Positions 1 through 64,000 of a stretch of DNA of 64,000 nt are shown piece after piece. The position numbers and the translations under genes were made by a program. How positions within the stretch are numbered: position 1 is the stretch's first letter; every line of letters begins with the position of its first letter. The stretch is from the IMG/VR virus record IMGVR_UViG_3300025405_000009, positions 134,848 to 198,847 of that record; one strand, given 5' to 3'. A model generated the notes under the pieces. That model searched no databases. It saw only the letters and a program-made list of their open reading frames with translations, and was not told the DNA's origin. This DNA is from a virus.

Positions 1-823
1 GGTATGATGACAGTGATGTTAAATTTGATGTGAAAGTAAAATATGAACCTGTAAGTGTTGTTTGATCTAAACCATAATTCCAAGTTCTATATCCGCTTAA
101 AAATACACCATTAACATTTAAGTTTTGTATTTTAAACTCTGTTACATCTTCACCTGTTGCAAATCCTAAGCAACAATAAACACTATCCGGCCACCAAGCA
201 GTAGTCGGTAAAATATAATTTACAAAATTAGAAAATAAGTTATCCGTTGGGCGCTTCATATCAACGACAACACGTTGACCAAAGTCAGTTAAACGCACAC
301 GGATTCTATTATATGTAACAGTGTTTGTATTACCAAAAGAACCAGTATTTGTATAAAAAACTGTACTAAAGGGAAATGAGCTACCTGAGACATCACCACT
401 ATTATACAAGAAATTATAATTATTGTCGAATGAGTCACGGATTGTTATTGAATTCGGTACTGGTACATTCAAACCATTAACTCCAAAATTATTTGTACCA
501 AAATTTCCTGTTATATCAAAGCCAATACCAAGCGCTCCTCGATATACACCAGGAAATGAACTTAAAGATGCACCACTCAAAGCACTTACACCTTGTACTG
601 GACTATAACATAACCCTGGACCTGGTCCACCCCCAGATATTGCACTCAATGTACTAGTAAAGAATACACTAAACCCTTCACCACCGGCAGTACCAGGTCC
701 ATAACATGCATAATCAAAAGTTACAACAATATCTTTTGATATATCGAATCCCTGATTAAGGAATACAACACCTGCATTAGCATTCGGTTCTAACAAATAA
801 TTATATGGTAGAGATGTTGGCAT
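1..823 (-). CDS. L-type (legume/ConA-like) lectin-domain protein, partial (runs off window start)
   Basis: Manual translation from ATG 823: MPTSLPYNYLLEPNANAGVVFLNQGFDISKDIVVTFDYACYGPGTAGGEGFSVFF...GALGIGFDITGNFG; open to position 1; CATAAATA box at 840-833. Absent from the ORF track because it has no stop in the window. Confidence 0.7.
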   Translation of the reverse strand, partial: MPTSLPYNYLLEPNANAGVVFLNQGFDISKDIVVTFDYACYGPGTAGGEGFSVFFTSTLSAISGGGPGPGLCYSPVQGVSALSGASLSSFPGVYRGALGIGFDITGNFGTNNFGVNGLNVPVPNSITIRDSFDNNYNFLYNSGDVSGSSFPFSTVFYTNTGSFGNTNTVTYNRIRVRLTDFGQRVVVDMKRPTDNLFSNFVNYILPTTAWWPDSVYCCLGFATGEDVTEFKIQNLNVNGVFLSGYRTWNYGLDQTTLTGSYFTFTSNLTSLSSY

Positions 824-876
824 TACATGAAGTATTTATGAATTAAGTTCAAGGATCCTACAGATTAAATATCTAT

Positions 877-2004
877 GTGGATTTAAATCATTTATTTAAA
901 AAAGAACCTATTACAGAAAACAATAAACAGCCTGAATATTTGACAATATTTGGATTTCCTACCTTTAGTAAGGTAGCAGCTATTGCTATTGACGTGGTTT
1001 ATTGGTTTATTATCTTTGTTGCTTATTGTTTTGCATTCCATGCATTGAATAACATTTTAATTACATGGAATTGGTTGTTAGTAGGACTTGCAAGCTTTGC
1101 TGTTGTCGGATTACCTTATTGTGTTAAGATTATTCTATTTGGACGCAAGGAATTTCCATTAAAAGCAGCATTATTGTGTTTATTCTTGAGTCTCTTACCT
1201 ACTATCTTTGATTTTACAGGATTTTATTCAGAAACTGGTCTTCAAGATAGTTTACAACAAAGTAAAGTACAGATATCTGAATCAATTTCATCGTTTGAGA
1301 TACAAAGTAAGAAATCTGCTCAAGATAAAGAACTTGAAATACAAAATACCGGTAGAGATAAGAAGACAGTAGCAGAACAAACTTTATTGCAGTCATCTTC
1401 AGACATACAAAAACAGGTAGAGGATGCAAATCAAGCTGTTTTAGATGAAAAGGAAGGTGTTAAGGGGAAAGCTGGAGATGGACCTAAAGCTAAAGAACTT
1501 CAAGCACGGGTTCGTAAGCTAAAAGCACAATCTGATATTGATAATCAACAATCTAAAGCAGAACTCAAACGTCAAAATGATGTTATTGACCAAGAAACAA
1601 ATGAAAAACTTCAAGCACTTAAACAATCAAATGTTTTATTGGGAGATAAACTTTTAAACTGTAAAAAAGAAGTCAATAATGCAGGAAACTTTAAAGCTTT
1701 AGAGTTGTCAGTAATAGATGCCAACAGTCTATTATCTTCGATCGCCTCTAATCTCAGTGTGTCTTATATCCCCGTGCGGATTATAGGATCTGACAACATT
1801 ATTAAAGTATCTTTCGGGTCTTTAACAACTGGAGATATTACAGCTATCATATGTTTCTTGTTAGCCTTTCTTATGGAAATAGGTGATATTATTATAACGT
1901 TTGTAATGCGTTATGAAAAGAAAATACCTACACCAATTATTAAATCATCGTCAGATGATACTCTTCGTCATGTAAAATATACTAAAAGTTACGATGGGTA
2001 TTAA
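877..2004 (+). CDS. Membrane protein with long coiled coil (DUF4407-like architecture)
   Basis: Three to four N-terminal hydrophobic helices, Q/K/E-rich coiled coil, C-terminal TM helix. Confidence 0.55.
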   Translation: MDLNHLFKKEPITENNKQPEYLTIFGFPTFSKVAAIAIDVVYWFIIFVAYCFAFHALNNILITWNWLLVGLASFAVVGLPYCVKIILFGRKEFPLKAALLCLFLSLLPTIFDFTGFYSETGLQDSLQQSKVQISESISSFEIQSKKSAQDKELEIQNTGRDKKTVAEQTLLQSSSDIQKQVEDANQAVLDEKEGVKGKAGDGPKAKELQARVRKLKAQSDIDNQQSKAELKRQNDVIDQETNEKLQALKQSNVLLGDKLLNCKKEVNNAGNFKALELSVIDANSLLSSIASNLSVSYIPVRIIGSDNIIKVSFGSLTTGDITAIICFLLAFLMEIGDIIITFVMRYEKKIPTPIIKSSSDDTLRHVKYTKSYDGY

Positions 2005-2627
2005 CCCTTGTACTTTTTTGAGAATGTCTTAGCTGTAGAAAGACAGTGCTTAGTGTATTTACATTGATCACAAACTCGATCTGAATTAAGATAAAGTTGT
2101 GGAGCAATACAGGAGCCATTCTTTGTATTTTCTACAACATACTCTGTTAAATTTGAATATGTACGCGGTTCTTTTGGAATCCATTTTACTGAAATTTGAC
2201 GTACTTCTTCTAAGCTCATTCGTTTATTTGTTTTTGGCTTCTTAAGGAGTTTAAGTCGTGCCAGTACTTGTTTATTTATGGAGAAAGGCTTTATATTAAC
2301 AGGGCGTAATTGTTTTTGAACTTCCTCAGGAGAAATTCTTTGACGAAGTAATCTCTTTGCTTCATTAGATACATAATGTTCAGCAAACGGAACTGGTCCT
2401 CCAAATTTTTTATTTCCCTTAGCAATTCCTGCCTTTGACACTCTTCGCTCTAACCCTGTAACAATACAGGTCATAACTTTACTCTTAATAATACTTTCAT
2501 CAACGACTTTTACTTTAACAGGTTTAGTCTTAATAGGTTTTACTTTTTTTATCTTCTTAGATACAGCCTTTACCTTGACCTTTTTAACGGTCTTTTTAAG
2601 TGGTTTTTTGACTTTTTTGCCTTTCAT
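2001..2627 (-). CDS. Lys-rich hypothetical with TCIVTG domain and C-terminal Cys cluster
   Basis: H1-like KKVK N-terminus; shares a domain with 3319..3618; C-x9-C-x2-C-x5-C near the C-terminus. Confidence 0.7.
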   Translation of the reverse strand: MKGKKVKKPLKKTVKKVKVKAVSKKIKKVKPIKTKPVKVKVVDESIIKSKVMTCIVTGLERRVSKAGIAKGNKKFGGPVPFAEHYVSNEAKRLLRQRISPEEVQKQLRPVNIKPFSINKQVLARLKLLKKPKTNKRMSLEEVRQISVKWIPKEPRTYSNLTEYVVENTKNGSCIAPQLYLNSDRVCDQCKYTKHCLSTAKTFSKKYKG

Positions 2628-2702
2628 GTGCTGGTTATATTATAGAGTTAAAAAAATAATTCAAGAGTTGATTTATTGAAATATATAGTCTAGTATGCTG
2701 TC

Positions 2703-2954
2703 ATGCCTTACATTACACAAGAAAAAAGAGACAACTTTATGACTGGAAACGGTACTATAGAGAATCCTGGTGACCTAAATTTTGTACTTACCAAGGTGTG
2801 TTTAGAGTACTTGGAAAACAAAACAGAGAGCTATCAATCCTATAATGATATTGTCGGAGCTTTAGAATGTTGTAAGCTCGAGATGTATCGTCGTGCTGTT
2901 TCTCCTTACGAAGATGCAAAGATTGCTGCTAATGGAGATGTTTATTCAAAGTAA
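2703..2954 (+). CDS. Conserved phage hypothetical (MPYI...GDLNF...LECCKLEMYRR...PYED.KI..NGDV family)
   Basis: ORF track; family pattern recalled from other phages. Confidence 0.7.
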   Translation: MPYITQEKRDNFMTGNGTIENPGDLNFVLTKVCLEYLENKTESYQSYNDIVGALECCKLEMYRRAVSPYEDAKIAANGDVYSK

Positions 2955-2957
2955 TTC

Positions 2958-3010
2958 TTGCAATAATCTAAAATCACTATAATATCAAATTTATGAAACA
3001 AAAGGAGGTG
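2958..3010 (+). promoter_or_regulatory. sigma70-like promoter plus strong Shine-Dalgarno
   Basis: TTGCAA 2958-2963, N16, TAATAT 2980-2985; AAGGAGGTG 3002-3010, 8 nt before ATG 3019. Confidence 0.65.
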
Positions 3011-3018
3011 AAATAACA

Positions 3019-3213
3019 ATGATCGATTACACAAATAAGAATCTCCGTCCAAAGACGTTTTTCGTCAAGATGGAGCGTAACCGTGACGGTAGTTTTACCG
3101 TTAAGCGCGCTAAGGTCCTCGAGAAGACCAATCAGTTCGAGCGCAGCACACGTCAGGTTGATGCACGCGACTTCACTCGCGCCATCCGCACAAACGATAT
3201 TACCGTTGCTTAA
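3019..3213 (+). CDS. Small basic hypothetical, probably highly expressed early gene
   Basis: Own promoter, SD and terminator; many C-ending codons unlike neighbours. Confidence 0.8.
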   Translation: MIDYTNKNLRPKTFFVKMERNRDGSFTVKRAKVLEKTNQFERSTRQVDARDFTRAIRTNDITVA

Positions 3214-3230
3214 TTCGGTATAACAATGAG

Positions 3231-3268
3231 AAGACCGGCTGTTACTACTTAGCAGCCGGTCTTTTTTT
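3231..3268 (+). terminator. Intrinsic terminator
   Basis: AAGACCGGCTG/CAGCCGGTCTT stem then T-run. Confidence 0.9.
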
Positions 3269-3318
3269 GTCAACTATTTTATTGCCTTTCTTTTTTAAAT
3301 TTCCTATTATTATCACTA

Positions 3319-3618
3319 ATGAATGCTGCAGAAATTAACGCTAGATTTAAGAAAAGTATCTCAAACGATCCTTCCGTTCTTACTTGTATTGTAACAGGAA
3401 AGACGAGACCTACTAACAGTGCATATTTGGAAGAGAAATCAAAGAAACTCGGTTCAAAAGAAGAGTTTATTAACCATTATATATGTCGTGAGGCATTAAC
3501 AATGCTTAAACAAGGGAGAACAGTGTATGATGTTCGATCTGCACTCGGTGTCTCTACAGCTATCCTACCTCCGGATGAGAAAAAACTTCTCCGTGCCTTA
3601 AAAATAAACGGAAAATAA
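3319..3618 (+). CDS. Hypothetical with TCIVTG domain
   Basis: Paralogous segment to 2001..2627; TTGCCT-N17-TATTAT promoter at 3282-3310. Confidence 0.75.
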   Translation: MNAAEINARFKKSISNDPSVLTCIVTGKTRPTNSAYLEEKSKKLGSKEEFINHYICREALTMLKQGRTVYDVRSALGVSTAILPPDEKKLLRALKINGK

Positions 3619-3655
3619 GCTTTTAATTCCTTTTGAATTCCCATATACTAATAGT

Positions 3656-4564
3656 ATGAAAATTAACCTACAGAGTACGTCGTTTACAGCAGTCAAAGAT
3701 GTTCAGATTCCTGACATTTACAATCGTCGCGTCAAGTCGGGTATTCCCGAGGTTGACGAAATGTTCGGAGGTGGAATGCTTCCGGGTTCAGTTACTACAA
3801 TCTCATCAAAGGCAGGTGTTGGTAAGTCGACGATGGTTCTTCAGATTCTTAACGGTATAACAAAGAACGGTCATAGGGTTGGATTTGTATCGGCGGAGGA
3901 GTCTATTCATCAGGTTGCCTTTGCCTGTAAGCGTCTTGGTATTGAAGATGTTGGTATTTGTAACGAGTCTAATGCTAAGAAGATTATCGGGTTTATGAAC
4001 GACGTTGACGTTATCGTCATTGATTCGTTCCATGCTGTCGATAAGAGCAATATGGAAGAGAAGGAGTTCATTGAGACTCTTATTAACCGTGCTAAGGAGA
4101 CAGAGTGTGTTGTTCTTATTATCTGTCATCTTACTAAGGGTGGTGTTATTAAGGGTACAAACCTGTTGACGTACGCTGTTGATGTCAATGTTTTTGTTGA
4201 ACTCTCAGAGGAAGAGCCTGGTCATCGTCGGATTTACTTCGCTAAGAATCGCTTCGGTCCTGGTATTGACTATACCTGTGCGTTTACTAGTCGTGGTTAT
4301 GACTTTACTCCGGTTAAGATAACCGAGGGTGCTGGTAAGACTACTAAGTCTGATAAGAAGGAAGAAGCTCGTAAGCAAATTCTTAGTATGAACGGTAAGT
4401 TCTCAGTCTCTGACGTTTGTACAGCTCTTAAGGTTGATGCCTCCAGGGCTGGATGGCTTCTTCGGGAGCTTACGACTGAGGGCAAGCTTACTAAGAATGA
4501 TCTCCGTGGCAATAAGTGCCGGTGGAGGGTAAATAAAGTCGAAGCAATCATAACCAAACACTAA
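3656..4564 (+). CDS. radA: RadA/Sms-like RecA-fold ATPase with C-terminal wHTH-like region
   Basis: Walker A SKAGVGKST, Walker B VIVIDS, ICHLTKGG, KNRFGP signature; lacks the Zn finger and Lon-like domain. Confidence 0.75.
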   Translation: MKINLQSTSFTAVKDVQIPDIYNRRVKSGIPEVDEMFGGGMLPGSVTTISSKAGVGKSTMVLQILNGITKNGHRVGFVSAEESIHQVAFACKRLGIEDVGICNESNAKKIIGFMNDVDVIVIDSFHAVDKSNMEEKEFIETLINRAKETECVVLIICHLTKGGVIKGTNLLTYAVDVNVFVELSEEEPGHRRIYFAKNRFGPGIDYTCAFTSRGYDFTPVKITEGAGKTTKSDKKEEARKQILSMNGKFSVSDVCTALKVDASRAGWLLRELTTEGKLTKNDLRGNKCRWRVNKVEAIITKH

Positions 4565-4565
4565 T

Positions 4566-4691
4566 ATGGCAGGCAAAGGATCAAAATCACGCGTAAGCGA
4601 CACAAAAAAATACAAGGAAAACTTTCCTAAGGCATCAGGCAAGGTTGAAGGCTTTGTAAAGATCAAGGGAAAGCTTGTAAAGAAATACTAA
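4566..4691 (+). CDS. Small basic hypothetical (MAGKGSKSR...)
   Basis: 41 aa manual translation; stop overlaps next ATG (TAATG). Confidence 0.6.
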   Translation: MAGKGSKSRVSDTKKYKENFPKASGKVEGFVKIKGKLVKKY

Positions 4692-5329
4692 TGACACCAG
4701 AAAAATTCCAAGCACGCAATCATGCTTTACGGTGTGATTTTGCTGACCTTGAGACCTATAAAAAGTCTTTTAGTCGTAAGTTTTGGAACTTTATGGACGA
4801 TAAGTTTAGTATTCGTAGTGTATGGGATGTACTTCCATTCCGTTGGAAGCTACGATACTACGATAAGATTCGTCCAATCTTTGCTCCAGAAAATAATCGT
4901 ATTCGTAAGGCAATTCCACGTACCTGGACAGACACATCTCACCTTATTGAGATTATAAATTTTGAGTTTATTAAGAGTTTTTATGAAACAGAATACCTTC
5001 ATGGTCACACTGATTGGGAGGGTACAGGTGAGCACGCTGTAGCGTTCGCTAAATGGCTTGAATCTGCTTACAATTATATTACTATTGAACGACCACAGCT
5101 AGAAAAAGATATGGATAATGCCTATCCACCTCATCAACCACTCAAGGAAATGTTTGTACCGTGTGAGACAGATGATAAGGGTAAGGTTAAGATGTTTAAG
5201 ATGACACCACGAGAAGAGTCATACGAAGAACTCTATGGAGAGGTTAATCGTCTTGAGCAACTTATTCAAGATAAAGATAGTGATATTCTAACACAACTTG
5301 TTAAATATCGTTACTTCTTTTGGTCATAA
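4691..5329 (+). CDS. Hypothetical protein
   Basis: ORF track, 212 aa. Confidence 0.75.
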   Translation: MTPEKFQARNHALRCDFADLETYKKSFSRKFWNFMDDKFSIRSVWDVLPFRWKLRYYDKIRPIFAPENNRIRKAIPRTWTDTSHLIEIINFEFIKSFYETEYLHGHTDWEGTGEHAVAFAKWLESAYNYITIERPQLEKDMDNAYPPHQPLKEMFVPCETDDKGKVKMFKMTPREESYEELYGEVNRLEQLIQDKDSDILTQLVKYRYFFWS

Positions 5330-5337
5330 AATTTAAT

Positions 5338-5421
5338 GGGTAGATACCGAAGCTGGACAAACGGGGAAGACTGTAAATCTTCTGGCTATTGCCTTCAGTG
5401 GTTCGAATCCACTTCTGCCCA
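5338..5421 (+). tRNA. tRNA-Tyr(GTA)
   Basis: GGGTAGA/TCTGCCC acceptor, loop CTGTAAA, long variable arm, GTTCGAATC. Confidence 0.92.
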
Positions 5422-5439
5422 GACTAAATAATATATGCT

Positions 5440-5679
5440 ATGACTCTTATGGATCACAATCCACCACATAATACAGCACCTATAATAGATCGCAATACCA
5501 TTAAATGGAGTGGGTATTTTTCAACGTCAGAGCAGGCAGATGAGCATTTAAAAGAACAGACTAAGCATCATGCAGAAAACGAAAATAAATTGGTCGTAAG
5601 TGCTAAGAAAGAGTTTGTAAACAGACATTTTAAAGGATATTTTCTTTATCGCTTTGTTGTAATATTAACAAATAAATGA
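5440..5679 (+). CDS. Hypothetical protein
   Basis: ORF track. Confidence 0.6.
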   Translation: MTLMDHNPPHNTAPIIDRNTIKWSGYFSTSEQADEHLKEQTKHHAENENKLVVSAKKEFVNRHFKGYFLYRFVVILTNK

Positions 5680-5888
5680 ACTTTAAAAAGATATTTGAAT
5701 CATTATTAACCGAACACATGCACTCTAAACAGAAGGCAGGCTATGTGGCTCATCCTGTTGATGGTCATCGCTGTGATGTATGTACGATGTGGAGACCTCC
5801 AAATAAGTGTTCTGCCGTATTCGGTGTTATTAAACCTGATGGTTGGTGTAAGTGGTGGAAGAGAACACATAGAAAGGATAGAAAATAA
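5676..5888 (+). CDS. High-potential iron-sulfur protein (HiPIP)-like, no Tat signal
   Basis: KAGY...P..G.RCDVC..WRPPNKC..V.G.I.PDGWCKWW: C-x2-C-x8-C-x12-C with GWC and the upstream Tyr of small HiPIPs. Confidence 0.82.
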   Translation: MNFKKIFESLLTEHMHSKQKAGYVAHPVDGHRCDVCTMWRPPNKCSAVFGVIKPDGWCKWWKRTHRKDRK

Positions 5889-6523
5889 TGAAGGTATACC
5901 TCGACATGGATGGGTTACTTGCTAACCTTTTTGATACAGTTTCCATGGGAATGATTGGTAAGCATTATAAAGCACTAACGGAACCTGAAAAAGAACATAC
6001 ACGTCAAATTTGGACAGATAGAGAAGGTAAAGCTAAAGAGTTCTTTCAAAAACAGGGTGGAGTTAAGAAGTTTTTTGCCGATCTTCCTACTTTTGGCCCT
6101 CTAACTGACGCTATTATTAACACAGTTGTGAAAGAGGTAGGAGGTTATAGTATTTGCTCCTGTCCTGCTGGTATTGATGAACAGGCTTCAGAAGCTGGAA
6201 AGAGAATTTGGATTCATAAGCACCTTAACCCACTTCCTGATGAAATGTCCTTTGTTAGAGATAAAACTATTAACGCAATTAATAAAGAAACAGGTAAGCC
6301 CAATGTTCTTATTGATGATTTTCCAAAATATATTAAAGAATGGAAAGCAGCTGGTGGTATTCCAATAGAAATGCGTACAGATAGCTTGAATAGTCCAGAA
6401 GAAGTAAGAGCATTTCTCACTAAGAAACTTAATGCAGCTAAAGAACAAATTGATGGTGTACAACCTGAACCTAAAATACCAACGTTTGAGCAATACGTAA
6501 GAAAAGTGTTGCATTCTCTCTAA
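5888..6523 (+). CDS. 5'(3')-deoxyribonucleotidase (NT5C, HAD superfamily)
   Basis: YLDMDGLL motif I; LIDD motif IV; W..AGG. Confidence 0.8.
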   Translation: MKVYLDMDGLLANLFDTVSMGMIGKHYKALTEPEKEHTRQIWTDREGKAKEFFQKQGGVKKFFADLPTFGPLTDAIINTVVKEVGGYSICSCPAGIDEQASEAGKRIWIHKHLNPLPDEMSFVRDKTINAINKETGKPNVLIDDFPKYIKEWKAAGGIPIEMRTDSLNSPEEVRAFLTKKLNAAKEQIDGVQPEPKIPTFEQYVRKVLHSL

Positions 6524-6543
6524 ATGCATCCATAATTATTTGT

Positions 6544-7164
6544 ATGGGTATGTTTGATATAATTTTTATAAAGAAAGCACTTCCTCTTAATAAAGAGCTT
6601 AAAGCTCTAAAAGATATTAAGTGGGAAGAATGTGACTTTCAGACTAAAGATCTTGAAAATTCTCTCTCTATCTACGAAGTTACTAAGACCGGTAAACTTC
6701 GCTACCAAAAAGTAGAGAGGGAGTGGGTAGATGATGAAGGGGCTTTTTTTAAGGGGTATATGAAAGAGGTATCTTCTAAGTGGGTTGATACCAAGCATAC
6801 AGGTACAGTAAGATTTTATCATAATTTTTCTACTAATAAATCAAACGTTAATATTTTTTCAGATGTAATTGAAGATGATACCGATCTTGATGGATATGAT
6901 TGGTGGGTGGAGTTTGAAGCTGAATTCGTAAAAGGTAAGCTTACTGAAATTACTCTTACTGAAGCAAAGAAAGAACCTGCTAAGATTCGTATTATTCAAA
7001 ATATTGAATGGGCTAAGGATCTTAAGAAAAAGGAATCAACTCTTCATCGTCGTATTATAAAATTTTTACGTAAGTCAAAGATTTACCGCAAATTGATTAG
7101 TAGTTTATTAAAGCTTAATTCAATTATCTCTAGTAAGATTAGTTGGGTTCTTTATAGACTCTAA
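6544..7164 (+). CDS. Conserved phage hypothetical (MGMFD...FQTKDL...HTGTVRFY...W.EF.A.F..G)
   Basis: ORF track; recurrent phage family pattern. Confidence 0.7.
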   Translation: MGMFDIIFIKKALPLNKELKALKDIKWEECDFQTKDLENSLSIYEVTKTGKLRYQKVEREWVDDEGAFFKGYMKEVSSKWVDTKHTGTVRFYHNFSTNKSNVNIFSDVIEDDTDLDGYDWWVEFEAEFVKGKLTEITLTEAKKEPAKIRIIQNIEWAKDLKKKESTLHRRIIKFLRKSKIYRKLISSLLKLNSIISSKISWVLYRL

Positions 7165-7186
7165 TTGTTCTTTGATAAATAATTTT

Positions 7187-7637
7187 GGGGGCGTACTGGT
7201 TTCGACTTATACTCGAAGTTTGTATGGCACGTAGTGGTTAATCAGTTGGCCACTTTAAAAAGCTGATTAAAAACATAAATGCAGAAGATAACTCTGACGC
7301 TATCCTTGCGGAAGCATTGTATTGTCTCGAGAACGCTGACGAAATCCTCGCCAGCTTTGAAGAGCCAGCACTCCTAGCTGCCTAAGGAACCAAAAGATAA
7401 TCCTATTAAAGCTTTTGGAAATAAAAATAGGTTTAGAAGGTCTTGTGATTCTTAGAAAATTGAGTGCAAGCGGTGGTATGTGGTCGTTAATCACACATAC
7501 AGGTAGGACTCTAAACATGGATAGGTCGCTAGTGCCTGGTTACCTTTAGTCAACCAAAGTACGAAAGCTAGCTAAGCGTGTAGAAGTATAAATAGAAAAG
7601 TATAAACACAGGGGTTCGACTCCCCTCGCCTCCACCA
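7187..7637 (+). ncRNA. ssrA: tmRNA, 451 nt; tag AEDNSDAILAEALYCLENADEILASFEEPALLAA (7281-7385)
   Basis: 5' GGGGGCGTACTGGTTTCGAC; 3' GGTTCGACTCCCCTCGCCTCCACCA; G3-U70; pk1 (AGTGG/CCACT, AATCAG/CTGATT); ATAAAT-GCA resume context; tag ends LAA-stop. Confidence 0.95.
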
Positions 7638-7648
7638 TTTTATTTTAC

Positions 7649-7722
7649 GGGGAATTAGCTCAGTTGGTAGTAGCGATAGCTTTGCAAGCTATAGGTCAGC
7701 GGTTCGATCCCGCTATTCTCCA
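7649..7722 (+). tRNA. tRNA-Ala(TGC)
   Basis: GGGGAAT/ATTCTCC with G3-U70; ATAGC-TTTGCAA-GCTAT. Confidence 0.93.
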
Positions 7723-7743
7723 CAATTTTTATTAAATATATAC

Positions 7744-8106
7744 ATGGCTTCTACACGTTTAAGCGCAGCTCGCGATATAGCACATGGTAAATTTCCAGCA
7801 ACAGGAGTGAAACGATCTCCTAAATGGGCTGCTGTACGCAAGGAACATCTTAAGAATAATCCAAAATGTGCAATTTGTGAAGGTACAGAAAAACTTAATG
7901 TACATCATATTAAACCATTTCATTTACATCCGGAATTAGAACTCGATCCAAGTAACTTTATTACTCTTTGTGAAAGTGCAAGTTATGGTATTATCTGTCA
8001 TATTCTTGTTGGTCATTTAGGTGATTATAAAAACATAAATCCAAATTCTGTAGAAGATGCTAAAATTTGGAACGCTAAATTAAAAGAAGATCATTTTCAG
8101 AAATAG
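7744..8106 (+). CDS. Small HNH endonuclease in the tRNA cluster
   Basis: CAIC...LNVHHIKP...NFITLC...CH. Confidence 0.8.
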   Translation: MASTRLSAARDIAHGKFPATGVKRSPKWAAVRKEHLKNNPKCAICEGTEKLNVHHIKPFHLHPELELDPSNFITLCESASYGIICHILVGHLGDYKNINPNSVEDAKIWNAKLKEDHFQK

Positions 8107-8152
8107 CTTGCAGGAACCAATACTTGGTATTAATATAGATAAATAAATTAAC

Positions 8153-8226
8153 GCCCGGTTAGTTCAATGGTAAAACGAGGGTTTTGTAAACCTTAGTCGT
8201 GAGTTCGATTCTCACACTGGGCTCCA
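8153..8226 (+). tRNA. tRNA-Thr(TGT)
   Basis: GCCCGGT/ACTGGGC, loop TTTGTAA, encoded CCA. Confidence 0.9.
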
Positions 8227-8246
8227 TACTTGATCTTTTACATTTT

Positions 8247-8321
8247 ACGTCGGTGGTACATTGGCTGTGCAGCAGTCTCCAAAACTGCCTTAGGTAGGTT
8301 CGATTCCTACCCGGCGTGCCA
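8247..8321 (+). tRNA. tRNA-Trp(CCA)
   Basis: ACGTCGG/CCGGCGT, GCAGT-CTCCAAA-ACTGC, G73, CCA. Confidence 0.9.
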
Positions 8322-8344
8322 TAAATAGAATTATAGTAATCGGC

Positions 8345-8443
8345 AAAACCCTCTCTACAACTGTTCGAAGAGTTGTATGCATGGAACCGGTTCTTCGTAA
8401 GTTCATACAAAACTAGAACATAATCAAGGACGCTTGAGGTTTT
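8345..8443 (+). ncRNA. Putative ~100-nt multi-hairpin RNA
   Basis: AAAACC/GGTTTT closes TACAACT/AGTTGTA, GAAC/GTTC and TCAAG/CTTGA hairpins; CATAAATA at 8320-8327. Confidence 0.35.
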
Positions 8444-8470
8444 TAGGACAAAGGAACTTACATTAATTTC

Positions 8471-8542
8471 CGCAGAGTAGAGAACTGGTATCTCGTCACG
8501 CTCATAACGTGAAGGCAGTGGGTTCGATTCCCACCTCTGCCA
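8471..8542 (+). tRNA. tRNA-Met(CAT), initiator-like
   Basis: C1-C72 mismatch, A11-U24, loop CTCATAA; anticodon stem TCACG/CGTGA. Confidence 0.88.
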
Positions 8543-8551
8543 ATTTTTTAG

Positions 8552-8580
8552 TTGCCACTTCCTTATTCAGGCATTATATT
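8552..8580 (+). promoter_or_regulatory. sigma70-like promoter of the large ncRNA candidate
   Basis: TTGCCA-N17-TATATT. Confidence 0.7.
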
Positions 8581-8586
8581 AAAAGA

Positions 8587-9101
8587 ATAAGAATTGATCT
8601 TTGATAGTACATTTTGAAATTTGACTAGGCGCAAGTCTTAAAAGCTAAAAGACTCCCGCGATAGGTGATAGCGAAGCATTCGGCCGAGTGAACGTGTAGC
8701 CTATAAGATAAATCTCCGTGAAAGCGAATGAGGTTTTCTAGTCATACAAATTAAGTTCCCACGTTGTAGGTATAATCCGTGGGAGAGATACGTTGAGTTG
8801 TCTGTTGGTATGTTAGTAGACGTATTTTCATAGGAGGAGCCAAAAACTTACATACAGCTACGATCCCTTGCTTTAATAAACACAGACTGGTCGACGAGCT
8901 GGCTCCATGCCGGCACTCGATGAGGAGAGAACAAAATCCGGAACAAAAGCTTTTCAAACACCACAAATTTTCATATAATGCTACCATGATGTCGGTCTCA
9001 AGTCCGAGCGATAGGAGATGGCCTCTCCTACGAAACGCAGAGAGAATGAAAACATAGACTGCAGTCTGCCCCTATTACCCTGATCAGGTAGTAGGGGTTT
9101 T
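8587..9101 (+). ncRNA. Candidate large structured ncRNA (~515 nt)
   Basis: Promoter-to-terminator unit with no plus-strand ORF in the track; many 6-8 bp helices, a GAAA tetraloop and crossing pairings (see findings). Confidence 0.7.
9069..9101 (+). terminator. Intrinsic terminator-like hairpin
   Basis: CCCCTATTACC/GGTAGTAGGGG then TTTT. Confidence 0.7.
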
Positions 9102-9129
9102 CTGTGTTCTAGAATGATTAAATAATTAT

Positions 9130-9258
9130 ATGCTCGATCCACTGGAAGCTGCTATGGTGGGTTTATTTACTTTAGGTTTTATAACAGCTTATGCTATAAT
9201 GTATTCTACTAAGTTGGTAACTTTACTTGCAAAGTATTTTAAGGGAATCAAAAAATAA
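9130..9258 (+). CDS. Small single-TM protein (42 aa)
   Basis: Manual translation MLDPLEAAMVGLFTLGFITAYAIMYSTKLVTLLAKYFKGIKK. Confidence 0.5.
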   Translation: MLDPLEAAMVGLFTLGFITAYAIMYSTKLVTLLAKYFKGIKK

Positions 9259-9299
9259 TTCTTGAATTCCTTTTCGAGTGCCCATATTATAAAGGGGTA

Positions 9300-10403
9300 A
9301 TGAGCACAACAAACACACTAGACAAGTTCGTCGCCAAGAGCAACGATATTCGCCAGACGCTGCAAGGTTATACCCTCGCTCCTCTGGATATTGAGTCCAT
9401 CGAGAAGAACGGAAATAACTTCTCTTACAATAACAACCGCCTATCCAGTACATCTCTTAAGAGTCTCCTTGGAGTTCTTGGAGTTAAGGATCAGCTCGTT
9501 AACGAGATTAAGGATGACAGCTCTCAGTGGGCTCCTCTCCATAATGCTCTTACGAACATTAAGAAGAACAAGCGTGTAACCGCGATTGTTAATAACCACA
9601 ACAATGAGATTGTTAATCTCTTCGATCGCCCTATCAAGGAAGAGCGTCAGATTGACCTCTCAGCTGGTCTCCGTTATACAGAGGCCTTCTTGAAGGACAA
9701 CGAGAATAATCTCGAACTTCGTGACTTTAACTTTGATCCTACTAACATTAGTATTGGAATTAACTTCAAGAACCCTGATTCTGATATTGACGTATTCGGA
9801 GATGGTCATGATATGTGGAAGGGTGGTTTTGGAATGAACTTCTCTCTCAACAAGTCTCAGTTCTATCCCTATCTCCTCCGTTTGGTTTGCTCCAATGGAA
9901 TGACCGCTGTTCATCGTATGGCCCAGCGTTTCATCGATAGTGCTGACTTCAGTCAGAAGACCTTCGATACTCAGGTTCGTAAGTTCCTAACTGGTGACGC
10001 TCTTCGTCAGGAGATTACGTCAAGTGCTAATCGCCTTAGGGATAACAATGCCTCCCTTAGAGAATTCAATGCTGCTCGTAGTATTACGATGAAGTATGAT
10101 AAGGAGCTAGCAGTAACTGCTTTCTCTGATCACGAGATTCGTTCACGGTATAAAGAGGTCGGTATTGATCTTAATAAATCGAAGGGTACTCGTTGGCAGT
10201 CAACGGCTAACTCGAACGTTAATGCTTACGATCTCTTTAATAAGATCACAAACGTTGCTACTCACAGTGTCTCTGACGAGAACGTAGCATTCAGGATGGA
10301 GCTCAACCGACTTGCCTCTGAGTTGTTCTTCAAGGGACCAGACTTCGCTTCAATCGCACCGGATCCATTCCGTGAGGTTGCACCAGCAAATCTTAACGCC
10401 TAA
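9300..10403 (+). CDS. DUF932/DUF945-like protein
   Basis: YLLRLVCSNGM signature and N.YDLFN.ITN..TH tail; TTGAAT-N17-TATTAT promoter at 9262-9290. Confidence 0.7.
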   Translation: MSTTNTLDKFVAKSNDIRQTLQGYTLAPLDIESIEKNGNNFSYNNNRLSSTSLKSLLGVLGVKDQLVNEIKDDSSQWAPLHNALTNIKKNKRVTAIVNNHNNEIVNLFDRPIKEERQIDLSAGLRYTEAFLKDNENNLELRDFNFDPTNISIGINFKNPDSDIDVFGDGHDMWKGGFGMNFSLNKSQFYPYLLRLVCSNGMTAVHRMAQRFIDSADFSQKTFDTQVRKFLTGDALRQEITSSANRLRDNNASLREFNAARSITMKYDKELAVTAFSDHEIRSRYKEVGIDLNKSKGTRWQSTANSNVNAYDLFNKITNVATHSVSDENVAFRMELNRLASELFFKGPDFASIAPDPFREVAPANLNA

Positions 10404-10416
10404 GTAAATAAAGTAA

Positions 10417-10466
10417 ACCGGGCGGGCCTCTGCACATGCAAGCTATCTCACGCCCGGTCTTTATTT
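10417..10466 (+). terminator. GC-rich hairpin with large loop, terminator or processing stem
   Basis: ACCGGGCG/CGCCCGGT, 26-nt loop, then CTTTATTT. Confidence 0.5.
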
Positions 10467-10541
10467 GGAGATGTAGCATAATGGCAATGCACTTCTTTGC
10501 CAAAGAAGATACTGCCGGTTCGAGCCCGGTCATCTCCTCCA
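10467..10541 (+). tRNA. tRNA-Gly(GCC)
   Basis: GGAGATG/CATCTCC, CTTCT-TTGCCAA-AGAAG, CCA. Confidence 0.93.
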
Positions 10542-10544
10542 TAC

Positions 10545-10619
10545 GGTCTCATCGTCTAACGGCTAGGACACGCGGTTTTCATCCGCGTAATCGGAGTTCG
10601 AGTCTCCGTGAGACTGCCA
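10545..10619 (+). tRNA. tRNA-Glu(TTC)
   Basis: GGTCTCA/TGAGACT, CGCGG-TTTTCAT-CCGCG, CCA. Confidence 0.93.
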
Positions 10620-10639
10620 GGAAACAATAAATAATACTG

Positions 10640-11215
10640 ATGTTAACGTTTGAACAGTATTTTAATCAATCTGAATCACCAGTTGTTATAGTTGGTGGTA
10701 TTCATGGTGATGAACCAGCTGGTAATATAGCTGCTAAAAAATATCAAGGTAGAGAAGGTATTATTGTAATAGCTGACGTTAATACAACTGGAGAGAGAAG
10801 ACTAGATGGAGTAGATCCAAATAGACATTTTGACAAAAAAGATTCTCTCCCAATTGAGGATGAAATCTTAGCTAAAATTGAAGAGTTAAAACCAAGGTTA
10901 GTTATCGCACTTCATGAAGATGATATAACAGATGAAGTTTATGCGTATTGTTCTCCAGGTATGAAAGATAAAGTTCAAGCTGTTTTAGCTGAATTAGGAG
11001 TACCGTTAGCAAAAACGGCAATAGGAGACAAAGCAGATAAGGGTGTTATTGCCCGTGGTCATTTACCAACAGCAGGAACACTTGAGAAAGCATTGAGAAA
11101 ACGTGATATCCCTAGTGTAACCATAGAGACACCTATTAAGTCATATAGCTTAGAGGATAGAGTGAAGTTACAAATACAAATAGTAAACGGATTACTTAAA
11201 TCTGTTAATAGATAA
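10640..11215 (+). CDS. M14-like Zn hydrolase (succinylglutamate desuccinylase/aspartoacylase family)
   Basis: GGIHGDEPAG, D.NR, LHED, TIETP. Confidence 0.78.
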   Translation: MLTFEQYFNQSESPVVIVGGIHGDEPAGNIAAKKYQGREGIIVIADVNTTGERRLDGVDPNRHFDKKDSLPIEDEILAKIEELKPRLVIALHEDDITDEVYAYCSPGMKDKVQAVLAELGVPLAKTAIGDKADKGVIARGHLPTAGTLEKALRKRDIPSVTIETPIKSYSLEDRVKLQIQIVNGLLKSVNR

Positions 11216-11363
11216 GCCTTCTTAAATCTAATAGCTTAAAGTCTACTTCCTTACCGTAACGCTCTTCAAGTTTTTTTATAGCATCTTCTTTTGAGATAGC
11301 CGTAACATTAAGAATTACAGGATTCTTATCTGTTATTACCTCAAAAATATATTCCGTTAGCAT
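11205..11363 (-). CDS. Small hypothetical (52 aa)
   Basis: Manual translation MLTEYIFEVITDKNPVILNVTAISKEDAIKKLEERYGKEVDFKLLDLRRLIY fills the gap. Confidence 0.5.
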   Translation of the reverse strand: MLTEYIFEVITDKNPVILNVTAISKEDAIKKLEERYGKEVDFKLLDLRRLIY

Positions 11364-11380
11364 ATGATTAAATATTTAAT

Positions 11381-11653
11381 GTGCAGATTACGAAAAATGC
11401 CATTGAAATTTGTGGGTTCCTTATGTCTTTATGTTGGTCAATAAGTTGGTTTCCTCAGCTCTATAAGCTTTTTAAAACAAAATCAGCACATGATTTTTCT
11501 CCATGGATGTTATTTTTAGTTCTCACAGGGTATATCTTTGCAATGCTTTACCTGTTCAATACAAGCTTTCAACTCTGGTTATTTGTAAATTATTGTTTTG
11601 GCATTATTTGTTATATTATTACATTATTTTTTTATTTTCGTTATAAAAAATAA
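11381..11653 (+). CDS. PQ-loop / SemiSWEET-like three-TM protein
   Basis: SWFPQLYKLFKTKSAHDFS motif, three hydrophobic helices. Confidence 0.78.
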   Translation: MQITKNAIEICGFLMSLCWSISWFPQLYKLFKTKSAHDFSPWMLFLVLTGYIFAMLYLFNTSFQLWLFVNYCFGIICYIITLFFYFRYKK

Positions 11654-11687
11654 TTGATTTATACAATATTATCTATATACTTTATAT

Positions 11688-12299
11688 ATGAAGTGGTTAC
11701 TAATCTTGTTGCTAAGCCTAGCATCACTTAAAGCACAGACCTCTGTAGCGTATTCTCCAGTCTATGGATATGATACAATGTCCTTTCCTGGTGGATGGTG
11801 TCTAGTAACTAACCCGTTTATTAATCCTCCTATCTATAGTGGCAATGCTATAGTAGATGGAGAGACATTTACAATTAATAATGTCATAACAAATAATATT
11901 ATAGACATTCCTCATTATATAGAAGTTACAAGTACAAACTATAATGGATATGTTTTTGATATAACTACAAATACACAAAACATTATTACAGCTACAAATG
12001 TACCAGCTGAGCTTCAAGGACAAACTTTAGCAATTAGTATTAGACAACATACTACTCTTCAACAGTTTGTTTCTAATTCTACAGGATTTCAAGACTACTC
12101 TGATGCTCTCTCTACCCCTGATGGTAATGGAGGGTGTGTAACGTACATTTATATTTCAAACGGAATAGTAGCTGGAGACTTTGTAACACCAGCTGATAAT
12201 ACTATTCTCTATCCAGGGGAAGGACTAATTATCAATAATAGTGGAAATATTAGCTTTACCTTTTGTGGAGAGCTAGTATATACTAATGATATCAAATAA
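11688..12299 (+). CDS. Exported protein with signal peptide
   Basis: MKWLLILLLSLASLKA-QT; beta-rich body; C-terminal LYPGEGLII...TFCGEL. Confidence 0.65.
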   Translation: MKWLLILLLSLASLKAQTSVAYSPVYGYDTMSFPGGWCLVTNPFINPPIYSGNAIVDGETFTINNVITNNIIDIPHYIEVTSTNYNGYVFDITTNTQNIITATNVPAELQGQTLAISIRQHTTLQQFVSNSTGFQDYSDALSTPDGNGGCVTYIYISNGIVAGDFVTPADNTILYPGEGLIINNSGNISFTFCGELVYTNDIK

Positions 12300-12350
12300 C
12301 GGATAAAGGTTTATTGCACACATAAATAATAACGGATGCAATAAACCACT

Positions 12351-12863
12351 ATGAAATCTAAACTAGAACCTTTTAAAGAAGATGTAATAAAAATGTATGT
12401 TGATGAAAAATTAACATGCAAACAAATAGGATTAAAATTTAAAATAAGACCAGGGCCTGTTTCAAGTTTTCTTATTAAAAATAATGTAAAGCTACGTAAT
12501 GCTGGTCAACAGAAAGGTAGACCCGGTACGAATAAAGGAAAGAAATTTGTAGAACGTACATTGGCATACAATACACAACTTATTGAAAGCGGTGAATATA
12601 AAAAACTTCACGAAGCAGGTATAAGGAGCCGTATACGTAAATATCTAATTAACAAATATGGACATAAATGTCAAATATGTGGTCTGTCTGAATGGAGAGG
12701 ACATGCTATACCTCTTGTATGCGATCACATAGACGGATCTGCTAAAAATTGTGAATTAGAGAATTTTAGAGTGATTTGTAATAATTGCGACTCTATACTA
12801 CCTACATATAAAGGTAAAAATAGAGGCAGAGGTAGAAAACTTAACGGGAGCGTGACTGAGTGA
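12351..12863 (+). mobile_element. Free-standing HNH homing endonuclease overlapping tRNA-Ser(ACT)
   Basis: KCQICG...LVCDHIDG...NFRVICNNCDS; last 18 nt lie inside the tRNA. Confidence 0.82.
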
Positions 12864-12936
12864 TTTAAAGTGATCGATTACTAATCGATTGAACCCTAAT
12901 AAGGTTCCGTGGGTTTGAATCCCACCGCTCCTTCCA
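12846..12936 (+). tRNA. tRNA-Ser(ACT), rare anticodon
   Basis: GGGAGCG/CGCTCCT, ATCGA-TTACTAA-TCGAT, variable arm GAACC/GGTTC, A19 with U56, U73, CCA. Confidence 0.8.
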
Positions 12937-12981
12937 TTTTTTTTCTTGACTTAATACTTAAATACTCTAATATAAATGAAT

Positions 12982-13072
12982 GGACAGGTGGCAGAGTTGG
13001 TCTATTGCATCTGACTTGAAATCAGAAGTACCCGAAAGGGTACCGTGGGTTCGAATCCTACCCTGTCCGCCA
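12982..13072 (+). tRNA. tRNA-Ser(TGA)
   Basis: GGACAGG/CCTGTCC, loop CTTGAAA, long variable arm, G73, CCA. Confidence 0.95.
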
Positions 13073-13080
13073 ATTTTAAC

Positions 13081-13158
13081 GCGTAGATGGCTGAGTGGTC
13101 AAAGGCAATCCTCTGCAAAAGGATAAAATCGCCAGTTCAAATCTGGCTCTACGCTCCA
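13081..13158 (+). tRNA. tRNA-Cys(GCA)
   Basis: GCGTAGA/TCTACGC, ATCCT-CTGCAAA-AGGAT, U73, CCA. Confidence 0.93.
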
Positions 13159-13169
13159 TAAATACTATT

Positions 13170-13343
13170 ATGACATTTAAAGAATACGTGACAGAAAAGA
13201 ATATAGATAAACCACGTCATCCCGGTATTCTCAAACGCCAGGTTAAGGGCAAATTAACCTGTTCAAAGGCTCGTAAATTAGAAGGTAAGGGCGGTCTAAC
13301 CGCTAAAGCAGCTCGTCGCTATCAAAATTATCACTGCCAATAA
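13170..13343 (+). CDS. Small basic protein with capsid-targeting-like N-terminus (MTFKEYVTE)
   Basis: Start moved to ATG 13170 because the track start lies inside tRNA-Cys; CATAAATA at 13157-13164. Confidence 0.7.
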   Translation: MTFKEYVTEKNIDKPRHPGILKRQVKGKLTCSKARKLEGKGGLTAKAARRYQNYHCQ

Positions 13344-13350
13344 TATACAT

Positions 13351-13572
13351 ATGAAACAAAAATACTACACCTTACTTGCATACTTTTTTTATTACCTTGG
13401 AGATGTATTGTGGAAGATAATCTGTTGGACGGATTGGAATGAAATTACACGTAAGCTTATTTGCGGAGCGTGTTGGTCAGGATATCAAAAATCTATGAAT
13501 ATTTCATTAGATTATGATGAAAAAGCGGGTTACGTTGTGTGGAAAGAGTCAGAAAATAACCTTGATAATTAG
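13351..13572 (+). CDS. Hypothetical protein
   Basis: ORF track. Confidence 0.6.
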   Translation: MKQKYYTLLAYFFYYLGDVLWKIICWTDWNEITRKLICGACWSGYQKSMNISLDYDEKAGYVVWKESENNLDN

Positions 13573-13669
13573 GGGTATTTAGTCTATAATTCTATTTAGA
13601 AAATATAAATTTTTCCTGTGATATCCTTCGAGATTATCACTAAAATTTTAATAAATTATACTGACACAT

Positions 13670-14644
13670 ATGGCAATCTTCGACGAACAAATATCACGCA
13701 AACCTAACAACTATAAATGGACAGAGGAATTCATCGAAGCTATGCATAATGGCTTCTGGACTGATAAGGAATTCAGTTTTAAATCCGATATACAACAATT
13801 TAAAGTAAATTTATCAGACCAAGAAAGAGAAGCTATTATTAGAGTATTATCGGCTATTGGTCAGATTGAAGTATCAATTAAGACTTTCTGGGCACGCTTA
13901 GGAGATAATCTACCACATCCCTCAATTTACGATCTTGGTTATGTGATGGCTAATACTGAAGTTATTCATAATAATGCTTATGAACGTTTGCTTTCAGTAC
14001 TTGGTTTAGAAGATATATTTGAAAAAAACTTAGAGCTCCCTTGGATTCAAGGTCGAGTGAAGTATCTTAAGAAGTATACAAAACGCTGTTTTAAGGATTC
14101 CAAGAAACAGTATCTTTATGCTATAACTCTTTTTACTCTTCTTCTTGAGAATGTATCTCTCTTTAGTCAGTTCTACGTCATTAATTGGTTTGCACGTTTT
14201 AAGAACGTTCTTAAGGATACCGATCAACAGGTAAAATACACAAGAAATGAAGAAAATATTCACGGTCTTGTTGGTACAAAGATTATTAATACAATCAGAG
14301 AAGAATATCCTGAGCTTTTTGATAAGGAATTAGAGGATAAGATTCTACATGAAGCCCATGAAGCATTTAAAGCAGAAGCTGAGATTGTAGATTGGATGCT
14401 TAACGGTATTGATGAAGAGAATCTTAATGCTCCTCTTCTTAAAGAGTTTATTAAGAACAGAATTAATCATTCTTTAGAAGGTATTGGCTTTCATAAACCA
14501 TTCGAGGTTGATACAGAGTTATTAAAAGCATCAACATGGTTTGAGGAAGAACTTCACGGTAATAATATGGTCGACTTTTTTCATAGTAGGCCCACGGAAT
14601 ACGCAAAGAAAAATCAATCATTTTCAGAAGACGACCTATTCTAG
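13670..14644 (+). CDS. nrdB: Ribonucleotide reductase class I beta subunit
   Basis: EVIHNNAY radical Tyr, ENVSLFSQF, EENIH, DFF..R..EY tail. Confidence 0.95.
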   Translation: MAIFDEQISRKPNNYKWTEEFIEAMHNGFWTDKEFSFKSDIQQFKVNLSDQEREAIIRVLSAIGQIEVSIKTFWARLGDNLPHPSIYDLGYVMANTEVIHNNAYERLLSVLGLEDIFEKNLELPWIQGRVKYLKKYTKRCFKDSKKQYLYAITLFTLLLENVSLFSQFYVINWFARFKNVLKDTDQQVKYTRNEENIHGLVGTKIINTIREEYPELFDKELEDKILHEAHEAFKAEAEIVDWMLNGIDEENLNAPLLKEFIKNRINHSLEGIGFHKPFEVDTELLKASTWFEEELHGNNMVDFFHSRPTEYAKKNQSFSEDDLF

Positions 14645-14680
14645 TTGTTATCTATAAACTAGCTATTAATATAAAACTAT

Positions 14681-16330
14681 ATGCATAAGGATATCTATTG
14701 GCTTAATAAGGATTCAAGAAAGTTTCTTGAAAGGGGTTACCTTCTAGAAGGAGAAACTGCTGAACAACGTATTACTGACATTGCCAAGACAGCTGAAAAG
14801 CTTCTTAAGAAAAAAGGCTTTGCTCATAAATTTGAGGACTATATGCATAAGGGATTTTATTCCTTATCATCTCCTATCTGGTCCAATTTTGGTCGTGATC
14901 GCGGATTACCAATCTCGTGCTTTGGTTCATATGTAGATGATGATATGGATGATATTCTTTATAAGATGTCCGAAGTAGGTGTTATGTCAAAAGTGGGTGG
15001 TGGTACATCAGGATACTTTGGAGCAATTCGACCAAGAGGGGCTAAGATTTCTTCAGGTGGTGAAGCAACAGGCGTACATCATCAGTTATCTGTCTTTGAG
15101 TCATTAACGAATTATATCTCTCAAGGTAATGTTCGTCGTGGGTCGTTTGCAGCTTACCTTCCTATTGATCATCCAGATATTGAAGAATTTCTTAAGATTA
15201 GAGGAGAAGGAGATGATATTCAGAATCTTTCAATTGGTGTCTGTATCACTGATAAGTGGATGAAAGCTATGATGGAAGGTGATAAGGAGAAGCGTGCCAT
15301 CTGGGGATTAGTTATTAAGAAGCGTTTTGAATCTGGATATCCTTATATCTTCTTTTCTGATAATGCTAACAATCAAGCACCTCAAGTCTATAAGGATAAG
15401 AAATTAAAGATTCATCATAGCAATTTGTGTTCAGAGATTATGCTCTCCAATGGAAAAGACGAATCATTTGTTTGTGATTTATCTTCGTTAAATCTTGAGC
15501 GTTGGGAAGAGTGGAAGGAAACAGATGCTGTTGAAACGTTAGTTTATTTTCTCGATGCTGTAATGACAGAATTCATTAATAAGACCGAAGGAATGAAGTT
15601 CATGGATCACCCTAGAAACTTCGCTATTAATCAACGAGCAATTGGTGTTGGTGTTCTCGGATGGCATTCTCTTCTCCAACAGAAGATGGTAGCATTTGAA
15701 TCCATGCAAGCAAAGCTTCTTAATACTCAAATTTGGAAAACAATTAGAGATAAAGCAGATAAAGCTTCTGTAGAACTTGCTAAGGAATTTGGTGAACCAC
15801 CTATTCTTAAGGGGTACGGTCGTAGGAATACAACAACACTTGCTGTAGCTCCAACCACTTCTAGTTCATTCATTCTCGGTCAAGTAAGTCCATCTATTGA
15901 ACCACAGAATTCAAATTATTATGTCAAGGATTTGGCTAAAGGTAAGTTTACTTTTAAGAACCCTTACCTCAAACATCTTCTTAAAGAGAAAGGAAAGCAT
16001 GATGATGAGACATGGATGTCTATCTTAAAGAAAGGCGGTTCTGTTCAACATTTAGATTTCTTAACGCAACATGAAAAAGATGTCTTTAAGACGTTTGGTG
16101 AGATTAGTCAAAAAGAAGTCATTATTCAAGCTGCTGGTCGTCAGAAATACATTGATCAGGGTCAGTCATTAAATGTAATGATTCCACCGAATACCAAACC
16201 TAAGGACGTTAATGAACTTATGATATTTGCCTGGGAACAGGGAATTAAAGCTTTGTATTATCAGCGTTCAGCCAATCCTGCACAAGAATTAGCTCGTTCT
16301 ATTCTAGCTTGTGCAAATTGTGAAGCATAA
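14681..16330 (+). CDS. nrdA: Ribonucleotide reductase class I alpha subunit, short form without ATP cone
   Basis: PISCF, GGGTS, SNLCSEI, VCDLSS, APTTSSS, YYQRS, C-terminal CANCEA. Confidence 0.95.
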   Translation: MHKDIYWLNKDSRKFLERGYLLEGETAEQRITDIAKTAEKLLKKKGFAHKFEDYMHKGFYSLSSPIWSNFGRDRGLPISCFGSYVDDDMDDILYKMSEVGVMSKVGGGTSGYFGAIRPRGAKISSGGEATGVHHQLSVFESLTNYISQGNVRRGSFAAYLPIDHPDIEEFLKIRGEGDDIQNLSIGVCITDKWMKAMMEGDKEKRAIWGLVIKKRFESGYPYIFFSDNANNQAPQVYKDKKLKIHHSNLCSEIMLSNGKDESFVCDLSSLNLERWEEWKETDAVETLVYFLDAVMTEFINKTEGMKFMDHPRNFAINQRAIGVGVLGWHSLLQQKMVAFESMQAKLLNTQIWKTIRDKADKASVELAKEFGEPPILKGYGRRNTTTLAVAPTTSSSFILGQVSPSIEPQNSNYYVKDLAKGKFTFKNPYLKHLLKEKGKHDDETWMSILKKGGSVQHLDFLTQHEKDVFKTFGEISQKEVIIQAAGRQKYIDQGQSLNVMIPPNTKPKDVNELMIFAWEQGIKALYYQRSANPAQELARSILACANCEA

Positions 16331-16338
16331 ATAATTCT

Positions 16339-16710
16339 ATGAGATTAGAAGCATTAATGGAAGCAGTTAAGTCGGGATTGAATACAGCAGAAAGCTTTTT
16401 AGAGTTTCTCCATAAGCGTTTAGCTGGAGCTATTAAGATTGAAAAAATGACTCGTAAGAAAGGTGGATATAGTTTACTTACAGCAATTCATTACAAGGCA
16501 AAATTTGCTCCATATAAAGATGCTATTAGACATGCTAAAAAAGATAATAAAGAATCTCATTATAAAGCAATGGCTGATGAGACCTATAGAAAGCTTAAGA
16601 ATTGGGATAAGATGTCTCAACGTGAATTTCAAGCTGCTATGGGTGTTTTAGAGGTATACGGTGAAGTTTATATTCGTTCTACAAAACCTGAAAGTATTCG
16701 CTTGAATTAA
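16339..16710 (+). CDS. Hypothetical late protein
   Basis: CATAAATA 16326-16333, 5 nt before ATG. Confidence 0.7.
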   Translation: MRLEALMEAVKSGLNTAESFLEFLHKRLAGAIKIEKMTRKKGGYSLLTAIHYKAKFAPYKDAIRHAKKDNKESHYKAMADETYRKLKNWDKMSQREFQAAMGVLEVYGEVYIRSTKPESIRLN

Positions 16711-16736
16711 TTTATAATATCGCTATTATAGGTGGT

Positions 16737-16970
16737 ATGGCAAAACAAGCTACTAAAGCAAAAAAACCAGTTAAGAACGAAAAGTCATATACGAGGACAA
16801 TTGTCTTTAAATATGAACCTACCTACGAGGAGCGAGAATCAATTATAAATCGTGCTATTTACGTTGAGCAAGAGCAGTATAAAAATAAGCCATTCCGTTT
16901 TATTGTAACTGAAAAAACAATGGAGCTAGTTAAGATTAAATTTTTTGTTAAAGGAAATGGACGACAATAA
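16737..16970 (+). CDS. Hypothetical protein
   Basis: ORF track. Confidence 0.6.
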   Translation: MAKQATKAKKPVKNEKSYTRTIVFKYEPTYEERESIINRAIYVEQEQYKNKPFRFIVTEKTMELVKIKFFVKGNGRQ

Positions 16971-17253
16971 TGATTTTGATATACTAGCGTACTTTTACGC
17001 AGATACTTTTGCAGGTCATGTTTATCAATGGTACAAGAATGAGTGTATGGTAGGTAATGCTACACTACTTTTAGCTGAGAAACGAGGCGGACGACGACAT
17101 TATATTAAACAAAATTTTGATGATCTAAATGAAATACCAAAATTTATAAGAGACGGTAAAAAGAGGGAAGCTCTTTCATGGATTTCAAATGTCCTATCAG
17201 AGGAGGCAAGGAAGCAAGTAACTCCAGATATTTATGAGTATTTACAAAATTGA
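16945..17253 (+). CDS. Hypothetical protein
   Basis: ORF track; start may be the downstream ATG. Confidence 0.55.
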   Translation: MLKEMDDNNDFDILAYFYADTFAGHVYQWYKNECMVGNATLLLAEKRGGRRHYIKQNFDDLNEIPKFIRDGKKREALSWISNVLSEEARKQVTPDIYEYLQN

Positions 17254-17373
17254 TGGTTATGTAAATATGACTCCAGAAGATAGAAAGTACTATCAAGAGG
17301 TACGTAAAAAATATTATCCACCAGAGTATGTACCTCATTTAAGACATTTTAAAAAAAATAAATATAAGAAGAA

Positions 17374-17604
17374 ATGAAAACATTATTATTGTTTTTAATT
17401 CTATGTACTGTATGTTTTGCTGATACTAATAATACTACATCACCTACAAATTACCCTTATCTCAATCAATACGATATTATTAACAAATATACTGAAGAGA
17501 ATTTTTATCTTAAAAAGAATAATATTATTATAACTGGCGAATTTCTTAAAGATTATACCTTGAATCGTATAACATCTTTTACTACACTTAAAATACAATT
17601 TTAA
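17374..17604 (+). CDS. Small exported protein
   Basis: MKTLLLFLILCTVCFA signal-like N-terminus. Confidence 0.55.
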   Translation: MKTLLLFLILCTVCFADTNNTTSPTNYPYLNQYDIINKYTEENFYLKKNNIIITGEFLKDYTLNRITSFTTLKIQF

Positions 17605-17607
17605 TTT

Positions 17608-18189
17608 ATGACTAACTTAAACTGCGCATCCGTTCTTATTTTAAACCGAAATTGGCAAGCAATTCATGTAAAATCAGCGGCAGAGGCTCTTTCTATGATG
17701 TATGTAGGTAACGCTACAGGCTTAGATATCGCCGGCTTTGATAATATGGTACCATACAAGTGGGAGAATTGGGTCTCTCTACCTTTTGATGAAAAGGCTG
17801 AATATGTCAGCACCATACGTGGTCAAATAAAGGTCCCCAAGGTTATTGTGTTATGTGAATATGATAAAGTTCCAAAGAGAAGACCGAAATTTTCATCTAA
17901 AGCTATTTGGAATAGAGATGAAGGTACCTGTCAATATACTGGTAAGAAGCTAACACCGAATGAAGCAAATATCGATCATGTTTTACCAAGAAGTAAGGGA
18001 GGTAGGACAACATGGACAAATTGTGTTCTCTCCCACAAAGAAGTAAATCATAAGAAAGGTAATAGAACACCTGAAGAAGCTGGACTCAAACTCATCCGTC
18101 AACCATATGAGCCTAGAGCAGTTCCAACAATGCTTTATATTAACAATCACCAGAATATTCCTGAATGGGATATCTTTTTAAAGCTATGA
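17608..18189 (+). CDS. HNH endonuclease (McrA-like)
   Basis: VLILNRNW N-terminus; RD...CQYTG...IDHVLPRSKGG..TWTNCV. Confidence 0.85.
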   Translation: MTNLNCASVLILNRNWQAIHVKSAAEALSMMYVGNATGLDIAGFDNMVPYKWENWVSLPFDEKAEYVSTIRGQIKVPKVIVLCEYDKVPKRRPKFSSKAIWNRDEGTCQYTGKKLTPNEANIDHVLPRSKGGRTTWTNCVLSHKEVNHKKGNRTPEEAGLKLIRQPYEPRAVPTMLYINNHQNIPEWDIFLKL

Positions 18190-18620
18190 GTAGACCTTCA
18201 TGGGATGAATACGCCATGCAACTTGCAATGGTGGCAGCATTAAGATCAGAAGATCCAAGAACTAAAGTTGGTTGTTGTCTTTTACGATATGATCATACAG
18301 TAGCAAGTTTAGGGTATAATGGAGCTCCATCAGGAGTAGAAATTGAGTGGCACAATCGAGTGGAAAAACATAAAAGAGTAATTCACGCTGAGGTTAATGC
18401 TTGTAGAATGATAAAGCCTGGAGAGTGTTATCTTGCTGCTATAACTCACGCTCCTTGTAATGATTGTCTAAAAACATTAGCAGCTTACGGAATTAAAAAG
18501 ATAGTTTATGTAGAGTCATATAAATTTGATGAATCATATTCACCTGAAAACATTGCAAAAGATTATGGAATTGAAATAATACAGCTATCTGCATCATTGA
18601 AATCTGTTTTTATGTCTTAA
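18186..18620 (+). CDS. dCMP deaminase
   Basis: RPSWDEY, VGCCL, GYNG, IHAEVNA, PCNDC. Confidence 0.9.
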   Translation: MSRPSWDEYAMQLAMVAALRSEDPRTKVGCCLLRYDHTVASLGYNGAPSGVEIEWHNRVEKHKRVIHAEVNACRMIKPGECYLAAITHAPCNDCLKTLAAYGIKKIVYVESYKFDESYSPENIAKDYGIEIIQLSASLKSVFMS

Positions 18621-18628
18621 ATATTCAT

Positions 18629-19072
18629 GTGCTTAATGATATTTTAATAAACAATAATACAACATGTAAGTTTGTAGATATAGAAGGTGCGGAAAATGTA
18701 ATTTATTGTAGACCTTTTGAAGAGAGTCTTGATAATGTTGCTGTAATTGTTACTAATGGTAGTGAATTTGTTCATAAAATTATTACTGAGTCAACAGGTG
18801 ATAATTATCTAGTGACAAGTGTGCAGCTATCTGATGGCGAAGTTTTCGATAATGTAAAATTTAAATTAGCAGTTTGTGAAGAGGTAGAGTTACCTCATTC
18901 AACTATAGATACATTAGCATTTGATTTACCCTCAGATTTTCATGAAATATCTGCACCACCTGCTCTTATTCGTGAAAGTAATTCTAATTATGCTGCTACC
19001 ACAGCTCCTATAAATTATACTAAACATTTAAGAAGTTATCTAAATAAGATAATAAAGTCTAAAGCACTATAA
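18629..19072 (+). CDS. Hypothetical protein
   Basis: ORF track. Confidence 0.6.
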   Translation: MLNDILINNNTTCKFVDIEGAENVIYCRPFEESLDNVAVIVTNGSEFVHKIITESTGDNYLVTSVQLSDGEVFDNVKFKLAVCEEVELPHSTIDTLAFDLPSDFHEISAPPALIRESNSNYAATTAPINYTKHLRSYLNKIIKSKAL

Positions 19073-19100
19073 TTTAAGGGTTTTTACTTTAAATAATGAC

Positions 19101-22100
19101 GTGGAACAGGATCCGTTAATAAACTTTCTATCTAATCTTTCCCAAAAGATTAATGTAGAGAAAGAGCACAAGGCCATTATGGAAGGACTTGAGGCTCCGG
19201 AAACTGTTACTCCTCTTGCTGTTACCTTAGCTAATTTACAAGAAAAAATTGCTAAACAAGTTCAGGCTCACCTTCCTTCTACTGAAGCTACTGTAGAACA
19301 ACCAGTAATAGCTATAGAAGAGTCTGAAGAGATTTTAGAAGATAAAGACAATTTTGGTGATTTTTTAGGTAAATTAAAGGATATATTGGCAAACCCAAAA
19401 GATCCTACTGTCCCTGAAGTTAAAGTACCGATTGTAGAAGAGATTGAAGAAGAAATACCGGTAGAAGTACCAAAAGCTCCTATTGTTACTGCTACACCAA
19501 AGAACGATTATATTCAGGAACTGGAGAGACAATCTAAACCGCCTGCTGCTAAAAAAACAGCTAATGATTATACATTAGAACTTGATAAACTTAGTACTGA
19601 TATTATTAGCGAAACCGAACCTGTTAAAATGGAGAGTATTAAGAAACTTCTTGAGGAGTACATGGAGAAGTATCTTAAGAAGGCTGCTGTCATGGCTGAG
19701 TACGCAGGAGGTGGAGGCTCAGTAGCTCAACAATTTGCTAATGGCGGTACAATGAACGGTACCTTAAACGTCACTGGTCAATACCTCTCCGGTGGTGTAG
19801 ATATTGCTACATTGTTCTCAACAGGGAGCGGTAGCGGTGGAAGCGGAAATGCAGCTGTTAATAGTGTAGTCATTTCAAGTTCTGCTAACTGGAATAATAC
19901 CTATACAACCGTACAAGGCAATAGCGCTAGTTGGGGTGCAGGTGGTACACCGCAAACTCTTTCCTTCAACTCTAATACCGCGGCTTTATCTATTAGTAAT
20001 GGTAACACAGTTAGTCTCTCGGCTTTAAGTGCAACAAGTACATCTGCCAATCTCGGTCAAATACCTACATTAAGTGCTAACTGGAATAGTAGTTATACAA
20101 CTTTAACAGCAAATAGTGCTAGCTGGAATAGTGTATATAGCTATGTAAATTCAACTTCTGCTACAAATAATCCAGGCTATAATGCAACAACATTTAGTAA
20201 GTTATCTAGTCAAGCCTTTACGTATATCCCGTCTACATCGTCTGTCAATACAGTAATTGGTAATAATATTTTATCCGGATATGGTATTGTTACACCTAAT
20301 CAAAATCACCCTAACTATGGATATATTTGTAATTCGTCTATTTTAGGGGGATGTAATAATGCTCTTTATGCCGTTGGTACCGACGCTAACGATAGTGGAT
20401 GTAGTGATGGAGCCGGGACATCTTGTATTACAAATTCTATAATTTTAGGTGGTGTACAAAATCAAATTTGTAATACAGCATCTGGCTATTATAGTAGTGT
20501 TGCTTTTGGTAATAGTTATTCCAACGTTTATAATTCTGTTATTTTAACCGGTAATCAAAATTTAATACGAGCTACTAATTGTGGTTTACCTAATTCTTGT
20601 ACAGGTAGCGCTACAATTTTAGGAGGTAGTAATAATACTATATCTAGTAGTTATGGCCGTGCATCTTGTAGTACAATTACTAATGGTGTTTCAGGGTATA
20701 TTGGAGCAGCTTTATCGTTTATTGGTAATGGTTCATGTAATACTGTTAATAGTGGTTTAACATTTATTGGTACAGGTTGTAATAATACTATTAACGGTGG
20801 TGGTACTTCTGCTTTATTAAATGGTATTTGTAACTCAATAACTGGTGCTGGTTTATTAATTGGTAATGGTTGTGGTAATAATTTACAGGCAAATTATAGT
20901 ACTATTTTAAATGGAACGTGTAATGTAAATTTTTGTAATTTCTCTAATGTATTAAATGGTTCACTAAATTGTGCAACTGCATTGAGTGTAGCAATTAATA
21001 ACGGATTTTGTAATACTGCCAGTAGTCAATATTCTACTATTGTTAATGGTAAACAAAATACAGCTACATATGGCTTAGGTCCATACCCTAGAATATTATT
21101 ACATTTTGATTCATTTATCGGAATTGCTGATTCTTCAATATATGGGCTTACAGTCACTAATCCGAGTAATTTAACAGTAGGTGTATCAGGTAAATTTAAT
21201 AATGGAATTTATTTTCCAGGATCAGCTTTCCTAGCTATTAATACAAACTCCCCAATAGGAACTGGTAATTTTTCAGTCGACTTATGGTTCAATAATAGTG
21301 GTAATAATACTGGATTTATACTTGGAAACTATACTACTGGTAGTGCTGGAAATCCTCGTATATACGTAAATAACGGAAATATAAGTTATCGCACAACATC
21401 TACTGGTAGTGATCTAATAATATCTAGCTTTACACCAAATGTTTGGAATCACGTTGCTTTAAGTCGAGTTAGTGGTACTACAACACTCTATTTAAATGGT
21501 GTTAGTGTTGGTACATATGCTGACAGTGCTAATTACAGTAATAACTGGAATTTTAGATTAGGTATAGGTAATTCTGGTGGAGGTAGTTTTTATACAGGCT
21601 ATATTGATGAGGTAAGAGTGTTTAACGGTTATTCTCCTTATTCAGGTAATTTTACTCCTCCTACAGCTCCCTATTCGTTAGGTTCATCGAGTGTTCTCGG
21701 TGGTGTGTATAATAGCGTATATGGAGATAATTCTTCTATTATCGGTGGCACTAATAATACATTAAGTGCTAATAATTCATTTATCTTAGGATCTAATATT
21801 TTTGTTAGTGCTGTTAATAACTTTACATTTGTTAACAATATCTCTTCACAGGGATTAGTTTATGATGGTACAGGTAATAGTAGTCAATGGAATAGTACAT
21901 TTACAACGGTATCAGCTAATAGTGCTAATTGGAATACTGCTTATACATTAGCTACTGGATTAACCTCTCTAAGTAGTAATTGGCAATCAACCTATACAAC
22001 TGTTAGTTCAAATAGTGCTAATTGGAATACTTCTTATACCCTGGTTCAAAATAATTCTGCAGGATGGAATAATCCATTAAGCGCTTACTCTTTTATTACC

Positions 22101-22634
22101 AATGGCAGTACATCTATTTTTAATCTTAGCACAACAGCGCCATTCACGAATGCTGCAGCGTATATTGTATCTCTAAATGGAGCTATTCAAACTCCTACTA
22201 CAGACTTTACAATAACATATAGTGGAACGAATTATCTTAACCTTAATTTTACCCCTAGAGCTGGAGCTTTAATCGATGTCCAGGTTCTTGGTAATGGTGT
22301 TATAACAAACAGTAGTGTAGTAACGGTTAGTTCGAGTACCTATAACCCGTTATATGCTTACGTAAATAGTAATTTCTCTGTCAATGTACCAACTGGTAAT
22401 TATATGGTAGATACTACAACTTCTGGAGTTACTGGCGTATTACCTACAACACCGACCATTGGAACAGTAATTGGATTTATGGACCCCTATTATACCTGGG
22501 CTACTAATAATTTTACTCTATCTGCTTCTACTAACATAGAGAATCAAAATCAAACAGTTGCTATGAATATTGCAGGTTTTTCTCTAAAAGCTATCTATGT
22601 TGGTGGTACATACGGATGGAGGCTTGTACAATAA
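19101..22634 (+). CDS. Large fibre/structural protein: acidic N-domain, W-x3-Y stalk repeats, GG-x2-N beta-roll, LamG/ConA domain
   Basis: GGGGS hinge; SANWN..YTTV repeats; W.HVAL.R..GT..LYLNG and GYIDEVR LamG motifs. Confidence 0.75.
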   Translation: MEQDPLINFLSNLSQKINVEKEHKAIMEGLEAPETVTPLAVTLANLQEKIAKQVQAHLPSTEATVEQPVIAIEESEEILEDKDNFGDFLGKLKDILANPKDPTVPEVKVPIVEEIEEEIPVEVPKAPIVTATPKNDYIQELERQSKPPAAKKTANDYTLELDKLSTDIISETEPVKMESIKKLLEEYMEKYLKKAAVMAEYAGGGGSVAQQFANGGTMNGTLNVTGQYLSGGVDIATLFSTGSGSGGSGNAAVNSVVISSSANWNNTYTTVQGNSASWGAGGTPQTLSFNSNTAALSISNGNTVSLSALSATSTSANLGQIPTLSANWNSSYTTLTANSASWNSVYSYVNSTSATNNPGYNATTFSKLSSQAFTYIPSTSSVNTVIGNNILSGYGIVTPNQNHPNYGYICNSSILGGCNNALYAVGTDANDSGCSDGAGTSCITNSIILGGVQNQICNTASGYYSSVAFGNSYSNVYNSVILTGNQNLIRATNCGLPNSCTGSATILGGSNNTISSSYGRASCSTITNGVSGYIGAALSFIGNGSCNTVNSGLTFIGTGCNNTINGGGTSALLNGICNSITGAGLLIGNGCGNNLQANYSTILNGTCNVNFCNFSNVLNGSLNCATALSVAINNGFCNTASSQYSTIVNGKQNTATYGLGPYPRILLHFDSFIGIADSSIYGLTVTNPSNLTVGVSGKFNNGIYFPGSAFLAINTNSPIGTGNFSVDLWFNNSGNNTGFILGNYTTGSAGNPRIYVNNGNISYRTTSTGSDLIISSFTPNVWNHVALSRVSGTTTLYLNGVSVGTYADSANYSNNWNFRLGIGNSGGGSFYTGYIDEVRVFNGYSPYSGNFTPPTAPYSLGSSSVLGGVYNSVYGDNSSIIGGTNNTLSANNSFILGSNIFVSAVNNFTFVNNISSQGLVYDGTGNSSQWNSTFTTVSANSANWNTAYTLATGLTSLSSNWQSTYTTVSSNSANWNTSYTLVQNNSAGWNNPLSAYSFITNGSTSIFNLSTTAPFTNAAAYIVSLNGAIQTPTTDFTITYSGTNYLNLNFTPRAGALIDVQVLGNGVITNSSVVTVSSSTYNPLYAYVNSNFSVNVPTGNYMVDTTTSGVTGVLPTTPTIGTVIGFMDPYYTWATNNFTLSASTNIENQNQTVAMNIAGFSLKAIYVGGTYGWRLVQ

Positions 22635-22653
22635 CGAATAAATAAACACGACG

Positions 22654-24351
22654 ATGATCTACTTAACCTCATTATTAAATCCGACTAGTAGTTACGTACT
22701 ACCACAGCCCCTTTCGGTTACTACAACAAACCCTGTAACCTCATTAAGTGCTACGATAACAAATGCTGTTTCAACAATACCATCTGGTATTCAGTTAGTA
22801 AGTAACGCACCAGGTTATCAGCTTGATCAAACCGGTCGTGCAAGAACTGCTATACTCGGTCAACAATGGTGGTATAATTCAACAACTGATAAGGATGGAG
22901 ATTATCGAATGATTGAATCCTTTACGTCGACGGCAACTAGTATCTATGTTCAGAATTATGCTAGTACATTGATGACATCAGGGACGGCAAATGGAGCTAC
23001 AGCAATTAGAACAAGTCGTCGTAGACATAAACTACGTCCCGGTGTAGGTATGCAGTATTTTGGTACCTGGTGCTGGGATGGTTATGATACAAATGTTGTA
23101 AAGCGTAAGGGTTGGTTTACTGGCTTTAATGGTTTCTTCTTTGAATTATCAGGCGGGGACATGAACGCGGTTGTTCGTATGAGATTAATGGATGGATCTC
23201 TACTGGAAACAAGAGTACCAAGAAGTCAATTTAATGGTGATAAAATAGATGGTAATGGACCGAGTGGAGAGAACTGGAATTTACCTGCCTTATCTGCTTA
23301 TACTACTAATACAATAACTCCAACAGTTACTGCTGTTTCCGTTGGTAGTACTACAGTTTGGAATGTACGATATAGTGTAACAAATGCTGCTCAGGCTAGT
23401 GCCTTCCCTATTGGTTCTAAAGTTACTGTAAATGGATTTACTCCGTTTACGCTTAACGGACCTGCTATTGTTCAGTCCTATAATACGGCTACTCCTTCTA
23501 TTACTCTAACCTACCCATTAAGTGTTGGTAATTATAGTTCAGGGGCTAGTACTGGAAATATAATACAAACTGCCTTCCACGGAACCCATACCTATTGGTT
23601 AGATATTATTGGTAATAGAACTAATCAAGTTCGTTTCGGTAAGGTAACCGATAAGGGTGAAGTCATTCTACATACAATGGCCTTTGACGGTCAATTTGGT
23701 TCTCCTTATGCTAATGCTCCAGCAATGCCAGTTAGAAAAGAAATTTATAATACAGGAACTGTTAATTATAACCCAACAATATCTATGTTCGGTTGTTCTA
23801 TTAACGTTGAAGCAAATGTTGAGCTTAATCCTTATTTTTCTTCCGTATATAATAATACAATAATTAACTGTAATTTAAACCAAGAAGTAGTTATTCTAGG
23901 AGTCGGTCAGAGATTTGGTGAACCATGGCAGAGAGGAGACATTCAGGTTCAGAGTATTGGTATTCAAGATACTGCTAATGGACCAGGCAAAAATTCGAGT
24001 CAATCACTCATCTTTTGGCGGCTCTTATTAAACCCAGGATTAAGTGGATTACCAACTCCTGTTAATACAGGTAAGTCAATTCAGTATTGGCCCTGTACTT
24101 CAACAACTGGACTAACAGGTAGTCAACCTAGTGGCTATGCTAATATGGGTGGAGGTTGGGAGTTATTAACAGGATATGCATCATCAGGTGATACAATTAA
24201 CGTTAATACTCAGTTAAACTTCCTTAACCTCGGATCTAATATTCAATATACAGATGCTGACAAGATTTTCTTAACAGCTAAAATAATAGCAGCAGGTGGT
24301 GCAACTCCAGCAACTCTAGTTGGTAACATGAATGTCATTGAATCACTATAA
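22654..24351 (+). CDS. Virion structural protein, paralogous domain to 50089..53022
   Basis: NGFFFE and DKIDGNGPSG motifs; AATAAATA late box at 22637-22644. Confidence 0.65.
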   Translation: MIYLTSLLNPTSSYVLPQPLSVTTTNPVTSLSATITNAVSTIPSGIQLVSNAPGYQLDQTGRARTAILGQQWWYNSTTDKDGDYRMIESFTSTATSIYVQNYASTLMTSGTANGATAIRTSRRRHKLRPGVGMQYFGTWCWDGYDTNVVKRKGWFTGFNGFFFELSGGDMNAVVRMRLMDGSLLETRVPRSQFNGDKIDGNGPSGENWNLPALSAYTTNTITPTVTAVSVGSTTVWNVRYSVTNAAQASAFPIGSKVTVNGFTPFTLNGPAIVQSYNTATPSITLTYPLSVGNYSSGASTGNIIQTAFHGTHTYWLDIIGNRTNQVRFGKVTDKGEVILHTMAFDGQFGSPYANAPAMPVRKEIYNTGTVNYNPTISMFGCSINVEANVELNPYFSSVYNNTIINCNLNQEVVILGVGQRFGEPWQRGDIQVQSIGIQDTANGPGKNSSQSLIFWRLLLNPGLSGLPTPVNTGKSIQYWPCTSTTGLTGSQPSGYANMGGGWELLTGYASSGDTINVNTQLNFLNLGSNIQYTDADKIFLTAKIIAAGGATPATLVGNMNVIESL

Positions 24352-24357
24352 AATAAA

Positions 24358-27300
24358 ATGCCAAACTTAATTAATAGTTATTCTCTTTCTTCTGTAATTG
24401 GAATCGGTACCGATACTCCAAATCAGAATCTTACTGTTGTCGGTGGTATTAGTGGTAATGCTTTGGTTTATGATCAAACCGGAAACAGTAGTCAATGGAA
24501 TAGTGTTTATACTAGTGTAAAAGCTAATTCCGGTTCTTATGCTACAACAAGCTATGTACAATCAAATTACCTTAATTTAACTGGCGGTACAGTAAGAGGC
24601 AGTGTAACATTTACTGGGAATATCTCAGCACAAGGTAGCGCATATTTTGCCAACACTTTCTTTACAACAACAAGTGCTTTGTGTGCTGTAGTTAACAGTC
24701 AGGGACCTGGTTTATACATTATACAAAAAGGATCTGGCGACATTGCTTCTTTCTATGATGGTAATACCAATGGTGAAGTAATGCATATTGGTGCTTCATT
24801 AGGTTTACCTGGTGTTGGAATTTATACTTCAAATCCTGTTCCGGGTATTGCGTTAACTGTTAACGGTAGCATTTCATCAAATAAAGTAATATACGCAAGC
24901 GGTGGTAATAGTAATTTATGGAATAGTGCTTATAATTATGTAAATTCTACTTCAGCCACAAATAATCCAACATATAACGCAACCACATTTAGTAAACTTT
25001 CTAGTCAAGCCTATACATTAATACCTTCTACATCTTCTATTTTACCAACTATTGGTAACAATCAATCCATAGGTTCAGTTTGTTCTTATGTAGGTAGCGG
25101 TCAGAATAATAATATTTGCGCTACTAATACTTCTATATATGCTGGTGCTTGTAATTATAATGTATCAATTTTTTCCGGTTGTAATAATACTGTATTTGTA
25201 TGTTCTCAAGGCGTTGGTCTAGATACAGGAGCTTGTATCTGTAATACTTTTATTGGTGGTGGTGTTGGTAATAGTGTTATTGCTAATACAGGTTATGATG
25301 ATGGTCATATACAAAATAGCACAATTTTAAATGGATGTAACAATTCTATTTGCCAAAACGGATGGGATGGGGGCGGTGCTGGTAGTATATGTACATCAAC
25401 AATTGTTGGTGGAACGTGTAATGCTCTATCAGGATTTTGTATAACAGATTCTGTTATCGGTGGTGGTGTGCGTAATAGAATTATTTCCAGCTCTAATAGC
25501 AATTATCTCATAGAGGGTACTGTTATAGCTGGCGGTTATAATAATGTAGCTCTTGGATGCTATGTAAGTAATGCTGTAATTGGAGGTGGTTTAAATAACT
25601 GTAATTTAGGCAATTATGGTGTAATAGTAGGTGGTAATACTAATAAAATAACAAGCTGTTGTGGAGGTAATTTTATTGGTGGCGGTACATACAATACTGA
25701 AAGTGGATATAACGGAAGTAGTTTTATAGGTGGCGGGTATTGTAATACAACATCTGGTTATAGCGGAACCGACGTTATTGTCGGTGGTGCTCATAACACG
25801 TCATCAGCTTATAATGGTAATAATTTTATTGGTGCAGGTTATTGTAACTGTATTGACGGTACAAGTTCAGAATGTAATACTGGATCGTCGGTAATAGTTG
25901 GAGGAGGTAGCAATTATGTATTGGGTGCTAATAGCTCTATTGTAGGCGGTGCACATAACTCACTAAGTGCCAGCCAGGCATTTATTGGCGGTGGTTTTTA
26001 TAACTGCGGATGTGGTGACTATTCTATAATCGGTGCCGGTAGTTACAATTGTATTAGTTTAGGTTCAACAGATAGTAGCTATGCTGCCTGTTTAATTGCT
26101 GCATTTATAGGATCCGGTAACTTAAATGTAATTTGCTCTTACAATTACGGTTATATTAATTCTCATAGTTGTATAACAAACGCTTCTATTATAAACGGTT
26201 GCAGTAATACAATTAATACAGTAGGTTGTAGTAGTCAGTTCGGTTGCAATACGTGTGCAATAATTAACAACACCGTAATTGGATCAGGTAATAGTAATTG
26301 TGTTACTGCCTGCTCGTATGATTGTGCGTCAGCAATAATAGATAATGTGGGTATTCTGAACGGGTATGGTAATGTAGTTTGTATGACCGCAGATGGTATT
26401 AACGAAAATACCGGTGCTAGTACTTGTACTCAAAGTTCTCTTAAAGATTCCACTATCATAGGTGGAAGAAGTAATGTAATATCTAGTCGAGCTTGCATTA
26501 ATGCTAATTTTGCTGGTATATCTGCATCTACTATTGTCGGTGGTTATAAGAATTGTATACAGAATTTCAATTCAACAAGTCCTCTTGGTTCTATGTCATT
26601 TATAGCAGGTGGTTGCTGTAATACAATTAGTGGTGCATGTAATGTGTTCGTGTTGGGATCAAATATTAATGCACCTACAAATGATTACACATATACAAAT
26701 AATATTTGCTCTGGTATTATTATTGGCTCTGATATATGTGTAACCGGAATTCCTGCGTGTAGTAATCAATGGACTAGCGCGTATACAATGACAAAATCTA
26801 ATAGCGCTAACTGGAATACAGCATATCAAACTGTTTCTACTATTCCTTATACATTAATCAATGCTACAAGTTCCATACGACCAATAAGAGGTAATAATAC
26901 AGCATCAGGTACATACTCATCTATCGCAGGTGGTGCTTATAACATATCTTCTGGATTAAGATCGTTTATTGCAGCAGGATCCGGTAATGATACAAAAGGA
27001 TTTGCTAATACATTTATTCTTGGTACCGGGTTAAGTGCTACAGCTGCTAACTATACTTACGTTAATAATATTTCATCACAAGGAGCAATAGCAGCTGCTG
27101 GTATAATAACATCTAATTATTCTGGAGCTACAGATTCATCCTTACTCTTTACAGGTAGAAATGATAAGGGTGGAGGAGGTGCAGGAAATTATTATAATGA
27201 CTTTATTAGAGTAGTTGGTGGTAACGGTATAGCTAGTATGTACCTTAGAGCTAACTATACTGGTGGTATTGAGTTTCTTAATAGTCCCTATACAGCAACA

Positions 27301-27879
27301 ACACTCACTGTATCTCAATCAGGTATGATTGGTCTCAAACAGACAACAGTACAGACTAATAATATTCCAAGTAATAATGCTATATCATTTAACGGTCATA
27401 GTTATATAAACGATGATGGTAATTTACATATTACGGCATCAGACGGTTCAATCTGGATTAATACAAATAGTAGTAGTGATATTGTCTTAAATGGACAGAA
27501 CTCTTCTGGAGGTGTACAGGCATTTGGTACCTTCCGAATGAATTCCGGTTACGGTTCTGTAGCTCCAGTTTATGGGGTACGAGCATGGATAAATTTTAGT
27601 GTTAATACATCTAATGGTGCTATAACGACGAATGGAAGCGGTAATTTAAGTGTATCTCGATCAGGTACTGGTACCTATGTCTTTACGTTTGGTACAGCTA
27701 TGCCAGATGCAAATTACAGTGTAACGGCAACAGCACAAACCCCAAATAGTAACTCTGACGTTGCTTGTAATATAGCTAATGGTGTATCACTGTCAACAAC
27801 AGGATTCACTTTACAAACAGCGCGTTACGGTACAGGTAATGAAGACGCGACACTGGTGTGTGTACAGGTTGTAAGATAA
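24358..27879 (+). CDS. Cys-rich fibre/adhesin-like protein
   Basis: Long GG-x2-N beta-roll repeats with many Cys; NYTYVNN neck; C-terminal VRAWINF...GTYVFTF..AMPDANYSV tail-fibre domain. Confidence 0.75.
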   Translation: MPNLINSYSLSSVIGIGTDTPNQNLTVVGGISGNALVYDQTGNSSQWNSVYTSVKANSGSYATTSYVQSNYLNLTGGTVRGSVTFTGNISAQGSAYFANTFFTTTSALCAVVNSQGPGLYIIQKGSGDIASFYDGNTNGEVMHIGASLGLPGVGIYTSNPVPGIALTVNGSISSNKVIYASGGNSNLWNSAYNYVNSTSATNNPTYNATTFSKLSSQAYTLIPSTSSILPTIGNNQSIGSVCSYVGSGQNNNICATNTSIYAGACNYNVSIFSGCNNTVFVCSQGVGLDTGACICNTFIGGGVGNSVIANTGYDDGHIQNSTILNGCNNSICQNGWDGGGAGSICTSTIVGGTCNALSGFCITDSVIGGGVRNRIISSSNSNYLIEGTVIAGGYNNVALGCYVSNAVIGGGLNNCNLGNYGVIVGGNTNKITSCCGGNFIGGGTYNTESGYNGSSFIGGGYCNTTSGYSGTDVIVGGAHNTSSAYNGNNFIGAGYCNCIDGTSSECNTGSSVIVGGGSNYVLGANSSIVGGAHNSLSASQAFIGGGFYNCGCGDYSIIGAGSYNCISLGSTDSSYAACLIAAFIGSGNLNVICSYNYGYINSHSCITNASIINGCSNTINTVGCSSQFGCNTCAIINNTVIGSGNSNCVTACSYDCASAIIDNVGILNGYGNVVCMTADGINENTGASTCTQSSLKDSTIIGGRSNVISSRACINANFAGISASTIVGGYKNCIQNFNSTSPLGSMSFIAGGCCNTISGACNVFVLGSNINAPTNDYTYTNNICSGIIIGSDICVTGIPACSNQWTSAYTMTKSNSANWNTAYQTVSTIPYTLINATSSIRPIRGNNTASGTYSSIAGGAYNISSGLRSFIAAGSGNDTKGFANTFILGTGLSATAANYTYVNNISSQGAIAAAGIITSNYSGATDSSLLFTGRNDKGGGGAGNYYNDFIRVVGGNGIASMYLRANYTGGIEFLNSPYTATTLTVSQSGMIGLKQTTVQTNNIPSNNAISFNGHSYINDDGNLHITASDGSIWINTNSSSDIVLNGQNSSGGVQAFGTFRMNSGYGSVAPVYGVRAWINFSVNTSNGAITTNGSGNLSVSRSGTGTYVFTFGTAMPDANYSVTATAQTPNSNSDVACNIANGVSLSTTGFTLQTARYGTGNEDATLVCVQVVR

Positions 27880-27917
27880 TATCTTTTAATTTTAAAATTT
27901 TAATATAAATAAAATAT

Positions 27918-28157
27918 ATGGACATTATATTGCAGCCTGAACAAATTATAACTCTACCTGACCCTATCGTAATACAAGCTATCAGAGATCAATTTATTCA
28001 AAAGAGAATTATTGCTAGAATTAAAGGTTTACCGCAAGCTGTTATTCTTTGGGATGGACCTGATCAATATGCTGCTGCTGGAAATTGGACAAATGATACA
28101 GTTCTTGCTCAGGCTTCTGCAGTTCTTGCTCTTTCTTCTATTCCTTGGGCTATTTAG
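27918..28157 (+). CDS. Small late protein, possible fibre chaperone
   Basis: TATAAATA 27904-27911; follows the fibre gene. Confidence 0.55.
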   Translation: MDIILQPEQIITLPDPIVIQAIRDQFIQKRIIARIKGLPQAVILWDGPDQYAAAGNWTNDTVLAQASAVLALSSIPWAI

Positions 28158-28968
28158 TATACCCGAATCCCTGTTGATACCAAGCAAAATTATTATCTAT
28201 CCAATCACATACCTGTTTTCCTAAAATTGTATTGTAGTCAGGTGTAAGAGGTTGAACAGATTGACGGATAGTATGAAGATCGGATGTTAAACCGTAAACA
28301 GAGTCATCTTCCTTAATTGACTGCTCAACATTATTAAAGTCGTGCTTAAAGGGATTCAATCCAAGATATTGATAGATCTTATTCATCTCTCTTTCAGGAT
28401 ACGATGTAAGATCCTCAGCCCTAATATAAAGAACCTCCTTATTAATGCCTTCTAGCATTGTTTGCTGAAGACGTTCTAAAGCAAGACCTACTGGAGGCCC
28501 TGCAACCCATGCGTCAATACGTTTTGCCGTTGATGTTCCTCTCATCTCCGCGTGATTCTGTATAGCTTGATGGTGTTCTGGACTATTTCTATAAATCTTC
28601 TCCATCGAAGAAAATACACTTTTTAAATTTCTTACCATACAAATCATTTTTGGCTTATAAGGCATCATATGCTCAAACCAACGGTAATGAATTGTACCAC
28701 CTCTTGTCTTAATACAGAGATTAGGCTTATCTGAGTAACTATTAGCATACCCCTCTAATCCACCCCAGCAAAACCCTTTCCATGCCTTAGCAGCAATTTC
28801 TGGATCTATAGCTTTAACTTCCGGTGTACTTGTATAGTTCATTCTAGCTCCATACAAGTATTCTAATACAGGGTCAGTTGGTGTAGCTGCAATTTCAGGA
28901 TTTTGATTGAGAATACACTGCAGAAGTGTACTCATACTACGAGGCATAGAGGAGTTAAAGAATATCAT
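28150..28968 (-). CDS. Sulfotransferase family protein
   Basis: SSMPRSMSTLL PAPS-binding loop, MVRNLK..FSS, IRAEDL..YP. Confidence 0.82.
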   Translation of the reverse strand: MIFFNSSMPRSMSTLLQCILNQNPEIAATPTDPVLEYLYGARMNYTSTPEVKAIDPEIAAKAWKGFCWGGLEGYANSYSDKPNLCIKTRGGTIHYRWFEHMMPYKPKMICMVRNLKSVFSSMEKIYRNSPEHHQAIQNHAEMRGTSTAKRIDAWVAGPPVGLALERLQQTMLEGINKEVLYIRAEDLTSYPEREMNKIYQYLGLNPFKHDFNNVEQSIKEDDSVYGLTSDLHTIRQSVQPLTPDYNTILGKQVCDWIDNNFAWYQQGFGYTK

Positions 28969-28969
28969 A

Positions 28970-29911
28970 TTACATGGTAATTGTATTAACAGTTTTCGGC
29001 ATATCAAATAATAATTCACCTGTTTTTGAACCTAATAGAGATTCAACAAACTGATCCTTATCAAACATCTTATTAATATTATCATATGGACATTCATGGA
29101 ATCTACCACCAGTCCAGTCATCTGATTCAAGATAACTATCTATACGGTGACGGAAAGTCTCAGCTCCAGTAGCAACAATATTAGTATGAATATCGTGACC
29201 GAATACAACAGGTGAGTTAGAAATCCACCCTACTGTTGCTGACTTATTAAAAGCTGCTGCTGCATGCTGAGCAAAAGAATCAATACAAAGAAACTTATCA
29301 GAGAGAGCAATATAACAGAAAAGATTTCTAAAGCTATCTGTTATTTTAATTGTACCACCAATATCTGGTTGATTGTCTCTACGGATATGAAGAATCTTAC
29401 TAAAATTACCGCGAACGGCATCAACAACTTCTTGAGCAAATACTGGTGGTAAATCTCTTGACCATGAATATGGATGACCCTGTTGCTCAGCACCTCCACT
29501 AGATTGAATGAGAAGAACAGGACCATCTTTCTGCATCTGTTGTTGAGCAAAGATAATTTCACGCTCTGTTAGGAAAATATTTGGCTTGTCATCAATACAA
29601 GGTATACCGAATGTATCACACCAAATACCAGCTAAGGACTTCCTCCGATAAAGTAAGTCTTCGGTATGATAAGGCTCCATTCTAAAAATCTTTGTTTCCT
29701 TTTTATCAATATAGTCGTCGTAAAAATATGGTATATTGCCAAATTTATACACTCGGTAGATATTTGGATTATGAATGAATACCTCAGGGTACGCACATAC
29801 TACAATAATTTTATGTTCAGGGTAGGCAGCTTTAATAGATTTAACTACAGCCGTACCTACAATATTTTTTCCACAACCACCGTCAATGTGAAAGATAGCA
29901 AATTTATCCAT
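28970..29911 (-). CDS. Glycosyltransferase (GT9/heptosyltransferase-like)
   Basis: GGCGKNIVGTAVVKSIK.AYP; LCIDSFAQHAAAA; stop adjacent to the sulfotransferase start. Confidence 0.72.
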   Translation of the reverse strand: MDKFAIFHIDGGCGKNIVGTAVVKSIKAAYPEHKIIVVCAYPEVFIHNPNIYRVYKFGNIPYFYDDYIDKKETKIFRMEPYHTEDLLYRRKSLAGIWCDTFGIPCIDDKPNIFLTEREIIFAQQQMQKDGPVLLIQSSGGAEQQGHPYSWSRDLPPVFAQEVVDAVRGNFSKILHIRRDNQPDIGGTIKITDSFRNLFCYIALSDKFLCIDSFAQHAAAAFNKSATVGWISNSPVVFGHDIHTNIVATGAETFRHRIDSYLESDDWTGGRFHECPYDNINKMFDKDQFVESLLGSKTGELLFDMPKTVNTITM

Positions 29912-29998
29912 ATCTTAAATTTAGACCGCTTTAATAGATAATCAATAGAGAAATTAAAAGAGTTGCATATTCTTTTGCTTTAATCTATAACTAGAAAT

Positions 29999-30379
29999 AT
30001 GACAAACATGATTGATTCCATTATTAACTATACCCTTCGTTCAAAGTATAATACTCTGAATAAGATCGGTAATACTCTTTATGTTAACAGGCAGATGATT
30101 ATTAATAGGGAGAAATTTGTTACTGAGAGTATTGTCGGTAGTGATACAATGAGAGATATTCTTATGGAGATGAAGCTTCTTCTCAATGGTCGATATGCTG
30201 GTAATAAGGATTATCTCTTTGAGCGTATGGAATATCTTATTACGTGTGGTTTTAAGTTACAGCCAAAACCTACATTTATTGTTAATAAAAAGAAAGTATC
30301 AGAACTCCGTAAGCCAAAGAAACAACTCCGTTGTAAGAAGAGCGGTAAGTTTATTGCTAAGGCTAAGAATAAGAAGTAA
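29999..30379 (+). CDS. Hypothetical with basic C-terminus
   Basis: ORF track. Confidence 0.65.
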   Translation: MTNMIDSIINYTLRSKYNTLNKIGNTLYVNRQMIINREKFVTESIVGSDTMRDILMEMKLLLNGRYAGNKDYLFERMEYLITCGFKLQPKPTFIVNKKKVSELRKPKKQLRCKKSGKFIAKAKNKK

Positions 30380-30406
30380 TATAAACTAGCATACATAAAT
30401 ACTTGT

Positions 30407-30661
30407 ATGCTTAGCTTTAAAGACTTTCATAAAAAAACTCCTACTCAATTTCGAGTAGGAGACAGGGTACGCAACTGTAATCCAGAATGTGAGCACTATG
30501 GTAGTACAGGACTTATAACTAAAATTTTAGATTTAGTTGATAAGAAAATTCCAGGTAATGTTGTCGGTAAAGCCGTTAAATATAAGTGTGATTGTTGCGG
30601 TAATAACTGGAATGAAGGTGATGAGTTAGAAAAAACAATTGATCAAGTAGAAAAAATCTAA
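30407..30661 (+). CDS. SH3/KOW-like small late protein with MLSFKDF N-terminus
   Basis: FRVGDRVRNCNPEC.HYGSTG; CATAAATA 30394-30401. Confidence 0.65.
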   Translation: MLSFKDFHKKTPTQFRVGDRVRNCNPECEHYGSTGLITKILDLVDKKIPGNVVGKAVKYKCDCCGNNWNEGDELEKTIDQVEKI

Positions 30662-30683
30662 ATCTTTAATAAGATATACTAAT

Positions 30684-30905
30684 ATGACTATAGATGAATT
30701 AAAAAAGGACTTGAGATTACTTGCTCAGGCTCAGGATGCTTTTACAGAAGAGGGTTGGGTTCGTGTTGAATCAATACAAAAAGAAAGTAAAAGTAATTCT
30801 ACAGCATATGGTACTGTTTACATGAAGGATGATAAAAAGTTTTATTTAAATCTCACAACAGCTGTTAAAGCCTTACAACTCCTTAATCAAAATTATATTC
30901 CATAA
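30684..30905 (+). CDS. Hypothetical protein
   Basis: ORF track. Confidence 0.6.
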   Translation: MTIDELKKDLRLLAQAQDAFTEEGWVRVESIQKESKSNSTAYGTVYMKDDKKFYLNLTTAVKALQLLNQNYIP

Positions 30906-30940
30906 ATTTGATTAAATATCTATAGAAAGATTGCAATTTT

Positions 30941-31126
30941 ATGATGAAGTCATTTGATATAGATTTTAAGGGTATTAGTTATAAAATTGATGTTGTTGAA
31001 GAAGACGATGATGTAGAAATTTTTGTAGAACGTGATAAAGATGAAGAAGATATCCCCGATAATGAACTTCTAGCTATTGTAGAATATCTTGTTCATGAAG
31101 GGTTTGTAAAACCACCAGCGGAATAA
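30941..31126 (+). CDS. Small acidic hypothetical (YL..EGF family)
   Basis: Similar C-terminus to 34474..34686. Confidence 0.6.
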   Translation: MMKSFDIDFKGISYKIDVVEEDDDVEIFVERDKDEEDIPDNELLAIVEYLVHEGFVKPPAE

Positions 31127-31155
31127 AAAAAGCTCTATCTAATTAAAGATAGAGC
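31125..31155 (-). terminator. Intrinsic terminator for the minus-strand Hc1-like gene
   Basis: GCTCTATCT/AGATAGAGC stem with plus-strand A-run at 31125-31131. Confidence 0.7.
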
Positions 31156-31177
31156 CTTCCTTTAGCACCAACAAATT

Positions 31178-31366
31178 TTACTTAGCTTCTTTTCTAGCAG
31201 TCTTTTCTTCTTGAATAGATTTACGCTCAGTACGTGCAAACTTAATAAGCTCTTGAAGAGCCTTGCGTGCACGAGTCCCGGCGGAATTATTACCACTTCT
31301 AAACTTTGTGACCTCTGTTACAAATGTTTCTGTTATTGTTTTGAATGTTTCGATTGAGTCTGACAT
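31178..31366 (-). CDS. Histone H1-like Hc1-domain protein
   Basis: F.SGN.SAGTRARKAL.EL.K.....RK.IQE. Confidence 0.8.
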   Translation of the reverse strand: MSDSIETFKTITETFVTEVTKFRSGNNSAGTRARKALQELIKFARTERKSIQEEKTARKEAK

Positions 31367-31402
31367 ATAAGGATTTATATTAATGATATATTAATGCAAC
31401 TC

Positions 31403-31684
31403 CTAGTGACGGTGATCGAGTTCTTTTGCCTTATCATCCTCACGTTCACGTTCAGCAAGTCTCTCTACAGAACCATCGATAAACGCTCTCCATGCAATTA
31501 AAGCTTGTACAAAGAAGTTTAAAAATATTGTGATCCAGCGAATAGGTGTAATATCACTCCAATGATCATGAGAACATGTATAATGGGAGAGATCACTTAG
31601 AAGAGAAGAAAATGATGCAATAGAAATATATAAAAATAATTTTGCAGGTACACCGGAAATATATGGGTATTCTTTAAGTTTCAT
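31403..31684 (-). CDS. Two-TM membrane protein, holin-like
   Basis: Two hydrophobic helices, charged tail; minus-strand TATAAATA at 31698-31691. Confidence 0.5.
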   Translation of the reverse strand: MKLKEYPYISGVPAKLFLYISIASFSSLLSDLSHYTCSHDHWSDITPIRWITIFLNFFVQALIAWRAFIDGSVERLAEREREDDKAKELDHRH

Positions 31685-31710
31685 TTATAATATTTATAAA
31701 TATTTAATAT

Positions 31711-32196
31711 ATGAATAACGACCAACACTTAATTGCTGAAGCTTATAAGCGTGTTTATCTTGAATCCGATAATGATTACATTAGTGATGAATTACGTGCT
31801 GGTGCTTTAGAGCATGAAGATAAGGAAGCAGCTCAAGCTGATATCAAGAAATACGATGCAAGTCAATTAGGTAAAGATATACTCTGGCAAAAATTCTTAA
31901 GTGTACCAAAACAAATAGGAAGAAGCAAAGCAGCAATAGAAAAACATAAGCTTGATTATGATATTTATAGAGTTGTAACCCGTGCTTACCTTGACGCAGT
32001 TGATGCAACTAAACATAGAGAAGAAGGATCGTATGATCCGAATATAGTTAATGAATATTTCGATAAGGCACTTAGCGAAATTAAAAAATATTATATTACT
32101 ACCCCAGAACAGGATGCAAAATTAAAGGATGCTTGGCTTCATTGGTATGGTTCAGAAAAAGCACGTAGAGAATCTTTTTTTCCAAAACGTAAGTAA
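31711..32196 (+). CDS. Hypothetical late protein with MNNDQHLIAEAY N-terminus
   Basis: LIAE resembles a T4 prohead protease site; TATAAATA 31695-31702. Confidence 0.7.
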   Translation: MNNDQHLIAEAYKRVYLESDNDYISDELRAGALEHEDKEAAQADIKKYDASQLGKDILWQKFLSVPKQIGRSKAAIEKHKLDYDIYRVVTRAYLDAVDATKHREEGSYDPNIVNEYFDKALSEIKKYYITTPEQDAKLKDAWLHWYGSEKARRESFFPKRK

Positions 32197-32198
32197 TC

Positions 32199-32381
32199 AT
32201 GCATTCAGTAATTCCAAGAAAAGGAGAGGATATTGATCGTACTCTCAAAAGATTAAAAAATAAAATGGATGTTGATTATATTTTGGATACAGTTAGAGCT
32301 AAAAGATACTTTGAAACACCAAAACAAAAATATAAGCGTAAACAGAAAGCACTAGATAAAAGGATTAAGTTTAGTAGATAA
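32199..32381 (+). CDS. rpsU: Ribosomal protein bS21
   Basis: V..RKGEDIDRTLKRLK.K......L...R.KRYFETPKQK.KRK. Confidence 0.85.
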   Translation: MHSVIPRKGEDIDRTLKRLKNKMDVDYILDTVRAKRYFETPKQKYKRKQKALDKRIKFSR

Positions 32382-32389
32382 ATAATTTA

Positions 32390-33154
32390 ATGCTATCGTT
32401 TAAACAATATATTTCTGAACGTACCTATAGACTATCAGGTATTGAGCAACAGAGTGTAAACGATATTGTAGATTTCTATATGAATCTCTTTGATCCAAAG
32501 AGATTAAAAATGCCAATGGTTAAAATTATTAGCCTTGGACCTGAAAGAGTATATAAAGATTATATTAACAAGAAAGGATTTGTTACTATAGGGATTGTTA
32601 AGTTTCATGATGATGAGGATGATGAAGATAAAGAGATTCCTGTTTATGTAGGATTTGATAAAAATTCAGCAGATAAGGGTACATATATCTATGATGCTGA
32701 AACTAATGAAGAGTATATTGTATTACATTATTATAAGATAAAACACGATAGAGCATTTGTCAAAGATGCTTTAGTTCATGAACTCTATCATGCTAAACAA
32801 CCATATAAGATTATTGGAAAACATTACGGTAGAAGTACGTTAGATTATTATACTGATCCTGTTGAGCTTAATAATTATATTACAAATGTACTTGATGCTA
32901 TTCAAGAGGATTACTCAGAAGCTGAAACCTCAGAAGAACGACAAGAGATATTAAATGAACTAGAGGAATTTGCTCGCGGAGGCAGATTACCAAATAATAC
33001 ACTAGGTAATAAAATTAAGAAAATAGGTAAACATGAATTTGTTGAAACTCTTTTTAATAATAAAGACAATCCAAAAATTACTAAAGCATATCACAAATTT
33101 ATTAATAAACTTCACTGGCTATATTCAAATCTAAAAGATTACGAAAACAGATAA
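32390..33154 (+). CDS. HExxH (zincin-like) protein with MLSFKQYISE N-terminus
   Basis: ALVHELYHAKQ...YYTDPVE; GATAAATA 32377-32384. Confidence 0.65.
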   Translation: MLSFKQYISERTYRLSGIEQQSVNDIVDFYMNLFDPKRLKMPMVKIISLGPERVYKDYINKKGFVTIGIVKFHDDEDDEDKEIPVYVGFDKNSADKGTYIYDAETNEEYIVLHYYKIKHDRAFVKDALVHELYHAKQPYKIIGKHYGRSTLDYYTDPVELNNYITNVLDAIQEDYSEAETSEERQEILNELEEFARGGRLPNNTLGNKIKKIGKHEFVETLFNNKDNPKITKAYHKFINKLHWLYSNLKDYENR

Positions 33155-33396
33155 TGGAAACAATAAAAAAGATAGTTGATATCTATAAGAATCTAGACTG
33201 GATACAGGATAGAATGGATGAGTTATCTGAGAAGATTAATGACTATATCTTTATGAGTGGATGTGATATAAATTTAACAAAGCCTAATATTAAGAAGCTT
33301 AAAGAGTTTAATAGAGAGTGTGACGAACTTAAAGCGCGTCATGACCTAGAGATGAAGGAGTTAAAAAATTTACTTGACTCAGCTGAAGAAGAATAA
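33154..33396 (+). CDS. Coiled-coil hypothetical
   Basis: ORF track. Confidence 0.6.
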   Translation: METIKKIVDIYKNLDWIQDRMDELSEKINDYIFMSGCDINLTKPNIKKLKEFNRECDELKARHDLEMKELKNLLDSAEEE

Positions 33397-33524
33397 TATC
33401 ATAAACATATGATTAGATTTAACCCAATTAAAATCTTCTTACAAAACATCTGGAATAGTTGGGTAATAAGTTTTTTCTTTTTTCTCTTGCTTATTGGTGA
33501 GATATTGTATATTATGTCTTGGTA

Positions 33525-33686
33525 ATGAATGATGATTTTAAACCCTGGCCTGTTGAAGAGCTCTACAGTCTAAGAGAAGAAAATATTCGTCTTAAAGAAT
33601 TGCTTCAAATAGCTCAAAACGATCTCATTGAATGTACTCGTCAACGAGATGAATATAAGGAACAACTCGATCATCTAGATAGATAA
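33525..33686 (+). CDS. Small coiled-coil protein (53 aa)
   Basis: Manual translation; TTGCTT-N17-TATTAT promoter at 33487-33515. Confidence 0.6.
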   Translation: MNDDFKPWPVEELYSLREENIRLKELLQIAQNDLIECTRQRDEYKEQLDHLDR

Positions 33687-33693
33687 TTTTAAC

Positions 33694-33720
33694 GGAGGGT
33701 TAATGTAATTGGAAGCAAGA
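33694..33720 (+). pseudogene. 5' tRNA fragment
   Basis: GGAGGGT-TAATGTAATTGGAAGCA resembles an acceptor 5' strand plus D-arm; no matching 3' half. Confidence 0.45.
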
Positions 33721-33740
33721 TAAAATTTATTAGAATTAAA

Positions 33741-33833
33741 CCGCCTATAGTTTAATGGTAGAACCCTTGTTTTATACACAAGAAGCTGGGAGACTCTGGC
33801 GCAGTGCAGGTTCGAATCCTGCTAGGCGGACCA
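33741..33833 (+). tRNA. tRNA with UAU anticodon (Ile-type) and long variable arm
   Basis: CCGCCTA/TAGGCGG, CTTGT-TTTATAC-ACAAG, 23-nt variable region, GCAGG-TTCGAAT-CCTGC, A73, CCA. Confidence 0.88.
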
Positions 33834-33840
33834 TTCTAAA

Positions 33841-33895
33841 AACTTCTGAAGTTCAAGCATAACCTTACCAGGTTCGAATCCTGGTAGGCCCACTA
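33841..33895 (+). pseudogene. 3' tRNA fragment, possibly a Gln(CTG) relic
   Basis: CCAGG-TTCGAAT-CCTGG T-arm, TAGGCCC-A-CTA end, weak TTCTGAA loop; no 5' half. Confidence 0.55.
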
Positions 33896-33901
33896 CTTTA
33901 A

Positions 33902-34225
33902 ATGAAACAATACATTCTAAACGACGTATCTGATAAAGCTAAAGATCTCGAACGTTCTCTTAAGAGAATGCATCGAGTTATCGAACGCGCTCAGAAGAAA
34001 GTATCACGAACTGGTAAGGATAAATCTCTTCTTAAAGCAGCTTGTGAACTAGGGTTTATTGTTAATGCTAATCCTATTACCCGTGATGGAAAACGATATG
34101 TTAATCCTATGACATCTGGAGATAAACTATTCCTAGAAGAGATGGGAACGTTTAAGTATGTAGAGTTTAAACAAAATGAATTTCTTAATTGCAAAGGTGA
34201 ACCAGTTCATTTAAAATGGTATTAA
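33902..34225 (+). CDS. Hypothetical protein
   Basis: ORF track. Confidence 0.65.
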   Translation: MKQYILNDVSDKAKDLERSLKRMHRVIERAQKKVSRTGKDKSLLKAACELGFIVNANPITRDGKRYVNPMTSGDKLFLEEMGTFKYVEFKQNEFLNCKGEPVHLKWY

Positions 34226-34232
34226 TAATTAT

Positions 34233-34308
34233 GCTCCAGTAGTCCAACGGCAGAGACAAGGGACTTAAAATCCCTCAAGTATCGGTTCGAATCCGATCTG
34301 GAGTACCA
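34233..34308 (+). tRNA. tRNA-Leu(TAA) with short variable loop
   Basis: GCTCCAG/CTGGAGT, AGGGA-CTTAAAA-TCCCT, variable loop CAAGT, CCA. Confidence 0.9.
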
Positions 34309-34313
34309 TTTTT

Positions 34314-34493
34314 ATGAAACTAGAACAACAACCAACTCTAATTCAGACTCTCAAAATGAAGCTTGTATTTAGCTTTTCTATAGTTATACTCATAGTATCA
34401 GCAAGTCTTATCTTTAGTAATCCTATTAAGAATTTTATTCGATCCTATCGACCTCTACCTACTACAGAACTTCATGGAAAATCCAGACTTTAA
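34314..34493 (+). CDS. Small single-TM protein (59 aa)
   Basis: Manual translation with LVFSFSIVILIVSASLIF helix. Confidence 0.45.
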   Translation: MKLEQQPTLIQTLKMKLVFSFSIVILIVSASLIFSNPIKNFIRSYRPLPTTELHGKSRL

Positions 34494-34686
34494 TTACGTA
34501 TTACAGATTGAGTATAAAGGACAGAAGTTTGTCTGTGAGGTGGAGGGTACAAAGGTAGCTATTATCTCTAAAGGATGGCCATCAGATAGATTGTTTGAAT
34601 CTCTTCGTTATTATCTAGAGGAGGAAGGTTTTATACCTGCTCTAGATGATAGTAAAGGGATCTTAAGTATGTTTAAAGATCTTTAA
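34474..34686 (+). CDS. Small hypothetical (YL..EGF family)
   Basis: Similar to 30941..31126. Confidence 0.6.
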   Translation: MENPDFNYVLQIEYKGQKFVCEVEGTKVAIISKGWPSDRLFESLRYYLEEEGFIPALDDSKGILSMFKDL

Positions 34687-34691
34687 TTTAC

Positions 34692-34766
34692 GCGTCGTTC
34701 GTTCAACGGATAGGACAGGGCTCTTCTAAAGCCTTAATGGTAGTTCGATTCTACCACGACGCACCA
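34692..34766 (+). tRNA. tRNA-Arg(TCT)
   Basis: GCGTCGT/ACGACGC, loop CTTCTAA, CCA. Confidence 0.92.
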
Positions 34767-34768
34767 TT

Positions 34769-35227
34769 TTAAACTGAACCTGTATTTCTCTTTTTTATTT
34801 CTTGTACTAATTCAGCTAAGATTTCCTTTAATTCTTCGTGATCAGATTTTAATTTCTTGTGATCCTTAAGTGCACGTTTATCGAGCTTAATATCTTCGTG
34901 AAGCTCAGTAAGTATCGTTTTTAAATCAGCTATTATAATATGATCCTCTTCATCTATCTTTAAATCCTTAAGCATATGCTCTCTATCACGTTCTGATTGT
35001 CTATTGGAGGACATAAGGATAAGGGGTGTAGCATATGCAGCTTCAAAAGAGAGAAAAAGATTAAGAAGAATAAATGGATAAGGATCAAATTTTGTCCAAT
35101 TCATAATATTTACAAATATCCAAATTGTTAATAAAGTAGATTGAATAATAATAAATGTCCAAGAACCAATGAACGATGCAATTATATCTGCAAGTCTAAT
35201 ACCTATACTTTTATTATCGTTTACCAT
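34769..35227 (-). CDS. DUF1003 membrane protein
   Basis: RLAD.IASFIGSW.F...W...N....FDPYPFILLNL.LS..AA...P.ILMS.NRQ..RDR. Confidence 0.85.
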   Translation of the reverse strand: MVNDNKSIGIRLADIIASFIGSWTFIIIQSTLLTIWIFVNIMNWTKFDPYPFILLNLFLSFEAAYATPLILMSSNRQSERDREHMLKDLKIDEEDHIIIADLKTILTELHEDIKLDKRALKDHKKLKSDHEELKEILAELVQEIKKRNTGSV

Positions 35228-35284
35228 AAAGATATTTAATTTTATACTTGCTCTATACTGAATAGCCTATATATTAACAATATT

Positions 35285-35360
35285 GCACGAGTAGCTCAGT
35301 GGTAGTAGCGCTTCGCTTACACCGAAGATGTCGGGGGTTCAAATCCCTCCTCGTGTACCA
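35285..35360 (+). tRNA. tRNA-Val(TAC)
   Basis: GCACGAG/CTCGTGT, loop CTTACAC, CCA. Confidence 0.93.
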
Positions 35361-35365
35361 TTTTC

Positions 35366-35439
35366 AGGCTTATAGCTCAGCTGGTTAGAGCGCATTCTTG
35401 ATAAGGATGATGTCGCAGGTTCGAATCCTGCTAAGCCTA
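35366..35439 (+). tRNA. tRNA-Ile(GAT)
   Basis: AGGCTTA/TAAGCCT, loop TTGATAA. Confidence 0.93.
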
Positions 35440-35452
35440 AATTATAATTTAA

Positions 35453-35526
35453 CGGGATGTAGCTCAGCTTGGTAGAGCGCTTGGTTTGGGACCAAGAAGT
35501 CGCAGGTTCGAATCCTGTCATCCCGA
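35453..35526 (+). tRNA. tRNA-Pro(TGG)
   Basis: CGGGATG/CATCCCG, loop TTTGGGA. Confidence 0.93.
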
Positions 35527-35531
35527 GAAAA

Positions 35532-35607
35532 GGAGTTGTAGCTTAATGGTTAAAGCACTAGACTGTCACTTTAGTGAGTGCGGGTTCGAGTCCCGTCAAC
35601 TCCGCCA
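35532..35607 (+). tRNA. tRNA-Asp(GTC)
   Basis: GGAGTTG/CAACTCC, loop CTGTCAC, G73, CCA. Confidence 0.93.
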
Positions 35608-35652
35608 ATTTTTCACTTGCCGTTTTCTTAAATGCCTATATTATTAAAAAAT

Positions 35653-35889
35653 ATGAATAAGACATCACTAATTACAATTCTAGCAATCCTTGCCCTTTCT
35701 ACTGGGTGTGTTAACTGTGTTAATCAATCAATTCATGGAAACGGTAAAGCTGTTGTTATTAAAGCAGATTCAAAAGCTGTTGTTATACCAAATAAGCAAC
35801 CATTAAAGAAGACCGCTGCTGACACTGAAGATTATATTCTTGTATCAAAAACAACTGAGGTTGTATCTTCAACACCTATTCTTTTTTAA
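35653..35889 (+). CDS. Lipoprotein
   Basis: MNKTSLITILAILALSTG-C lipobox; TTGCCG-N16-TATTAT promoter at 35617-35644 fixes the start. Confidence 0.7.
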   Translation: MNKTSLITILAILALSTGCVNCVNQSIHGNGKAVVIKADSKAVVIPNKQPLKKTAADTEDYILVSKTTEVVSSTPILF

Positions 35890-35891
35890 TA

Positions 35892-36038
35892 ATGCCTAAG
35901 ACTAAAGTTATTACCGGTAGTAAGCGTCGGTATGAGACTGCAGCTTTTCTTCGTCGTCAGCTTAATGCAGGTCTTCCTAAGAGCTGTAAAACAAAGTATC
36001 GAGCTCAGCGTTCGGATGCTGGTAAGAAGCGAAAATAA
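35892..36038 (+). CDS. Small very basic protein (48 aa)
   Basis: Manual translation ending RAQRSDAGKKRK; stop overlaps next ATG. Confidence 0.6.
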   Translation: MPKTKVITGSKRRYETAAFLRRQLNAGLPKSCKTKYRAQRSDAGKKRK

Positions 36039-36271
36039 TGTCATACGTAATTGAACGATGGTCGGGTAAGGCTTGGTATGCTTCAATGTGTTCTCCTTAT
36101 AAGACAATGGGAGAGGTTAATAAATACCTTAAAGAGTATTGGTGGCATTATACTAATGAATATCCTTATCGTATTAAAGATTACAAACCTAAAAAGAAAG
36201 TTCAAACATATTCACCAAAATACAATTTTCAAGACTGGAATTCCGATAAAGGAATGATGGTAAAGTTATAA
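36038..36271 (+). CDS. Hypothetical protein
   Basis: ORF track. Confidence 0.65.
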   Translation: MSYVIERWSGKAWYASMCSPYKTMGEVNKYLKEYWWHYTNEYPYRIKDYKPKKKVQTYSPKYNFQDWNSDKGMMVKL

Positions 36272-36272
36272 T

Positions 36273-36545
36273 ATGGCAACTATAAGAATACCAGTACCTT
36301 TAAGAAAACTCGTTGGAGGTAGTGAAGAGATTAACACATTTGGTACAGATATTGATGAATGCTTAAAACTTCTTTGTTTATCATATCCTGAGATAAAAGA
36401 AAGAATTTTTGATGCTGATGGTATTGTGCGTAGATTTATTAATATCTATAAGAATGATGAAGATGTTCGTTTTCTCCAACAAGGAAAAACAATTATTCAG
36501 GAGAATGATATTATTTCTATAGTACCAGCAATTGCTGGAGGTTAA
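36273..36545 (+). CDS. MoaD/ThiS/CysO-family ubiquitin-like sulfur carrier
   Basis: IRIP.PLRKL.GG, FINIY.NDED.RFL, C-terminal IVPAIAGG. Confidence 0.88.
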   Translation: MATIRIPVPLRKLVGGSEEINTFGTDIDECLKLLCLSYPEIKERIFDADGIVRRFINIYKNDEDVRFLQQGKTIIQENDIISIVPAIAGG

Positions 36546-36589
36546 TAATACCATACTGGAGACTATAGCCATAAATATGGTTATAGTAT

Positions 36590-38155
36590 ATGTCTAATCT
36601 AAGGATTACAGATCTTCCAGTAGTAAAAACCCTATCAGCAACTGACGTACTTGCTGTTGTTAATTCATTTAATTTTAATAATGTACCAACAACAGCTCAG
36701 ATTACTGTATCTGGATTAGCTATAGCTGTTGGTAATGTAATTGGAACATCACAAACTACGTTAAGTAGTATTGCCGGTAGTATTGTTAATTGGAATAATA
36801 CCTACAATACTGTTACGGCAAATTCAGCTAATTGGAGTAGTGTTTATACAACTGTATGCGCATATAGTGCTATTTGGAGCGGTATAACAAATTTTGTTAA
36901 TTTAACTGCTAATTGGAATAATAGCTATACTACATTAACCTCATATAGTGCTACCTGGGTCAATACAACAAGTATTGTAAACAATAATAGCGCCAATTGG
37001 AATAATAGCTATACTACACTTTCCAGTAATTCAGCCTTTTGGACAAGTACATATAATACAGTATGTGCAAATTCCGGAGCGTGGAGTTCAGCGGTAACCT
37101 TTGGACTTGCAAATGCCCTTACTGCTCAATGGACAAATACTTCTAATACTGTTTCAGCTAATTCTGCTAGTTGGAGTAGTGCTTATACAACTGTATGTGC
37201 GTATAGTGCTCTATGGACAGCTGGAGGTAATACAGCCGGGGTTTATACAACGGTAAATGCTAATTCTGCTTCATGGGGTGTTGGTGGTAAGATGCCCTAT
37301 CAAATTAATGTTAGTACTAATATTGGTTTGTATGCAAGTGGTAATACTGTTGTCGCTAATACCCCTCTCTCGGCAATACTCCTAAACATACTTCAAACAG
37401 TAACTCACCCTACCTACACCCAACCCACTCTTACAATAAGTGAGAGCTTTACCTCAGCTTATGAAATTGGTACACAAATAACAAATCCTCAACTTACTCT
37501 TAATTGGGTTCAGAATGATGCGGGTACTGGAGTAGGGTATGCTTTCCTTTCAAGTGCCGATAGTATAAATTATACAAGTATATACTCCCAACAATTTAGC
37601 TTACCTTCTACTCTTAATACCTCACAAACGTTTCCATCTTATTATTTGACGAGTACAGTATATTATGAAGCTTCATCTTATTATCCTACAGGTATAGCAA
37701 AAACTAACAATCTCGGTCAAACAGATACTGTTGGACAGATATCAGCTAATTCAATTACAAGCACATTTACCCTTTCTCCTTGGTACTCTATCTATGTTAC
37801 ATATGATAACATACACTCTACACCTGCTACCTCTTCAGATATAAGATCGGTGTTTACAAATACATATCAAAGTAATCAATACAATCCTAACTCTACTATT
37901 ACATTAAATCAAAACGGTACGTTTACTCGTATTGCTTTTGCATACCCTGCTTCTATATACGGTAATACCAATTCAATTGCTGTATATGATAATAACCTTG
38001 GACATTATATAACACCTAGCTTTACTTCAGGTAGTGCTTTAATATCTATACCCGGACAAAACAATTTAGGTTCTACTCCTTATTATGTATGGACATTCTT
38101 ATTACCTAATAATGCATCATATACTAATCCTAATTTAACTATTACTATACCTTAA
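36590..38155 (+). CDS. Fibre-like structural protein with 14-residue W-x3-Y stalk repeats
   Basis: MSNLRITDL N-domain shared with 48419; NSANWNNSYTTL repeats. Confidence 0.7.
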   Translation: MSNLRITDLPVVKTLSATDVLAVVNSFNFNNVPTTAQITVSGLAIAVGNVIGTSQTTLSSIAGSIVNWNNTYNTVTANSANWSSVYTTVCAYSAIWSGITNFVNLTANWNNSYTTLTSYSATWVNTTSIVNNNSANWNNSYTTLSSNSAFWTSTYNTVCANSGAWSSAVTFGLANALTAQWTNTSNTVSANSASWSSAYTTVCAYSALWTAGGNTAGVYTTVNANSASWGVGGKMPYQINVSTNIGLYASGNTVVANTPLSAILLNILQTVTHPTYTQPTLTISESFTSAYEIGTQITNPQLTLNWVQNDAGTGVGYAFLSSADSINYTSIYSQQFSLPSTLNTSQTFPSYYLTSTVYYEASSYYPTGIAKTNNLGQTDTVGQISANSITSTFTLSPWYSIYVTYDNIHSTPATSSDIRSVFTNTYQSNQYNPNSTITLNQNGTFTRIAFAYPASIYGNTNSIAVYDNNLGHYITPSFTSGSALISIPGQNNLGSTPYYVWTFLLPNNASYTNPNLTITIP

Positions 38156-38156
38156 T

Positions 38157-39014
38157 ATGTCATATTACACATATACATTACCATATGGATTTCAAAGAGT
38201 CTCTTCTGGACCTCTTGACTCTACTTCTGTATATAGTAGTTTAACAGCGTTAACCTCATATGCAGCAACTAATGGAACTGCCTACCCCGGTCAAATTTTA
38301 GCTTTAAGCGGATTACCAACAACAATTTATACTGTTAATAGTGACTTGACTGTTACAGCTATCTCCGGAGGTAGTGTATCAGGCGGTGGAAGTCAGACTT
38401 TGAGTTTTGTTGATACTACATCTGCTTATAATCTTACGCTCTCAAATGGTAATACAGTTTCACTTTCAGCTTTAGGTTATCAAAATCTTTCAGCATCAAA
38501 TACATATCTAACAATTCAAAGTTATGTTAATAATTACATAGCACCGAATAATATTCAGATTCCTAAAGGATATACAGTTTCCCTTTATAATAATCGAATG
38601 TATATATTTGCTGGAACTAATCCATCAGATCCTAATCAATATTTACAGGTCAATCTCAATCCGCATTTACCGATCTATGTAGCTATTCCGTTATCAGGAA
38701 GTGGAGGTACAATAATTGATACGTTCTCATTCAATAGCTTTAAAACTGCAAAATATACTCTACAGGTTGAAGCAAGCTGGAGTCAAGATGTTTATTACTC
38801 AGAAGTAAACTTATTAGCTACCCTAGCACCAAGTGTATATTGTAGTGAATACGGGCAGATTGCGTCAGCGAATTTGATTAATGGCTATACAGCTGACGTT
38901 GATAACCAAGCGACACCTACTGTTGTTAATTTAAGTGCTGTATATACTCCAATACCAGGATCTAATAAAGTAATTTATATAAAAGGTTTAAGAACAAATC
39001 ATTTCCTTATATAA
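38157..39014 (+). CDS. Structural protein
   Basis: LTLSNGNTVSLSAL motif shared with 19101; C-terminal TAKYTLQV...YYSEYG domain. Confidence 0.6.
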   Translation: MSYYTYTLPYGFQRVSSGPLDSTSVYSSLTALTSYAATNGTAYPGQILALSGLPTTIYTVNSDLTVTAISGGSVSGGGSQTLSFVDTTSAYNLTLSNGNTVSLSALGYQNLSASNTYLTIQSYVNNYIAPNNIQIPKGYTVSLYNNRMYIFAGTNPSDPNQYLQVNLNPHLPIYVAIPLSGSGGTIIDTFSFNSFKTAKYTLQVEASWSQDVYYSEVNLLATLAPSVYCSEYGQIASANLINGYTADVDNQATPTVVNLSAVYTPIPGSNKVIYIKGLRTNHFLI

Positions 39015-39048
39015 ACGATACCTATAGCTATAAATATACGTATAGAAT

Positions 39049-42000
39049 ATGGCAATTAATAATACATGCTTTACAATTAAAGGCAGTTCTAATACTACAG
39101 GACAAATTTTATCAGGTGGAGTTGATTTAGCTACATTATTTGCTTTATCTGCTAATTCAACATATTGTTATGCAGGTACACCAACAAATAATAGTATTTT
39201 ACCTATCTATGGGTCTAATACAATAAATTCTAATACAACTTGTGCTAGTATAGCTGGTGGTACTAGTAATATTATTGGTCCTAACGGAAATGGTGCTTTT
39301 ATTGGTGGTGGTACTCTTAATAATGTAATTAGTGGATGTGCAGTTGTAGCTGGAGGTTGTAAGAATTGTGCTAATGGAGTACTTGCATTTGTCGGTGCTG
39401 GTTATAATAACTGTGCATTAAGTCAAAATACTGTTAATGTTGGTGGTAATACAAATAGTGTGTACGGTACTGCCGCATTTAACGGTGGCGGTCAAAGCAA
39501 TGTTGTTAACGGTAATTGGTCTGTAAATGTTGGTGGTTATAATAATACATTATCAGCTGCAGCATGTTCATTTATTGGTGGTGGTCAAAATAATTGTATT
39601 CAAAATGCCTTAAATAGTGCAATTCTCGGTGGATGTAAAAATTATACATGTGCTAATAATACTTTTATTCTTGGAACTAACTTAAGTGCATCTGTAGTTA
39701 ATTACACATACGTTAACAATCTTAGTACACAAAGCGGTAATGGAACAATTTGTGGTACTTTTTATGGTGATGGTTCAAATATCACAAATTTACCTGCAGC
39801 AATTTATCAACAAGGTCCAGGTGCATCTTCAATTCAACCTTTATCAGGTAGTAACACTGCTTCAGGATCTGGTTCTAATATTGGAGGTGGTGGTAGTAAC
39901 TGTTTATGTGCAAATGCTTGTTATAGTCATATAGGAGGCGGTTTATCTAATACTAATGATAGTTGCCTTGGTGTTATTGGTGGTGGCTCTAATAACTGTA
40001 TATTAGTATCATATAGTTCTATTATTGGTGGTGGTAGTGGTAATAAGATTGGAAGTGGATTTTATAGTGCTATTGTTGGTGGTTCTCAAAATTATACTGG
40101 CGGTCAAGGTAATTTTATCGGTGGTGGTGCTAGTAATTGTAATTGCGGCGTTGGAGGTTGTAACGTCATTGTTGGTGGTGCTAGTAATTGTATTTATAAT
40201 ACAGTTTCACAAAGTGTAATTGTTGGTGGTAATAGTAATTCTCTTTCAGCAGGTAATGGTTATTATAACTTTATCGGCAGTGGAACTACTAACTGTATTA
40301 TTTGTAATACAAGTAATACATCAATTATCGGTGGCAGACAAAATACAGCATCTGCTTGTTATTCTGTAATTCTTAATGGTTATAATAACATTAACTGTAC
40401 AACTGGTCAATACAATATTATTGGCGGTTGTAATAATAATGATCAAGGTTATAGTTGTGTTGTTATTCTTGGTAATGGTCTTAATGCATCAAAAAGTAAT
40501 TTTACATATGTAAACAACCTTAGTACACCAGGTAGTATCTTAACTCAGACTCTTACTGCTGGTAGTACGCTTACAACTGTTCCAGCTAACTTACCTTTTA
40601 ATTTTGCTCCTATTACAAACGTAGCTGCAGCTTCTGGCTCTGTATTTTATTCAGTAACAAATTTAGCAGCTGGATTGAGTTCAAGTTCTGATCTCGCAGC
40701 TTATAATGATCAGGGTAATTATATTGACTTAGGTATTAATAGTTCAAAGTATAATGGTAATTTATACACTCCTAAGTTTAATATTGTTGGACCACAGGAT
40801 TCATATTTTTATAATACATCAGCTAACTTAGCAATTGGAACTTCAACCGCTGGTGATGTATTATTCTTTACTGGTGGTACACTTTCAGGAACCGCAGCTG
40901 TAGGCAGTGGTAATGAAAGACTACGTATTAACTCAGGTGGTTGTACGATTGTTCAAAATATTAGTGCTATTTGTGGTACTATTGATAATACAATAATAGG
41001 AAATACTATACCTGCTGCAGGTTGTTTTACAAATTTATCAGGCGGTACGATATGTGCTACAACAGGTTTTTATGGTAATGGTGCTAACATAACCAATATA
41101 ACTGCAGCAAACGGTTGGTGCTATTATCAATGTTGTTTAAATAGTAATTTAACCTATAATTTAATTGGTGGTGGTAATAATGGTATTTGTAGTGTTCGTA
41201 ATGGTCAAGGTGGTCCGTTTGCTGATTATAATAGATGCAATACTATTATAAATGGTAGTAATAACAATATAAATTCAGCTTCAAACTATATTTGTTATAA
41301 CTTTATTGCTGGTGGTCAAAATAACTATACAGGTCAATGTAATACATTTATTCTTGGTAGTGGATTGAGTGCAACTCAGAATAATTATACATACGTTAAT
41401 AATATTAGTTCACAAGGTGCCGTTTGTGGTGCATCAGTTTGTGGTTCAACATCTGTTTGTGGTGGTGCATTATGTTCTACAGGTAATATAAACGCCTCCT
41501 CTTGTATTGTAGCAAGTAATTGTGTACAGGGTGGTACCTTAATTTCAACCGGTAATATTACTACAACTTCAGGTAACATTTGTACCTCTTCAGGTAACAT
41601 TTGTACATCTTCAGGTAATATTAATACTATAACTGGTACTGTTAGTGGTGCATCAGTTTGTTCTAATTTAGTATGTTCAACAAATAATATATACACTACT
41701 AATTGTATACAAGGTAGTACAGTATGTGGTACATCGGCAATTTGTGGTGGTGCTGGTTATTTCTCTACAGTTAATACAACAGGTAATGTCGCAATTGGTG
41801 GTAGTTTAACTGTAGCTGGTTCTTCATATCAAACAAATGCTCAATCATTAATCGTAGGTGATCCAATCATCTATATGGGTCTTGATAATACAACCGATCT
41901 TTATGATATCGGTGTAATGGGTTTCTATAATGCTCTGTCGGCATTAAGCGCTTCAGGATTACCTTATGGTGGTCTTGCTTCTGGTCTTCTACGATCACGT

Positions 42001-42633
42001 AGTTTATCGGGTCAAGGTATCAATAATGGCGATGTATGGACACTCTTTAATGCTCTATCAGTAACAGCGAGTGTTCTTTCAGCAGTTAACGTTCCTATAT
42101 CAAATGCAACAATCAGTACACTTGTTGCAAATACTAGTGGTATTGTATATGGCAATACAGGTAGTAAATTTAACGGTACAACCACGTTTAATACTGCAAC
42201 TGTAACCGGTAATCTTAGTTCTGGTAATACATGGATTAGTGGAACTTCACCAGTTCAAACACTTGTCAATACAGGTGCAAGTCCTAGTACATACGTACAG
42301 AATCAATTATTTACAATAACAGCAGCAGGTGGTTCTTATATTACATTACCAACATTTAGTTTAGCCGGGTTAGGTGCACCGGGTACAATAAAGTTTCTTA
42401 CACGAGGCAAACAAGCATCTACAAATTATACAATTGCTTTTGAAATGCTTGCTCACTATGATGATGCTAGTACAAATTGGAACTATACGGTTACAAATTT
42501 TGTTGATCCTAATAACCAATTAAACGTTGTATCCCTTTCGGCAGGTTCCGCTATTGATTTATATTTAAATTTTAGTAATTCTAATTCAAATAACTGGACT
42601 ATTAATAGTTACGGAACAGCAATTAGTGATTAA
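39049..42633 (+). CDS. Cys-rich fibre/adhesin-like protein
   Basis: GG-x2-N beta-rolls, three NYTYVNN necks, one YNGNLY module, 21-bp tandem repeat at 41567-41622 (TSSGNIC). Confidence 0.75.
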   Translation: MAINNTCFTIKGSSNTTGQILSGGVDLATLFALSANSTYCYAGTPTNNSILPIYGSNTINSNTTCASIAGGTSNIIGPNGNGAFIGGGTLNNVISGCAVVAGGCKNCANGVLAFVGAGYNNCALSQNTVNVGGNTNSVYGTAAFNGGGQSNVVNGNWSVNVGGYNNTLSAAACSFIGGGQNNCIQNALNSAILGGCKNYTCANNTFILGTNLSASVVNYTYVNNLSTQSGNGTICGTFYGDGSNITNLPAAIYQQGPGASSIQPLSGSNTASGSGSNIGGGGSNCLCANACYSHIGGGLSNTNDSCLGVIGGGSNNCILVSYSSIIGGGSGNKIGSGFYSAIVGGSQNYTGGQGNFIGGGASNCNCGVGGCNVIVGGASNCIYNTVSQSVIVGGNSNSLSAGNGYYNFIGSGTTNCIICNTSNTSIIGGRQNTASACYSVILNGYNNINCTTGQYNIIGGCNNNDQGYSCVVILGNGLNASKSNFTYVNNLSTPGSILTQTLTAGSTLTTVPANLPFNFAPITNVAAASGSVFYSVTNLAAGLSSSSDLAAYNDQGNYIDLGINSSKYNGNLYTPKFNIVGPQDSYFYNTSANLAIGTSTAGDVLFFTGGTLSGTAAVGSGNERLRINSGGCTIVQNISAICGTIDNTIIGNTIPAAGCFTNLSGGTICATTGFYGNGANITNITAANGWCYYQCCLNSNLTYNLIGGGNNGICSVRNGQGGPFADYNRCNTIINGSNNNINSASNYICYNFIAGGQNNYTGQCNTFILGSGLSATQNNYTYVNNISSQGAVCGASVCGSTSVCGGALCSTGNINASSCIVASNCVQGGTLISTGNITTTSGNICTSSGNICTSSGNINTITGTVSGASVCSNLVCSTNNIYTTNCIQGSTVCGTSAICGGAGYFSTVNTTGNVAIGGSLTVAGSSYQTNAQSLIVGDPIIYMGLDNTTDLYDIGVMGFYNALSALSASGLPYGGLASGLLRSRSLSGQGINNGDVWTLFNALSVTASVLSAVNVPISNATISTLVANTSGIVYGNTGSKFNGTTTFNTATVTGNLSSGNTWISGTSPVQTLVNTGASPSTYVQNQLFTITAAGGSYITLPTFSLAGLGAPGTIKFLTRGKQASTNYTIAFEMLAHYDDASTNWNYTVTNFVDPNNQLNVVSLSAGSAIDLYLNFSNSNSNNWTINSYGTAISD

Positions 42634-42676
42634 TTTTTAGATAGATAAATTTAATGCAACAGTTAAATATGTGTAG

Positions 42677-43012
42677 ATGAGTATTATACCTACACCATTT
42701 AAAGTTACTACAAGTGCCGTTGTTTCAGGTAACTTAACGGTATATGGCACGATATCTGCTTCGACAGCTGTTTATGCAAATGGTGTATTATTAGGAAGTG
42801 GTAGTAGTACAGGGGGATTATATCTGCCATTAAGTGGCGGTCAATTGACCGGTCCGGTAACTTCATTATCATCTCTATCTGCTCAAGGTACACTTACTGG
42901 TCTTAATATTGCTACAAATAATCAAATACAATTTTTGACTGGAGGCAATTTTGTTAAAGCTTATCAATTTTATAATTCTACAACAAACAGTATAGATACT
43001 GTTTTTAACTAA
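42677..43012 (+). CDS. Short structural protein
   Basis: TISASTAVYANGVLLGSG segment shared with 43934; YLPLSGG. Confidence 0.6.
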   Translation: MSIIPTPFKVTTSAVVSGNLTVYGTISASTAVYANGVLLGSGSSTGGLYLPLSGGQLTGPVTSLSSLSAQGTLTGLNIATNNQIQFLTGGNFVKAYQFYNSTTNSIDTVFN

Positions 43013-43013
43013 A

Positions 43014-43907
43014 ATGGCAACAACAGTCGCAAGATTATCATCTAACGGTGTATATTTTACTAATACATATTTTGATGAAATAGCGTATACGAATAATAAA
43101 ATCTCTACTACAGCTATGTATAGTGGAGGGTTTGATGAGGTTGCTATTAAAGGAGGTAGTGTAGCTAAAAGAGAAACATCCGATGGCCGGGTTCTTGTAT
43201 CTGGATACTTTGATGAAATAACTGGTATAGCTAACGTAATAACAAGTGGTTTAATACTCTTTTTAGATGCCGGTAATCCTGCTAGCTATCCAGGTGCAGG
43301 TAGTACATGGACGGATTTATCTATTTATGGAAATAGCGCTACTCTGGTTAATAGTCCGACTTTCAGTACAACTAATGGAGGTATTATAAATCTTAACGGT
43401 AGTAACCAATATACAGTATCAAATAATCTTGTTTCGCAATTAGGTGCATCATCATCAATATCTGAATTTATATGGGTACGTCCAACGGCTCAAGGTCAAA
43501 TTGTTGTAGAGCTTGGATCAACAACACCTAGCAGTGGATGGCATGATTCGAATATAGAAATTAATTCATCAGGAGCTATAAGCATGTCTATATGGCAAGG
43601 AAGTTTAAATAATAGAGTTACAACATCAAACTTATCATTTAATAACTGGTATTATGTTGGATTTACTTATGATGGAGCTACACTGACTGGTTACTTAAAC
43701 GGTACTGCTATCGGAACAACAACATTCAGTAGACAGGTTAATGGATCTAACTACTATTATGCTATTGGACCTGCTGATAGCACAAATATGGGAACAAATG
43801 CTTACTTAACAGGCTCTGTCGCTGTATTTCAAATGTATAATAGAGCTATACAGGCAGGTGAAGTTTCACAAAATTTTAATGCTCAAAGAAACAGATTTGG
43901 TATTTAA
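43014..43907 (+). CDS. LamG/ConA-like domain protein
   Basis: LILFLDAGN..SYPG.G.TWTDLS; WYYVGFTYDG..LTGYLNG; YNRA....EV.QNF. Confidence 0.8.
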   Translation: MATTVARLSSNGVYFTNTYFDEIAYTNNKISTTAMYSGGFDEVAIKGGSVAKRETSDGRVLVSGYFDEITGIANVITSGLILFLDAGNPASYPGAGSTWTDLSIYGNSATLVNSPTFSTTNGGIINLNGSNQYTVSNNLVSQLGASSSISEFIWVRPTAQGQIVVELGSTTPSSGWHDSNIEINSSGAISMSIWQGSLNNRVTTSNLSFNNWYYVGFTYDGATLTGYLNGTAIGTTTFSRQVNGSNYYYAIGPADSTNMGTNAYLTGSVAVFQMYNRAIQAGEVSQNFNAQRNRFGI

Positions 43908-43933
43908 AGAATATTAGATAAATATAAAAGACC

Positions 43934-46900
43934 ATGGCAAAATTATTAGGAGGAACGACAGTTTATGGATTACTAAGTACTACCGGTACTGTGTATGCCT
44001 CTGCTGCACAAATAGGCTCTACCACACCTATTGCCGCTCTTAATATATCGCCCTTAACAATTACAGCAGCAGCTTCTGGCTCTGTATTCAATCAAATACA
44101 AAATACGGTTGCCGGGGTGAGCGCGAGTACTGACGTAGCTCTTTATAATGATTTATTAACAAACTATGTAGACATAGGTATTAATAGTTCAAAATATAAT
44201 GGTAATATATATTTTCCAGCATTCAATATAATTGGACCAAATGATTCGTATTTCTTTGCTACAACTGGTAATATAAGTGTCGGTAATACAGGATCAACAG
44301 GAGATTTAATATTTCATACAGGTGGTTCATTAAGTGGTACATCTGGTAATAGTGGTAATGAAAGAATGCGTATTGTTAACGTTAATACTGCAACTAATGG
44401 TGGATTTGTTGGTATTAATACTTCAACACCTAACCAGCAATTAACTGTAGCTGGTACCATTTCAGCATCTACGGCTGTTTATGCAAATGGTGTATTATTA
44501 GGAAGTGGTGGTGGTACAATAGATACAGGAGTCAGAGCAATAACTGGTAATTGGCAAAATACCTATACAACAGTTAGCTCATTTAGTGCTAACTGGAATA
44601 ATTCTTATTCAACGTTAACTGCTAATTCAGCGTTTTGGTCTAATGTTTATACAACAGTATGTGCTTATAGTGCTAACTGGAGTAGTGCTTATACAAATTT
44701 GACCGCTAATTCAGCTACTTGGCAAAATACCTATACAACTGTTAGTTCTAATAGTGCTAATTGGCAAAACACTTATACAACATTATCAACTAATAGTGGT
44801 ACTTGGGTAACATATAGTAATTTAAATACAGGTTCATTTGTAAAATATACAGATATTAATACTGTATCTGGTACATGGAATAATGCTTATACAACGTTAA
44901 CTGCTAATTCAGCTTATTGGTCAAACGCTTATACAACAGTATGTGCTTATAGTGCAGGTTGGGGCTCTAGCGGTAGTACAGTAGATACAGGCGTAAGAGC
45001 GCTTACAGGTAATTGGCAAAATACCTACACAACAGTATCTGCTAATTCAGCTAAATGGTCATCTGCCTATACTCTTCTCAATACTTCAACAGCTACTACT
45101 TTTAGGGTTAATAATTTAAGTGCTGATGGTAATATATGTGCACCTTATTTTTATGGTGGTTATTTTAGTGGCGATGGTTCTGGATTAACAAATATACAAC
45201 CACAAGGTCCATATTATTGTAATGTTGTTAATCATAATATATGTACATTAGATAATAATTTTGCTACCGGTGGATATTCCGCTATATTAGGTGGTTGTAA
45301 TAATAATACATCTGCAGGTTGCTCTACTATTTTAGGTGGTACATTTAATAATGTTACTAGTGGATATTCTACAATTCTAGGTGGTAATCATAATACGATA
45401 TTATCAGGCGGTTATAATACAATTGTTAGTGGTTTGAGTAACGTAGTTTCAGGTCCTTATTCAAGTATTGTTAGTGGGTTGAGTAACGTAGTTTTAGGGC
45501 CCTATTCAAGCGTTATTAATGGTATATGCAACGCTATCTATACATCTAATAATACTAACAGTACTTATAATACTATTATTAATGGCTGTCAGAATAATAT
45601 TTGTGTAGTTGGTGACTCGACCGCTTATATTTCATTTGCTAAAATGGCAGGATTTAAAAATACAATTTTATTGAAAAATAATACTGTTAATCCGGTATTA
45701 CCGGTTAGAATTAATGATGCGAACATCGACGGTATTAATAATTGTGTCAAACAGTGCGGTGATTCTAGCTTTATTGATACTGTATCTATTAGAGGTTGTT
45801 CAAATTTTATAACGTTATCAGCATGTTGTGCTTCTTTGTATGATAGTCATATCATTGGTAGTGCTTATAGCGGTACAACAAATTCAGCGTATTATAGTAA
45901 CATTTGTGATTCAAATATTATTGGTAGTAATGGTAGTGGTATACACTTATTGACACCGTGCTCCAATATTCAAGATTCAAATATTATTGGAAGTCGAAGC
46001 AGCAATATTTGTCAAGGTTTAACAAATAGTGGTCAATATGGGTCAATTACCGGAACCAGTATTTTAGGAGGTTTTTTTAATACAGTTGTTACCGATGGTG
46101 GCGGTGCTGTAAACTTTACAGCGATAATTACAGGACAAGTTAATAATATTACTAATTCTGGATATAATTCAGTTGTAAATGCATCGACTGTAACCGGCTT
46201 TGGAAACAACATTACCATATCCGGGCAATATGCAAATGTTTCGCAGGTATATGCGACCGGTGCGTATAATTTATTAAAAACATGCTGCGATAGAACTAAT
46301 ATCTCTTACGCTACAATAAATGGTTGTAATAACTGTATTAACGCAATAAATTGTTGTGCCGCTATATGCTATAGCACCATTACAAATGGTAATAATAATA
46401 CTATTACTAATAGTGGTTATTATAACTATAATGGTAATAACTATACCTTTATTAATAATGGGTGTAACAATTTAATTTGTACGCAAACATATGGGTGTTT
46501 AGATAGTGTTGGTATAGCTAGTGGTTGTTTGAATAACATTACGGCGAGTGGTTATTGTCAAGTAAGTCATTTAGCACACTGCGGTCTTATTAAAAATGCT
46601 ACTATAGCTAATGGTAATAATAATAGGTTATTTTCATGTGGCTGTTGTGTTAACGCTACCCTTTCTGGTGCTTTTGTTACTGGTACAAATAACGCAATAT
46701 GTAATACTGCTAGTTGTTATTATGCTTCTAATATCTATGATGTTACTTTATTAGGCGGTCAATCCAATTGTATTTCATCTTTAGGTGGAGGCTCCGGTAC
46801 CGGGGTATCTCAAGTTTGTTATTCATCAATATTTGGTGGTACCAATAACTGTATCATTACAACTGCTGGAGCTCAAGTCTGTTATTCAGCCATTTTAGGT

Positions 46901-48370
46901 GGATGCAATAATACCTTAAATAGACCAGGCAACTTCTTAACAAATGTGTTTGTTATAGGTTCAAATATAAACCCAACTACATCGAATTACACATATGTTA
47001 ATAATTTAAGCGTTGCTGGTCAGGCATATGCAAATGGCGTATTATTAGGAAGCGGTGGAGGTAGTAACGTATCAGGATTAACTGGAAACTGGCAAAATAC
47101 ATATACTACAGTATCAGCTAATTCAGCTAATTGGACAAGCGCGTATACTCTTCTCAATACCACGACAGCTACTACGTTTAATGTTAACGTCTTGAGTGCA
47201 AAGAGCGCTTTCTTAGGTACAACGTCAGTAATAGCAGCTTTAAATTCCGCTCCCTTAACAATAACAAGTGCAGCTAGTGGTTCGGTCTTTAATGCTATAC
47301 AAAATACGTTTGCCGGTGTTAGTGCAAGTACAGACGTTTCTCTATACAATGACGATAGTATTAACTACCTTGATTTAGGTATAGCGAGTACAAAGTATAA
47401 TGGTAATCTTTACAGTCCAGTGTTTAATGTTGTAAGGGGCGGTGATTCATATGCATACGCTACAAGTGGTAACTTCGTATTAGGTGCAGCTAATGCAAAT
47501 GGTAACTTAACGTTCTTCACTGGTGGTACTCTAAGCGGTGCTGCTGGTAATGAGAGAATGAGAATCACTAATACCGGTTTTGTTGGTGTCAGTACATTAT
47601 CTCCTAATCAAGCTCTAACTGTTGTTGGCAATATTAGTGCAACCGGTAATACAATCCATGCTGGGTCATGGAATAATAGTGTATATACAGGGGTCAGTGG
47701 TGATGGTGTTATTATTGATTACCTTCAAGGCTCTCCTGGTTTAGGTAGAATTAGTGTTGGTAATGGAACAGGAGCTGACTCATTAGCTTTTTATAATAAC
47801 GGACCCGGTCAGTCAACACCGACAGCTACAATGTATCTGTCAACTAATGGATTTGTTGGTATCGGTACAACAACACCTAATACTAATTTAACAGTTAATG
47901 GTAGTATAAGTGCTGCGCAGGTCTATGCTAATTTAAATGGAGGAAATGCAACAACAGTAGGCTTTGGAACAACAGCATTAAATGGATTTAATTTTAAAGG
48001 TGCTTTCGGATCATCGACAGGTGTTCTATTCACTGTACCTGCTGGTAAGATATTTTTCCCAGATTCAATAGTCTATATTATAGATACAAAGACTGGTGGA
48101 ACAGGAATTGGTGACACGATGACAGTAATGCGTGTATATTGGGCTGATGGAACAACACAAGTTTCTAATCAATACGCACCTCCTGTTCTAACAGGACAAG
48201 TTAATGCAGGTGATTACTTTAGAGGTTCCTTAGTTATATCTGCCGCATCAAAGAGCTATGTACCAGGAGGAACAAGTGTAATAGCTAAGATTGATGCTGC
48301 TTATGTTAATGGCGGTACACCAACAACAACTCTATCTGGTAGAGTGTTTATTACAGGTACATTAATTTAA
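43934..48370 (+). CDS. Largest Cys-rich fibre protein (1478 aa)
   Basis: Two YNGN.Y modules, W-x3-Y stalk, long Cys/Asn beta-roll. Confidence 0.75.
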   Translation: MAKLLGGTTVYGLLSTTGTVYASAAQIGSTTPIAALNISPLTITAAASGSVFNQIQNTVAGVSASTDVALYNDLLTNYVDIGINSSKYNGNIYFPAFNIIGPNDSYFFATTGNISVGNTGSTGDLIFHTGGSLSGTSGNSGNERMRIVNVNTATNGGFVGINTSTPNQQLTVAGTISASTAVYANGVLLGSGGGTIDTGVRAITGNWQNTYTTVSSFSANWNNSYSTLTANSAFWSNVYTTVCAYSANWSSAYTNLTANSATWQNTYTTVSSNSANWQNTYTTLSTNSGTWVTYSNLNTGSFVKYTDINTVSGTWNNAYTTLTANSAYWSNAYTTVCAYSAGWGSSGSTVDTGVRALTGNWQNTYTTVSANSAKWSSAYTLLNTSTATTFRVNNLSADGNICAPYFYGGYFSGDGSGLTNIQPQGPYYCNVVNHNICTLDNNFATGGYSAILGGCNNNTSAGCSTILGGTFNNVTSGYSTILGGNHNTILSGGYNTIVSGLSNVVSGPYSSIVSGLSNVVLGPYSSVINGICNAIYTSNNTNSTYNTIINGCQNNICVVGDSTAYISFAKMAGFKNTILLKNNTVNPVLPVRINDANIDGINNCVKQCGDSSFIDTVSIRGCSNFITLSACCASLYDSHIIGSAYSGTTNSAYYSNICDSNIIGSNGSGIHLLTPCSNIQDSNIIGSRSSNICQGLTNSGQYGSITGTSILGGFFNTVVTDGGGAVNFTAIITGQVNNITNSGYNSVVNASTVTGFGNNITISGQYANVSQVYATGAYNLLKTCCDRTNISYATINGCNNCINAINCCAAICYSTITNGNNNTITNSGYYNYNGNNYTFINNGCNNLICTQTYGCLDSVGIASGCLNNITASGYCQVSHLAHCGLIKNATIANGNNNRLFSCGCCVNATLSGAFVTGTNNAICNTASCYYASNIYDVTLLGGQSNCISSLGGGSGTGVSQVCYSSIFGGTNNCIITTAGAQVCYSAILGGCNNTLNRPGNFLTNVFVIGSNINPTTSNYTYVNNLSVAGQAYANGVLLGSGGGSNVSGLTGNWQNTYTTVSANSANWTSAYTLLNTTTATTFNVNVLSAKSAFLGTTSVIAALNSAPLTITSAASGSVFNAIQNTFAGVSASTDVSLYNDDSINYLDLGIASTKYNGNLYSPVFNVVRGGDSYAYATSGNFVLGAANANGNLTFFTGGTLSGAAGNERMRITNTGFVGVSTLSPNQALTVVGNISATGNTIHAGSWNNSVYTGVSGDGVIIDYLQGSPGLGRISVGNGTGADSLAFYNNGPGQSTPTATMYLSTNGFVGIGTTTPNTNLTVNGSISAAQVYANLNGGNATTVGFGTTALNGFNFKGAFGSSTGVLFTVPAGKIFFPDSIVYIIDTKTGGTGIGDTMTVMRVYWADGTTQVSNQYAPPVLTGQVNAGDYFRGSLVISAASKSYVPGGTSVIAKIDAAYVNGGTPTTTLSGRVFITGTLI

Positions 48371-48418
48371 AAATACATAATTAATAGTTAGTAAGCAGTT
48401 TGACATAAATATTAATAC

Positions 48419-50059
48419 ATGTCAAACCTTAGAATTTCTGAATTAGCTATATGTAATAATCCAGCAGCATGTGATCTTATACCTGTTGTAACTGGTAATT
48501 GTAGTACGACATCAAGAGTTTCCATCTCTGCTGCAGCTATAGCAATTGGGAGTATATTAGGAACTCCAACTTTAGTACAGAGTGTTAGTGGATTTGTACC
48601 TGTTTTAGGTAATAATACATCATCAGGTTATTTTTCTAATGTTTTAGGTGGTAGATTAAACAGTGTTGGTGGTAATATATCAACAATTGTTAGCGGATTG
48701 AGTAATACTAATACCGGTCAATGTGCTACTATTGTTGGTGGTTGTTGTAACTATGTCTCTTCAAATCTTTCTTTTGTAGCTGGTGGTAATAATAATTGTA
48801 TTACAGCTTCAGGTGTTGGTAATATAATTGGATCAGGTGCTAGTAATTGTATTTACGGTGGTTCAGGATGCAGTGTTATTGGTGGTGGTACTTCAAACTG
48901 TATTAATACAAATGGTAATATTGTTGTAGCAGGCGGTAATTTAAATGTAGGTACAGGTATAGCTGCTGCAATTCATGGTGGTGGACGTAATACAGTTTCT
49001 GGTAATTACTCATCCATAGGTGGTGGTAGTTGTAGTAATGTTTCCGGATGTTGTTCTAGTATTGTCGGTGGTCAGTGTAATGCAGTTACAAATAATGAAT
49101 CATTTGTAGGTGGTGGTTGCTGTAATTGTATTACTTCTTTATATTCCGTTATAAACGGAGGTAATAATAATTTTGTTAATTCTAATAATTCAGTTATTGG
49201 TGGTGGTGCTAGTAATTGTGCATGCAATGTCTATACTTTTATTGGTGGTGGATCTACAAATTGTGCTGTAGGTGCTTGTAATATTATCGTAGGTGGTAGC
49301 TCTAACTGTAGTAGTGGAGCACATTCTGTTATCCTAGGTGGTACTAACAATTGTAATACAAATAATTGTAGCTTTATTGTCGGTGCCAATATTCGCTCAT
49401 CAGCTGATAACTTTACATTTGTAAATAACCTTTCCAGTCAAGGCAAAGTATATGATGGTACAGGTTGTTCCACTAATTGGAATAATGTTTATACTACAGT
49501 GGCTGGTAATAGTGGTAATTGGTTAGCAAGTGAAGTTTACAGTATTGTAAATACAAATAATATACAACCTGTATCTGGAGGTAATTCCGCTTCCGGTGGA
49601 TATGCAAATATAGCTGGTGGACAGAACAATGTTATTAATTCTGGAGGTAGTTATAATGTAATTACTGGTGGTTTAAATAATTACATTTGTGGTAACATAT
49701 CTACTGTAGGCTCTACCTTCATAGGTGGTGGTTATAATAATTATATTGGTGGATTTGGATCATATTCAAGTATAGTCAATGGTTATAATAATTGTATTTG
49801 TGGTACTAATGGTAACGTACAATATTCCGCTATTCTTGGTGGGCAAAATAATCTTAATACAAATGCTAATAGTAATATTTTAGGATCTAATATTAAAACA
49901 TCAGCTGATAATTACACATATGTTAATAATCTTTCAACAAGTGGTGGTGGTATAATTTCAACTAATAATATAACAACTACTAACCTTTCTGCCACTTGTG
50001 TTATATCTGCTAACTTAAATCAAAATATCGCAATCTCTGCACTCATCTTCGGTGGATAA
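48419..50059 (+). CDS. Cys-rich fibre/adhesin-like protein
   Basis: MSNLRISEL N-domain; IGGG..NC repeats; two necks. Confidence 0.72.
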   Translation: MSNLRISELAICNNPAACDLIPVVTGNCSTTSRVSISAAAIAIGSILGTPTLVQSVSGFVPVLGNNTSSGYFSNVLGGRLNSVGGNISTIVSGLSNTNTGQCATIVGGCCNYVSSNLSFVAGGNNNCITASGVGNIIGSGASNCIYGGSGCSVIGGGTSNCINTNGNIVVAGGNLNVGTGIAAAIHGGGRNTVSGNYSSIGGGSCSNVSGCCSSIVGGQCNAVTNNESFVGGGCCNCITSLYSVINGGNNNFVNSNNSVIGGGASNCACNVYTFIGGGSTNCAVGACNIIVGGSSNCSSGAHSVILGGTNNCNTNNCSFIVGANIRSSADNFTFVNNLSSQGKVYDGTGCSTNWNNVYTTVAGNSGNWLASEVYSIVNTNNIQPVSGGNSASGGYANIAGGQNNVINSGGSYNVITGGLNNYICGNISTVGSTFIGGGYNNYIGGFGSYSSIVNGYNNCICGTNGNVQYSAILGGQNNLNTNANSNILGSNIKTSADNYTYVNNLSTSGGGIISTNNITTTNLSATCVISANLNQNIAISALIFGG

Positions 50060-50088
50060 AGTAAACAATCTTATAAATATAATAAACT

Positions 50089-53022
50089 GTGAAAACCGTT
50101 CTAGCCTCTAATTACTCTCCTATTTTTACACCTGGTGCTGCTAATGCCGGCACAATTAACTTCTCAGGTATACCTGGATTTGCTAATAATCGTTTAATGG
50201 CGATTATGGATCAAACACAGAATATTCTCATCTATGGAGAAGGTTTAACAGGTTACGGTGGTACTTGGGATACAACAGGAAAAATTTTAACCCTCACTGC
50301 TAGTACAGTATCATGTGCCTCTTCTGACTTACTTCAAGTAATTTTTGATTCACCCGCAATAACAACAACACCTGCTGAAGCACAATTTGATGCAATTAAT
50401 AAACAGCGTGTAATCCAACCCCAATCATTAATTGATACTGACTTTGAATACGGTTTACAGCCAGCAAAATGGGAATTTTTAAATTTAAACAATAATCGCC
50501 CAACTGCGTTCTTTAATGCAGCTCTGCCATTAACAGTAGGTGTCCTCTCAGCAAACAACACACGTACAGTTACAGTTTCAACTAATACATATCCAGGTTC
50601 TGGTGTACCTATTTTCGTACAAGAATCATACGATCCGAACGCTAATGGTTGGTTTTTAACAGATAGTGTTGGCGGTCAAGGAAATTGGTTTACCTATACT
50701 ACAACAAATCAAACAACCGTAAGTGGCAATATTTTAAATGGTAGCAGAACGTATATTTATCCCGGTAATTTCTATACACAATCTGCAATACCTGTATCGC
50801 AAGCTGCTGGTGGCTTCTTAACATATACCTCAGGTACAACAACTTTAACAGGAACTACGTTATCAGCTCACGGCTTATCTGTTAATTCACCTATCTATAT
50901 TGTCAATTGTACAACTGCAGCAGCTTATATATCTGCAATTAACGGATCATTTAATGTTCTTACTACACCAACAGCTAATACATTTACATTTAATATTAGC
51001 TCTATCTTTAATGGTACAACAATTACAGCAACAGCAGGTTTAACAGGAGCATTATTTGCTAGACCAAATGGATATGCTATTCACCGTTCTTATGATGGTG
51101 GTGTATTTTTTACCTGTGGTGCAGTCGCACCTAATACACAAGCTATTAGACAGACCCGTCGTTATTTCAGATATCAAGCTGGCAAGGGAATATCATTTAG
51201 CACAGGTACTATTCTTAAGCCTGCAATGTTTGTTGATTCATTGACAGCTAATGTACCCGGTGGTTCATTAACAAATTCTATAACAGCTACAGTTAAGTTT
51301 CCATCAGGCGTTACTACTTACGATAATGTTCTTATTAATGTTAGTGGTGTAACAAATGATCCTAATTATAACGGTACAAACTTACCTGTAACAGCTACTA
51401 TTAATCCAAATGTATTTGTCTATACAGCACCATCAATACCAACTATTTCATATGGTGTAGGTACACCAATTACCATTACACCTAATTCTTGGTATGGTCA
51501 AACATCTAGAATTGGAATGTTTGATTCACAGAATGGAGTATTTTTTGAACATGATGGTCAGACTCTTTCCGTAGTACGTCGTAGTAGTACAACTATTTTA
51601 CAAGGAACAGGTATCCTTACACAAAATACCAATATACTCTCAGGCGTAGGTACTTACTTCACTCAACAATTAGTCCCAGGTTCGTTTATTGTATTAAGAG
51701 GACAGAGTTATAGAGTACTATCTATTCCTAGTGATACCCAGCTTACAATGTCACCTGAGTATAGAGGTGTAAGTGAAACAGGTGGAGTTATTATTGCAAA
51801 GACAATTGATTTAAAGATTCCTCAAAGTCAATGGAATCTCGATAAAATGGATGGTACGGGTCCTAGTGGATATACTATTGACTTAACGAAAATGCAAATG
51901 TTCTGTATTGATTATTCTTGGTATGGTGCAGGATTTATTCGATGGGGATTACGTGCTGCTGACGGTAGTTATACCTATTGTCATAAAATGTTAAACAATA
52001 ATGTTAATACAGTCGCGTACATGCGTGCTGGTAATCTACCTGCACGTTATGAAGAGAATACAATTCAACCAATTACAACAATCACAGGTACAGTTAACTC
52101 CAGCGACACAGTAGTCAATGTAGCAAATGTTTCTGGATTTCCTCCCTCTGGAACAGCACGCATTATGGCACCTGGGTCCACTGGTGTAATAGAATATATT
52201 ACATATGGTAGTACACAAAGTAGCGGTGGTTTAACAGCATTGAAATCAGTAACAAGAGGCGTATTCGGTGGTAGCCAAGCTACAACATTTACATACAACG
52301 CCGCAGCCCCTATAGCTGTTGAATTAGCTGGAGCACCACCAGCAGCAGCTCTTAGCCATTGGGGCTCAAGTGTTATCATGGAAGGTCAGTATCAAACAGA
52401 TCTTGTCTATTCTTTTAATACAGGCTCTCAGGATGCTGGTACAGCATCCTTATCAGCAATTACAACAGTAGCACCTAACGTAACAGTTCCATTATTGAGT
52501 ATTCGACTTGCACCTAGTGTTGATTCAGGTAAGACCGGTCTTCTTGGAGCCAAGGAAGTCATTAACAGAATGCAGCTCAAGTTACAGAGCATGGATGCAA
52601 TAACAAACGGATTATTTAGATTGAGTCTAGTTCTCAACGGTAATATATATACCAATCAACCTTGGGTACCAGTAACAAATCCTGGTACTACTATTAACTC
52701 AAGTTTAGCTCAGGTTTGTTATCATTCTAATAATGTTTTTGGTACTTCAATAAAAGATACATTATCAGGTGGTGAATCAATCTTTGGTTTCTATACTGCT
52801 TCTAACTCAAATACAGGTTATAATGAAACAACATACGATCTTACATCAGTAAGAGATCTCGGAACATCTGCTATCGGTGGCGGTACTAACTCCATACCAT
52901 CAAATAATGGCTATAATGTATATCCGGATGGACCTGACGTTGTAACTGTTCTTGCTACAAATCTCGGTACAACCACTCAGGGTATTGGTGTAAGATTATC
53001 TTGGGCTGAATCACAGTCTTAA
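50089..53022 (+). CDS. Large virion structural protein
   Basis: DTDFEYGLQP.KWE, RQTRRYFRYQAGKG, WNLDKMDGTGPSG, DYSWYGAGFIRWG; TATAAATA 50072-50079. Confidence 0.72.
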   Translation: MKTVLASNYSPIFTPGAANAGTINFSGIPGFANNRLMAIMDQTQNILIYGEGLTGYGGTWDTTGKILTLTASTVSCASSDLLQVIFDSPAITTTPAEAQFDAINKQRVIQPQSLIDTDFEYGLQPAKWEFLNLNNNRPTAFFNAALPLTVGVLSANNTRTVTVSTNTYPGSGVPIFVQESYDPNANGWFLTDSVGGQGNWFTYTTTNQTTVSGNILNGSRTYIYPGNFYTQSAIPVSQAAGGFLTYTSGTTTLTGTTLSAHGLSVNSPIYIVNCTTAAAYISAINGSFNVLTTPTANTFTFNISSIFNGTTITATAGLTGALFARPNGYAIHRSYDGGVFFTCGAVAPNTQAIRQTRRYFRYQAGKGISFSTGTILKPAMFVDSLTANVPGGSLTNSITATVKFPSGVTTYDNVLINVSGVTNDPNYNGTNLPVTATINPNVFVYTAPSIPTISYGVGTPITITPNSWYGQTSRIGMFDSQNGVFFEHDGQTLSVVRRSSTTILQGTGILTQNTNILSGVGTYFTQQLVPGSFIVLRGQSYRVLSIPSDTQLTMSPEYRGVSETGGVIIAKTIDLKIPQSQWNLDKMDGTGPSGYTIDLTKMQMFCIDYSWYGAGFIRWGLRAADGSYTYCHKMLNNNVNTVAYMRAGNLPARYEENTIQPITTITGTVNSSDTVVNVANVSGFPPSGTARIMAPGSTGVIEYITYGSTQSSGGLTALKSVTRGVFGGSQATTFTYNAAAPIAVELAGAPPAAALSHWGSSVIMEGQYQTDLVYSFNTGSQDAGTASLSAITTVAPNVTVPLLSIRLAPSVDSGKTGLLGAKEVINRMQLKLQSMDAITNGLFRLSLVLNGNIYTNQPWVPVTNPGTTINSSLAQVCYHSNNVFGTSIKDTLSGGESIFGFYTASNSNTGYNETTYDLTSVRDLGTSAIGGGTNSIPSNNGYNVYPDGPDVVTVLATNLGTTTQGIGVRLSWAESQS

Positions 53023-53064
53023 TTTTCTTCTTGCAGTATTTTTAGATTCCTATATTATTGTGGA

Positions 53065-53325
53065 ATGATTAATACCTGCCGTACCTGTGATAATACAATT
53101 GAAGCCGAGCGTCTAGAAATTCTTCCTAATACCCTATTCTGCGCAGCTTGTGCGAATAAGCATAATATTGTTAAGCCTAGGAAGGGAGTTATGTGCTATG
53201 GTCATAAGACCGGGGGAGAAATTCAAATCATGTCCGCAGATCTTTACGAAAGAGAGAAACAATACTACGTACCGAATGGGGCGAGAAGTGTAATGAAGAA
53301 TTTTAGTAAGAGTATCTGCGCTTAA
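53065..53325 (+). CDS. TraR/DksA-type C4 zinc finger protein
   Basis: CRTCDNTIEAERLEILPNTLFCAAC; leaderless from TTGCAG-N16-TATTAT (53031-53058). Confidence 0.8.
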   Translation: MINTCRTCDNTIEAERLEILPNTLFCAACANKHNIVKPRKGVMCYGHKTGGEIQIMSADLYEREKQYYVPNGARSVMKNFSKSICA

Positions 53326-53363
53326 TTCTTGCTATTTCCTAAAAAATATACAATAATAGAATT

Positions 53364-53564
53364 ATGACAATTAAATCTCTAGATGGCTTTACTGTTGATC
53401 AACTTAAAAATGCTCTTATTGCTGTACGTTCAGAGGCCGATAAGAATATGAGTGAGCTCATTAAGGCGAGAAAGGAAATTAAAGATTTAACTAAACGTTT
53501 TAATAATTTTGAACAGGATCGAGTAGAAGTTACAACAAATAATCATCGCTTTTCTATTCATTGA
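53364..53564 (+). CDS. Small coiled-coil hypothetical
   Basis: ORF track. Confidence 0.6.
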   Translation: MTIKSLDGFTVDQLKNALIAVRSEADKNMSELIKARKEIKDLTKRFNNFEQDRVEVTTNNHRFSIH

Positions 53565-53598
53565 TTTGTTATTATAGATTTATAAATAAACTTAATCT

Positions 53599-56064
53599 GT
53601 GAATAATTTAACACCAAGAGCACAGCAAGCTCTAGCCCTTGCAAAGAAAGAAGCCGAGCGACTAGAGAGTGGCTATGTTGGTACAGAGCATATCCTTTTG
53701 GGTATTCTTCGACTTAATCAAGGTCTTGCTGTTAATGTATTAAAGAAAATTGTTTCAGATGTTAGTATAATCTTTGAAGAGATTGAAAAGCACGCTGCAG
53801 GCAATGCAAAAAAGTTACCCTCTATCATTTACTCTCCTCGTGCTAACAAAGTACTTGTTCTAGCTGGAAGAGAAGCCAAGGCTCTCGGTCATACTTATAT
53901 TGGTACTGAACATCTTCTTCTTGGTCTTATTAAAGAAAAAGATGGAATGGCAGCTACTATTCTACATAAACTCAATGTTGATCTTAATATTGTACGTCAG
54001 GAAATTGTAAATGAATTAAATCCTTCTGTTCTTCCTTTTGATGAAGATGAAGATGAAGATGATGACAAGTATCAATCTGTAGGTGCTGGTAGTAAGGGAA
54101 GTAAAACAGATAGTAAGACACCAGCTTTAGATGTATTTGCAAGAGATATTACAAAACTTGCTAAAGAGAATAAACTTGATCCTGTTGTAGGACGTGAGCG
54201 AGAGATTGAACGAATGATTCAAATTCTCTGTCGTCGTAGTAAGAACAATCCTGTTTTAATTGGTGAAGCAGGTGTAGGTAAAACTGCTATTGTGGAAGGA
54301 CTTGCACAAAGAATTGTACAGGAAGAAGTACCATCAATTATTGCTAACAAAGAGATTCTAGCATTAGATCTTACTCTTATGGTTGCTGGTACAAAGTATC
54401 GTGGTCAATTTGAAGAACGTATTAAAACAGTAATGCAGGAGGTAAAGACGAGAGGAGATGTTATTCTCTTTATTGATGAATTACATACAATGGTAGGAGC
54501 AGGTTCAGCAGAGGGTACAATGGATGCTTCTAATATTCTTAAGCCTGCACTTAGTCGCGGAGAGATTCAATGTATTGGTGCTACTACATTTAACGAGTAT
54601 AGAAAGTATATTGAGAAAGATCAGGCCTTAGAACGACGATTTCAATCAATTACTGTTAATCCACCAACAGTAGAACAAGCTGTTCAGATTCTCAGTGGAC
54701 TTCGTCAACGATATGAAGTCCATCATGGTGTCATTATACCAGATACTGTTATTAAGGAAATGGTTAAATGTTCAGATCGTTATCTTCCTTCACGTTTTCT
54801 ACCTGATAAGGCTATAGACATTATGGATGAAACAGGATCGAGAGCTAGAATTTCAGCTCTTTCTACTTCAGAGGAAGTTGTTAATCTTAATAACCAAATT
54901 AAAGAAATCGTAATAGAAAAGGAACGTCTTGTAGCTAATCAAGAGTTTGAACAAGCAGCAAAGGCTCGTGATAAAGAACAGAGTTTGATTGTTAAACGTG
55001 ATAAGGCTAAGAAGGAATGGGTTGAGAAGAGAGAACATGCTGATATTATTCTTGATCGTGAAGATGTATTAACAACTCTATCCACAATTACTGGTATTCC
55101 TCTTAATGAACTTAGAGAGTCTGGTAAGGAAGAGCTTCTTCGATTGGAAGAAACACTATCTAAAACAATTATTGGACAGAATGAAGCTATTAAAGAAGTC
55201 TCACGTATTCTTAAGAAAGGTAGACTTGATCTTAAAGACCCAAAACGTCCTACAGGTTCCTTTATATTCTTTGGACCTACTGGTGTCGGAAAAACTTATC
55301 TAGCTCAAACTATCGCTGATATTGTCTATAAGAACAAAGATGCTCTTATTAAGATTGATATGTCAGAGTATATGGAAAAGTTTGCTCTCTCTAGACTTAT
55401 TGGCTCACCTCCAGGTTATGTTGGGTATGGAGAGGGAGGTCAATTAACAGAAAAGATTCGTCGTAATCCATATAGTGTAGTATTGTTGGATGAGGTTGAG
55501 AAGGCTCATCCTGATGTACTTCATCTTTTACTTCAAGTCTTAGAGGATGGTACATTAACTGATGGAGAAGGTCGTAAGGTAGACTTCAGACATACAGTTA
55601 TTATTATGACATCCAATCTTGGTGCCGAGGCTTTAACTAGTACAAAGGATAAATCTATGGGATTTAATGCTCATAAGCTTCCTAATGGTAAGTCGAGTTC
55701 AAGAGAGAGTGTAATTGAGGAAGCAAAGAAACACTTTAAACCAGAACTCTTAAACCGTATTGATGGGTTGATTGTCTTTAATAAGCTAGAAAATGATAGT
55801 ATTAAGAAGGTTATTGCTCTTGAAGTCAATAAAGTTCTTAGTCGTATTGAACAGAATCATAAACTTACTCTTACTGTAAATAATGATGTACTTGACTACT
55901 TGGTAGAATCAAAGTATGACAAACAATATGGGGCTAGAGGTATTCGTCGATTGGTAGAGCACGAGATTGAAGACTTTCTTGCTGAAGAGTTATTAAAGAA
56001 TAACCTTAAGAACAAATATAAGATTGGTCTTAAGGATAAAGTAATTACAATTTTAAAGAAATAA
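53599..56064 (+). CDS. clpC: ATP-dependent Clp protease ATPase subunit, ClpC-type
   Basis: Two GTEH.LLG N-repeats, GEAGVGKT and GPTGVGKT Walker A motifs, UVR middle domain, MGF ClpP-docking loop. Confidence 0.92.
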
Positions 56065-56140
56065 TTCTTGCATCTTCATATAATTCTTATTATTATATAT
56101 TTCTCAATAATGAACCAAAATACAAATACAAAATAACACC

Positions 56141-56452
56141 ATGACAGTCAAAGAATATCTTAATGATGTATTTCTCCTCGATAGCGTACAGAACGATATC
56201 GAATTTTATAAACTAGCAGTTCAAGGCAAAGGAGAACTTATTGCCGAGTATACTTCTATAGACGGATCTGTAAATCTTATTCATACAGATAGAAGTGGAA
56301 GGTATTTCAATTACTTTATTGCTTCTCTTAATGAGCTTCGGGAAACAGTTGATTACTGTCTCGGACCTATTGTTACCGATAATCAATGGCAGAAAGCAAC
56401 AACTAGTACTATTAATATTGAAGATGGTGAAGATTGGGATCTTATTGATTAA
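56141..56452 (+). CDS. Hypothetical protein
   Basis: ORF track; TTGCAT-N17-TATTAT at 56068-56096. Confidence 0.65.
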   Translation: MTVKEYLNDVFLLDSVQNDIEFYKLAVQGKGELIAEYTSIDGSVNLIHTDRSGRYFNYFIASLNELRETVDYCLGPIVTDNQWQKATTSTINIEDGEDWDLID

Positions 56453-56499
56453 CCTTTAAAACTAGTTGCTTTAATCTATCTAAATTGTAAATACTCTAT

Positions 56500-56703
56500 A
56501 TGACAAAACCAGCAGCAACAACCGACGAAGCTCTAGCTAGCCTTCAGCTTCAGATTAACACCCTCAATGAAACCATTGCAGGTCTTCAAAAGAACATTCT
56601 TGTTCTTGATACAAATCTTCAGAAGATTTACAGCGCCTTTAATACTCAGGTAGTAAAGAAGCCAGTAGCACAGCCTCCTCTTCCTAACGGCGGCTGGTTG
56701 TAA
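56500..56703 (+). CDS. Coiled-coil hypothetical
   Basis: ORF track. Confidence 0.6.
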   Translation: MTKPAATTDEALASLQLQINTLNETIAGLQKNILVLDTNLQKIYSAFNTQVVKKPVAQPPLPNGGWL

Positions 56704-56705
56704 GA

Positions 56706-57044
56706 ATGAAGCAGGTATCAATTAGATATACTGAGATACCTGGTAACAATTACCCCTGGTCATCCATTGAGGAACTCGATGAGATGGCCGGGGTTTATTA
56801 TCGGTCAACTGTTCTCTTTCCTGGTAAACAAGATTTTGAAAAAATCTATGATATTATCTATCCTGAAAAACTTGAACAGTTTTTAACTAAAAACAGCGAG
56901 TACATTGCTGAGTACTATTATAAAGAAGAGGGTTTTGATCTTCCGGATAGAACTAAAGTACAAAAAATAGATGTAAAGATGGATGATCCTGAAGATATTG
57001 CAAAGGGTCTTGAGGATGCTATAACGAGAACAACTAATATATAA
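56706..57044 (+). CDS. Hypothetical protein
   Basis: ORF track. Confidence 0.65.
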   Translation: MKQVSIRYTEIPGNNYPWSSIEELDEMAGVYYRSTVLFPGKQDFEKIYDIIYPEKLEQFLTKNSEYIAEYYYKEEGFDLPDRTKVQKIDVKMDDPEDIAKGLEDAITRTTNI

Positions 57045-57048
57045 TATT

Positions 57049-57216
57049 ATGGATAGTGAGGTAACATTTTTACGGGAAGCTGTATATGATTTAACTAAAG
57101 AAAACTTGTCTCTTAAACAAGTAATTGAAGATCTTGAGGCTGAAACTCAACAGCTAAAAGATATGTTAAAAGCTAATAGAGCGAGAACAGCTGAAATAAT
57201 TAATACCGCAAAATAG
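57049..57216 (+). CDS. Small coiled-coil protein (55 aa)
   Basis: Manual translation MDSEVTFLREAVYDLTKENLSLKQVIEDLE... Confidence 0.55.
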   Translation: MDSEVTFLREAVYDLTKENLSLKQVIEDLEAETQQLKDMLKANRARTAEIINTAK

Positions 57217-57240
57217 CGGTTATTATATTAAATATAGGTA

Positions 57241-57666
57241 GTGAACTACCTAACTATTAAGTACCCGCTTACTGCATCTCTCCTATTTGAAGGAGCGATG
57301 TATAATCACTTGCAGCAGGTATACCTTAGTTCTGGTAATATGCAGATACCAGGAACGTTAAGTGCTATTGATTTATTCTCTACAAATCCATTAGTATCAG
57401 CATCATTTCCACCATTTTCTGGGTATGCTTTACCATCTACGAATTATTATTTCACTGATAATAATCATTTATATGTAAATTTACCGAGTTTTGATACTTC
57501 AGGTACATATGACATTATTCTCTTTAATGTTGCAGGGTATAGTAAATTATCTGATCACGGATATCTAATAAGCAATCAATCAACAGCTAATGCAATGTTA
57601 TTAATAAACTCTGAGCCTATTACTCTTATTAATAATCCGTTAGCTGAAATACTTTTAATTAATTAA
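57241..57666 (+). CDS. Structural/hypothetical protein, Ig-like appearance
   Basis: LYVNLP.F.TSGTYDIIL.N.AGY. Confidence 0.55.
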   Translation: MNYLTIKYPLTASLLFEGAMYNHLQQVYLSSGNMQIPGTLSAIDLFSTNPLVSASFPPFSGYALPSTNYYFTDNNHLYVNLPSFDTSGTYDIILFNVAGYSKLSDHGYLISNQSTANAMLLINSEPITLINNPLAEILLIN

Positions 57667-57686
57667 TTTTTTAATAAATAATATCA

Positions 57687-59162
57687 ATGAGTTCACAGAA
57701 TTTTACTAATTTTAACCTTAGATCTACACCTCTCTCTGGTGATTATATTGTAGGCTATGCATGTGATGGATCTGCAGAGTTAAGAACAACTGTTAATGAC
57801 TTAGCTAATACAATTCTTCCTCTTAGAGGGTATCCATATATTGCTAACAATACTGCTATATTACCTATAGCTGGAACTAATACAGCTTCTGGAGCTTATT
57901 CTGATATAGCTGGTGGTAATAATAATAGTATAAGTGGAACTTATAATAATATTGGCGGTGGAGAGTATAATAATATAACCAATAGTCACAATGTAATAGC
58001 AGGTGGTTGTAGTAATACTGCCTCTGGGGGATACTCAGTTGTTGGTGGTGGTGATACTAATTGTAATCAGGGTAGTTGCGGTGTTATTGCAGGTGGAACT
58101 TCTAATTACATAGCAGCAGCCGATGCTAGTGTAATTGTTGGTGGCGAAAATAACTGCATACAAAATTGTAATACTTTCAATAATCAAAATGACAATAGTG
58201 ATGTATTCCTCGGTGGTGGTAATCAGAATTGTATAACTAATTCTGGTAACTATGGATTAATTAAAAATACAGCTATCGTAGGCGGTGGTAATAATACAAT
58301 TTGTGGAAATAATACGAGTGCAAATTACTCCTTTATTGGCGCTGGTGAAAGTAATATAATTAACAACTGTTATTCAAGTATTGTTGGTGGCTATACTAAT
58401 ACGATAAACTCATCTTATTCATACATTGCAGGTGGTTATTATAATTCAAGTCTTAGTGCCGATAATACATTCATCCTCGGTTCTCGTATTACAGCAACTT
58501 CAGCTAATTATACGTATGTCAATAACATATCCTCTCAAGGTACAGTAGCTGCTAGTACAGTTACAATTGGCATAAAGCCCACTGTAACAAGTCCTAATGT
58601 TTCACCTCTTACAATTGTATCAACAGCTAGTGGGTCAATTTTCAATCAGATTCAGAATACATTTACCGGTCTTAGTGCTAGTACTGATATTTCTCTCTAT
58701 AATGATCTTGGTACCAACTATCTTGATATGGGTATTGCTAGTAGCATATACAATGGTAATCTTTACGGTCCAAAGTTTAACGTTGTGGGTGCTAATGATT
58801 CTTATCTCTATGCCACATCTGCTAATTTAGCATATGGTACCACAGGAAGTACAGGGGACTTGTTGTTCTTCACTGGTGGATCTTTGAGTGGTACTTCAGT
58901 AAACAGTGGTAATGAACGGTTAAGAATTAAGAATACTAATGCAGTTGGAAACGGCGGATTTGTTGGTATCAATACTTCTGTGCCCAACCAACAATTAACA
59001 GTTAGCGGTAGTGTAAGTTCGACAGGCTTTGTTTCAACAAGTGCTCTCTGGGTTAGTAGTTTATCCGCTACAACAGGCTCACCTACAACTGTAGCATATA
59101 AAATGCCTGTCTATTTAGCAAATGGTACTTTTGCCGGATGGATACCTGTTTATAATGGTTAA
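57687..59162 (+). CDS. Fibre/adhesin-like protein
   Basis: GG-x2-N beta-roll, NYTYVNN neck, YNGNLY module close to that of 43934; AATAAATA 57673-57680. Confidence 0.75.
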   Translation: MSSQNFTNFNLRSTPLSGDYIVGYACDGSAELRTTVNDLANTILPLRGYPYIANNTAILPIAGTNTASGAYSDIAGGNNNSISGTYNNIGGGEYNNITNSHNVIAGGCSNTASGGYSVVGGGDTNCNQGSCGVIAGGTSNYIAAADASVIVGGENNCIQNCNTFNNQNDNSDVFLGGGNQNCITNSGNYGLIKNTAIVGGGNNTICGNNTSANYSFIGAGESNIINNCYSSIVGGYTNTINSSYSYIAGGYYNSSLSADNTFILGSRITATSANYTYVNNISSQGTVAASTVTIGIKPTVTSPNVSPLTIVSTASGSIFNQIQNTFTGLSASTDISLYNDLGTNYLDMGIASSIYNGNLYGPKFNVVGANDSYLYATSANLAYGTTGSTGDLLFFTGGSLSGTSVNSGNERLRIKNTNAVGNGGFVGINTSVPNQQLTVSGSVSSTGFVSTSALWVSSLSATTGSPTTVAYKMPVYLANGTFAGWIPVYNG

Positions 59163-59263
59163 AAAATAGCTTGCTCTTTTCTTATAGAGATCATACTATA
59201 AAGGTATGAAATATGTTCCAGTTAATCTTATTCTATTCTTGAGTTGTCTTGTCTTTTGGTTTT

Positions 59264-60181
59264 TTATCTATAAGCACCTTTACGCTCTCTGTCATGTCTA
59301 AAATTCTTGTCATAGGTGATATTATTTTTTGTATTTTTATTAATTGTTTTTTTATATTCTAAAAATTCATTATATTTAGAATATTTTCTCTGTAGATATA
59401 AAATAGGATTAGAATTTGTATAAATAAAATTTAAAAATTTATTAGCTTCTGTAGCATTTTTTAATCTAATCGAAAAAATAGAATGATCTGGAAAAATTTT
59501 TGAACCCTTAATATTGTTCTTTTTTAAAAATTCAGAAAATGCCGTGACAGTATTAATATGCCCACATATACCTACTTCTAAATACTTGTTGTAACTTATT
59601 TTTTTTTCTCCTTTTGAAGTAGTATATTTATATTTTCTATTAAGACAGGAAACATAACCATCACCATCGAGTACACCTCTCCAAAAATGTCTTTCAAGGT
59701 AATCAGGTAATTTAGGTATATTTATATTAAATGTTTTACCCTTTTTAATACCTAACTTACCTAAATCATTAACCATTTTCTCTGAACGAAAATTTAATCT
59801 AGATGTTATACACCCTTTTTTAGAAAAGGAGTTGCTCTTTCTTATAATTTCATGTATTTTGTTTGTACCGCTAATAGTTGTAACAAATGATTCAATTATA
59901 TGCCTGTCAATTGATTTTAATTCTATAACAATATCTTTCTCACCTACGTAACCATCTGTTAAAATAAGCCCGAGATAGTAAGCTTTTTGTTCACTATCTA
60001 TATTTTCAAAGAAGTCGTGGTTGAATGTATAACGACTGTTTGCTTGTGATTGACTTCTCATTTTATTTCCGTTACTTTCAACTATCTTTTTTATAGTGTT
60101 ATATTGAATTTTATATTTCTTAGTAATAGCTGCTGCAGAAATACCTTGCATATACTCATTTAAAATGTCTTTAATATTCAC
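59264..60181 (-). mobile_element. LAGLIDADG homing endonuclease with N-terminal HTH, antisense insertion
   Basis: KAYYLGLILTDGYV and HFWRGVLDGDGYV motifs; start proposed at GTG 60181, 5 nt after minus-strand TATAAATA (60194-60187); track start is 60202. Confidence 0.85.
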
Positions 60182-60249
60182 ATTAATATTTATACCTATC
60201 ATTGCAATATTCTCCTTGCCTCTAAATAAAATTCATATATCATAAAAAT

Positions 60250-61095
60250 ATGACACAGAAAATTATAGTGGTTGGAGACGTGCACAATCACTTCGTTCAA
60301 GCACAGATGATTATTGACAAATATGTTGATACTCATAAAATTGTCATGGTCGGTGACTACTTCGATGACTTTGGCGATTCTGCCGTTGAAGCAGATCAGA
60401 CTGCTAGGTGGCTTAAGAGTATTCTCGATCACCCGAATATTGTCGCTTTGATGGGTAACCATGATATCAATTATTCTTATCTAAACTATAGAAAGGATAA
60501 TAAGGGTAATCTTCAAAACCTTTATCATTGCTCTGGATACACTCTTCAAAAGGATGATGCTATTAATCGGATTATGACCAATGAGGATTGGGATAAGATT
60601 AAGATGTATCATTACGAGAATGGTTGGTTCTTCACTCATGCTGGTATTTCCAGTCATTGGTTTGAACATCCTGTTCTTGGTACAACTCCTGAAGTTATCA
60701 TTAAGAAGATTGATGAGGCTGTAGAGATGTATAAGAACAGGGAGTATACAGATATTCTTGGAGCTGCTGGAAGGTGTAGAGGTGGTACTCATAAGACTGG
60801 TGGTATCCTTTGGCATGACCATTACAGAGAGTCTAATACTATTCCTGGTATTAAGCAGGTCTATGGTCATACTCCTAATAGTACAACAGTAGGTCCTCTT
60901 ATTGATATTGATAAGACTGATGATAACTCAATTAATGTAAATGTTGATTGTGGTCTTCAGGAAGTCTTTAGAATTCATGAGGATGGTTCTGCAGGTCCTT
61001 TAAAAACAGATCTGCAGAACTTTTACTATGAGGCTAAAAAGAAAGACTTTGATGCTATGATGAAGACCATTGACTCTCAGGCTTGGAGTGCTTAA
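60250..61095 (+). CDS. Calcineurin-like metallophosphoesterase
   Basis: GDVH, GDYFD, GNHD, THAG, GHT. Confidence 0.88.
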   Translation: MTQKIIVVGDVHNHFVQAQMIIDKYVDTHKIVMVGDYFDDFGDSAVEADQTARWLKSILDHPNIVALMGNHDINYSYLNYRKDNKGNLQNLYHCSGYTLQKDDAINRIMTNEDWDKIKMYHYENGWFFTHAGISSHWFEHPVLGTTPEVIIKKIDEAVEMYKNREYTDILGAAGRCRGGTHKTGGILWHDHYRESNTIPGIKQVYGHTPNSTTVGPLIDIDKTDDNSINVNVDCGLQEVFRIHEDGSAGPLKTDLQNFYYEAKKKDFDAMMKTIDSQAWSA

Positions 61096-61103
61096 CATAC
61101 TTT

Positions 61104-61496
61104 ATGAAGAAGATTATAACTCCAAAACAGCACGAAGAAGCAAGTTATTTTTCTGACTTCACTGGTCAACCTTTTAGTGGACTCTATCACCCACCAGTTG
61201 AGCTAACATTGAAGTTTAATTATGGATCTGGACATGAACAGTCTGAGATTACTTTACATCTATCTGATAAAGATGTTAGCCCAATTATTGACCTGATTAG
61301 TACTAAGCTCAATCCTGATTATAAGAAGGACCTTGAAGAGACACTAAAAGATAATGATGAAGAATTAGATATGGCTATGGACTCAAGGGATCCAATGATG
61401 TGTGAATATTACATTTCCTGTAATAGTCTTATTCGTAAGCTCTTAGGTAAAATGGACTCAACTGATTTTATTTCTGAAGATAGAGATAGAGGATGA
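61104..61496 (+). CDS. Hypothetical protein
   Basis: ORF track 61083; ATG 61104 avoids the overlap. Confidence 0.65.
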   Translation: MKKIITPKQHEEASYFSDFTGQPFSGLYHPPVELTLKFNYGSGHEQSEITLHLSDKDVSPIIDLISTKLNPDYKKDLEETLKDNDEELDMAMDSRDPMMCEYYISCNSLIRKLLGKMDSTDFISEDRDRG

Positions 61497-61644
61497 AATG
61501 GCTCAGGAGATTCTTATTTTTAACTGAAGGAAAGTCTTGGAGAAAAAGATTCTATATTCTTAGCATTGCTTACTTGCCTTATTTTCTATTTCGTATAATA
61601 TGGAGAGGATATGAAGAATAAGAAATCCTGTCACTTAATTATTA

Positions 61645-61935
61645 ATGATTGATCAACAAACAGTTAACGAGCTAGAAATGTCTATTAGCTTTGGTCAAAG
61701 ACTAATGGAGTATAAGAAGGAATGTCTTAAAAAGATGCTTGAACAAATGCATGATAATGATAAGATCCGTCAGCACTATGAAGCTGATAGGCTCTACATT
61801 CAAGATATTGTTAGAGCTTTGGAGAACGGAGAAAGTATGCAAATCTTGTACGCTGTTAAGAGTCGTTTGACTATAGTTGGTCAGATGTTCTTTAAGAAAG
61901 AATTTAAAGCTTTAAAGGAATTACTAAATGACTAA
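61645..61935 (+). CDS. Hypothetical protein
   Basis: ORF track. Confidence 0.6.
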   Translation: MIDQQTVNELEMSISFGQRLMEYKKECLKKMLEQMHDNDKIRQHYEADRLYIQDIVRALENGESMQILYAVKSRLTIVGQMFFKKEFKALKELLND

Positions 61936-62353
61936 GAAAGTTATAACTTGCGATTTCGACGACACGCTTTTTGAAGATCCATCTTACAAGTCTGCATCTG
62001 GAGCTCTTTGGATTCCTGCTGGATTTGATGCTGAGCCTGTAAAGAGAGTTCATGATTTCATTCATCAAAAGGCTAAAGAGGGATTTGAGATTCATGTTGT
62101 GACAGCAAGAGAAGAAAAGGATGTTCCTGAATGTTGGGACCTTATTAAGCTCTATGACCTTCCAATTAAGTCTGTAGTGGCTGTGGGTGGAAAGAATAAG
62201 ACACCTACACTTCTATCCCTCGGAACATCTCTTCATATTGATGACAATGTTCAGGTTTGTGTATTAGCTAAACAAGCTGGTATTAAGGTACTTTTAGTTG
62301 ATTGGGGTCAAGAGGATACAAACTCTACAGCAAAGATGTTTATTAAGATTTAG
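61928..62353 (+). CDS. HAD-superfamily phosphatase
   Basis: DFDDTLF, VVTAR, K, HIDD. Confidence 0.78.
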   Translation: MTKKVITCDFDDTLFEDPSYKSASGALWIPAGFDAEPVKRVHDFIHQKAKEGFEIHVVTAREEKDVPECWDLIKLYDLPIKSVVAVGGKNKTPTLLSLGTSLHIDDNVQVCVLAKQAGIKVLLVDWGQEDTNSTAKMFIKI

Positions 62354-62922
62354 ATATCGCTACCGTCTTTAGGTCTCGATAAATTATCAGTAGCCCATAA
62401 AGGTCTAAGATTAGAATAATGAAAACATAACTTTTGTTGTTCTATATCTGTAAGATCAAACGTATCTATAGGTTTAATATGATCTATATGCCAACCATCT
62501 TTTGTATAGTTGCTCCAGTTCATTCCAGGTAACCATTGTTTTTCAATATGTTCTTTTACTTCGTCTAAACTACAACCTGCTAATGTTAAAGCATTTAAAT
62601 CTTTTTTATTTTTTATTTTTTTAATAGACTGATAAAATCTAACTCTTAAATTAACAGATAATCTGTATTGTATATCAGTATGAAAACGTTCTTTCCGTCT
62701 TATTTGAGCCTGTTTATACAATTTTAATGTTTGAGCCTTATCAATTCTTCGTCGCTCTCTATCACGTTCATTAATTTTCTTTCTATTTGTTTTATTATAA
62801 GAGCACATACTCTCTTTACGCTTTTCTCTATTTCTATAATAGCTTTGTAGCGCGGCTCGTCTGCATCTCTCTTTATTTTTTTGATAATAAGAAAGTTCTT
62901 GTGTGGTATTAATATCATTCAT
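62350..62922 (-). mobile_element. HNH-type homing endonuclease, antisense insertion
   Basis: Basic helical N-part; WHIDHIKP...FHYSNLRPLWA.DN; start proposed at ATG 62922, 8 nt after CATAAATA (62938-62931); track start is 62988. Confidence 0.75.
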
Positions 62923-63070
62923 TGCATATATATTTATGTCTCCAGGTGCTCTTTTCGTATACATCCTACGAGTTGTGTGATCATTCATTGCAGAAGATAC
63001 AGCACCTGGGGACCTTTTTATCTTGCCTATTCCTTAATAATACTGTATTATCTTTTTAACAATAAACGAT

Positions 63071-63631
63071 ATGCATAATGCTTTTTTAATTGCGGATTGT
63101 CATTTCTCTCATCAGGGAGTTTGTAAGTTCCTTCGAGATGATGGAACTAAGCTTCGTCCCTGGGACAATGCTGCAGAGATGGATGAGGCAATGATCGAGA
63201 ACTGGAACAAGGTTGTTCGACCAGTCGATAAAGTATACGTTTGTGGTGACCTTGTAATGAAGGCTAAGAAGCAGATCCATATTATGGAGAGACTCAATGG
63301 AAAAAAAGTGCTTGTCAAAGGAAATCATGACATTGGCGAGCTTAAGGTTTATCTTCCATACTTCTATGATATCAGGGCATTTCATGTTCTGGATAACTTT
63401 TGTATCACCCACATTCCTATTCATCCAGATTGCTTAGGTAGGTTTAAAGGTAACATTCATGGCCATATTCATCAGAGGACAGTTATGATGCTTGATGGAG
63501 ATGAGTTCAGAGTACCTGATCCTAGATACTTCTGTATCTCAGCTGAGCAGATTAACTATACACCTATTGAGTGGAATGATCTGAGAAAGAAGTTCTATGC
63601 CCAGCTAGGTCTTGAGATTAAAAACTCTTGA
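63071..63631 (+). CDS. Calcineurin-like metallophosphoesterase (short phage type)
   Basis: IADCHFSH, CGD, KGNHD, THIP, HGHIH. Confidence 0.85.
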   Translation: MHNAFLIADCHFSHQGVCKFLRDDGTKLRPWDNAAEMDEAMIENWNKVVRPVDKVYVCGDLVMKAKKQIHIMERLNGKKVLVKGNHDIGELKVYLPYFYDIRAFHVLDNFCITHIPIHPDCLGRFKGNIHGHIHQRTVMMLDGDEFRVPDPRYFCISAEQINYTPIEWNDLRKKFYAQLGLEIKNS

Positions 63632-63661
63632 CCTAGTCCCTTTTTATTATAGAATAAGATT

Positions 63662-63898
63662 ATGAAAAAAGAAGACATAAGTGTAATAATAAACGTAAAG
63701 CTAGAAGATTTTTTTGTAACATTCAGACAATCACCAGACAATTATGATTATACTGAAATGCTAACTACAGATATTTGTTCGAGTCACCTTACTGCTGATC
63801 GAAGGCCAAGAACTTTTATGACTTTTGAAAACCATGAATTAGATTCCATTATTAAAGCTTTGACAGCATATAGAGATACTGTCAATATACTAAAGTAA
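63662..63898 (+). CDS. Hypothetical protein
   Basis: ORF track; TTGACC-N16-TAGAAT at 63628-63655. Confidence 0.6.
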   Translation: MKKEDISVIINVKLEDFFVTFRQSPDNYDYTEMLTTDICSSHLTADRRPRTFMTFENHELDSIIKALTAYRDTVNILK

Positions 63899-63902
63899 AA
63901 AC

Positions 63903-64000
63903 ATGAAACCAGCACCTAATCTTAGAGCTAATGCTAATGGCTGTATCCTTGAAAAGGATATCCTAAAGGCTTTACCTGAAGAGTTAATCCCTTTGTGGGA
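63903..64000 (+). CDS. Hypothetical, partial at window end
   Basis: MKPAPNLRANANGCILEKDILKALPEELIPLW open to the end. Confidence 0.5.
   Translation, partial: MKPAPNLRANANGCILEKDILKALPEELIPLW

What the first reader, a model, noticed from the sequence alone, without database searches (positions are those of the whole stretch)
5676..5888. Phage HiPIP whose Tat signal is replaced by a capsid-targeting-like leader
Seen: MNFKKIFESLLTE followed by HSKQKAGYVAHPVDGHRCDVCTMWRPPNKCSAVFGVIKPDGWCKWW, with four Cys, GWC and the conserved Tyr in small-HiPIP spacing. Established: HiPIPs are periplasmic, Tat-exported [4Fe-4S] electron carriers. Seen: no twin-Arg or hydrophobic signal. The leader resembles the T4 internal-protein capsid targeting sequence (MKTYQEFIAE) and ends in L-x-E, like T4 prohead protease sites. 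Inference: a redox-active Fe-S protein packaged in the head and injected, or a cytoplasmic redox sensor. I know of no described phage HiPIP, but have not searched.
Basis: partly seen in the sequence, partly recalled or inferred. Interest (0 to 1): 0.78.

Follow-up and report, generated by a model that had tools for sequence, protein, structure and literature searches.

The report
Phage HiPIP with head-loading leader
An uncultured freshwater T4-like phage encodes a tiny iron-sulfur protein of the HiPIP family that lacks the usual export signal and instead starts with a short T4-style capsid-loading peptide that ends in the head protease's cutting motif. It is therefore probably carried inside the virus particle and injected with the DNA, which I found described for no iron-sulfur protein.

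Summary
The 70-codon ORF at 5676-5888 (+) is real and conserved in 57 viral contigs. It is a HiPIP. All four Cys, the Tyr and the G-W-C/W aromatics are kept. Family profiles hit PioC (PDB 6XYV) at E 1e-10 to 7e-19. A confident AlphaFold model (pLDDT 87) matches only HiPIP structures. There is no twin-arginine or hydrophobic signal.

The phage is T4-like and has a gp21-type protease and gp23. Orthologues carry leaders nearly identical to the T4 internal-protein capsid targeting sequence; the one in cultured cyanophage S-SRM01 starts M-K-S-F-Q-E-F.

The strongest new evidence concerns module boundaries. In T4-like relatives where the HiPIP is fused to other modules, a [LIV]-x-E motif sits at a fixed offset after it in 28 of 29 proteins. 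A partner module has the same start whether it follows a leader or a HiPIP. In other phage types the domain is fused to portal, Mu-F and prohead-protease proteins.

Packaging, cleavage and Fe-S binding are all inferred, not shown. A T4 control shows that loose leader resemblance alone is unspecific. Literature searches and PHROGs gave no described phage HiPIP. This scan has already reported the same kind of gene on other DNA, with the same reading.

The parts
5676..5888 (+). HiPIP gene, 70 codons plus stop. It is the only HiPIP copy in the 198,847-bp phage genome.
5676..5714 (+). Leader, residues 1-13: a predicted amphipathic helix ending L-T-E (with I-F-E at 6-8). Proposed capsid targeting propeptide, cut after Glu13.
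   Evidence: Conserved in homologues. The helix has low model confidence (pLDDT 57) against 95-98 for the core. T4 IP leaders were taken from the T4 record.
5715..5858 (+). HiPIP core, residues 14-61. It aligns with residues 3-50 of mature PioC. Cys codons lie at 5772-5774, 5781-5783, 5808-5810 and 5847-5849.
5859..5885 (+). Basic C-terminal tail, residues 62-70 (net charge about +5). The proposed mature protein (residues 14-70) has pI about 10. In fused relatives a [LV]-x-E junction follows this tail.
5425..5432 (+). Late-promoter-like box T-A-A-A-T-A-A-T, 7 nt before the start of ORF79, directly after tRNA-Tyr. The same box precedes the portal, protease and scaffold genes.
5440..5679 (+). 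ORF79, of unknown function. Its stop overlaps the HiPIP start (ATGA). The pair is conserved in most close relatives.
   Evidence: no Pfam or PHROG match
5888..6523 (+). 5'-3' deoxyribonucleotidase-like (HAD) gene. Its start overlaps the HiPIP stop (TAATG). It has no leader.
13170..13343 (+). 57-aa gene with a T4-IP-like leader (M-T-F-K-E-Y-V-T-E) and a late box. Its body is fused behind the HiPIP in related phages, after an L-x-E junction.
10640..11215 (+). 191-aa gene with a weak AstE/AspA-like match. It starts M-L-T-F-E-Q-Y-F behind a late box and may be another leader-bearing protein.
32390..33154 (+). 254-aa gene of unknown function that starts M-L-S-F-K-Q-Y-I-S-E behind a late box. It is another leader-bearing protein.

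Best explanation
The gene encodes a PioC-like minimal HiPIP, a [4Fe-4S] protein of about 50 core residues, that is not exported.

Proposed mechanism:
1. The protein is made in the infected cell, probably late, from a late-type promoter in front of the overlapping ORF79-HiPIP-nucleotidase trio.
2. It receives its cluster from the host Fe-S assembly machinery, as Tat-exported HiPIPs do before export.
3. Its 13-residue N-terminal amphipathic leader acts like the T4 capsid targeting sequence and docks it into the scaffolding core of the prohead.
4. The phage's gp21-type (Peptidase_S77) protease cuts after Glu13 (L-T-E).
5. This leaves a 57-residue, very basic (pI about 10) holo-protein among the packaged DNA, and it enters the next host with the DNA.

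Shown here:
- HiPIP family and fold.
- Absence of an export signal.
- Leader similarity to the T4 sequence.
- Presence of the protease.
- [LIV]-x-E at the module boundaries.

Inferred:
- Cluster binding.
- Late timing.
- Packaging.
- Cleavage.
- Injection.

What it does after entry is unknown. My best guess is a redox-active or DNA-associated early effector, by analogy with the T4 internal proteins.
For: (1) HiPIP identity. Profiles hit PioC 6XYV at 9.9e-11 and 6.6e-19, and hit R. marinus, R. tenuis and R. fermentans HiPIPs. The AlphaFold model has pLDDT 87 and pTM 0.70. The top 17 Foldseek PDB hits are all HiPIPs, with PioC at TM 0.77 and rmsd 1.6 Å. Clade members pass Pfam's HIPIP cut-off.

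(2) No signal. Thirty bacterial relatives in the same search have R-R signals, and they form their own clade next to the leader clade.

(3) T4-like phage. Peptidase_S77 scores 3.6e-35 and Gp23 1.5e-69 in this genome. S77 is also present in 5 of 5 near-complete relatives and in S-SRM01.

(4) Leader. S-SRM01 gp061 starts M-K-S-F-Q-E-F, against T4 IPs M-K-T-Y-Q-E-F and M-K-T-F-K-E-F. The strict heptapeptide pattern hits only 4 T4 genes, 3 of them the IPs. It hits 2 genes in S-SRM01, one of them the HiPIP. The reversed control gives 0 hits.

(5) Boundaries. [LIV]-x-E lies at a fixed offset after the HiPIP in 28 of 29 fused proteins of the two T4-like sub-clades, against 1 of 36 in other fusions. 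Stand-alone forms stop just before that point. The partner module begins K-[NS]-I-x-x-P-x-x-P-G-I-L-K-R-Q both after its own leader (window 13170) and after the HiPIP-L-x-E junction.

(6) Head association elsewhere. The domain is fused to portal, Mu-F, DUF2213 and the XkdF prohead protease.

(7) Late box before the operon, associated with leader genes (OR 4.3-6.2, p 0.025-0.005).

(8) The mature form has pI about 10.

(9) Literature. The T4 CTS is a 10-20-residue propeptide removed by gp21, and T4-type proteases cut after Glu.
Against: - No virion proteome, N-terminal mapping, transcript or metal analysis exists. The S-SRM01 paper reports no virion mass spectrometry.
- This gene's own leader is less T4-like than those of its orthologues.
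- In the T4 control, the loose leader pattern matched 10 of 265 genes, including lysozyme e, thymidylate synthase and gp61.1, and only two known CTS proteins. N-terminal resemblance alone is therefore unspecific.
- In-genome enrichment of the loose pattern is modest: 12/263 N-termini against 8/699 internal Met, p 0.002.
- The neighbours are nucleotide-metabolism and recombination genes, not head genes, and the co-transcribed nucleotidase has no leader.
- The boundary evidence comes from only two related clades, so the 28 cases are not independent.
- One cross-check led nowhere: the phiM12 homologue of another leader-bearing protein lacks the leader and is not annotated as a virion protein.
Confidence: 0.55

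Rival explanations
1. It is a cytoplasmic HiPIP-like redox protein that works only inside the infected cell as an auxiliary gene, for example as a one-electron partner or sensor for nucleotide or DNA-modification enzymes. In this view the N-terminal helix is just part of the protein and is never packaged.
For: The gene overlaps a deoxyribonucleotidase gene on one side and lies among RecA/KaiC-like and other non-structural genes. This synteny is conserved in most close relatives. Other scan notes place orthologues beside nrdAB or a 2OG oxygenase (not checked by me). Loose leader-like N-termini also occur on unpackaged T4 enzymes.
Against: It does not explain the fixed-position [LIV]-x-E on both sides of the module in fusions. 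It does not explain the shared mature start of the partner module, the near-identity of orthologue leaders to the T4 CTS, or the fusions to portal, Mu-F and prohead protease. The high potential of HiPIPs makes them poor reductants in a reducing cytoplasm (established knowledge). The adjacency to the HAD gene is not backed by homology to the HAD modules fused elsewhere.
Confidence: 0.3
2. The four Cys bind zinc, or form a purely structural knot. The domain is then a small stable adaptor derived from a HiPIP, with no Fe-S cluster and no redox role, whether packaged or not.
For: Metal content cannot be read from sequence. The single sequence falls below Pfam's HIPIP cut-off. The domain appears as a generic module in many architectures.
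Against: The cluster-shielding aromatics are conserved together with the Cys: Tyr23, the aromatic after C-x-x-C-T-M, and G-W-C-x-x-W/Y/F. The core is 35% identical to PioC over 49 aligned columns, with rmsd 1.6 Å. PioC is an experimentally characterised [4Fe-4S] HiPIP (PMC7462912).
Confidence: 0.1
3. The shared leader is a recognition peptide for a modifying enzyme (RiPP-like), or a by-product of promoter/start-codon repeats and AT-rich translation starts, and not a sorting signal.
For: An earlier scan note found such a case in phage RB43 (a radical-SAM tag). Many genes of this phage start a few bases after a promoter. Four leaders share the codons ATG-TTA-ACG-TTT.
Against: No radical-SAM gene was found in the genome. 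The leaders of the M-x-F-N-x-L-V type use different codons, so conservation is at protein level. Upstream DNA differs between leader genes. None of the 29 neighbours of S-SRM01 gp061 has the leader. The motif also occurs at internal junctions, far from any promoter.
Confidence: 0.05

Closest known systems
PioC of Rhodopseudomonas palustris TIE-1 (PDB 6XYV), the 54-residue HiPIP of photoferrotrophy, and other small HiPIPs (R. tenuis 1ISU, R. marinus 3H31)
   Same: It has the same four Cys ligands with the same spacing, the same Tyr, the same P-P and G-W-C motifs and the same predicted fold. The phage core aligns with residues 3-50 of mature PioC.
   Different: PioC is made with a twin-arginine signal and works in the periplasm. 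The phage protein has no signal, has a 13-residue acidic-ended leader and a basic tail, and sits in a T4-like phage. Redox properties are untested.
Phage T4 internal proteins IPI, IPII and IPIII, with their capsid targeting sequence and gp21 processing
   Same: A short N-terminal leader of the same type (near-identical in orthologues) ends in hydrophobic-x-Glu. The mature product is small and basic. The gene lies in a tRNA-rich variable region, as T4 ipI does. The phage encodes the same protease family (PMC5694885, PMC10229621).
   Different: The bodies are unrelated, and no T4 internal protein is a metalloprotein as far as I know. Packaging and cleavage are proven for T4 but not here.
Polyvalent and Mu-F/portal-fused cargo proteins of phages (Iyer et al. 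2017, PMC5512222)
   Same: In non-T4 phages the HiPIP-like domain is fused to portal, Mu-F, ParB-like nuclease, NUDIX, Acb1-type 2H phosphoesterase and prohead-protease domains. That paper reads such architectures as virion-delivered effectors.
   Different: The paper does not mention a HiPIP or any Fe-S domain. The window's protein is a stand-alone leader-tagged module, not a fusion.
Cytoplasmic Fe-S proteins encoded by phages, such as cyanophage ferredoxin or mycobacteriophage WhiB-like proteins (from my own knowledge)
   Same: They are also phage-encoded small Fe-S proteins that depend on host cluster assembly.
   Different: They belong to different folds and cluster types, act inside the infected cell, and carry no capsid-targeting leader.

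Membership tests
HiPIP (Pfam PF01355) | Four Cys ligands in the order C-x2-C-x(8-16)-C-x(12-13)-C | tested here: met
   C33, C36, C45 and C58. C33, C36 and C45 are invariant and C58 is at least 90% conserved in 116 sequences.
HiPIP (Pfam PF01355) | Conserved Tyr before the first Cys, and aromatic residues shielding the cluster (aromatic after C-x-x-C, G-W-C, and an aromatic three residues later) | tested here: met
   Y23 is invariant. W39, W57 and W60 are conserved or replaced by F/Y. They align with the same positions in PioC.
HiPIP (Pfam PF01355) | Significant sequence match to the family model | tested here: inconclusive
   The single sequence scores 16.7 bits against a cut-off of 22. Clade relatives score 22.6-23.8 bits. 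The family profile against solved HiPIPs gives 6.6e-19 to 6e-4.
HiPIP (Pfam PF01355) | HiPIP fold | tested here: met
   The model has pLDDT 87. The top 17 PDB matches are all HiPIPs, with TM up to 0.77 and rmsd 1.1-1.6 Å. This is a predicted fold, not a solved one.
HiPIP (Pfam PF01355) | Binds a [4Fe-4S] cluster cycling 3+/2+ at positive potential | not testable with these tools
   This needs expression, UV-visible and EPR spectroscopy, and electrochemistry.
HiPIP as known in cells (periplasmic electron carrier) | Twin-arginine signal peptide and periplasmic location | tested here: not met
   There is no R-R and no hydrophobic segment. Thirty bacterial relatives do have them.
T4-type capsid-targeted internal protein | N-terminal propeptide of about 10-20 residues resembling the T4 CTS | tested here: met
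   Orthologue leaders match the strict T4 heptapeptide pattern, which is near-unique in the genomes searched. The window's own leader is a more divergent member of the same series.
T4-type capsid-targeted internal protein | The propeptide ends in the prohead-protease motif (hydrophobic-x-Glu), and the phage encodes a gp21-type protease | tested here: met
   L-T-E at residues 11-13. Peptidase_S77 is present in the genome. The motif lies at a fixed offset in 28 of 29 fused relatives. The rule for T4-type proteases comes from PMC5694885, and L/I-x-E comes from established T4 knowledge.
T4-type capsid-targeted internal protein | Made when proheads assemble (late transcription) | tested here: inconclusive
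   A late-type box lies 7 nt before the first gene of the overlapping trio, and directly before the HiPIP start in six relatives. No RNA data exist.
T4-type capsid-targeted internal protein | Present in virions in processed form and ejected with the DNA | not testable with these tools
   No virion proteome exists for this phage or for S-SRM01.

The most novel reading that the evidence does not exclude
Phage particles of several lineages carry a genuine [4Fe-4S] HiPIP domain inside the capsid. In T4-like phages it is a leader-tagged, protease-released internal protein. In others it is part of portal, Mu-F or prohead-protease proteins. It is delivered with the DNA as a redox-active effector, sensor or iron payload. 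This would be the first Fe-S protein known to be packaged in a virion.
Probability: 0.35. Interest if true: 0.85.

Novelty: new variant of a known kind. Interest (0 to 1): 0.68.

Why it matters
HiPIPs are textbook periplasmic electron carriers of bacteria. Here the same fold has lost its export signal, spread through T4-like phages behind a capsid-loading leader, and been fused to portal, Mu-F and head-protease proteins in other phages.

If confirmed, this would add a metal-cluster protein to the short list of proteins that phages inject. It would give a redox or iron dimension to early infection and to virion chemistry, which is relevant to ideas such as the Ferrojan Horse hypothesis about iron in phage particles. 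It would also show that the T4 targeting-and-cleavage system is a general, modular cargo loader far outside coliphages.

It is directly testable, because one carrier, Synechococcus phage S-SRM01, is in culture.

Tried and rejected
- The first AlphaFold run with 21 close homologues gave a useless model (pLDDT 46). It was redone with 116 sequences.
- A PSSM and loose regular expressions for the leader gave only modest enrichment in this genome. The T4 control showed many false positives, so I do not rest the case on them.
- The direct link of leader genes to A-T-A-A-A-T-A was not significant (p 0.13). The refined late box was significant.
- PHROGs and Pfam gave no function for ORF79 or for ten other leader-bearing proteins.
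- tblastn of the HiPIP, of a leaderless relative and of a protease fusion against 50,697 cultured phage records found the domain only in S-SRM01.
- The phiM12 cross-check was uninformative.
- A possible HiPIP-HAD nucleotidase functional link was rejected, because the fused HAD modules are not similar to the neighbouring gene.
- The radical-SAM tag idea was rejected, because no such gene is present.
- The search for related loci failed with the broad alignments and found nothing in genome contigs with P0064.
The genomic context of the GH19 fusions, the long polyproteins and the leaderless forms could therefore not be examined.

Full report
**Observation.** Window 5676-5888 (+) holds a 70-codon ORF. 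Its start overlaps the stop of a 79-codon ORF (ATGA). Its stop overlaps the start of a 211-codon gene (TAATG) that PHROGs assigns to 5'-3' deoxyribonucleotidases. The protein has Cys at 33, 36, 45 and 58, Tyr23 and G-W-C at 56-58. It has no arginine pair and no hydrophobic segment. The window is the last 64 kb of a 198,847-bp viral contig with 34% G+C, about 91% complete, and it carries 17 tRNA genes.

**Is it a HiPIP?**
- Alone, the protein scores below Pfam's HIPIP cut-off (E 0.0088, 16.7 against 22 bits). It hits the NCBIfam Iro HiPIP model at 1.8e-6.
- Twenty metagenomic homologues give an alignment in which the ligands, the Tyr and the aromatics are conserved.
- That profile finds PioC (6XYV) at 9.9e-11, covering residues 3-50 of the 54-residue mature PioC.
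- A library-wide profile search found 2043 relatives at E <= 1e-3.
- A 116-sequence alignment hits PioC at 6.6e-19 and three other solved HiPIPs.
- With this alignment AlphaFold gives pLDDT 87 and pTM 0.70. The core is at 95-98 and the first ten residues at 57.
- The 17 best Foldseek matches in the PDB are all HiPIPs, with PioC at TM 0.77 and rmsd 1.6 Å.
- Several clade members pass Pfam's cut-off.

I accept family membership by sequence and predicted fold. Cluster binding is inferred.

**What kind of phage?** The genome encodes a gp21-type prohead protease (Peptidase_S77, 3.6e-35) and a gp23 capsid protein (1.5e-69), inside a T4-like head module. The only cultured phage with a homologue among 50,697 records is the T4-like cyanophage S-SRM01. 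Its gp061 is annotated as hypothetical. PHROGs has no family for the protein.

**The leader.** T4 IPII and IPIII start M-K-T-Y-Q-E-F-I-A-E, and IPI starts M-K-T-F-K-E-F, taken from the T4 record. The literature describes these 10-20-residue propeptides as capsid targeting sequences removed by gp21. T4-type proteases cut after Glu.
- S-SRM01 gp061 starts M-K-S-F-Q-E-F-L-F-E, and none of its 29 neighbours has such a start.
- A strict DNA pattern for M-K-x-[FY]-[QK]-E-[FY] hits four T4 genes (the three ip genes and gp61.1), two S-SRM01 genes (one of them the HiPIP) and one gene in this genome. The reversed control gives no hits.
- Among representatives, about 45 sequences carry an 8-13-residue amphipathic leader that ends in [LIVF]-x-E just before the K-x-S-K start of the core. 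Thirty bacterial sequences carry R-R signals, and 31 have no extension.
- On a tree of the core, 29 of 32 leader forms fall in one clade (sub-clade support 100/96), next to a clade of 17 Tat forms. The alignment is short, so the deep branching is unresolved.

**Module boundaries, the strongest evidence.** Sixty-five proteins continue for 30 or more residues after the HiPIP.
- In the two T4-like sub-clades, [LIV]-x-E lies at a fixed offset after the last Cys. The offset is 10 in the K-R-S-H-R type (10 of 10, one of them at offset 11). It is 13-14 in the G-G-A-Y-G-K-R-G-K type (18 of 19).
- The middle residue varies freely, and stand-alone forms end just before this point.
- Among the other 36 fusions, only one has the motif at those offsets.
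- The module that follows the HiPIP in P0016, P0017, P0019 and P0021 and in loci L022, L028, L029 and L039 exists in this window as a separate 57-codon gene (13170-13343) with its own leader, M-T-F-K-E-Y-V-T-E. After either the leader or the HiPIP junction, the body starts at the same residue.
- Likewise, long polyproteins (P0028, P0029) have hydrophobic-x-E immediately before a HiPIP that starts like the stand-alone P0040.
- All five near-complete relatives tested, of both sub-clades, encode Peptidase_S77, as do T4 and S-SRM01.

**Other architectures.** Outside T4-like phages, the domain is fused to the following:
- portal proteins, with or without Mu-F or a ParB-like nuclease;
- Mu-F alone;
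- NUDIX plus DUF2213;
- XkdF-type prohead proteases;
- Acb1.

Within the G-G-A-Y-G sub-clade it is fused to LysM plus GH19. These are the architectures that Iyer et al. read as virion-delivered proteins, but that paper mentions no HiPIP.

**Timing.** The box T-A-A-A-T-A-[AC]-T lies within 24 nt upstream of 41 of 263 crude genes, including the portal, protease and scaffold genes. These sites hold 35% of all its occurrences in the genome. It lies 7 nt before ORF79, the first gene of the overlapping trio. Six relatives have T-A-T-A-A-A-T-A directly before the HiPIP start. Leader-pattern genes are enriched for the box (p 0.025, or 0.005 if the HiPIP is counted through its operon).

**Cautions.**
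- The loose leader pattern is unspecific. In T4 it matches 10 of 265 genes, including lysozyme e and thymidylate synthase. In this genome it matches 12 of 263 N-termini against 8 of 699 internal Met.
- The gene's neighbours are not head genes.
- Synteny with ORF79 and the nucleotidase is conserved in most close relatives.
- No experiment bears on packaging.
- A rival tag function, as a radical-SAM recognition peptide, finds no enzyme in this genome.

**Earlier scan notes.** The same kind of gene was already reported on other genomes, with the same reading, and head-tagged polyproteins were reported in this genome and in related ones. I treated these as leads and re-derived the evidence here.

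**Verdict.** This is a real, conserved, signal-less PioC-like HiPIP in a T4-like phage. It is bounded by the motifs that T4-type head proteases cut, and it is most likely a capsid-loaded, processed and injected Fe-S protein. My confidence in that full chain is about 0.55. A purely cytoplasmic role is the main rival, at about 0.3. I found no description of phage HiPIPs in the literature searched.

Noticed in passing
metagenome proteins P0069, P0116, P0125, P0132, P0084, P0073, P0092, P0111, P0081, P0159, P0076: A HiPIP-like domain is fused to phage portal, Mu-F, ParB-like nuclease, NUDIX plus DUF2213, XkdF prohead protease and Acb1 domains. The polyvalent-protein survey PMC5512222 does not list any Fe-S or HiPIP domain.
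   Followed up: partly
P0038, P0041, P0056 (metagenome proteins): These proteins have a leader-tagged N-terminal HiPIP, then a [VIL]-x-E junction, followed by LysM and a GH19 muramidase-like domain. They may be a packaged cell-wall hydrolase.
   Followed up: no
window 13170-13343: A 57-codon gene has a T4-IP-like leader and a late box. Its body (P-G-I-L-K-R-Q ... F-L-N-Y-H-C) has no Pfam or PHROG family and is fused behind the HiPIP in related phages.
   Followed up: partly
T4 record NC_000866, 18966-19130 (minus strand), locus L082: T4 gp61.1, a 54-residue hypothetical protein next to the primase gene, starts with the same seven residues as internal protein IPI. Either it is an unrecognised capsid-targeted protein, or the motif is not exclusive to packaged proteins.
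   Followed up: partly
window 5425-5432 and genome-wide: A late-promoter-like box T-A-A-A-T-A-[AC]-T lies 4-15 nt before the start codons of 41 of 263 crude genes, including all recognised head genes. No Shine-Dalgarno sequence is obvious.
   Followed up: partly
window 5440-5679: ORF79 has no known family and is translationally coupled to the HiPIP gene. The pair is conserved in most close viral relatives, so it may be a functional partner.
   Followed up: partly
genome G000:C1:85188-92084 (loci L067): This is a cluster of leader-bearing genes (94, 257, 858, 50, 82 and 142 codons). The 142-codon gene starts M-K-T-F-K-E-Y, as T4 IPI does, and has a weak match to a Zn-protease family.
   Followed up: partly
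S-SRM01 NC_070963, 82315-83145 (gp167): This is the only other S-SRM01 gene with the strict T4-type leader heptapeptide. It is a 276-residue hypothetical protein.
   Followed up: no
window 10640-11215: A 191-codon gene with a weak AstE/AspA-type (succinylglutamate desuccinylase-like) match starts M-L-T-F-E-Q-Y-F behind a late box, between tRNA genes.
   Followed up: no

Follow-up and report, generated by a model that had tools for sequence, protein, structure and literature searches.

Positions 8587-9101 of the window (the whole 64,000-nt stretch of viral DNA analysed here, corresponding to the final 64 kb of an IMG/VR virus record of 198,847 bp) constitute a real plus-strand gene for a structured non-coding RNA. 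This unit is a chain of separate folded modules, namely domains 1 and 2 followed by a divergent twister ribozyme. An earlier, sequence-only reading had proposed a single ornate non-coding RNA of ~515 nt at this site; the conserved structured RNA locus with its own promoter and terminator was borne out, but its undivided nature was not, as the unit is modular and its third domain is assigned to the twister class. On balance, we favor the reading that the stretch is a stable-RNA transcription unit, part of the tRNA/tmRNA island carried by an uncultured T4-like phage, from which a body consisting of domains 1 and 2 is produced by twister-mediated trimming. Such a unit would combine themes that are already known, i.e., the stable RNAs of phage tRNA islands and ribozyme-assisted end formation. 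What is new is that no Rfam family is matched by either domain 1 or domain 2, and that the twister represents a variant subfamily of a known class.

A conserved structured RNA gene in a phage tRNA island

The phage carrying this unit is T4-like, with a match to the Gp23 major capsid protein (231 bits). A tmRNA (7187-7637) and 17 tRNAs form an island around the RNA unit, and the unit itself is positioned immediately 3′ of a tRNA-Met gene (8471-8542). It is followed on the same strand by a small hydrophobic, membrane-protein ORF (9130-9258) and then by a 367-aa gene, these downstream genes being conserved.

Relatives of the locus were gathered via the downstream gene (9 loci) and by searching DNA patterns of domain 2, using a 17-base pattern in viral contigs and 19.5-base patterns in metagenome and prokaryote genome contigs (>290 loci). 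An nhmmer profile of the central part retained 47 loci representing 25 distinct sequences, all of them in uncultured viral or metagenome contigs. The remaining pattern matches were due to chance and were dropped by nhmmer; L015 and L020 were chance matches within coding sequence, and none of the 59 pattern matches in prokaryote genomes (0/59) was a true relative. Among 50,697 cultured phage records, no match was found either by BLASTN of the region or by TBLASTN of the downstream protein. By these searches domain 2 is restricted to one clade of uncultured T4-like lake phages, and the family is accordingly narrow. The domain 2 alignment (A3) holds 22 distinct sequences of about six lineages, such that the covariation counts given below represent few independent events; the twister alignment (A2) holds 17 distinct sequences, and six relatives were scanned with Rfam.

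The unit is flanked by clear transcription signals, both of which had been noticed in the sequence-only reading. A consensus scan identified the sigma70-type promoter TTGCCA-N17-TATATT (8552-8580, plus strand; 10/12 matches), whose hexamers are conserved in relatives at the same distance of 17 nt, although the sequence of the spacer has diverged (e.g., in L006), and from which transcription is expected to start near 8587. A second promoter-like site (8951-8979) was rejected, as it lacks conservation in relatives and overlaps the twister P1 stem. At the other end, a terminator scan found an intrinsic terminator (9068-9101) made of a 12-bp stem (9068-9098) with a 7-nt loop and a U-run; it is conserved, and its stem changes in L006 and L010 are compensatory. 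Between the twister and the terminator lies a small hairpin, AGACTGCAGTCT (9056-9067), seen in the sequence and in the MFE fold and reading AGAGTTCGAACTC in relatives.

The transcript is expected to begin with a leader (8587-8621) that harbors a boxA-like core, GATCTTTGATAGTA, at 8596-8609. This leader is near-invariant: its identity in most relatives amounts to 83-99%, and, together with the promoter, it is the best-conserved part of the unit outside the tRNA. It occurs once in the 199-kb genome and precedes tRNA-Met in some relatives. Its segment UGAUCUUUGAUAG is identical at 9/13 positions to the E. coli rrn boxA, UGCUCUUUAACAA. The leader may have a role in antitermination, for which boxA elements at the start of stable-RNA transcripts bind NusB/NusE.

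Folding of the unit is strand-specific. The MFE of the plus strand was -140.2 kcal/mol (z -2.33 against dinucleotide shuffles, with 0/100 shuffles folding as well), as anticipated for a structured transcript, and that of the minus strand was not better than shuffles (z -0.65). The region does contain open reading frames: the statement that the plus strand lacks one was not strictly correct, as a 45-aa ORF spans 8920-9057, and a 78-aa ORF runs on the minus strand (8751-8987). A coding reading of the latter was rejected, since its frame shows no codon periodicity (variable columns 32/72, 36/72 and 30/71 by codon position) and is interrupted in the L003 and L012 groups. In addition, indels are mostly of 1 nt (96 gaps of length 1 vs 23 of length 3). 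The absent periodicity, the broken frames and the predominance of 1-nt indels together indicate that the region is non-coding.

The unit is assembled from exchangeable modules

Across the 25 distinct loci, the parts follow a single order: leader, tRNA-Met, domain 1 in form A or B, an extra module, domain 2, the twister, a further module and the terminator, of which all but the leader, domain 2 and the terminator are optional. In the window, tRNA-Met is located upstream of the promoter; in L007, L010, L022 and L164 it instead follows the leader and precedes the module that comes next, and this placement indicates that the unit gives rise to a precursor of stable RNAs comparable to that of the T4 tRNA cluster. 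Three of these loci (L010, L164 and L022) have no domain 1 and carry the tRNA-Met in its slot. The extra module, found between domains 1 and 2 in some relatives, has an 8-bp closing stem, varies too little to support an inner structure and has no Rfam match.

Domain 1 itself comes in two forms. The window carries form A (8622-8744, plus strand), a four-way junction in which a 7-bp closing stem (8622-8628/8738-8744) encloses three hairpin arms, and which folds with a z of -3.06. All domain 1 helices drawn in the sequence-only reading were recovered by prediction; among the 8 distinct sequences of form A, 7 of the 39 predicted pairs covary, as exemplified by the change of ATAGGT/GCCTAT to ACAAGT/GCTTGT and by the inner CATTCG/CGAGTG hairpin, for which L080 has a replacement. 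In other relatives, the same slot is occupied by form B, which is closed by the stem TGACCG/CGGTCA, has 6 covarying pairs and, in L007, carries an inserted hairpin. Domain 1 is followed in the window by an A/U-rich single-stranded linker containing AATTAA (8745-8755), which precedes domain 2 in every architecture (alignments A1 and A3) and may serve as a processing site.

These observations bear on the view that 8587-9101, or its ~390-nt body, works as one large ornate RNA with a single fold, in the manner of GOLLD, ROOL or OLE, with its domains cooperating. All parts do lie between one promoter and one terminator, the entire plus strand folds better than shuffles, domains 1 and 2 adjoin in most relatives, and known ornate RNAs self-assemble (PMC12286853), which would fit the palindromic loop described below. 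However, domain 1 exists in two forms and is replaced by tRNA-Met at the three loci named above, the extra module can part domains 1 and 2, a search for covarying pairings between domains found none, and no ornate RNA is matched in Rfam. We therefore regard a single cooperative fold as unlikely and retain the reading of separate modules.

Domain 2 is a pseudoknotted core supported by covariation

The predicted functional core of the unit is domain 2 (8756-8955, plus strand), a ~200-nt pseudoknotted element that remains constant across the family and was aligned over 22 distinct sequences. Five of its helices and one pseudoknot are supported by covariation. H1, TTCCCACG/CGTGGGAG (8756-8763/8778-8785), has 4 covarying pairs and H2 (8786-8794/8819-8827), which contains the proposed ATACGT/ACGTAT pairing, has 3; both had been recognized previously, as had GTCTGT/ACAGAC (8800-8805/8882-8887), a crossing pseudoknot that proved real, with 3 covarying pairs distributed ~11:11 between two pair types. 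H3 (8833-8840/8857-8867) has 1 covarying pair, and H4 (8888-8894/8917-8923) and H6 (8925-8929/8951-8955) have 2 each. Overall, almost every helix drawn by eye was recovered, and most show compensatory changes in ~22 distinct sequences. The GTATGT/ACATAC helix fared otherwise: no more than 63% of its cells are paired in the family as a whole, and it was rejected.

The covariation score of domain 2 was reached by 0/500 shuffles, and sliding the pairing partners by 1-3 columns lowered pairing from 82-94% to 34-59%. Two further contacts were examined. The H1 loop can pair with a distal segment as UGUAGG/CUUACA (8765-8770/8847-8852), 98% of cells being paired and the changes being one-sided only, and UGUAGG is invariant among domain 2 sequences. 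In L010 the distal CCUACA partner is gone, and a local complement has been gained next to GUAG, inside the loop; this swap of partners supports the H1-loop contact. The other candidate, GGAGCC/GGCUCC (8836-8841/8901-8906), shows no variation and would have to compete with H3 and H5, both of them local helices.

Neither domain could be assigned to a known family. For the window and the six relatives, Rfam identified at the gathering score only tRNA, tmRNA and a group I intron elsewhere, and nothing in the RNA unit; at E <= 10, scans of 8500-9300 and 8585-8968 returned only the twister and one spurious, sequence-only match to a lncRNA on the minus strand. The modules of the relatives likewise matched no catalogued large RNA (GOLLD, ROOL, OLE, raiA, RAGATH). 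The option of a divergent GOLLD or ROOL, raised in the sequence-only reading, finds no backing even at E <= 10, domains 1 and 2 being members of neither family. RNase P RNA and a group I intron were rejected for want of any Rfam match in the unit; a pairing resembling P4, which in RNase P joins the conserved regions CR-I and CR-V, is present in the window as GUUCC/GGAAC (8755-8759/8940-8944) but is lost in the L003 group, in which its 5′ bases are part of the covarying H1.

A palindromic loop suggests contact between RNA copies

The hairpin loop of H6 contains the palindrome UCCGGA (8937-8942, plus strand), a candidate site for kissing-loop self-pairing. In other lineages the same loop reads UUCCGGAA or AUUCCGGAAU, AUACUAGUAU, or UCGGCCGA, above a stem that covaries, so that the loop is always palindromic and occurs in three unrelated versions. 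Shuffled loops attained each palindrome length in 0.1-1.2% of trials. The presence of three unrelated palindromes at one loop suggests, as its best explanation, that two RNA copies make contact via kissing loops, which would give rise to homodimers or larger assemblies. The palindrome could in principle be the site of a dimeric protein, but this is disfavored, since sequence conservation would be anticipated for a site bound by a protein.

Tentatively, and with rather less confidence than the stable-RNA reading commands, domain 2 may be taken as a new class of self-assembling RNA of T4-like phages: a ~200-nt double-pseudoknot element, released by the twister with a cyclic-phosphate end, that would form RNA-only dimers or larger assemblies via its kissing loop, perhaps aided by intermolecular GGAGCC/GGCUCC pairing, and would act in the course of infection as a scaffold or decoy for factors of host translation or of RNA-targeting defence.

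The third domain is a predicted twister ribozyme of variant sequence

Domain 3 (8968-9052, plus strand) is, as far as its sequence and predicted fold can tell, a type-P1 twister of a variant subfamily, twister being the self-cleaving ribozyme reportedly described by Roth et al. in 2014. At a permissive threshold, the Rfam model RF03160 matched positions 8972-9048 over its full length (1-68) with 25.8 bits and an E of 0.004, and it matched 6/6 relatives scanned at the same position with 28-32 bits, all below the Rfam gathering score (25.8-32 vs 67.2 bits). The helices previously drawn in this domain are real and correspond to twister stems: P1, TTTTCAT/ATGAAAA (8968-8974/9046-9052), with 6 covarying pairs in 17 sequences; P4, TCGG/CCGA (8992-8995/9004-9007), with 3 covarying pairs in the same alignment; and P5, TAGGAGA/TCTCCTA (9012-9018/9024-9030). 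The fold is completed by P2 (8979-8981/9037-9039), which is always paired and changes from UGC/GCA to UAC/GUA in L140 and L179, and by two pseudoknots, T1 CUC/GAG (8997-8999/9042-9044) and T2 AC/GU (8983-8984/9002-9003), each 100% paired over the 17 sequences. For the twister helices, 93% of cells in these sequences are paired.

The RF03160 consensus, GCC ... UCCCAAGC ... GAGGG, and the phage family, ACC ... UCUCAAGU ... GAGAG, differ by four bases that make up two compensatory pairs, one in T1 and one in T2. In the numbering of Osa-1-4, with a pairing scheme based in part on the crystal structures, these would correspond to G13-C31 becoming A-U (T2) and C26-G48 becoming U-A (T1). Covariance models cannot credit pseudoknot pairs, and the low twister score is therefore explained in part by the four altered pseudoknot bases, which are otherwise highly conserved and which such a model cannot count as pairs; with pseudoknots that have co-varied away from the consensus, the ribozyme is missed by standard Rfam annotation. 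The pair assignments of C14-G30, G13, G48, C26 and C31 are consistent with a published analysis (PMC5113685), in which deep mutational scanning of Osa-1-4 showed that the ribozyme stays active when its T1 and T2 pairs are exchanged for different Watson-Crick pairs, and that single mutation of G13 or G48 inactivates the rice ribozyme. As the equivalents of G13 and G48 are changed here, activity would depend on their compensating partners.

Cleavage is predicted between U8976 and A8977. Both the catalytic A8977, which follows the cut, and G9040, which follows P2, are present, and their columns are invariant or nearly so in A2, the sole exception being a U at the G9040 position in L029. The full fold, with both pseudoknots and both catalytic bases, is conserved in 16/17 sequences. 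This conservation weighs against the view that the element is an inactive relic or structural mimic, with the 3′ end of the RNA being set only by the terminator. Such a view would account for a score under the gathering threshold, for substitutions at sites whose conservation among known twisters exceeds 97% (PMC5113685), and for L029, a distant copy that has U for the catalytic G and no obvious P1; yet P1, P2 and P4 covary, and purifying selection on the catalytic bases would be hard to explain without activity. We thus consider a relic or mimic improbable, even more so than the single ornate fold, and continue to treat domain 3 as a probably functional twister.

The variant twister is found also in phage contigs that have no domain 2, e.g., between ORFs in L030, and a search of the present genome found no second copy. 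Conversely, L012 and L025 possess a domain 2 with no twister directly behind it, which indicates that domain 2 does not require the ribozyme.

A proposed route of RNA processing

The arrangement of the modules points to the following course of events. Transcription would be initiated near 8587 by the host-type promoter, and the boxA-like leader would probably aid read-through of the structured, untranslated RNA by RNA polymerase. The growing transcript would bear domain 1 and then domain 2, after which the twister would fold during synthesis and presumably cut U8976/A8977 co-transcriptionally. A body of ~390 nt, ending in a 2′,3′-cyclic phosphate and a 9-nt scar, would be retained, and the ribozyme together with the terminator hairpin (~125 nt, with a 5′-OH) would be discarded. 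The phage lacks RtcB, a ligase that could seal ends bearing a cyclic phosphate. Most likely, then, the task of the predicted twister is to remove the terminator tail from a stable-RNA precursor. The body would probably be recut by host RNases in its A/U-rich linkers to yield individual stable RNAs, much as the T4 tRNA cluster is processed; such further cutting between modules is suggested by the shuffling of the modules and by the presence of tRNA-Met in the same transcript in relatives. As to the role of the mature RNA, we speculate that it serves as a scaffold or decoy directed at the host's translation or RNA-targeting machinery.

It is very unlikely that the stretch is instead a cis-regulatory leader, in which domain 2 would sense a ligand or factor and control the twister or the terminator, and hence the ORF at 9130-9258 and the 367-aa gene: this would suit a position upstream of conserved same-strand genes, the small ORF directly after domain 2 in L012 and the existence of ribozyme-riboswitch tandems (glmS; the c-di-GMP-II/group I pair), but a strong terminator intervenes, accompanied by an inserted gene in L003 and L010, the tRNA-Met in the unit of some relatives marks a stable-RNA precursor, domain 2 showed no alternative pairing with either twister or terminator, and some loci lack the twister.

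The stable-RNA reading carries several implications. The biological roles of (bacterial) twisters are still largely open (PMC6765202), and the setting described here suggests a concrete job for one of them: it would free a stable RNA of the phage from its terminator tail. The RNA that would be trimmed matches no known family and has a conserved palindromic loop, and natural assemblies made of RNA only are currently coming to light (PMC12286853). If the self-assembling reading of domain 2 is true, phage tRNA islands, with the other modules considered as well, would be a reservoir of ribozyme-processed functional RNAs.

Comparison with known systems

The predicted ribozyme shares with known twisters (reviewed in PMC6154101) the order of P1, the cut site U-AA, P2, P4 with its loop UCNCAAGN and the 3′ strand GAGNG, as well as both pseudoknots (T1 and T2) and two conserved bases, an A following the cut and a G following P2. 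The optional P3 (L007 and L153) and P5 stems are also found here. It differs in having A-U in T2 where the consensus has G-C, U-A in T1 where the consensus has C-G, and a P2 of only 3 bp; moreover, P5 is reported in ~1% of known twisters, whereas here it is the rule. Its setting is likewise different, the predicted ribozyme being placed 3′-terminally in a unit of phage stable RNA.

Among phage stable RNAs, the closest in setting are rnaC and rnaD of T4 (species 1 and 2), two stable RNAs of unknown function that end the T4 tRNA cluster. Like the unit described here, they are non-coding, co-located with tRNAs, probably co-transcribed with them and carried by a T4-type phage, and at 119-139 nt they come close to domain 1 in length. 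Kinship was rejected, as BLAST yielded only tRNA T-arm or short chance matches. In addition, rnaC has a tRNA-type T-arm (GGUUCGAAUCC), in contrast to domains 1 and 2, no T-loop motif being found in 8587-9101, and the T4 cluster has no ribozyme beside rnaC and rnaD, unlike the present unit. The puzzle of the stable RNAs in T4-type tRNA clusters is thereby extended to new RNAs.

GOLLD and ROOL are often phage-borne and located near tRNAs, and they resemble the present RNA, as does OLE, in being large, pseudoknotted and of unknown function. Cryo-EM has demonstrated that GOLLD, ROOL and OLE self-assemble by RNA-RNA contacts (PMC12286853). In comparison, the core described here is much smaller (~200 nt), belongs to a modular unit and carries a ribozyme, and its putative self-assembly is suggested by the palindromic loop.

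A different parallel is offered by the theta ribozymes, which have reportedly been linked to 3′-trailer processing. These HDV-like ribozymes adjoin phage tRNAs (PMC10879173), and they resemble the present case in that a small self-cleaving ribozyme immediately follows a structured RNA within a tRNA region of a phage. They reportedly cut at their own 5′ edge and leave the upstream RNA nearly scarless, as is predicted here. The two systems differ in that the theta ribozymes are HDV-like, follow tRNAs and occur in gut phages, whereas here a twister follows a novel 200-nt pseudoknotted RNA in T4-like phages of lakes. By analogy, the theta ribozymes would be the nearest precedent for the use of a small ribozyme that we propose here.

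Conserved modules of the tRNA and tmRNA island

Seventeen phage-encoded tRNAs, tRNA-Ser(ACU) and tRNA-Ile(UAU) included, lie together with a phage-encoded tmRNA (7187-7637, 451 nt, 114.8 bits) between positions 5337 and 35607 of the window. HNH endonuclease genes are interspersed among them, one of these at 7744-8106. In L003, a locus of the relative IMGVR_UViG_3300025435_000016, the tmRNA scored only 53 bits, compared to ~110 bits in other relatives, and a group I intron match (RF00028, 84.6 bits, 2260-2492 of that locus) overlaps the 3' part of the gene, which may be split by this intron. The gap between tRNA-Trp and tRNA-Met (window 8322-8465) is ~84-85% identical in relatives, and its plus strand folds better than shuffled sequences (z -2.27), while folding of its minus strand was no better than that of shuffles (z +0.15); this gap may hold a further small structured RNA.

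Directly 3' of the RNA's terminator, a 42-aa hydrophobic ORF (window 9130-9258, plus strand) was found, probably encoding a small membrane protein. It is kept in L002, L003 and L004; L003 and L010 have an additional gene inserted upstream of it.

Variable and separable parts of the RNA

Between domains 1 and 2, some relatives (L002, at 3344-3450, L005, L007, L011 and L153) carry an extra module, and L144 a short form of it; the module, which is absent from the window, spans ~107-150 nt across relatives. GATTACTG/CAGTAATC forms its 8-bp closing stem, and it contains an inserted hairpin that varies and had no match in Rfam as a module. The variant twister (ACC / UCUCAAGU / GAGAG) was also present apart from domain 2 in other phage contigs, in all cases on the minus strand: at L030 2642-2704, where two ORFs flank it, at L012 1993-2067, and at L029 165-237, a copy with a U at the position of the catalytic G and without a clear P1.

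Some relatives harbor a conserved stem-loop module of ~50 nt 3' of the twister (L007 3814-3863 and L022 about 9992-10041), followed there by a different terminator. The window, by contrast, carries a small hairpin and its own terminator 3' of the twister, unlike the arrangement of L007 and L022.

Follow-up and report, generated by a model that had tools for sequence, protein, structure and literature searches.

An HNH endonuclease gene that ends in the D-loop of a phage tRNA-Ser(ACU) gene with an A19–U56 elbow pair

INTRODUCTION

The closest described system to the locus reported here is segB of bacteriophage T4 (PMC2330249), a free-standing homing endonuclease gene of the GIY-YIG type that lies in the T4 tRNA cluster, is present in some relatives and absent from others, and has the tRNA genes as its landing zone. 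The motif recognised by the SegB protein, GGTTCRANTCC, is that of the T-loop in tRNA genes (PMC2330249). An arrangement in which phage tRNA genes accommodate a homing endonuclease gene is already known, and the gene described here likewise stands free among phage tRNA genes and is present or absent between relatives. It differs in encoding a predicted endonuclease of the HNH type and, unlike segB, in having an open reading frame that overlaps the downstream tRNA gene and ends at a stop codon supplied by the D-loop of that tRNA.

The tRNA concerned is a serine tRNA with the anticodon ACU. Natural tRNAs with ANN anticodons have been termed extremely rare, and strong selection against them has been inferred, above all in two-codon boxes (bioRxiv 10.64898/2026.05.15.725136). 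In the same work, overexpression of an engineered E. coli Ser-tRNA(ACU) gave better growth in at least two media, and several other engineered A34 tRNAs were translationally active (bioRxiv 10.64898/2026.05.15.725136). A literature search for a natural tRNA-Ser(ACU) found no description of one.

METHODS

The window, by which we mean the whole stretch of DNA analysed, comprises the final 64 kb of an IMG/VR virus record of 198.8 kb (IMGVR_UViG_3300025405_000009), and coordinates given without a locus handle are positions in it; related loci are denoted by L numbers. Genes for tRNAs were called with ARAGORN and Rfam, and proteins were compared with PHROGs and Pfam. IMG/VR was scanned with a pattern combining the anticodon loop, the long arm and the T-loop, followed by confirmation with ARAGORN, and the same pattern was applied to species-representative genomes. 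Relatives were collected by way of the HNH protein and by pattern scans. Covariation was assessed in an alignment (A2) of twelve members of the U73 group, the pairs counted being those of the cloverleaf together with the 19–56 tertiary pair. Counts in the case-control comparison of tRNAs with GTGGG/CCCAC T-arms were clustered by lineage. A test for A19 that looks for the absence of GG in nucleotides 13–24 is unreliable for short D-loops, in which it catches the GGs of the D-stem; in the CGGG/CCCG replicate A19 was judged by eye.

RESULTS

The phage and the locus

The record has a completeness of 91% (CheckV), and the window has a GC content of about 35%. The stretch was found again in at least 24 freshwater metagenome runs from 2017, and the sequencing runs listed for it include no RNA run. 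A blastn search with the region and the tRNA against 50,697 phage records yielded no close cultured phage; only other serine tRNAs matched, and those that were opened had the anticodon UGA or GCU. ARAGORN found 17 tRNA genes in the 198.8-kb genome, all 17 of them within the window. The features of the locus are as follows.

12351..12863, + strand: free-standing HNH homing-endonuclease gene, 170 aa (ORF; PHROGs)
12846..12936, + strand: tRNA-Ser(ACU), class II, 91 nt, with encoded CCA (ARAGORN; Rfam; stem covariation in 12 relatives)
12846..12863, + strand: 18-nt overlap, in which tRNA nucleotides 1–18 code for the last five HNH residues (G-S-V-T-E) and the stop (sequence; ORF)
12861..12863, + strand: HNH stop codon TGA, equal to D-loop U16-G18-A19, with A19 at 12863 (sequence; ARAGORN)
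12880..12882, + strand: anticodon ACT (A34-C35-U36), in the loop TTACTAA (ARAGORN)
12914..12920, + strand: T-loop TTTGAAT, with U56, the partner of A19, at 12916 (sequence; 19–56 covariation)
12933..12936, + strand: discriminator U73 (12933) followed by encoded CCA (12934–12936) (sequence; ARAGORN)
12946..12973, + strand: promoter-like pair TTGACT and TAATAT, 16 nt apart, following eight consecutive Ts in the interval that separates the serine tRNAs (consensus match only)
12982..13072, + strand: tRNA-Ser(UGA), the conserved tandem partner, G19/C56 and G73 (ARAGORN; Rfam)
13081..13158, + strand: tRNA-Cys(GCA), the next gene in the cluster (ARAGORN; Rfam)

The Ser(ACU)–Ser(UGA) tandem is conserved in L003, L009, L281 and L294.

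The tRNA-Ser(ACU)

ARAGORN and Rfam bore out the original prediction of a serine tRNA with the anticodon ACU, a U56 T-loop, an encoded CCA, and intact stems and variable arm. The Rfam tRNA model (RF00005) scored 50.6 bits, above its gathering score of 29. The cloverleaf drawn by ARAGORN has a 7-bp acceptor stem closed by G1–U72, a 3-bp D-stem, a 5-bp anticodon stem, a variable-arm stem of 4 bp, and a T-stem of 5 bp with the loop UUUGAAU. The long variable arm, a hallmark of class II serine tRNAs, is thus present, and its 4-bp stem is kept by compensatory changes in the 12 relatives. Across these relatives standard pairs filled 99.7% of the cells and 20 of the 25 pairs had changed on both sides, and when the 3' partner was slid by one to three columns as a control, pairing was 34–55%. 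The allele is retained at 90–93% identity on four contigs, among which the anticodon stem shows paired changes. Judged by this covariation, the tRNA is under structural selection and, as had been predicted, looks functional. Sequencing error at A34, A19 or U56 is excluded, the same letters having been re-assembled in contigs of other freshwater runs and the allele being found on three other viral contigs.

Most bacterial tRNA-Ser molecules have G1–C72. Here G1 (12846) forms a wobble pair with U72 (12932), as a G–U pair does at this position in 7 of the 12 aligned relatives, and G2–C71 is retained. The discriminator is U73 in place of G73, a base shared by 13 of the 128 Ser(ACU) genes among the matches listed. 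In E. coli the variable arm is the main determinant of serine identity and G73 has moderate weight (PMC9976931), and both G1–U72 and U73 deviate from that identity set (PMC9976931). The caution originally attached to U73 as regards charging stands in so far as the base is there, but is softened by its conservation in the clade of this tRNA and its presence in the neighbouring Ser(UGA) genes of L003, L281 and L294; we infer that the host SerRS charges the tRNA in spite of both deviations. PF00587, a core domain of class II synthetases such as SerRS, had no match in the phage genome, and no TadA was found in the phage, whose sole deaminase is a dCMP deaminase, so that charging and any editing of A34 to I34 would depend on the host.

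The serine tRNAs that the phage encodes are Ser(ACU) and Ser(UGA), and no Ser(GCU) is found among the 17 tRNAs, so Ser(ACU) is its only encoded reader of AGY codons. The two serine codons most used by the phage are AGT (23.9 per 1000) and TCA (23.8 per 1000), AGC standing at 5.9 per 1000, which gives an AGT:AGC ratio of 4:1, and the ORFs richest in AGT include several large proteins of the window. The suggestion that the tRNA serves AGT codons fits this heavy use.

Two other tRNA genes of the window have unusual shapes. The tRNA-Ile(UAU) at 33741–33833 (93 nt) has a long, stem-forming variable arm (ARAGORN) and hence a class II shape, the UAU isoleucine anticodon being normally found on a class I tRNA, and the gene called as tRNA-Leu(UAA) at 34233–34308 (76 nt) has a short variable region, bacterial leucine tRNAs being normally class II. 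Elsewhere, tRNA-Thr(UGU) genes of 87–90 nt with a long variable arm and A19/U56 were seen in L009 (2619–2708) and L539 (1039–1125), each adjoining an HNH gene.

The HNH gene

The predicted protein matches the HNH endonuclease families phrog_10822 (7.7e-20) and phrog_14736 (1.4e-16) of PHROGs; its Pfam matches were sub-threshold only (HNH_3, 11.8 bits against a cut-off of 24.8). An HNH core of the form CxxC...DH...N...N...CxxC lies at residues ~106–147, behind an N-terminal part that is helix-turn-helix-like, and the two CxxC pairs around the D-H...N...N core are conserved in homologues of 57–79% identity. The ortholog in L002 is 79% identical, with a dN/dS of ~0.06. On these comparisons the gene is intact and under selection. 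An 11-bp inverted repeat (GGTTTATTGCA ... TGCAATAAACC) occupies 12307–12346, in the gap that separates the start codon of the HNH gene from the gene upstream, and a scan for promoters and terminators upstream of the HNH gene gave weak consensus matches only.

The presence of the HNH gene at this site varies among relatives, L281 and L294 having none adjacent. A relative that co-occurs in the same lake samples (runs X19 and X23) and matches the upstream gene at about 89% identity has a different tRNA block of 1024 nt in place of 12303–13193. Judged by 30 letters of this variant, the block opens right after 12303 with a GG-type 5' end resembling that of a tRNA-Ser, so that no HNH gene lies at that site. 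Fragments of tRNA 3' ends were observed directly after HNH genes in L007 (3355–3382) and L009 (3357–3395), the L007 fragment being of 23 nt and matching without a difference the 3' end of the L057 Ser(ACU) gene. Such fragments look like scars of insertion and repair, and would fit repeated insertion and repair in tRNA clusters. The window holds two more HNH genes (Pfam HNH, HNH_4), one at 7744–8106 between a tRNA-Ala and a tRNA-Thr gene that are both G19/C56, the other at 17608–18189 beside the dCMP deaminase gene. On a metagenome contig, L440, the genes for Ser(UGA) and Ser(ACU), both of them A19/U56 with G73, are separated by a GIY-YIG gene (664–1589) that is Seg-like, has NUMOD3 motifs and ends 3 nt before Ser(ACU).

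As had been predicted, the HNH frame of the window runs 18 nt into the tRNA and stops at the TGA of 12861–12863, formed by U16-G18-A19. The further claim that with G19 the frame would read on holds as well, but it would soon end: U36-A37-A38 of the anticodon loop give a TAA, so that just 7 codons would be added. A homologue in L095 (57% identity) enters a G19/C56 Ser(ACU) gene in the same frame as in the window and does read through to the anticodon-loop TAA, and the HNH gene of L002 overlaps a G19/C56 tRNA by 24 nt and ends at a TAA in its D-loop. Altogether 21 endonuclease ORFs in the sampled loci end within the downstream tRNA, the commonest borrowed stop being the TAG of U8-A9-G10, with an overlap of 10 nt (7 of 21); the borrowing of a stop from the next tRNA by endonuclease ORFs is routine. 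L038 was considered as a further case of a D-loop stop and rejected, its HNH gene lying on the opposite strand and overlapping the 3' end of a tRNA-Gln.

The A19–U56 pair

Among the 128 Ser(ACU) matches listed, 126 combine GG with C56 and 2 combine GA with U56. A scan restricted to U56, the matches of which were listed in full, added three viral contigs with the allele (L003/L284, L281 and L294), all of which have A19. In alignment A2 the 19–56 pair is G–C in eight members and A–U in four. The association extends beyond serine tRNAs of this group: among tRNAs with the T-arm GTGGG/CCCAC, the D-loop lacks GG in 70 of 76 with U56 and in 0 of 94 with C56. L003, L281 and L294 supply an internal control, for their adjacent Ser(UGA) genes share a near-identical variable arm and T-arm and U73 and yet have C56 with GG. 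In L440, an independent phage, both serine tRNAs are A19/U56. The originally predicted change of the tertiary pair from G19–C56 to A19–U56 is, by this covariation across tRNAs, a true compensated pair, that is, a genuine isosteric Watson–Crick replacement of the elbow pair that recurs in phage tRNAs.

Distribution of tRNA-Ser(ACU)

The original prediction called this tRNA rare. We found at least 89 Ser(ACU) genes in viral contigs (IMG/VR scan, confirmed by ARAGORN) and at least 39 in species-representative genomes with the same pattern scan, and the description has to be dropped. Among the matches listed, the viral genes lie mostly within tRNA clusters, on contigs with a median GC content of 37.6%, and Ser(GCU) is co-carried at 1 of 85 Ser(ACU) loci; Patescibacteria (CPR) account for at least 15 of the 26 titled records among the cellular matches listed. 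Among AT-rich phages that are uncultured, and among CPR bacteria, this is a common tRNA.

DISCUSSION

We consider it fairly probable that the locus comprises a functional tRNA-Ser(ACU), the phage's only AGY reader, that an HNH gene with no stop codon of its own has lodged at the 5' edge of this tRNA, and that the A19–U56 pair most likely predates the HNH gene. A34 would be expected to pair by Watson–Crick geometry with AGU, one of the two serine codons most used by the phage. The free-standing HNH gene would have come to lie directly at the 5' edge of the tRNA, and, lacking a stop, would be translated into the tRNA as far as the first in-frame stop, which in the window allele is UGA. RNase P cleavage at the 5' end of the tRNA would remove the HNH stop codon, so that tRNA maturation and full translation of the HNH protein would be mutually exclusive for any one transcript. 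The overlap shows how tightly selfish endonuclease genes are packed in phage tRNA clusters, where they routinely end in the next tRNA, and from it one would expect endonuclease expression to be traded off against processing of the tRNA.

The order of events is indicated by the relatives. A19/U56 occurs without an adjacent HNH gene in L281 and L294, the former of which reads CGA, not TGA, and yet keeps A19–U56; in L003 it stands beside an HNH gene with a different N-terminal domain that stops 34 nt before the tRNA. In RNR alpha the window phage is nearest to the phage of L002 (87% identity), those of L294 (77%) and L281 (66–73%) being more distant, whereas the window tRNA is 90–93% identical to those of L003, L294 and L281 and 73% identical to that of L002. 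Since the nearest relatives by RNR and by tRNA differ, the simplest history is one of an old A19/U56 allele ahead of which the HNH gene arrived later. This order, which rests on parsimony and one marker gene, is the most likely, and the HNH gene most likely borrowed a stop that was already in place. L281 and L294 may once have carried the gene, for loss of homing genes is frequent, and its absence from them is not proof. A separate observation concerns the contig of L281 (G003), in which the RNR alpha match (20466–23225) falls in two parts ~1.1 kb apart within one open frame of 936 aa, which suggests an intein or other in-frame insertion.

The original prediction held that the tRNA is co-adapted to the endonuclease. 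The relatives just described speak against this, as does L002, where an ortholog of the HNH gene overlaps a G19/C56 tRNA and stops at TAA. As to the expected co-occurrence of A19/U56/ACU with the HNH gene, the allele occurs without the gene, although two independent pairs repeat the overlap. These pairs speak for a contrary order, in which the HNH gene first stood before a G19/C56 tRNA, G19A was selected for an early stop and C56U then restored the elbow pair: at the window Ser, L503 Cys and L539 Thr genes, three unrelated tRNAs that are all A19/U56, an HNH gene of phrog_10822/14736 ends in GAG-TGA after exactly 18 nt. U is also slightly in excess before G18-A19, UGA being found in 31 of 40 A19 tRNAs and UGG in 52 of 90 G19 tRNAs (p = 0.047, without lineage correction). 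L503 and L539 were, however, drawn from a sample selected for U56, and scans for relatives of their tRNAs returned just those two loci themselves. Moreover, in apparently intact genes (L002, L095, L029 and L648) frame-0 overlaps on G19 tRNAs run for 24–45 nt, and G19 would add just 7 codons in the window. With the allele present in L281 (as CGA) and L294 beside no HNH gene, and in L003 beside one with its own stop, we regard this contrary order as unlikely, and a causal link between the HNH gene and A19/U56 as possible.

The flip might instead have begun on the DNA side, C56→T altering a T-arm motif read by a homing endonuclease of the tRNA cluster and thereby conferring immunity, with G19A as compensation in the RNA. 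We examined the proximity of U56 tRNAs to endonuclease genes because SegB recognises a T-loop motif (PMC2330249), and that recognition, like the Seg-like gene of L440 lying between two A19/U56 serine tRNAs, is in keeping with such immunity. PHROGs confirmed 10 of the 10 endonuclease calls checked. In the case-control comparison of GTGGG/CCCAC T-arms an endonuclease gene lay within 500 nt in 12 of 24 U56 lineages and 7 of 55 C56 lineages (p = 0.001), and within loci a U56 tRNA was the one closest to the endonuclease gene 8 times, 4.3 being expected (p = 0.034). In the replicate on a second T-arm (CGGG/CCCG) 2 of 21 lineages had an endonuclease gene within 500 nt, the same as the baseline, and in the part of an earlier mixed sample that was unselected for U56 or HNH the counts within 150 nt were 2 of 8 for U56 and 40 of 433 for C56 (p = 0.17). 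Against immunity stand also the second HNH gene of the window (7744–8106), which is flanked by C56 tRNAs, and the HNH genes of L002 and L095, which adjoin such tRNAs. We therefore judge an origin in immunity improbable for the window pair. The mixed sample as a whole (within 150 nt, 5 of 13 for U56 against 76 of 611, p = 0.018) was biased and has been set aside. A general association between U56 and endonuclease genes is not claimed, the case-control sample having been positive and the replicate negative; it is a lead, possibly specific to one T-arm or one HNH family.

Both of these alternatives are forms of a wider proposition, that flips from G19–C56 to A19–U56 in phage clusters are driven by homing endonucleases, either because T56 would shield the T-arm DNA or because A19 would give the ORF its stop, the other base then changing to keep the fold. 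We hold this to be unlikely. Were it true, the form in which A19 supplies the stop would have at least three independent examples, the window among them, and a conserved piece of tRNA architecture would have been shaped by conflict at the level of DNA, which the present data do not establish.

A different question is why the anticodon is ACU. Phage tRNAs can escape tRNA-targeting defences, and the original prediction offered evasion of nucleases aimed at Ser(GCU) beside the serving of AGT codons. If ACU were kept mainly to escape a host anticodon nuclease directed against tRNA-Ser(GCU), and not for codon supply, the near absence of Ser(GCU) from phages with Ser(ACU) (the 1 of 85 loci among the matches listed) would be in keeping with it, as would the evasion of such defences by phage tRNAs in general, an example being Septu, which cleaves tRNA-Tyr (PMC13096335). 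But ACU is also the anticodon of a resident tRNA in many CPR bacteria, and the association with AT-rich genomes and the 4:1 excess of AGT over AGC fit codon supply; we give evasion little credence as the main reason for the anticodon. That insertion of the HNH gene damaged the tRNA and left a copy that is decaying or no longer works, as its odd D-loop (no GG), G1–U72, U73 and an Rfam score below those of its neighbours (50.6 against 58–60 bits) might suggest, is very improbable, for all its stems are intact and maintained by compensatory changes, the 19–56 pair is compensated too, four contigs retain the allele with paired anticodon-stem changes, and it is the sole AGY tRNA of the phage.

We return to the reading of a functional tRNA-Ser(ACU) and to how it compares with known tRNAs. 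The Ser(ACU) genes of CPR bacteria and uncultured phages have the same anticodon loop, YUACUAA, and class II serine body as the window tRNA, and like it lie in tRNA clusters on AT-rich contigs; most of them have G73 and G19/C56, whereas the window tRNA belongs to a small U73 clade and, within that, to a four-contig A19/U56 subclade. The standard reader of AGY codons in bacteria and phages, tRNA-Ser(GCU), shares with it the class II body, the long variable arm, the 3-bp D-stem, G2–C71 and a tandem arrangement with Ser(UGA). The window tRNA differs from this standard in having A34 in place of G34 in a split codon box, G1–U72 and U73 in place of G1–C72 and G73, and A19–U56 in place of G19–C56. 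If a host TadA were to make I34, the tRNA would also read AGA (Arg). As an A34 tRNA that is natural and conserved and belongs to the split Ser/Arg box, it offers a test case for whether A34 is left unmodified and for how misreading of AGA is avoided. The engineered E. coli Ser-tRNA(ACU) is likewise a serine tRNA with G34 changed to A34 (bioRxiv 10.64898/2026.05.15.725136), but it is a laboratory point mutant on an E. coli backbone, whereas the gene of the window is natural and conserved.
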